From positions 400,406 to 446,583 of the forward strand of contig QPGO01000056.1 of NCBI GenBank assembly GCA_008632985.1: 46,178 bases of DNA, read 5' to 3'. This document shows positions 1-46,178 of the stretch, piece after piece. This stretch comes from Psammoneis japonica (lineage: Eukaryota). Under the pieces are notes generated by a model. It did not search any database. It was not told where the DNA came from and saw only the letters and a list, made by a program, of their open reading frames with translations. The translations under genes were made by a program, and so were the position numbers. Position 1 is the first letter of the stretch. Every line of letters starts with the position of its first letter.

Positions 1-24484: not shown

Positions 24485-24678
24485 GGAGGGGAAGAGTGAA
24501 TGAGATAGGCACATGTACTTTATGACCGAGTGTGCCCTCTCTGATGTGTGCACATTAACTGACGTATTAGACATTTAGGAAGCCGTTAGAAGTCAGTTCC
24601 GATCAGCGATTGCACTGATCGGGTCTCTTCTCGGTTCTCCACAACTTTTTATCAAGTCATCTCAAGCTAGATCTTGCA
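24485..24678 (+). repeat. PPT (GGAGGGGAAGAG) and start of the 3' LTR of element D (from 24497, into gap)
   Basis: Polypurine tract ~100 bp after the integrase stop, followed by TG. Confidence 0.7.
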
Positions 24679-25571
24679 NNNNNNNNNNNNNNNNNNNNNN
24701 NNNNNNNNNNNNNNNNNNNNNNNNNNNNNNNNNNNNNNNNNNNNNNNNNNNNNNNNNNNNNNNNNNNNNNNNNNNNNNNNNNNNNNNNNNNNNNNNNNNN
24801 NNNNNNNNNNNNNNNNNNNNNNNNNNNNNNNNNNNNNNNNNNNNNNNNNNNNNNNNNNNNNNNNNNNNNNNNNNNNNNNNNNNNNNNNNNNNNNNNNNNN
24901 NNNNNNNNNNNNNNNNNNNNNNNNNNNNNNNNNNNNNNNNNNNNNNNNNNNNNNNNNNNNNNNNNNNNNNNNNNNNNNNNNNNNNNNNNNNNNNNNNNNN
25001 NNNNNNNNNNNNNNNNNNNNNNNNNNNNNNNNNNNNNNNNNNNNNNNNNNNNNNNNNNNNNNNNNNNNNNNNNNNNNNNNNNNNNNNNNNNNNNNNNNNN
25101 NNNNNNNNNNNNNNNNNNNNNNNNNNNNNNNNNNNNNNNNNNNNNNNNNNNNNNNNNNNNNNNNNNNNNNNNNNNNNNNNNNNNNNNNNNNNNNNNNNNN
25201 NNNNNNNNNNNNNNNNNNNNNNNNNNNNNNNNNNNNNNNNNNNNNNNNNNNNNNNNNNNNNNNNNNNNNNNNNNNNNNNNNNNNNNNNNNNNNNNNNNNN
25301 NNNNNNNNNNNNNNNNNNNNNNNNNNNNNNNNNNNNNNNNNNNNNNNNNNNNNNNNNNNNNNNNNNNNNNNNNNNNNNNNNNNNNNNNNNNNNNNNNNNN
25401 NNNNNNNNNNNNNNNNNNNNNNNNNNNNNNNNNNNNNNNNNNNNNNNNNNNNNNNNNNNNNNNNNNNNTTGAGCACCAGAAACAAGTGCAACAACGCAAA
25501 CGACACGAACAGAATTTGGCGAGCCCGAGTGCATCATTTGGAGTCAAAGGTAGAGTCCCTGGAGAGGACTA

Positions 25572-26815
25572 TTGAACAATTGTATTCCCTTTTTCATGAT
25601 GAGTGAATTGTTGAAGGAGCCTTGCATTGGCCACGAAGCCAAATTTGAGCACTCTGACTTGGAGGAAGTGAAATTGACCCAATCGCATGATGACGGTAGC
25701 ACTCGTACAAAAAAGTGTCCGCGTTTTGATGGCACTCATGGCATTGAAGCATTGTCATTCGTTGAGGATCGTTTTCGTAAAATTGCTGTGAAATTGGAGT
25801 GCACCACTGGCGAGGAGTTGTTCGAAAATTTCGAGGAAGTGCTTGCGGACGCTGCAGAGGACAAGTGGGCGAACTTGACCAATGCAATTGACGATGCCGA
25901 TAAAACTGTCGAGCGTTTTGATCAGGAAATCAATCATTTTTACTTGTCTTATTGTGACAATGAAGCGCGTGATGCGATGATTGAATGTTTGCCAACTTTG
26001 AAAAAACCATTCAAATCTGAAGCACAGGCGCATGCAGATCGCATGGAAACCTTGATTCGGTGCTCCAACAAACTTCCAGGAAATGCTCCTCAAGTCAACG
26101 AAGCTCAGAAGAAAAAGATGACATTTGACAGCTTTCCTCGTCCATGGCGTGAGATGTGTGCTCGAGCAGGACGAGCGATGGCGAACGACACTCTCGCTGA
26201 GATCATCAGTCACACGAACAACGAGAAATCTTTTGCTGACAAGAGTGGCAACAAGAAGCAGGACAAGAAGAGGAAAAGCAATGTGCTTCGTCTCAAGCTT
26301 CAAGACGCTCTCGTGGCAACAGTGGCAGAACGGATCCAGAATCTAGATGCCCGGTGCATGCGAATCACGACCACAAGTGGAAGGACTGTGTTTTGAATCC
26401 AGAAAGCCAAAACTGTCGACCGAGGTCCGACCGTGGCGGTCGCAGCGGAGGTCGTGGTGGAGGCCGAGGAAACTGCCAAGGTGGAGGACCCCAAGGTCAA
26501 GGCGGTCGTGGCAACTTCCAAGGTCGAGGACGTGGCAATTGTGGCAATCAAGGAGGACATGGAGGCCGAGGTTACGGCAATTGTGACAACTCCCAGAATT
26601 CTCAAGGGAATGGATCCCATTGCCAAAATCAAAACGGCACCCAAGCCAACGGTGACACCCAAGGCTGTGGAAATCCGGCTGGAGCAGCTCCTCCTGGTGG
26701 CTGGCAAATGGAGTCGCACCATTTTGATCAAGGAGGGCCTCGTGAGATGCGAGGTGGAAATGGATGCGATCAGAACGGTCGCACCCATCAAGGCCAACGA
26801 AGTTGGCGTAATTGA
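25572..26815 (+). pseudogene. gag: gag of element C (frameshifted; C-x2-H-x4-H-x4-C knuckle and Gly/Arg/Gln-rich tail)
   Basis: ORFs 25572-26396 and 26354-26815; C.MHANHDHKWKDC; RGG-rich tail. Confidence 0.8.
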
Positions 26816-26889
26816 CAAGGGACGGAAGTGCCCGAGTCAGAGCGTGTCGCTCAATCTTTTTATGTTTCGTGTGATCGTGAAGAAAATGC

Positions 26890-29800
26890 ATGTGTTTTAA
26901 TGTTGATGACAATGTGGGAGACCTGATGGAATCTCATGCTGTGAATGAAGAAAAATTGGGCGGCGTTTTGGAGTGCGCTGCACCAACCCCTAAAACTGCA
27001 ACTCCCAAACCATTGAATGTGGTGCCAACAACGTTGATGGCGGCGCGTGCCATTCAAAATCAAGAGAGCAAGCGAGTGTTGCGAGTGCCATTGGATTCAG
27101 GAGGCACTGACACTCTTGTTCATTCTCGAGTTTTGCCGAAGGGAGCGAATCCAACCATGAACGATGAAGGACGGTTGAGCTTTCAGACGGCAGCCGGACG
27201 ATGTGAATCCTCCCGACACGCCATTGTGAAGGACTTGACATTGCCAGAATTTGACAAGTCAAAACAAGTCGACAGTGTTGCGGCTCAAGTTTTTGATGCC
27301 CCATGCAAGTGTGATTTAATTTTGGGACAAGACTTTTTGTTGAAAGCCGGAATCGTGCTTGATTTTCGATTTGGAGTGATGAAGTGGTTGGAAACGTCGA
27401 TCCCAATGAAGCAATCCAATCATTGGAACTCAGTGCAGAATTGGTTGGATGCACTGGAAGACGACGGAGAGGATGAAGACAATGAGGAAGCCTTCGGACA
27501 ATCTTTTGTGATGGATGCCAAATGCGAGAAAGTGTCATCCGCGAAAGTGGCGCAAGCTCAAACTCACTTGACTCAAGAACAATGTGATGAGCTGCAGGCT
27601 GTGCTTGAAAAGCATGAAACCCTCTTTGATGGAACGCTTGGCAAACATCCGCATGAGACTGCTCACTTGGAAAATTGATCCCAATGCTGTTCCCTTCCAT
27701 TCTAAGGCTTGCGAAGTGTCCAAGAGGGATGAAGCCATTTTTAAGAAAGAACTGCAACATCTGTGTAACATTGGCGTGCTGGAACCAGTGGGACCAACTG
27801 AATGGGCAGCTGGAACTTTTGCAACTCCCAAAAAGGATGGACGAGTTCGATGGGTGTCCGATTTTCGAGAGTTGAACAAGGTGCTCAAACGAAAGGTCTG
27901 TCCTCTGCCGATCATTCAAGACGTTGTTCACCGACGCTCGGGATGCAAGTTGCTTGACCAAGTTGGACCTCACTGTGTTTTATCATCATGTCGAACTTGA
28001 CGAAGAATCCAAGGATTTGTGTGCCATTGTCACTCCATTTGGAAATTTCGATGTTGTCGATTGGCCATGGGTTTGAAAACCTCTCCCGACATTGCTCAAG
28101 CCATCATTGAAAAAGTGGCAAAAGGAATCGATGTTGAAACTTACATCGATGACATTGCTCAATTTGATGATTCGTTTGATGCTCACATGCGTCGACTCGA
28201 TGAGCTGTTGTCCAGACTAGAAGAGAACAATCTGAAAATTAACCCACTCAAGTGCGAATGGTGTGTCCAAGAGACGGATTTTTTAGCACGCCTGCAGGAG
28301 TCCGACCGTGGAAGAAGAAAGTGGAAGCGGTGCTACGAATGCAACCACCTGAAACTGTGATGCAACTGCGATCGTTTATCGGTGCGGCAACTTGTTGTCG
28401 CAACATGTGGCCTCGTCGCTCACACGTGCTCGCTCCACTCACGAAGTTGACAGGCAAGAGCAAGTTGGAATGGACCCCTGAATGTCAACGAGCCTTTGAA
28501 GACATGAAAACCTTGATGCTGGACGACACCCTTTGGGTCTGCCCGAATCACAACAAGCCATTCCATGTTTGTGCTGACTCTTCGGACTGTCAGATGGGAG
28601 CCGTGATCATGCAAGACGGGAAACCAGTGGCTTGCTGGTCCCGGAAACTCAGCGCAGCACAACAGAACTGCTCTACGATTGAAAAAGAATTGTTGGCGGT
28701 GGCAATGTGTTTCAAAGAATTTCGAAGCATGTCATTTGGAGCTGACTGCACTGTTTTTATGGATCATAAAAATCTCACCTTTCGTGCGCTCAATTCTCAA
28801 CGAGTTTTTAGGTGGCGACTCTTCTTGGAAGATTTTGCCCCAACTTTCGAATACGTTGATGGCAAAGACAATCTCTTGGCAGATTGTTTTTCAAGATTGC
28901 CGCACATGGACCCTCCTGCGGAAGGGAAGTGTGCTCCTAACAAGGGCAAGCTGATTGATTTTAAAACGATCGACCCTGCCATGCTGCCGCATGAAGAAGA
29001 ACTGGACGACCAAAACAGTGTGTCTCATTTTTCCTGTCGTCGTGAAGAACCATCTCCATTTCATTCTTCTGTCGTGGACGACCCCGAATTGTGTGAATCA
29101 TTTTTGAACTGTCCTTCTCTCGAGGAAATGCAAAACCCTGCAACTGTGCAACGAATTCAAGAACACCAATTCGTCGACGTGGAGCTGAACAATGTGCGAC
29201 AACAATGTCCAGAACGCTTTGTTGTGGAACATGTGAATCAGCGTCCTGTAATTTGTCATTGTGCTCGACCGAATGATCCTCCGACTGCGTGGAAAATTTG
29301 TGTTCCAACAGCGTTGCTGCATGATGTCATACGATGGTGTCATGGGATTTTGGGACATGCAGGAGTGCACCGAATGCATTCCACTGTTGGCGCACATTTC
29401 CATCATCCTGCCCTTCGTCAATCCTGTGAAAGATTTCATTGTGCTGATTGTCAACGTTTGAAAACTTTGGGCCCTGGACATGGGGACCCACCTGAACGGG
29501 AAGCGCCTTTGTCACCATGGACGGAAGTTGCGGTTGACCTCATCGGTCCCTGGAAAATTGAAATTCAAAACCATGAAATCGAATTCAACGCTTTGACTTG
29601 CATTGACACCGTTTCGAATGTGACTGAACTTGTTCGTGTCGACAACAAAACCTCGTCTCACATTGCTCAACAATTTGAAAATTGTTGGTTGTCTCGTTGT
29701 CCTCGTCCCAACCGGTGCATCCATGACAATGGTGGAGAATTCATTGGAGAGGACTTTCAATTGTCATTGCAACGAGCAGGAGTGGAAGACGCTCCGACTG

Positions 29801-30303
29801 CGTCGCGAAATCCACAAGCCAATGCGGCATGCGAGCGCATGCATCAAACTGTTGGAAACATCTTGCGCACTTTGCTTCATGTTTGTCCTCCACAGAATGT
29901 TGAGCAGGCCAATCAACTGGTGGACAATGCATTGGCAACCGCCATGCATGCAATGCGATGTGCGGTTTCTCGTGCTCTCAAGATTTCACCCGGTGCTGTG
30001 GTTTTTCAACGTGACATGATTCTTGACTTGCCGGTCCTAGCCGATCTTGCTGCCATTCAAGAACACCGACAAGCGATTGTCAATGCGAATCTCCGTCGAG
30101 CCAACGCTGAACGCCGATCCCACGATTTTCAAGTTGGCGGACAAGTTCTACTCAAGGCTGTCGACCCAACCAAGCTCGAGCCACGAGCTCACGGTCCACA
30201 TCCTGTCGTTCAAGTGCACGCCAATGGCACACTTACGGTCCAACGCACACCTCATGTGACAGAACGATTGAACATACGTCACGTCGCACCGTATCATACC
30301 TGA
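26890..30303 (+). pseudogene. pol: pol of element C, frameshifted and heavily Tyr->Cys/His mutated
   Basis: VPLDSGGT (PR); SDFRELNK, YIDD (RT); CADSSDCQMGAV, EKELLA (RH); HGILGHAG, CADC, VDLIGPW, DNGGEF, NPQANAACER (IN). Confidence 0.95.
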
Positions 30304-31035
30304 GGTTGAGGGTTTTCTCCCCAACATTTGGGTTTCCCTTCTATCCTCATCCATTGGAATTTNNNNNNNNNNNNNNNNNNNNNNNNNNNNNNNNNNNNNN
30401 NNNNNNNNNNNNNNNNNNNNNNNNNNNNNNNNNNNNNNNNNNNNNNNNNNNNNNNNNNNNNNNNNNNNNNNNNNNNNNNNNNNNNNNNNNNNNNNNNNNN
30501 NNNNNNNNNNNNNNNNNNNNNNNNNNNNNNNNNNNNNNNNNNNNNNNNNNNNNNNNNNNNNNNNNNNNNNNNNNNNNNNNNNNNNNNNNNNNNNNNNNNN
30601 NNNNNNNNNNNNNNNNNNNNNNNNNNNNNNNNNNNNNNNNNNNNNNNNNNNNNNNNNNNNNNNNNNNNNNNNNNNNNNNNNNNNNNNNNNNNNNNNNNNN
30701 NNNNNNNNNNNNNNNNNNNNNNNNNNNNNNNNNNNNNNNNNNNNNNNNNNNNNNNNNNNNNNNNNNNNNNNNNNNNNNNNNNNNNNNNNNNNNNNNNNNN
30801 NNNNNNNNNNNNNNNNNNNNNNNNNNNNNNNNNNNNNNNNNNNNNNNNNNNNNNNNNNNNNNNNNNNNNNNNNNNNNNNNNNNNNNNNNNNNNNNNNNNN
30901 NNNNNNNNNNNNNNNNNNNNNNNNNNNNNNNNNNNNNNNNNNNNNNNNNNNNNNNNNNNNNNNNNNNNNNNNNNNNNNNNNNNNNNNNNNNNNNNNNNNN
31001 NNNNNNNNNNNNNNNNNNNNNNNNNNNNNNNNNNN

Positions 31036-31317
31036 TGTCCAGACTTGCTGTTTTGCGAAGCCCCAGACGTTTTACATGACGCATTTATAGAAACAATAAT
31101 GCGCCAGTTACATTCTTCAATGTCTGAAGAATGTAACTGGCTAAGTAAAAATCGATGTACTTCAATCATGTGCGAGTTTTTGCGTTCGCAAAATTGCCTC
31201 ATTTTCTGTTGGCGAACATTGACATTCTAATTACCGTATAATTTTACTACGGAGCTCGCACGTAGAATTCTACGGGCCCAATGTCACACGGATTCCCACC
31301 TACGTCTGGAACGCGTC
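31036..31317. mobile_element. MITE family 1 copy (one end, from gap)
   Basis: Ends ...CCCACCTACGTCTGGAACGCGTC; the terminal ~70 bp match 23286-23358; reverse complement of 41389-41670. Confidence 0.85.
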
Positions 31318-31412
31318 TACTCTATAGCTAGATCGTAGCTAACCCACTGCTGTAGACATTACGTCACCACTAACAAATATCCTAAATCTTGTTATTCCCT
31401 CACTAAAGCTGA

Positions 31413-32493
31413 TCATTCTACTTTCAAGCCTTTATTTACCTTTTCCGTGATGTATTCCATTGCATCATTTTGCTTGGACTTACCCACCTTTGTGTTGCCC
31501 AAAGTAATGGCGACACGTTGCATCACAGCATCTGTAACTCGGTACAGCTCTTGGCCTTCATGAACAAACTTCTTTCCCTTGAAGGACGCCCACTTCGTCT
31601 CGAGGAATCCTTCTTGGTTAGCGTAATAACGCGTGGAGAGCACGACACTTTCCGGGAAGCGCAAAATGAATTGACGGACGCCAGCACCATGGATGCTGCC
31701 ATCCTCCTCGTCACGCAGCTTTGCGCAAACTTCTTATTTTTCATTTCAGTCTGGCTGCAGGCATCACACCAGTCTGTGGCCTTCACATGATAGAGATGAT
31801 ATTTGTGCCTGTACTGATACGGCGCCGACGGAACTGTCATCAAGATGTCCGTCTCCAAGACAACCTGAGCCCGGCAGTTGTTCATGAAGAAGTCCTGAGC
31901 ATGGGTGGAATAGTTCACTATGTCAAAACCTTTGTGAACTTTTCCATCATCCACAGGACTGTCTTTGTCCCTAAAGAAGGTGATCCCAAGGTTGCCAAAT
32001 ATGTCGTGGTTGGTCGGATTGTCGAGGTCCACCATAACCACCTTCAAACCTGTGGCAGAAGAAAGCAACACCAAATGGCAAGTTGTGTTGAGTATCCTCA
32101 CCGGAAGAGTCAGTGTCAAATCCTGACATGAGTCGTGCTGTGGATCTCTCGGCCGGTTTGAACGCCGAGGTTTGCGAGATGTCGACAGCACTCTGCTTCT
32201 GGAAGCGAGAGATAATGACGAATGCGTTGGCGAATTTTTTCTCTCAAATCAGATCCAGGTGGCCCGAAGAGATCACTTTGCCCTTTGCAAAGCCTGCAAA
32301 TGTGAAGGTGATATGGGAGTCGTTGCTGCCCAAATGCAAGCCCGCCCGATTCCTCAATGTGTGTGATGAGTTCGCACTCGAGTTCTAATGGAAGTCCACA
32401 GCTGTTAGACCATTGAACTTGTTGCTGACAGTTGCCAATAGTAGTACCGCTGTCTTCTGCTGTTTTTGTGTCACTTGGGGTGTTCCCGTCCAT
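31413..32493 (-). pseudogene. Accessory ORF-A (~350 aa when frameshifts are joined), unknown function
   Basis: Successive protein-like frames LCKGQSDLFGPPGSDLREKIRQRIRHY / VMVDLDNPTNHDIFG..KVHKGFDIV / YYANQEGFLETKW; lesions differ between the two copies. Confidence 0.6.
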
Positions 32494-32735
32494 GAGCAAT
32501 GCACAGCGACATGAAACAAAAGTTTTCGCTGAAGCCAGCCGATCTCTTTGGAAGAGCAATCTGGTTTGTTGAAAGCGCACCAAAAACATCTGCAACGCAT
32601 TGGATTTCAATAAATAAATATAACGGTTGGAATTCTGGGGGCAATTGAACTTTCTAAGTAGAAAGATGCCGTTAATGGTTGGATTTTTCGCGTGACTGAA
32701 TTTTCGCTCGTCTTTCCAAAAACCGACGATGCACC

Positions 32736-33661
32736 ATGATGGGCCGAATGGAGAAACGACAAACAAAAGACCGCCCAAAGAAATGGGAGGAGCCGACAAA
32801 GAAGATGGGAGGAGATAAGGAGAGGCCACCTGCAAAAAAACAGAGCGAGGAAGCAGCTCGGTGGAGGAAAAGCTCAGCAAAAGCTCTGCTTCAGCAGGAT
32901 CTCCAACAAGGCCAGATCCCACTTGATGCGGCTACCATGAGTGCCGAGGACATATGGTGGCAACGTACAGAGTTTGTCGACTTCAGCTTTGACTTTTTTA
33001 AAGCCCGTTTGGTGTGCTATCGCAACAAAATATTCAAGGAAACTCACCCAGAGCTGGCACTACCGCAGCACGTCACAGGTGGCAGGAAATCCCGAATGAA
33101 GGAGGAGAAAGCAGCGGATAAGGCAAAAAAGGAAGAAGCAAAAAAGAAGCATTCACAAGAAGCAATTTTGTGGAGGAAAGGTGGGCTAAGGCATCTCCTC
33201 CAGCAAGATCTCTGTCGAGGGGAAATCCCAGTTGACGACAGTGGCATGACTGCTGATGAAGCATGGTGGCAATGCCCAGAATATACCGAGTTCAGCCTTG
33301 AGTTCTTCGAGGCTCGTTGGAGCACTATAGAGAAAAAGCATGCATGGAAAATCATCAAGCTGCTGCTGATGAGCTAGCACTGGCTCATGACAGGTGGCTG
33401 TTCCCCAAGAAGCCAACCAATTCCATCGGCAAGCCTCGATGGGAAGGATCTTTGGCAGAGAAATATTTGAAGATAGACATTGACAAGGAAAAGCACACAG
33501 TGCTTGCACCACGAGAACTTCGCAAAACCCGTGAAGAGCACCAGGTATTCGAGCTGGAGGTGTTCAGAAAGCACATTCACCAAGAGGTGAAAAAGCGAAA
33601 ATACATTGCGTGGTGCAAGAACGATGCAGAGAAGAAGGCAAAGGGAGAAAAGAAGCAGTAA
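32736..33661 (+). pseudogene. Accessory ORF-B (~300 aa) with three W-x3-4-AxxLL-x2-D helical repeats; 1-bp frameshift at ~33318
   Basis: WRKSSAKALLQQDL..WWQRTEF..F..RL; WRKGGLRHLLQQDL..WWQCPEY..F..R; WEGSLAEKYLKIDI..TREEH..F..HI; copy 2 has the extra T that restores the frame. Confidence 0.7.
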
Positions 33662-33695
33662 CTTTCCAGAAACTACCTAATTAGTAGCTGCCACC

Positions 33696-34031
33696 TTATT
33701 CCACCACCATGCCATCCCCACGCTTTTTCTTCTTGGCGCCACCCTCCATGGTCGTCTTGAATGATGCGAGCAAGCGATCCGCAAGTTTCTTGACATCGCT
33801 CTCGTCAAGTCCCATCTTGCCAAACTTCCTGGCGAGCACATCGACTTCTTCTAAAGGCTGCATCTCCTTGATAAACTTCTTCTTGATGTAGAAACTGACG
33901 TCCTTTTCATACAAAAGCACCTTGACCTTCTGCGCGGTGATCTTTTTCACCCTTCCCCATTCGCCTTGGTGTTCTCCACCGACAATGTCAATGCTTCCTT
34001 TGGCAATCATGGTGGCCTTTTCTGTTTCCAA
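33696..34031 (-). CDS. Accessory ORF-C, small KOW-motif protein with basic tail
   Basis: KGSI(V)DIVGGEHQGEWGRVKKITAQKVKV fits the KOW pattern; KKKKR at the C-terminus. Confidence 0.6.
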   Translation of the reverse strand: METEKATMIAKGSIDIVGGEHQGEWGRVKKITAQKVKVLLYEKDVSFYIKKKFIKEMQPLEEVDVLARKFGKMGLDESDVKKLADRLLASFKTTMEGGAKKKKRGDGMVVE

Positions 34032-34250
34032 TTTGTGGATTGTGATTTGACTGCGAGTGTGAGCTATGTAGTGCTGTGCTGTAGCATGGACCGTGAGCGT
34101 GTGGAACTACATTTGCACACTGCAATTGTAGCCTACCCAATCTATACGGCAAACCTGTCGAACATTTAAGTCCCACAAAATCTTGACTATTTTTATAGCT
34201 ACGCGAGGGTAAGAGCCACAATTCCACAACAAAATTCACTGGTCCGCACG

Positions 34251-34903
34251 ATGCTTCGTATGTCGAGTAGTCAAGTGCTGCGGGTTGGCCTGCAGCTCTA
34301 TGGAGTTGACATCCATCACCAGAAACGGTCATCTGAGGCGGGTGACATCCGTCGATTCAAAAAAGTCTACGGCTCTAGCCCTGAAGTTTGCAAGAAAATT
34401 TTTCATGACCTCCAAATGACCAAGGTAGAAGCGGCAAGGATTGATCCGGCAGACATCTGTCTCGACTGTTTCTTTATGGCCATGAATTTCCTAAAACTGT
34501 GTGAAACGGAGGAAGTCCGCTCGGCCACTTTTGATGCATCTGAAAATACAATGCGCAAGTGGGTATGGCATTATGTTAGAAGGATTCAAGCACTCAAGAA
34601 AGAAAATATTGTCTGGCCAGACAAATGGAACCGCACTGCAAGCGACGTACCTGTTTTTCTCTTCTCCGTGGATGGTGTCCACTGCAGGCAAAACACCCGC
34701 TGTATTCAAAACACAAGGAGCACTACTCTCATAAGTTCAAGCAAGCAGGTTTGACTTTTATGAGCTCGCCATGTCGATTCATGAGGATCAACTTGTGTGG
34801 ATGTGTCGGCCATTCCCAGCCTCAAAGCATGACATCACGATGTTCCAGGAGAAGCTTCTAAAAAAGATTGCACCTGGGAAACGTGCAATCGGTGACAAGG
34901 GTT
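34251..34903 (+). pseudogene. DDE_Tnp_4-type (PIF/Harbinger/ISL2EU, IS5-like) transposase, frameshifted and 3'-truncated
   Basis: HTH-like FLKL.ETEE..SATFDASENTMRKWVW; SVDGVHC; YSHKFKQAGL.YEL; PFPASKHDITMF; AIGDKG, then cut by the tandem repeat. Confidence 0.82.
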
Positions 34904-36130
34904 GAGGTCACTTGCTTGACGAAGTCACCCCACCTACATTCGATAACCCCGATAAACATGTATGAACACTTCAATGATGAGGTGCGAAGGGGGGCTGCTT
35001 CGCAGTCGACCCCAACTCGGCAAGCGTCCTCTTACATAACAACCCATGATAGGAAGGGGGGTGTTCTAAAGGCTGCATCTCCTTGATAAACTTCTCAAAC
35101 ATTGGAAAGCTCTAAGTAAAACACTCAGAACACGCACAAAGCCATGGCAACCCCCAAGGGAGCAGAGGTGCTGATCACACCTTGAAGCTGCGAACCCAAT
35201 GCAGAAGACAAGGCGACGTTCATGGTCCCGCGTCTGCAAGCACACCTGCTCGAGCCCACGTGCCAGCAGGACAGGACCTCTGGGCACTGGCAAACCACCA
35301 GCACTCAGAATAAATTAGATGCTCTGATTGGTCCCCAACGTGTCAGTGAAAAGGTAAGCTCAGTGGTGGAGCTTCGCCGATCATAGGACGAGGCCGGGGG
35401 TTCGAGTCCCTCCCTTTTTCCGTACACACGTGCTTGAACCGGCAACCCGGAAACGGGTTGAGGTCACTTGCTTGACGAAGTCGCCCCACCTACATTCGAT
35501 AACCCCGATAAACATGTATGAATACTTCAATAATGAGGTGCGACGGGGGGCTGCTTCGCAGTCGACCCCAACTCGGCAAGCGTCCTCTTACATAACAACC
35601 CATGATAGGAAGGGGGGTGTTCCCTAACAGAACCCTACCCTACACCGTGCGAACCCTAACCCTGGGCACAGCAAGGAAGGGGGGCGTTCCCTAACCGAAC
35701 CCTACCCTACACCGTGCGAACCCTAACCCTGGGCAGTGCACCCTAACTGGAACCCCAGCAGTTAGGAACGGTGGCCCTATCCACTTAGGGAAGGGCGCGG
35801 CAGTGACGCCTTCGATTAAGCAAACATTGGAAAGCTCTAAGTAAAACACTCAGAACACGCGCAAAGCCATGGCAACCCCCAAGGAGCAGAGGTGCTGATC
35901 ACACCTTGAAGCAGCGAACCCAATGCAGAAGACAAGGCGACGTTCATGGTCCCACGTCTGCAAGCACACCTGCTCGAGCCCACGTGCCAGCAGGACAGGA
36001 CCTCTGGGCACTGGCAAACCACCAGCACTCAGAATAAATTAGATGCTCTGATTGGTCCCCAACGTGTCAGTGAAAAGGTAAGCTCAGTGGTGGAGCTTCG
36101 CCGATCATAGGACGAGGCCGGGGGTTCGAG
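34899..36130 (+). repeat. ~725-bp tandem repeat (period 35096->35821) with tRNA-like segment and CCCTAA-like motifs
   Basis: caaacattggaaagctctaag at 35096 and 35821; gggttgaggtcacttgc at 34899 and ~35455; the family continues at 41336-41388 and 42252-43109. Confidence 0.88.
35348..35420 (+). ncRNA. tRNA-derived Pol III unit (degenerate cloverleaf) within the repeat
   Basis: Acceptor GAAAAGG/CCTTTTT, D-arm GCTC-AGTGGTG-GAGC (A box), T-arm GGGGG-TTCGAGT-CCCTC (B box); anticodon arm imperfect. Confidence 0.7.
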
Positions 36131-36409
36131 NNNNNNNNNNNNNNNNNNNNNNNNNNNNNNNNNNNNNNNNNNNNNNNNNNNNNNNNNNNNNNNNNNNNNN
36201 NNNNNNNNNNNNNNNNNNNNNNNNNNNNNNNNNNNNNNNNNNNNNNNNNNNNNNNNNNNNNNNNNNNNNNNNNNNNNNNNNNNNNNNNNNNNNNNNNNNN
36301 NNNNNNNNNNNNNNNNNNNNNNNNNNNNNNNNNNNNNNNNNNNNNNNNNNNNNNNNNNNNNNNNNNNNNNNNNNNNNNNNNNNNNNNNNNNNNNNNNNNN
36401 NNNNNNNNN

Positions 36410-39400
36410 TGAGATTAAATTTTGCTCTGTGATTTTTGGTTTCTCCGAACGAGTTCTCAATGGCCTAAAGCTTCTGCGCTGCTTCTACAGACAAAAGGCC
36501 TTTCGGAGAATATAAGTGACAACAGATAGTCCGAATACGATTGCTTTTGACACATAAGATGTCAGCATCGTCCATCGATCGTATTTGCGATTTTCGACTT
36601 CCGATCAACTCTGTGTGATCGTTCTGTCCTTTGTACGCATCCACGACTGTGGTACGATTGACATATAAATAATATATAATCATAAATATGTATATAACAG
36701 TCGCATACTGCATTCGCCTCCCTAATTGCACATTAGAGTCATTTGTTAAGTGGATTATTCGACGGATATTGACAGTGTCAATAATGTCTCCACGTTCACT
36801 GTATTGTGCCATTAGTAATGACTGTTGTCGTTTTGTATAGGCCATGTGGGGCCGTTCCAATTTCCGAATGTCTTATGAGAGTGACATCGTTTGTTTCTCA
36901 CTTTATATATATATGTATACACAGTATTACGTCGAGTATTCTCGTTGACGTTCTTTGTTGATATGAACACAAGGACCAATTGTCCTGCAGTGTTTTTCAT
37001 GATATCGATTGTACCTGGCATTATGCCCAGTGCTTGATGTACGCTCTTTTAATTATTATGGCGTTCACTTTACTTGTGGAGTTCGTGTAGTTCTGGCTGG
37101 CTAACTTTATATGTGCCATGTTGCTCTGCTGCACTTCCACGTCGTAAGTAATTAACGATGGTCAAGGATATTTTCTAACCATTTCGTCTTGATAATCCTG
37201 GGATGGTTATGGATTCCTTTATGGATTTCTTTATTACTTCAACCATCTTTCCTTTGGATTTTGATCGTTATTTGGACGTTTCTTTTTGACATACCGGTGA
37301 CATTTCGTCATTCCGAAGGCACTGCTTTTGTGCACTATTCGGATAAATAATGTCCATTTTTGTGTTTTGTTTCTGAATCTTTGGCACATCTCGTGTGACG
37401 TTATTTATGTCTTGCCTCGTACATCGTACATTACAATCGTACGGGTGCTGTGAGATTGTCTTTTGCCAATGTGAAGTAGGTGCATATAATGTATGCCAAT
37501 CTGTCACTGATTTTTTCTTTAACCGTCCCTAAATAAGGCGATTTTTTCCTTATGACATGAGCATTTTTGATCTCGCTCGCCTCCACGAAAAGTGTTCGTA
37601 TGATATGTCGCGTCCGACAATTTGGAGGAAATGTCTTTATCCCATTTTGTTCAGTGTCGAGAACTTTGCAATTTAACGGAAAGACATTGTCGTAGGATTT
37701 TGGTAGGACCTTTTCAGCTAACTCTTCTGTGCTGAGGTTTTCCATAGGTTCTATTTTTTTATAGTAAGTCGGCTGATCGCTCTTGCGACGACGTTCGCCT
37801 TGTCCTCGATGTATTTTAATTCGGGACTGAAATTTTTTATTTTAAGTCGTCAACGCATGACTATGTCCGTTGTGTGTTATGAACCGTGTGTATAATAATC
37901 TGTTGGCCAAACAGTATATTCCGGGAATTATTAAGTGTTTCCACTATGGACAGAAGTTCTTTTTCCGTTGTGACTTGAATGTTACAATACCATGTTTGAT
38001 AATGACATAGTTTTTGATATGATGCGCTCCATATTTTCGGAGACTTTTCGTTCTGTACTTGTCCTTTTGCCGTTTGACCTTTATTGAGGTGGATTTGGCT
38101 AGAAATGTACAGGAGATCATTGAGACTACATGTCTTTATAGTAGTAACGTATATCGACAAGCTGTCGTAATATTCTTTACGTTTTGCTCAATGTTGCGAT
38201 TGCCGGAATCGCCTCCATTTTCTTTGTAATCGGATGTATACCGTTACGTATGGAAGTCTTGATAATATTTTTCAAGTTAAGTAGTGAAGGACTTTTGTTT
38301 GTTAACCTTCAAAGCGACTGTTCTAGTCGTATGAATGCCATTTCAAGTTTTTCTTGTACAGGTGACATTTTGAAGTTACTTTCTGTCAGGTATAAACGTT
38401 CATTCATAGTCGTTCTGACAACTTTAAACCTGTCATGAGTTTGCTCATGTGTTGTATGAAAATATCTGGGGCTCTATAGATTCTTGTTGGAAGTCTATAG
38501 CACTCGTTTTCCCCCACGGCATTATTCTGATGTGAGCACGACGTGTGCTTTCTTGATTTTACATCGTGGTGTTCCATGTTTGAATCGTAATTTCATTTTT
38601 AAATCTTCAATCTTTCATAATTGGTTAAATTCCTTTCAAATGGACGCCTCCAAAGACTATGATAGGAGAAGGTTCTCACACGTCGCGTAATCGCGTCAGA
38701 TTTTTCATGGTGAGATCCACTGGTTCTTCCCATTCATTTGTCCAATGAACTTTTCAAAAGGATTTTAAACCTCATAAGAAGGAGACTGAGTGGTTTATCT
38801 TCTTTTGGTTTAGATGTATTGCTGTAGCTGTCACTTGATTAGAATCGACGGTGTGATAATGTGAGTCGAGAACCATCGGTCTCGTTATTAACTCTATTCA
38901 CTGGTGATATTTTTCAATGTGATCGGCATTCAGCTGGAACATTTTTGTATCGAAGAGTGCATCAACATTCTTCATAGGGTAATTGCTTCATTCCCATTTG
39001 ATTTCTTCAATTGCGTAGTCTAGTATGATTGCAAGACTGGACATTAAGTCGCGTCCCATGATCATGTCATTCGACCTTGAAGGGTATTTGGTGTTATTGA
39101 CATGTGCTGTTTGAATATCAGTAAGTCTTAAATTCGCGTAGTGAGAACTGAATTCGGTGTTTACTATCAGTCGTAAAGAGCTCACCCTTGGTTTCCCAAG
39201 TTTTTTGGTGGCGGATATTTTGGTTCTCAACTTTCGCACGATTTTGCGTAAAATCATGGGCTGACGATGTTCTTTATCGAGAGAACACGTAGAAGCTTAT
39301 TTTTTGCTTTTCTCAGAGTAGCAGTCATATAGACAGCGAGAATAGGACTCGCACAACATACTGTGATGCTTTTTCTGGGTTTCCAGACATCCTGTAACGC

Positions 39401-40977
39401 GTTATACTCCTCGAGCGGTATAAATTTTTGATCGGACTCGATCGGGTCAATTTTTCTAAATTGATAGTTTTATTCGCTAAGCGTTTTAGAGTCTTAATTT
39501 TTGCTCTTGCGCTTTTTATCTTTGTTCGAAGAACTCGCTTTGAGTATTTTTTTGAACTGCTTGGATAACCACAGCATTCAACTCTTCTTTGCGAGAGGCA
39601 TTATCGTTATCGCGACGCGACCGCGTGCGATTGCCATTTGAACTGTGCCGTTTTGGATCACATTTATCGTGTCCACGGCGTTCTTTCGCTAGTTCTTTTG
39701 CAGAATAGCCTGAATCCGTGATGCAGGTGTTCTTTATTGAAAGATTGGACCTTGCATTCACTTTGGATTGTTCTGGCACCACACAGGAGACCATTTTTGG
39801 AACCAAAATTGGAACCTTTTTGATTATGGAATCAACTGCGCTATCAGAGCCTGAGTTGATAAATTTTTTTGTCACAGACGTCCTTGCCGACCTCTAGACG
39901 ACTCAAACCTCAATCAGCTTGTCAAGGGTATGATCCAGTAGTTCAACATTTTGGACAGTAGGCTGATGCTGCCATCCTTGCGGTGCGAGTGATAGCTGAT
40001 AACTCAGCGCTCGTTTTCCCGCTAGATTCGACTTAGAATCGATCTGAGGGTCATATAGACTCTCATCATTGACCTCTTGGGTCTATCAGAGGCTTCTTTG
40101 CTGTTGAGCGGCTCTGGTTTCTTCAGGTCGTCTCGAAAATAATTTCCCTGATTCTGAAGTGCATTTCCTCAGAGGACATGAGTTATGAGACGCTTGAGTA
40201 CTTTCCAACGATTCCCTCTTGCTCCTTGGACTCGAGGATCATCGATTCGGTCTCAAAAAACTCTCCAATAGTCTCTCCTTGCATGGTAGACGTATTTCTC
40301 GGATCTGATCGACTCGGAACTTGCATTCTCTGCAACCATGAATTGGTGTAGATTTTTTGATAATGCGGTGTACTTGAGAGCCCTTGATCCTTGGGTGCTT
40401 GGAATAGACCGTATTAGAGCGAATCCTCTCGTTTGGTAGACGAAAAACAGCGTTCCATCTTGAGGTACTGCTCGGATTGAGCTTCTTCCGCTCGGAAATC
40501 GATTCCAGCAGAACTGATGCGATTCGCTCCTGTTTAGAAGAATTTACAAAGGCATGTTAGTTAAAATTTTCATTTTCCGTGCTTTTTACCTTCTGTGGTG
40601 TGTATACACAATGCACTATGCTCGAAGAACGAGTGTAAACGAAAGTAGAATAGTGTACGAAAAGTGGAAATTATGAGATTAAATTTTGCTCTTTGATTTT
40701 GGTTTCTCCGAACGAGTTCTCAATGGCCTAAAGCTTCTGTGCTGCTTCTACAGACAAAAGGCCTTTCGGAGAATATAATCGTGACAACAGATAGTCCGAA
40801 TACGATTGCTTTTGACACATAAGATGTCAGCATCGTCCATCGATCGTATTTGCGATTTTCGACTTCCGATCAACTCTGTGTGATCGTTCTGTCCTTCGCA
40901 CGCATCCACGACTGTGGCACGATTGACACATAAATGATGTGTAATCACATGTATGTACACAACAGTCGCATACTGCA
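36410..40977 (-). mobile_element. Second copy (B') of the non-autonomous Gypsy element B, much less TpA-mutated
   Basis: LTRs at 36410-36712 (partial, gap) and 40612-40977; internal region colinear with the reverse complement of 13026-17019; PPT at 36713-36724. Confidence 0.92.
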
Positions 40978-41335
40978 ATTGGGCCCGTAGACTTCTACGT
41001 GCGAGCTCCGTAGTAATTTATATGGTAATTAAAATGTCAATGATCGCCAACAGAAAATGAGGCAATTTTGCGAACGCACAAACTCGCACATGATTTAAGT
41101 GCATCATTTTTTACTTAGCCAGTTACATTCTTCAGACATTGAAGAATGTAACTGGCGCATTATTGTTTCTATAAATTTGTCATATAAAACGTCTGGGGCT
41201 TCGCAAAACAGCGAGTCTGGACAATTTTTTTAATATCACAAGTAGAAATCTACGTACGAAACATACGACGGATGATAAAAATTATTGTTGTCACACGTCA
41301 GTACTACGAGCTCCCACCTAGGGCTGGAATGCGTC
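40978..41335. mobile_element. MITE family 1 copy lacking its first ~35 bp (apparently interrupted by B')
   Basis: Begins attgggcccgtagac (internal to the MITE end), ends CCCACCTAGGGCTGGAATGCGTC; near-duplicate of 41424-41698. Confidence 0.85.
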
Positions 41336-41388
41336 CCTCTTACATGACAACCCATGATAGGAAGGGGGGTGTTCCCTAACCGAACCCT

Positions 41389-41698
41389 GACGCGTTCCAG
41401 ACGTAGGTGGGAATCCGGGTGACATTGGGCCCGTAGACTTCTACGTGCGAGCTCCGTAGTAAAATTATACGGTAATTAAAATGTCAATGATCGCCAACAG
41501 AAAATGAGGCAATTTTGCGAACGCACAAACTCGCACATGATTGAAGTACATCATTTTTTACTTAGCCAGTTACATTCTTCAGACATTGAAGAATGTAACT
41601 GGCGCATTGTTGTTTCTATAAATTTGTCATATAAAACGTCTGGGCTTCGCCAAAACAGCAAGTCTGGACAATTTTTTTTAAATGTCACACGTAGAAAT
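41389..41698. mobile_element. MITE family 1 copy (runs into gap), inserted in the tandem repeat
   Basis: Starts GACGCGTTCCAGACGTAGGTGGGA directly after the repeat sequence cgaaccct. Confidence 0.85.
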
Positions 41699-42251
41699 NN
41701 NNNNNNNNNNNNNNNNNNNNNNNNNNNNNNNNNNNNNNNNNNNNNNNNNNNNNNNNNNNNNNNNNNNNNNNNNNNNNNNNNNNNNNNNNNNNNNNNNNNN
41801 NNNNNNNNNNNNNNNNNNNNNNNNNNNNNNNNNNNNNNNNNNNNNNNNNNNNNNNNNNNNNNNNNNNNNNNNNNNNNNNNNNNNNNNNNNNNNNNNNNNN
41901 NNNNNNNNNNNNNNNNNNNNNNNNNNNNNNNNNNNNNNNNNNNNNNNNNNNNNNNNNNNNNNNNNNNNNNNNNNNNNNNNNNNNNNNNNNNNNNNNNNNN
42001 NNNNNNNNNNNNNNNNNNNNNNNNNNNNNNNNNNNNNNNNNNNNNNNNNNNNNNNNNNNNNNNNNNNNNNNNNNNNNNNNNNNNNNNNNNNNNNNNNNNN
42101 NNNNNNNNNNNNNNNNNNNNNNNNNNNNNNNNNNNNNNNNNNNNNNNNNNNNNNNNNNNNNNNNNNNNNNNNNNNNNNNNNNNNNNNNNNNNNNNNNNNN
42201 NNNNNNNNNNNNNNNNNNNNNNNNNNNNNNNNNNNNNNNNNNNNNNNNNNN

Positions 42252-43109
42252 GATCGTAGGACGAGGCCGGGGTTCGAGTCCCTCCCTTTTTCCGTACACA
42301 CGTGCTTGAACCGGCAACCCGGAAATGGGTTGAGGTTACTTGCTTGACGAAGTTGCCCCACCTACATTCGATAACCCGACAAACATGTATGAACACTTCA
42401 ACAATGAGGTGCGACGGGGGGCTGCTTCGCAGTCGACCCCAACTCGGCAATCGTCCTCTTACATAACAACCCATGATGGGAAGGGGGGTGTTCCCCAACC
42501 GAACCCTACCCTACACCGTGCGAACCCTAACCCTGGGCACAGCAAGGAAGGGGGCGTTCCCTAACCGAACCCTGCCCTACACCGTGCGAACCCTAACACT
42601 GGGCAGTGCACCCTAACTGGAACCCCAGTAGTTAGGAACGGGTGGCCCTATCCCACTTAGGGAAGGGCGCGGCAGTGACGCCTTCGATTAAGCAAACATT
42701 GGAAAGCTCTAAGTAAAACACTTGGAACATGCGCAAAGCCATGGCAACCCCCAAGGGAGCAGAGGTGCTGATCACACCTTGAAGCAGCGAACCCAATGTA
42801 GAAGACAAGGCGACGTTCATGGTCCCGCGTCTGCAAGCACACCTGCTCGAGCCCACGTGCCAGCAGGACAGGACCTCTGGGCACTGGCAAACCACCAGCA
42901 CTCAGAATAAATTAGATGCTCTGATTGGTCCCCAACGTGTCAGTGAAAAGGTAAGCTCAGTGGTGGAGCTTCGCCGATCATAGGACGAGGCCGGGGGTTC
43001 GAGTCCCTCCCTTTTTCCGTACACACGTGCTTGAACGGCAACCCGGAAACGGGTTGAGGTCACTTGCTTGACAAAGTCGCCCCACCTACATTCGATAACC
43101 CGATAAACA
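42252..43109 (+). repeat. ~725-bp tandem repeat, further unit plus terminal partial unit
   Basis: Colinear with 35379-36130 and 35400-35514. Confidence 0.88.
42945..43017 (+). ncRNA. tRNA-derived Pol III unit, another copy
   Basis: Matches 35348-35420; partial copies at 36072-36130 and 42252-42292. Confidence 0.7.
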
Positions 43110-43294
43110 CAACGCCTTGATGCCTGCCTGCCATACAAATCTTGCCATTTTCCAACGATTTTGGAACAACTCCCTCTCCAAAATCCAAGCCATTACCTGC
43201 CTGCAAGGCCCAGTTCTTTCCCGCTTTACCGTTCGCCATGTACATGTACACCACTCCACCAGGCGATGTAGTGCGTGAACTTCTCACAAGCGCA

Positions 43295-46178
43295 TGCTCT
43301 ATAGCTAGATCGTAGCTAACCCACTGCTGTAGACATTACGTCACCACTAACAAATATCCTAAATCTTGTTGTCCCTCACTAAAGCTGATCATTCTACTTT
43401 CAAGCCTTAATTTACCTTTTCCGTGATGTATTCCATTGCATCATTTTGCTTGGACTTACCATCTTTGTGTTGCCCGAAGTGATGGCGACACGTTGCATCA
43501 CAGCATCTGTAACTCGGTGCAGCTCTTGGCCTTCATGAACAAACTTCTTTCCCTTGAAGGACGCCCACTTCGTCTCGAGGAATCCTTCTTGGTTAGCGTA
43601 ATAACGCGTGAGAGCATGACACTTTCCGGGAAGCACAAAATGAATTGACGGATGCCAGCACCATGGATGCTGCCATCCTCCTCGTCACGCAGCTTTTGCG
43701 CAAACTTCTTATTTTTCATTTCAGTCTGGCTGCAGGCATCACACCAGTCTATAGCCTTCACATGATAGAGATGATATTTGTGCCTGCACTGATACGGCGC
43801 TGACGGAACTGTCATCAAGATGTCCGTCTCCGAGACAACTGAGCCCGGCAGTTGTTCATGAAGAAGTCCTGAGCATGGGCGGAATAGTTCACTATGTCAA
43901 AACCTTTGTGAACTTTTCCATCATCCACAGGACTGTCTTTGTCCCTAAAAAGGTGATCCCAAGGTTGCCGAATGTGTCGTGGTTGGTCGGATCGTCGAGG
44001 TCCACCATAACCACCTTCAAACCTGTGGCAGAAGAAAGCAACACCAAATGGCAAGTTGTGTCGAGTATCCTCGCCGGAAGAGTCAGTGTCAAATCCTGAC
44101 ATGGCGGTGTTGGACTTCTGTTGGTGGTGAGTCGTGCTGTGGATCTCTCGGCCGGTTTGAACGCCGAGGTTTCCGAGATGTCGACAGTGCTCTGCTTCTG
44201 GAAGCGAGCGATAATAACGAATGCGTTGGCGAATTTTTTCTCTCAAATCAGATCCAGGTGGCCCGAAGAGATCACTTTTGCCCTTTGCAAAGCCTGCAAA
44301 CGTGAAGGTGATGTGGGAGTCGTTGCTGCCCAAATGCAAGCCCGCCCGATTCCTCAATGTGTGTGATGAGTTCGCACTCGAGTTCTAATGGAAGTCCACA
44401 GCTGTTGGACCATTGAACTTGTTGCTGACAGTTGCCAACAGTAGTACCGCTGTCTTCTGCTGTTTTGTGTCACTTGGGGTGTTCCCGTCCATGAGCAATG
44501 CACAGCGACATGAAACAAAAGTTTTCGCTGAAGCCAGCCGATCTCTTTGGAAGAGCAATCTGGTTTGTTGAAAGCGCACCAAAAACATCTGCAACGCATT
44601 GGATTTCAATAAGTAAATATAACGGTTGGAATTCTGGGGGCAATTGAACTTCCTAAGTAGAAAGATGCCGTTAACGGTTGGATTTTTTCGCGTGACTGAA
44701 TTTTCGCTCGTCTTTCCAAAAACCGACGATGCACCATGATGGGCCGAACGGAGAAACGACAAACAAAAGACCGCCCAAAGAAATGGGAGGAGCCAACAAA
44801 GAAGATGGGAGGAGATAAGGAGAGGCCACCTGCAAAAAAACAGAGCGAGGAAGCAGCTCGGTGGAGGAAAAGCTCAGCAAAAGCTCTGCTTCAGCAGGAT
44901 CTCCGACAAGGCCAGATCCCACTTGATGCGGCTACCATGAGTGCCGAGGACATATGGTGGCAACGTACAGAGTTTGTTGACTTCAGCTTTGACTTTTTTT
45001 AAAGCCCGTTTGGTGTGCTATCACAACAAAATATTCAAGGAAACTCACCCAGAGCTGGCACTACCACAGCACATCACAGGTGGCAGGAAATCCCGAACGA
45101 AGGAGGACAAAGCAGCGGATAAGGCAAAAAAGGAAGAAGCAAAAAAGAAGCATTCACAAGAAGCAATTTTGTGGAGGAAAGGTGGGCCAAGGCATCTCCT
45201 CCAGCAAGATCTCCGTCGAGGGGAAATCCCAGTTGACGACAGTGGCATGACTGCTGATGAAGCATGGTGGCAACGCCCAGAATATACCGAGTTCAGCCTT
45301 GAGTTCTTCGAGGCTCGTTTGGAGCACTATAGAGAAAAAGCATGCATGGAAAATCATCAAGCTGCTGCTGATGANGCACTGGCTCATGACAGGCGGCTGT
45401 TCCCAAGAAGCCAACCAATTCCATTGGCAAGCCTCGATGGATCTTTGCAGAAAAATATTTGAAGACAGACATTGACAAGGAAAAGCACACAGTGCTTGCA
45501 CCACGAGAACTTTGCAAAACCCATGAAGAGCACCAGGTATTCGAGCTAGAGGTGTTCAGAAAGCACATTCACCAAGAGTGAAAAAGCGAAAATACATTGC
45601 GTGCAAGANACGATGCAGAGAAGAAGGCAAAGGGAGAAAAGAAGTAGTAACTTTCCAGAAACTACCTAATTAGTAGCTGCTACCTTGTTCCACCACCATG
45701 CCATCCCCACGCTTTTTCTTCTTGGCGCCACCCTCCATGGTCGTCTTGAATGATGCGAGCAAGCGATCCGCAAGTTTCTGACATCGCTCTCGTCAAGTCC
45801 CATCTTGCCAACCTCCTGGCGAGCACATCGACTTCTTCTAAAGGCTGCATCTCCTTGATGAACTTCTTCTTGATGTAGAACGTGTCGTCCTTTTCATGCA
45901 AAAGCACCTTGACCTTCTGCGCGGTGATCTTTTTCACCCTTCCCCATTCGCCTTGGTGTTCTCCACCGACAACGTCAACGATACTTCCTTTGGCAATCAT
46001 GGTGGCCTTTTCTGTTCCAATTGTGGATTGTGATTTGACTGCGAGTGTGAGCTGTGTAGTGCTGTGCTGTAGCATGGACCGTGAGCATGTGGAACTACAT
46101 TTGCACACTACAATTGTAGCCACCTAATCTATACGGCAAACCTGTCGAACATGTAAGTCCCACAAAATCTTGACTATT
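43295..46178. mobile_element. Harbinger-like cassette, copy 2 (ORF-A 43389-44492 minus, ORF-B 44736-45650 plus, ORF-C ~45680-46000 minus; transposase expected beyond the window end)
   Basis: Colinear direct duplicate of 31318-34190 with independent indels. Confidence 0.75.

Follow-up and report, generated by a model that had tools for sequence, protein, structure and literature searches.

The only description of a TpA type of mutation that we found is a 2026 preprint on one distantly related alga, Bigelowiella natans, whose integrated NCLDV and virophage DNA is hypermutated at TpA (Mettrop et al., bioRxiv 10.64898/2026.01.13.699255). Its authors propose an ADAT2-like deaminase, find RT and transposase domains among TpA-poor genes, and report a de novo rate about 1000-fold above background that is on in some lines only (10.64898/2026.01.13.699255). 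For diatoms, a literature search that had most subscription papers outside its scope returned no report of TpA hypermutation. Diatoms carry DNMT4 enzymes related to RID, and their DNMT5 is linked to CpG methylation of transposons (both from an excerpt of PMC9998398). In bacteria, the non-synonymous events of TadA-dependent A-to-I mRNA editing include 255 Tyr>Cys and 70 Thr>Ala changes (excerpt of PMC12255301).

Here we describe conversion of TA to TG and CA in LTR retrotransposons of the diatom Psammoneis japonica. It is close to certain that the process acts at the DNA level after insertion, strictly at TpA, strand-symmetrically, independently in each copy and nearly neutrally, in the same domains as CpG decay.

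Results

The window, meaning the whole 46,178-nt stretch of contig QPGO01000056.1 analysed here, contains element C, a broken Ty3/Gypsy element with a TA observed/expected ratio (o/e) of 0.13 over 25470-30363. The features discussed below are:

1..2500, strand not given: old block depleted of TA (0.03) and CG (0.31), from dinucleotide counts
12659..17387, strand not given: converted copy of an A-like family, compared with a TA-rich relative
17712..21870, minus strand: element A, a partly converted member of a second Gypsy family (TA o/e 0.26-0.41), carrying the four element-A motifs quoted in an earlier note on this DNA
22274..23969, plus strand: integrase pieces of paralogue D, partly converted (TA o/e 0.32-0.57), with RYPRP retained at 22936
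25469..30362, plus strand: internal part of element C, Ty3/Gypsy, between two assembly gaps (N), its LTRs absent from the assembly here
25572..26815, plus strand: gag-like region of element C, split by a frameshift into frames 25554-26396 and 26240-26815
26881..27678, plus strand: aspartic protease region of element C, with VPLDSG at 27085-27102 and 0 Tyr in 265 aa
27674..28302, plus strand: fragmented reverse transcriptase core of element C, with YIDD (28142-28153) retained in a resistant TTACA context
28243..30303, plus strand: 686-aa frame of element C covering RT thumb, RNase H and integrase, with Cys at seven of ten conserved Tyr columns
36400..41000, strand not given: TA-rich relative (TA o/e 0.72) with which the second family is compared inside the window

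Compared with diatom Ty3/Gypsy elements, element C is itself ordinary and only its mutational state is unusual. Its Pfam matches follow the protease, RT, RNase H, integrase order of Ty3/Gypsy pol: an aspartic protease below cut-off, RT_RNaseH, Integrase_H2C2 and rve below cut-off, with YIDD among them. The first piece of the gag-like region had no match in a Pfam search. LTR pairs of about 162 bp are present in 17 of 20 fetched copies and 5-bp target duplications are visible in at least seven; direct LTRs and target-site duplication are thus known from these other copies, the window copy itself being flanked by N gaps. Named homologues come from Nitzschia inconspicua and Amphora coffeaeformis.

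Conserved tyrosines are replaced by cysteine or histidine, as the earlier note had claimed from 12 motifs, all of which we located in the window. Seven lie on the plus strand of element C (VPLDSG at 27085, ATCCRNMWP at 28387, HVCADSSDCQMG at 28564, VACWSRKL at 28627, QQNCSTIEKE at 28660, SRCPRP at 29692 and RAHGPHPV at 30184), four on the minus strand at 18015-19641, and RYPRP on the plus strand at 22936. At ten columns, 70% or more of 120 homologues from elsewhere carry Tyr (for example 118/120, 120/120 and 118/120) and no homologue carries Cys; at these columns the window has Cys at seven, Tyr at two and a family-specific Phe at one. A second set of 120 homologues contains 1076 Tyr against 2 Cys. 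Nineteen close copies in the same genome are mixed, with 97 Cys, 38 His, 35 Tyr and 18 Phe over 188 cells. A 666-aa stretch of the window has 2 Tyr where the homologue median is 24, while its Cys and His number 30 and 35 against medians of 10 and 22. The pattern arises because both Tyr codons start with TA and lie in the preferred TAY context (Y, pyrimidine).

The homologues also answer the question of whether intact family members encode Cys or His at these positions: they keep Tyr. Among the 240 homologous proteins only P0137 stands out, with Cys or His at 7 of 22 Tyr-rich columns (others at most 4) and no match above 71% in this genome; it is a single hint of the process elsewhere. A functional, selected element variant, or Cys and His codons read as Tyr under another genetic code, could appeal to the long frames that remain open and to internal stops that in 72 matches are nearly all TGA (113/119, hand count). 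Yet a single column can hold Cys, His and Tyr in different copies, silent and missense changes occur at similar rates, the TGA stops derive from CGA, and recent copies with converted states in common are absent among the 19. With the homologues keeping Tyr, such a variant or code is hardly credible.

Some particulars of the earlier reading needed adjustment. In RAHGPHPV the H before GP is native to the family, and it is the residue following GP that has changed (His in 9 and Cys in 9 of 18 copies). Paralogue D, cited as less mutated, retains RYPRP but is itself partly converted. In the VPLDSG of element C a Leu codon has become CCA, and at this position 19 copies have Pro in 11, Leu in 5 and Ser in 3. 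Contrary to the earlier statement, TA does not lie behind every change: some reflect CpG decay or family-specific residues.

Three independent lines establish the direction from TA to TG or CA: conserved Tyr, the presence of TG and CA at homologous TA sites, and LTR pairs. Where the TA-richest copy has TA, at 87 sites, the cells of 19 other copies hold TG in 45.5%, CA in 31.3% and TA in 21.3% of cases, with CG in 1 of 1627; about 79% of sites, or 70–86% of TA per copy, are converted, and divergence outside these sites is 1.4–4.3%. In the second family, 262 TA sites of the TA-rich A-like relative appear as 90 CA, 76 TG and 56 TA in the copy at 12659..17387. TG and CA are both present at 71 of the 87 sites, and a site that holds TG in one copy and CA in another therefore had a TA ancestor. 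RIP makes TA from CA and TG and so involves the same three dinucleotides, but this required ancestor refutes a misread polarity, and conserved Tyr gives the same direction. Against a sequencing or assembly artefact, contigs of run X1, which may be the source sample rather than a biologically independent one, show the same variants (19/19 listed A>G and 9/13 listed T>C at TA, with 40 of 62 differences listed). We give next to no credence to RIP or artefact.

Conversion follows insertion and proceeds separately in each copy. Across 17 LTR pairs, one spurious 67% pair being left out, 137 of 175 differences are TA-linked. The LTRs of a single insertion differ at TA sites, often with one fully hit and the other untouched, and two copies combine identical LTRs with 78% internal conversion, which fits a fast process. 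LTR divergence is unusable for dating these elements. Agreement between copies in TG-or-CA outcome is 0.652 against 0.653 expected, and the best-agreeing copy pair was matched by 9 of 200 shuffles; conversions are independent in each copy and have no ancestry in common.

Conversion is confined to TpA and affects both strands. A>G reaches 0.385 at TA, against 0.015 at AA and GA and 0.055 at CA; as rare variants outside TA it runs at 1.7–2.5 per 1000 cells, equally at AA, CA and GA. ADAR-like A-to-I editing of retrotransposon RNA, or reverse transcriptase error, fixed at insertion, would find some encouragement in the raw sense-strand excess of TG over CA (45.5 vs 31.3%) and in two A_deamin genes. 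The excess is gone after context correction (YTAY 0.55/0.54, RTAR 0.24/0.24), each copy holds both products rather than sense-strand A>G only, and LTR pairs differing at TA sites within one insertion refute a change fixed at insertion, leaving this origin very improbable. Strand coordination was absent at 2-400 nt (z 0.4, -1.3, -0.3, 0.3), and no nucleosome-scale periodicity was found.

Conversion varies with the base 3' of A (C 0.55, T 0.46, G 0.25, A 0.23). In a lightly converted copy, TAY makes up 27 of 31 hit sites but 231 of 394 sites of that copy's background. The TadA motif TACG is not preferred (0.56, against TACA 0.55, TACC 0.62 and TACT 0.51). Protection by a neighbouring CG was considered and rejected: TA with an adjacent CG is retained at 0.27 versus 0.09 (P = 0.002), but retention does not follow whether the copy in question still has that CG (P = 0.64, on only 53 decayed cells). 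The RT YIDD Tyr is kept in 18 of 18 copies. Selection on it was considered and rejected: TTACA/TGTAA sites are generally resistant, and in older families this residue is Cys or His.

An error-prone Y-family polymerase, iota- or eta-like, might insert G opposite T at TpA while copying or repairing heterochromatin. The genome has Rev1, kappa, eta, iota-like and second eta-like genes, and iota prefers G opposite T. Pol eta mutates A at WA motifs (excerpt of PMC4686820). Here AA is not hit like TA and is not above CA (2.5 vs 2.4 per 1000), which does not make a WA motif; in addition, transversions are rare and strand-coordinated tracts absent. Nor is there a local link to CpG repair: TA conversion does not vary with distance to CG (rho -0.04), and the TA retained close to a decayed CG number 133, with 138 expected. 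A polymerase origin is accordingly improbable in our judgement. A UV TA photoproduct, also considered, was rejected, as it gives mainly transversions.

Proteins carry a heavy load of missense change. The L>P, I>M/T and V>A changes listed earlier are all seen in copies, but that list overlooked the large classes T>A, I>V and M>V, which come from TA spanning codon boundaries; each Pol copy averages 17.2 Y>C, 10.0 T>A, 8.6 I>V, 7.9 Y>H and 6.2 M>V. What had been called recoding is real in its direction but is DNA mutation, with silent and missense rates alike (pol TAY 0.53 vs 0.50). Inactivation by missense is plausible, with about 73 changes in each Pol and 25 in each Gag, and we infer that a load of about 100 missense changes kills a copy, although the window copy is also frameshifted and YIDD persists throughout. 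The proposed erasure of TAA and TAG is real out of frame, but the terminal stops are both TGA and TAR is the weakest target (R, purine). Premature stops are CGA>TGA in 29 of 31 cases. With TAA and TAG lost, spurious frames stay open, and a set of stops that are all TGA can be mistaken for a variant genetic code.

TA conversion and CpG decay occupy the same domains. CG has decayed at 18 of 140 positions in hit LTRs versus 0 of 154 in spared LTRs (P = 9e-7), and G>A runs at 31 per 1000 cells at CG versus 1.3–3.8 at other G. Decay is slower, at 6–16% of CG versus 70–86% of TA per copy, and over whole copies its association with TA conversion is marginal (rho 0.43, P = 0.065, n = 19). TA o/e is bimodal over 180 sampled kilobases, 99 of which are marked, the depleted ones not being annotated singly; 68 of 71 CG-poor kilobases are also TA-poor. 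The block at 1..2500 is likely the end state of both TA conversion and CG decay. Judged by its CpG decay, which points to methylation, the converted domain would be CpG-methylated heterochromatin.

Host genes are spared. TA o/e is about 0.45–0.6 in most host-gene loci, and six silicon-transporter genes of 97–99.9% identity, some of which may be alleles or very recent duplicates, keep 0.42–0.49, including an unhit 99.9% pair on one contig. Twenty-three metagenome relatives have TA o/e of 0.68–1.02, without TA loss, which says little about spread, as the search patterns favour intact sequence and assemblies collapse repeats.

Discussion

The mechanism we favour would begin when a retrotransposon inserts and is then silenced. 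A host activity would change A:T to G:C at one TpA after another across the silenced domain, hitting either strand, until resistant contexts are all that is left. The lesion would be deamination of adenine to hypoxanthine by a putative ADAT/TadA- or ADAR-fold enzyme recruited to silenced chromatin, fixed as G at replication. To this scheme as a whole we assign slightly less than an even chance. The purely transitional changes and their 5' T are in keeping with inosine chemistry and with what Mettrop et al. propose. The genome has an ADAT2-like gene, expected in any eukaryote, a TadA-like gene and the two A_deamin genes, an ordinary, unexpanded set, and no chromatin-reader fusion to a deaminase appeared in the frames scanned. 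An endonuclease V gene counts against deamination. MPG glycosylase had no match in the genome, a weak negative from a search that matched in 4 of 14 controls. The missing strand coordination counts against a processive single-strand deaminase, which would tend to leave it, though saturation can blur the signal.

Sequence alone does not distinguish a lesion on A from one on T. A writer enzyme might instead place N6-methyladenine or a modified thymine at the TpA palindrome within silenced chromatin, much as DNMTs mark CpG, with the mark miscoding or being processed to G:C. Strict dinucleotide specificity, strand symmetry and absent strand coordination resemble CpG-type symmetrical recognition, CpG decay occupies the same domain, and C5-methylase matches in the genome number 27, one of them resembling DNMT1-type structures. 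A scan for DNMT5 around two weak methylase frames covered 7 neighbouring frames and gave no SNF2 match; the one of the two that was compared with solved structures matched none. We know of no methylated adenine or thymine that gives so clean and fast a transition. MT-A70 and TET/JBP were without match, which is uninformative, as no control genome matched either. Such a writer is a serious candidate but an unlikely one.

Whichever base is hit, the B. natans hypermutation is the nearest parallel: A:T>G:C almost only at TpA, on both strands at the DNA level, regional with host genes spared, and in foreign-derived DNA. There it affects two viral inserts, whereas here the host is a diatom, the targets are LTR retrotransposons and conversion approaches saturation in about half of the DNA sampled. 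The terms diatom, LTR, CpG, trinucleotide and tyrosine do not occur in the main text of 10.64898/2026.01.13.699255; the TAY rule, the boundary in common with CpG decay and the protein outcome are therefore additions here.

Other systems match in part. RIP of ascomycetes (RID/DNMT4) is likewise a post-insertion, transition-only, dinucleotide-specific mutation of transposons, but the polarity here is opposite, T:A>C:G instead of C:G>T:A, and host genes duplicated at 97–99.9% identity are unhit, unlike under a homology trigger. CpG decay of methylated transposons is present here in the same domains but is much slower and acts on C:G. TadA mRNA editing, as described in the excerpt cited above, leaves the same protein signature but acts on RNA, on one strand, at UACG in a stem-loop, whereas the changes here are in DNA, on both strands and without TACG preference.

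Tentatively, and with more doubt than conviction, we suggest a dedicated diatom genome-defence mutator, guided by the CpG-methylation silencing mark and not by DNA homology, that would hit A (or T) of TpA on double-stranded DNA. This natural DNA A-to-G editor would be held in common with chlorarachniophytes, may be ancient in the SAR lineage, and would have rewritten about half of the genome. Near saturation on diatom retrotransposons offers thousands of sites, a context rule and sharp domain edges in common with CpG decay, and the genetic tractability of diatoms should help in finding the enzyme. If real, a natural DNA adenine editor specific to TpA would be important both to the biology of genome defence and to base editing.

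Results

A broken retrotransposon provided the material for this analysis.

Window 25469-30362: Ty3/Gypsy retrotransposon, internal part, flanked by two assembly gaps

Pfam placed aspartic protease, RT-RNase H and integrase domains on it in that order, at least three frameshifting deletions break this copy, and its named homologues are of diatom origin. Searching the host genome (91.4 Mb, 597 contigs) gave at least 50 matches to the element from 40 of 159 candidates scored; 20 copies of 93–100% identity received detailed analysis and another 10 loci a lighter one.

Copies of the element have lost TA dinucleotides to TG and CA. The natural copy richest in TA, our ruler for counting conversions, has a TA observed/expected ratio (o/e) of 0.59 versus 0.09–0.24 in the others, and is itself partly converted (37 sites versus 255 kept). 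At the ruler's 87 pol TA sites, the remaining 19 copies carry TG in 45.5% of cells, CA in 31.3% and TA in 21.3%, with CG in 1 of 1627. At 71 of these sites both products are found, a pattern that needs a TA ancestor and bears out the direction proposed in the earlier note. The same pattern recurs in another family within the window (262 sites: 90 CA, 76 TG, 56 TA). Contigs of sequencing run X1, possibly the source sample itself, show the same variants.

Conversion follows insertion. Across 17 LTR pairs (one spurious 67% pair left out), TA-linked changes make up 137 of 175 differences, beside 20 from CpG decay and 18 of other kinds; TA-linked differences between LTRs of a pair place the mutation after insertion. 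Copies agree on TG versus CA at 0.652 where site bias predicts 0.653, and the most similar pair was equalled in 9 of 200 shuffles; with no agreement beyond site bias, converted copies thus founded no others in the set analysed. Two copies (L040, L042) have 100% identical, unhit LTRs yet 78% internal conversion, which makes conversion faster than ordinary LTR divergence.

Homologues from elsewhere keep the tyrosines that the converted copies have largely lost. All 12 motifs quoted in the earlier note lie where it placed them. We defined 10 columns with Tyr in at least 70% of 120 homologues from elsewhere, none of which has Cys there; the window copy has 7 Cys, 2 Tyr and 1 Phe, and among the 188 cells of 19 copies there are 97 Cys, 38 His, 35 Tyr and 18 Phe. 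A further 120 homologues gave 1076 Tyr, 9 His and 2 Cys. Homologues thus keep Tyr, and the finding that the earlier note said would refute it, Cys or His at these positions in intact family members too, did not appear. One homologous Gypsy protein from elsewhere, P0137, is Tyr-poor (9 Tyr and 22 Cys in 608 aa), lacks a close match in the host genome, and hints at TA conversion in another organism.

These replacements are neutral decay, not the recoding once claimed: silent and missense TA sites convert at nearly equal rates, missense slightly lower in all four classes. TA conversion alone changes about 73 residues per Pol and 25 per Gag, a load that likely kills the element's proteins. Changes per Pol copy are Y>C 17.2, T>A 10.0, I>V 8.6, Y>H 7.9, V>A 7.9, M>V 6.2, L>S 3.7, N>D 2.6, I>M 2.4, L>P 2.2, K>E 1.9 and I>T 1.7. 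All 18 copies scored keep YIDD, owing to the sequence context in which it lies. The proposed erasure of TAA and TAG stops holds for triplets on both strands (TAA, 95 in the ruler to 26–42 in six copies; TAG, 77 to 14–22), but TGA forms the two terminal stops, and CGA>TGA accounts for 29 of the 31 premature ones. By hand count, TGA makes up 113 of 119 internal stops in 72 genomic matches.

Conversion is specific to TA and shaped by its neighbours. Like for like, A>G runs at 0.385 at TA, 0.055 at CA and 0.015 at AA and GA; the CA value is probably too high owing to changes in the ruler, because rare A>G variants are level at AA, CA and GA (1.7–2.5 per 1000). The rate is twice as high when the base 3' of the A is a pyrimidine (C 0.55, T 0.46, G 0.25, A 0.23), and the strands are equal once this context is corrected. 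TTTA/TAAA tracts are protective (mean TA kept 0.49–0.73 versus 0.06–0.39), CGTA and TGTA half-sites are converted poorly (0.15, 0.22), and retained TA sites cluster within copies (z 2–7). In old TA- and CG-poor kilobases (L121–L138), 18 of the 84 surviving TAC have G as the next base, compared with 7% ACG among all ACN, which suggests that TACG resists both TA conversion and CG decay.

Conversion respects domain-scale boundaries shared with CG decay. Rates reach 0.74–0.85 inside the element and are lower in the LTRs (0.31 and 0.47); an LTR tends to be hit if TA is also scarce in its outer flank (rho -0.55, n=32). CG decay shares this edge, affecting 18 of 140 CGs across 15 hit LTRs and 0 of 154 across 16 spared ones. 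TA conversion is independent of distance to CG and of decayed CG nearby, so the link exists at domain scale only. We sampled large contigs, not at random, through 18 stretches of 10 kb at fixed offsets: TA o/e is below 0.25 in 99 of 180 kilobases and between 0.25 and 0.4 in just 4, and of 71 kilobases poor in CG, 68 are TA-poor as well. PMC9998398 describes CG methylation of diatom transposons by DNMT5 as established, and we infer CG methylation of the hit domains here.

Homology alone is no trigger, since six silicon-transporter genes of 97–99.9% identity, some possibly alleles or very recent duplicates, keep normal TA. The host genome holds 24 silicon-transporter matches, which together with the element's diatom homologues identify the host as a diatom. 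Three silicon-transporter units, 65–68% alike, share a single 1511-aa open frame (L114–L116, G000:C38:226311-230342). Within the window, duplicates 12 kb apart (31484-33991 and 43459-45978; 95.5% identity over 2.8 kb) are moderately TA-poor, with TG/CA differences at 13 of 72 TA sites. CCCTAA-like (AACCCTA) repeats of 66–67-nt periodicity at 35096-36119 and 42269-43101 are possibly subtelomeric or transposon ends.

Discussion

Adenine deamination in silenced chromatin is our leading, still tentative, mechanism, placed first because of the clean transition, the 5' T and precedent. The host's deaminase set is ordinary, however, TACG is not preferred, and conversions lack strand-coordinated tracts, neighbouring sites showing no coordination. 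The sequence would be compatible with damage to either A or T. The host has two separate A_deamin (ADAT1/ADAR-fold) genes (L143 and L144/L145; G000:C40, C79), one resembling ADAR deaminase domains among solved structures. Another open frame (L055:313-1785, G000:C79) joins a zinc deaminase domain to DIOX_N/2OG-Fe(II) oxygenase and probably serves nucleobase catabolism.

A TpA writer enzyme followed by miscoding of the marked base would fit the strict symmetry, but no candidate gene matched in the host genome, the same searches being silent in control genomes too; we consider it unlikely. C5 DNA-methylase genes, several broken and several sharing one contig (L065, L066, L067, L071, L074; G000:C301, C297, C28), lie in DNA of TA o/e 0.03–0.11 and may be cargo of a mobile or viral element, itself hit. 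Error by a Y-family polymerase is less probable still: such genes are present, but the mutated motif is not WA. They comprise one iota-like and two eta-like polymerases (L104, L105, L107; G000:C22, C18, C19) beside Rev1 and kappa. The tests described here contradict all four remaining readings: RNA-stage editing, functional recoding, misread RIP and artefact.

Adenine deamination or not, the signature has a counterpart. Mettrop et al. (bioRxiv 10.64898/2026.01.13.699255) describe the same TpA>TpG/CpA hypermutation in two viral inserts of Bigelowiella natans; our literature search found no report of it in diatoms. As far as that account goes, P. japonica differs in its lineage, its retrotransposon targets, near saturation and an edge shared with CpG decay. 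TpA hypermutation is a barely known process, to which the diatom case adds that lineage, those targets, that saturation and that boundary.

Follow-up and report, generated by a model that had tools for sequence, protein, structure and literature searches.

RIP of ascomycetes changes C to T at CpA, creating TpA, and is homology-triggered, premeiotic and RID-dependent. TpA itself is the target in the rhizarian alga Bigelowiella natans, where integrated NCLDV and virophage DNA undergoes TpA hypermutation (Mettrop et al., bioRxiv 10.64898/2026.01.13.699255). According to the parts of this preprint available to us, de novo TpA mutation was directly seen in lines, in two viral regions, with the rate raised about 1000-fold in mitotic lines; TpA-poor coding sequences are enriched for DDE endonuclease and RT domains, and ADAT2 is proposed. 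The chromosomal substrate of TpA erasure is not new, having already been described in that alga. Editing of retroelements by ADAR and APOBEC, as presented in the available passages of PMC5663115, resembles the process considered here in its deaminase-type transition clusters and 5' neighbour preference; it differs in its substrate, the RNA or cDNA intermediates through which retroelements pass, and in being restricted to one strand. In the present case both strands are altered, in elements that are not retroelements and in target duplications. The literature searched, which covered few subscription papers, yielded no diatom report of TpA hypermutation and only the Bigelowiella preprint, in whose available text the words "diatom", "MITE" and "trinucleotide" are absent.

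The window analysed here is a stretch of 46,178 nucleotides from the diatom-like genome of Psammoneis japonica (contig QPGO01000056.1). Together with comparisons across the genome, it indicates that cut-and-paste transposons lose TA steps, which become TG or CA, after inserting, as retrotransposons do.

Results

The cassettes and their Harbinger-like element

Judged by sequence similarity, the cassette is part of a broken Harbinger-like (DDE_Tnp_4) DNA transposon. Copy 1 (31320..34191, forward strand; TpA observed/expected 0.44) corresponds to the accessory-ORF part and keeps the ORF order found at C1, C2 and C126. Copy 2 (43110..46178, forward) is ended by the contig end; in C196 it runs on into an internally deleted transposase and then subterminal repeats. 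The element includes a further accessory ORF remnant (31526..32248, reverse) that is kept in the C2 and C126 relatives, a frameshifted second ORF without Pfam match (32700..33660, forward), a small ORF (33699..34106, reverse) with a weak KOW-motif match under the cut-off, and a broken DDE_Tnp_4-type transposase (34251..34902, forward). The latter is frameshifted and is interrupted at about 34899 by a local GC-rich repeat block (34899..36130); a second block lies at 42252-43109, and 9 of 19 differences are of the TA class.

The DDE_Tnp_4 assignment is indirect: the window ORF matches protein P0001 (E 3e-26), which scores above the PF13359 cut-off. Pfam gave no match for the transposase fragments of the window and its relatives, and a homologue search with the N-part of the window transposase gave none either; a search using the C2 fragment found one protein. 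The element is like PIF/Harbinger (Pfam DDE_Tnp_4) in its transposase homologue and its second ORF, and one relative, that at C2, has a TIR (27 of 28 bp) and possibly a 3-bp duplication (CAG flanking both ends under one reading). It is unlike PIF/Harbinger in its extra accessory ORFs. The second ORF, whose place in the order is conserved, gave no Myb/SANT match in Pfam (the ORFs are degraded); the ends of the element, sought as TIRs on C196, were not found. The cassettes had initially been annotated as transposed copies, which was not borne out: they have the appearance of a duplication within one element and are probably just that. As parts of a broken unit of this kind, they constitute modest evidence when taken alone. 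The Gypsy-type LTR element between them (36410..40977) is mainly TA-intact, with an observed/expected ratio of 0.71.

Substitutions between the cassette copies

The two copies align over 31320-34191 and 43297-46178 with 95.6% identity, and all eight example differences listed in the initial annotation are present (31544, 31812, 32407, 32439, 33187, 33474, 33873 and 31776/31778). The 2750 clean columns contain 67 substitutions: 22 TA<->TG/CA, 29 CG<->CA/TG, 5 other transitions, 9 transversions and, in the remaining 2 columns, one CA/TG double change. The annotation had predicted an excess of TA-context changes over other transitions after normalisation. This holds with respect to non-CpG sites (22/167 vs 5/1547 per target, Fisher p 8e-19; unpolarised count 22/631, p 2e-8), but there is no excess over CpG in this pair (22/167 vs 29/231, p 0.88). 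CpG decay, which the annotation left out, is in fact the largest class (29 vs 22).

TA-class changes divide into 15 A/G and 7 T/C (p 0.13), and TA was lost in both copies, 13 times in copy 2 and 9 times in copy 1. The same variants occur in two contigs, and contigs of one DNA run, possibly the source of the assembly, agree with copy 2 at 6 of these 22 sites. Polarity is given by the transposase: at two codons (TA>TG at 34468 and 34501) the window has Cys, while copy 2 in C196 and the outgroup P0001 (Tyr125, Tyr136) have Tyr.

Non-autonomous TIR elements

The foldback MITE of the window (23783..24238) is bounded by TTAA, i.e., has piggyBac-like ends, and belongs to a family that includes erased copies. 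Scoring of 40 of 52 candidates and alignment of 13 near-full copies revealed that TA, TG and CA all occur at 20 of 27 variable sites, and that one side of the TTAA target duplication is mutated in 4 of the 9 copies with both ends found. The arm differences cited earlier are real; their positions, 23858 and 23877, fall beyond the range under which they were reported, and they are in part inherited family variants. An inverted match at 12295-13025, considered as another foldback MITE, is actually two Gypsy LTRs, tail to tail.

The 396-bp family has the features of MITEs: TIRs, a target duplication, high copy number (more than 1,200 first-look candidates, many copies intact) and, judged by length, a non-coding nature. 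The visible part of one copy (31036..31317, forward), young and TA-intact with a 4-bp target duplication, sits in cassette copy 1, and two further partial, TA-intact copies occupy 40978..41698 (reverse). These window copies were rejected as evidence, TA-class changes being just 2/16 and 3/13 of their substitutions, without enrichment.

In 32 erased copies of this family, 718 of 952 TA cells are altered, with 348 TG and 370 CA outcomes (p 0.43); each copy has its own pattern (32 distinct in 32), and both outcomes occur at 26 of 30 sites. Because copies were collected for their resemblance to a single erased one, per-site outcomes in this set are biased; its per-site bias was discarded as a context rule, being confounded by collection, and Gypsy and transposase pairs were used instead. 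TA loss is far ahead of CG loss (135/864) and correlates with it (rho 0.74), as age alone may explain. Outside CpG, A>G cells number 22 at CA, 23 at AA and 4 at GA, vs 8 at TG, 2 at AG and 0 at GG for G>A. Target duplications are identical in 57 of 64 copies. Many young copies are intact although their flanks are erased, and retained TA does not track the TA content of the flanks (rho -0.13, p 0.32).

Neighbour rule, targets and spared loci

Two Gypsy elements provide the retro comparison. The erased one (25469..30362, forward) has TG or CA at 171 of the 214 TAs of its C196 counterpart; the half-erased one (17388..22024, reverse) has lost 126 of 232. It should be noted that reading these C57-C196 differences as alleles is unsafe, both blocks adjoining N gaps and their left flanks differing. 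Among ten Harbinger/piggyBac pairs, for which some loci were reused (L037 three times, L079 twice) and flanks are verified in part, 402 of 802 TAs are altered, split 208:194.

TAC and TAT are altered more readily than TAG, and TAG more than TAA, TTAA being the most resistant; the +1 rule is alike in Gypsy and DNA-transposon pairs (chi2 p 0.30). Correspondingly, the TAs surviving in 273 erased tiles are enriched 4.0x for TTAA and depleted to 0.06x for ATAT. Across the Gypsy, MITE and DNA-transposon comparisons, A>G and T>C changes are almost confined to TpA, on both strands: TA is altered about 50x more often than AA, and transversions are at background level. Double CA<->TG differences number 18-58 per erased-copy pair vs 0-2 in LHC pairs. 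At TATA sites, 23 of 29 adjacent pairs change on one strand; beyond such adjacent sites, neither long-range strand coordination nor long same-strand runs were found.

In our locus sample of transposase cores, LHC pairs and rDNA, foreign or selfish DNA is altered and host genes are spared. Transposase cores with TpA observed/expected under 0.25 make up 11/23 and 10/16, vs 3/30 for LHC. The 18S rDNA copy of the window (5052..6855, forward), a negative control, has a ratio of 0.87, and eight rDNA copies show a single TA>CA over 7 comparisons of 116 TAs. Four LHC paralogue pairs are spared as well, with duplicates 96-97% identical. Erased Harbinger relatives are just 67-84% alike to their nearest kin found, and DNA-methyltransferase gene copies, tandem or dispersed, are erased (L165-L167, L171). 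The suggestion that repeat DNA of any class is the target fails for the rDNA, the LHC pairs and the many young MITE copies. That class II elements are also struck, on both strands and after insertion, is upheld by the Harbinger/piggyBac pairs, the MITEs and the one-sided TTAA changes.

Discussion

We are highly confident of the joint pattern: TA gives way to TG or CA on both strands within single copies, at least partly after insertion, in Gypsy, Harbinger-like, piggyBac-like and non-autonomous TIR elements, under one neighbour rule and without long runs, with rDNA and LHC spared and young copies lagging. Overall, it is probably best explained by a host mutator that changes A to G in the DNA of silenced transposon chromatin of both element classes; its pace is best read as slow or episodic.

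The alteration of TIR elements on both strands after insertion makes retro-transcript editing very unlikely. ADAR-like editing of transcripts, fixed via reverse transcription or cDNA conversion, could draw on two A_deamin genes in the genome and on the preference of ADAR for A after 5' U or A in the available passages of PMC5663115. However, TIR elements have no RNA stage, duplicated target sites are changed on one side, and changes of both strands are interspersed within copies without long runs. In contrast to the ADAR motif of that source, AA is almost unaltered and there is no preference for G on the 3' side. An ADAR-type pattern, with one strand per copy and retroelements only, was not seen, and we regard this explanation as extremely improbable. 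We also consider it very improbable that the signal arose in sequencing or assembly, or that TA change merely accompanies ordinary CpG decay. N gaps do occur at repeats in the window, scaffolding may have placed paralogues as Gypsy B and D, and CpG transitions are the biggest class in the cassette pair, but cassette variants recur identically in two contigs, 6 of the 22 TA-class sites have the copy-2 letter in the run contigs, genes and rDNA are clean, TA cannot be removed by CpG decay, and polarity is fixed by the outside protein P0001.

RIP-like homology sensing, in which pairing would reveal any duplicated DNA and expose it to mutation at TA, accords with the loss of TAs in both cassette copies after duplication, with the erased DNA-methyltransferase gene copies and with the repeat nature of every erased class examined. 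The sparing of rDNA and of near-identical LHC duplicates speaks against it; RIP likewise spares some rDNA, and the rDNA control is therefore not decisive. It is made unlikely, further, by the many intact copies in the large MITE family, by Harbinger relatives erased despite their distant kin, and by the single-copy target in B. natans, as given in the available text of Mettrop et al. (bioRxiv 10.64898/2026.01.13.699255). Rather unlikely as well is an origin in methylated chromatin through repair or DNA synthesis that is error-prone and biased, be it by pol eta-like A:T mutagenesis near T:G mismatches or through lesions of T or of methylated A. It would suit the co-variation of TA and CG loss, the slight surplus of A>G changes at CA and AA, and the one-strand changes at adjacent TATA sites, as a short repair patch might yield; against it stand the preference for TA over AA, transversions at background level and the lead of TA loss over CG loss. 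The WA spectrum of pol eta is, moreover, much broader. TA is palindromic, and a lesion on T is thus indistinguishable from one on A.

Like the host mutator favoured here, fungal RIP is a dinucleotide-specific transition hypermutation that ruins chromosomal transposons of both classes. The pair and direction are opposite, since RIP makes TpA and here TA is lost; RIP-type C>T at CpA raising TpA was not encountered, nor were long same-strand runs. B. natans, so far as the available preprint text describes it, shares the change of TpA to TpG or CpA on both strands of chromosomal DNA, its restriction to foreign or silent regions and its intermittency. It differs in that viral regions of a rhizarian are concerned, transposons being suggested there by Pfam enrichment alone; what the diatom-like genome adds, from sequence comparison, is evidence at the level of single copies for TIR elements and for target duplications, erasure that is nearly complete, and a neighbour rule.

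The substrate is hereby settled as chromosomal DNA, not a retro-transcript, and a signature of viral insertions in a rhizarian alga is extended to class I and class II transposons. Dating of elements by divergence is unreliable in this genome. Hundreds of near-identical MITE copies, intact to erased at different loci, form a ready reporter; with copies so graded, targeting rules (methylation, small RNA, age, transcription) are directly testable. A natural DNA adenine mutator, if true, would mirror RIP and be interesting with regard to base editing.

Once mobile elements of either class are inserted and silenced, the host process would act on their chromosomal DNA, turning the A of T-A steps on either strand into G. 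Adenine may be deaminated to inosine, read as G in replication, by a TadA/ADAT2-type enzyme recruited to silenced chromatin that is probably cytosine-methylated or small-RNA-marked; repeated small rounds would continue until hardly any TA is left and the ORFs are destroyed (Tyr>Cys/His). An adenine deaminase combined with a silencing mark is, by a slight preference, our candidate cause, and the mutator is possibly of ADAT2 type. A neighbour preference of TadA for TAY found no support in the literature searched, and for rice one passage of the available text reports no obvious neighbour preference. The Asn that Mettrop et al. emphasise occurs in the four aligned ADAT2-type structures too, and therefore has no discriminating value. 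More tentatively still, diatoms might possess a natural base editor for DNA adenines, a TadA/ADAT2-type enzyme guided to silenced chromatin, defending generally against transposons of every class and belonging to the same system as Bigelowiella anti-viral hypermutation, which would make it old within SAR. Searches with PF00383 and PF02137 gave 9+4 matches, none of them a fused or expanded deaminase; the genome has an ordinary-looking ADAT2, a TadA-like gene and the two A_deamin genes, as well as 27 C5-methylase matches.

TpA erasure in DNA transposons

Our results show that the conversion of TA to TG or CA (erasure) is a chromosomal process that acts on both strands, after insertion, and independently of element class. 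The initial annotation had proposed chromosomal DNA rather than retro-RNA as the target, and this proposal holds, mostly on evidence from other parts of the genome than those it drew on.

The timing of erasure is indicated by the foldback MITE (23783–24238), for which 40 of 52 candidates were scored and 13 near-full copies aligned, with three partial copies left out; this sample is less biased than the 396-bp MITE set described below. The TTAA target duplication is host DNA created on insertion, and its two sides are discordant in four of the nine copies with both ends found; therefore, the mutations arose later, in the chromosome. Five erased copies contain 61 TG and 54 CA, and TA, TG, and CA are all seen at 20 of the family's 27 variable sites. 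The foldback arm differences first cited as examples are genuine TA sites but are in part inherited variants.

At 31036 lies a 396-bp MITE whose target duplications are 4 bp long; of the 64 copies inspected, 57 have the same duplication on both sides. The searches gave 1403 and 1293 first-look candidates, 40 being scored per search, and 59 loci were analysed. The 32 copies retaining at most half of the 30 TA sites hold 348 TG, 370 CA, and 234 TA cells; all 32 patterns are distinct, both outcomes occur at 26 of the 30 sites, and 135 of 864 CGs are lost. Because this erased set was fetched by likeness to a single erased copy, it overstates inter-copy agreement and does not give the erased share of the family. 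Most young copies are intact and lie within flanks of observed/expected (o/e) TpA near 0.05.

Among autonomous transposons, TpA o/e falls below 0.25 in 11 of 23 DDE_Tnp_4 and 10 of 16 piggyBac transposase cores, compared with 3 of 30 genes of the LHC host family, whose median is itself low (0.37). Ten Harbinger/piggyBac pairs, with loci reused and flanks unverified, lost 402 of 802 TAs, divided 208:194 between strands. Double CA↔TG changes number 18–58 between erased pairs versus 0–2 in LHC pairs; LHC paralogues display ordinary substitution spectra. Low-copy Harbinger relatives are erased. Eight 18S copies, dispersed over seven contigs and 99.6–99.9% alike to the window copy (5052–6855), are TA-intact. 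Thus, the suggestion that repeat DNA of any class is targeted is right in that class II as well as Gypsy elements are erased, but too broad, since 18S copies, LHC paralogues, and most young MITE copies are spared. Erasure depends on age, silencing state, or both; copy number by itself does not decide it.

The rDNA unit at 5052–6855 lies amid transposons, within a TpA-normal block of about 4600–11000. Elsewhere, loci L165–L167 and L171 (contigs C297 and C301) hold multiple C5 DNA-methyltransferase gene copies, some in tandem and all erased (o/e 0.0–0.09), which may be carried by a transposon or may be duplicates of a host gene.

The cassette pair

The cassette copies (31320–34191 and 43297–46178) differ by 67 substitutions over 2750 clean columns: 22 between TA and TG/CA, 29 between CG and CA/TG, 5 other transitions, 2 forming one double change, and 9 transversions. 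The sites initially quoted are all present. Per target, the TA excess is about 40-fold over other non-CpG transitions (22/167 versus 5/1547, p = 8e-19) but the TA rate equals that of CpG (29/231, p = 0.88). By strand, the changes divide 15:7 (p = 0.13), and both copies have lost TAs (13 and 9). C57, the window's contig, and C196 agree on both copies; in contigs from one run, possibly the assembly's own source, the copy-2 letter appears at 6 of 22 TA-class sites, such contigs dropping variants.

Judging from sequence, the cassette is a Harbinger-like class II element, because its ORF order is kept next to a transposase on C1, C2, and C126, its transposase matches the DDE_Tnp_4 protein P0001 (E = 3e-26), and a C2 relative spans 5.1 kb between inverted ends (27/28 bp) with, under one reading, CAG on either side. 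No TIR was found for the window's own element. The C196 locus has related palindromic subterminal repeats ahead of copy 1 and behind copy 2, and its copy 2 retains the transposase C-terminus after a deletion; for these reasons the pair probably arose by duplication inside a single broken element rather than by two transpositions. At the positions of Tyr125 and Tyr136 of P0001, C196 copy 2 keeps Tyr whereas copy 1 has Cys; P0001, as outgroup, fixes the direction of change from Tyr codons to Cys. Relatives carry Cys or His at the majority of the Tyr positions aligned.

On C2, a mostly erased Harbinger-like element (L019:4365–9891) seems to have gone into the border of a MITE that is itself intact. 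Its erasure ends ~500 bp before one end, the last ~500 bp keeping their TAs, and it may have moved after its erasure.

Neighbour preference and candidate enzymes

If the A of TA is taken to be the target, two Gypsy pairs show hit fractions of 0.20, 0.42, 0.24, and 0.44 before a 3′ A, C, G, and T, respectively; the corresponding values for DNA-transposon pairs are 0.13, 0.36, 0.19, and 0.33, with no difference between the hit distributions (p = 0.30). Among surviving TAs of 273 erased 1-kb tiles, TTAA is enriched 4.0-fold and ATAT stands at 0.06-fold. The absence of same-strand runs, except at adjacent TATA (23/29), points to many small rounds. This neighbour rule may resemble the preference of TadA. 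The accessible portions of PMC9399415, PMC10960570, and PMC11369719 lend that likeness no support. The motif reported for ADAR in the accessible part of PMC5663115, with U or A on the 5′ side and G on the 3′ side, does not fit.

Adenine deamination by a TadA/ADAT2-type enzyme on silenced chromatin is the proposed mechanism; a lesion on T instead of A, or biased repair, may be responsible instead. The genome contains ADAT2, a TadA-like gene, and two A_deamin genes, all ordinary in appearance, and the Asn stressed in the available part of Mettrop et al. (bioRxiv 10.64898/2026.01.13.699255) is common to ordinary ADAT2 structures. An open frame at L155:313–1785 (minus strand) joins a nucleotide-deaminase-like domain to an apparent 2-oxoglutarate dioxygenase domain, the latter recognized by eye.

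TpA erasure in P. japonica is real and is a variant of a kind of hypermutation described recently. The same preprint, in its available part, describes two viral regions of B. natans, one of them demonstrated to be single-copy, where TpA>TpG/CpA hypermutation arises de novo. It also points to TpA-poor CDS that encode DDE endonuclease and RT domains, and it proposes ADAT2 as the mutator; a chromosomal rather than RNA target, possibly including transposons, was therefore already anticipated in print. Our literature search found no diatom report of TpA erasure and no copy-level class II evidence.

Genomic setting

The genome (91 Mb, 597 contigs) is called diatom-like on the basis of 82 LHC matches. 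The window, at the end of C57, consists of nested Gypsy elements, MITEs, one rDNA unit, and the cassette pair, and its TpA o/e extends from 0.02 (1–2000) to 0.88 (rDNA); 1–2000 is an old block in which TpA (0.02) and CpG (0.23) are both nearly lost. The same locus is present on C196, almost without gaps. Gypsy blocks 17387–22024 and 25469–30362 differ from C196 almost solely by TA loss, and the adjoining blocks are 99.3–99.9% identical to it; either erasure was specific to one allele, or paralogues were put in the wrong place at scaffold gaps. At 12295–17387, a Gypsy element sits inverted within the LTR of another element and resembles a foldback. A local GC-rich repeat block (34899–36130 and 42252–43109) combines a 66–67-bp tandem unit with a 29-bp cassette piece, and TA-class differences are seen there too.
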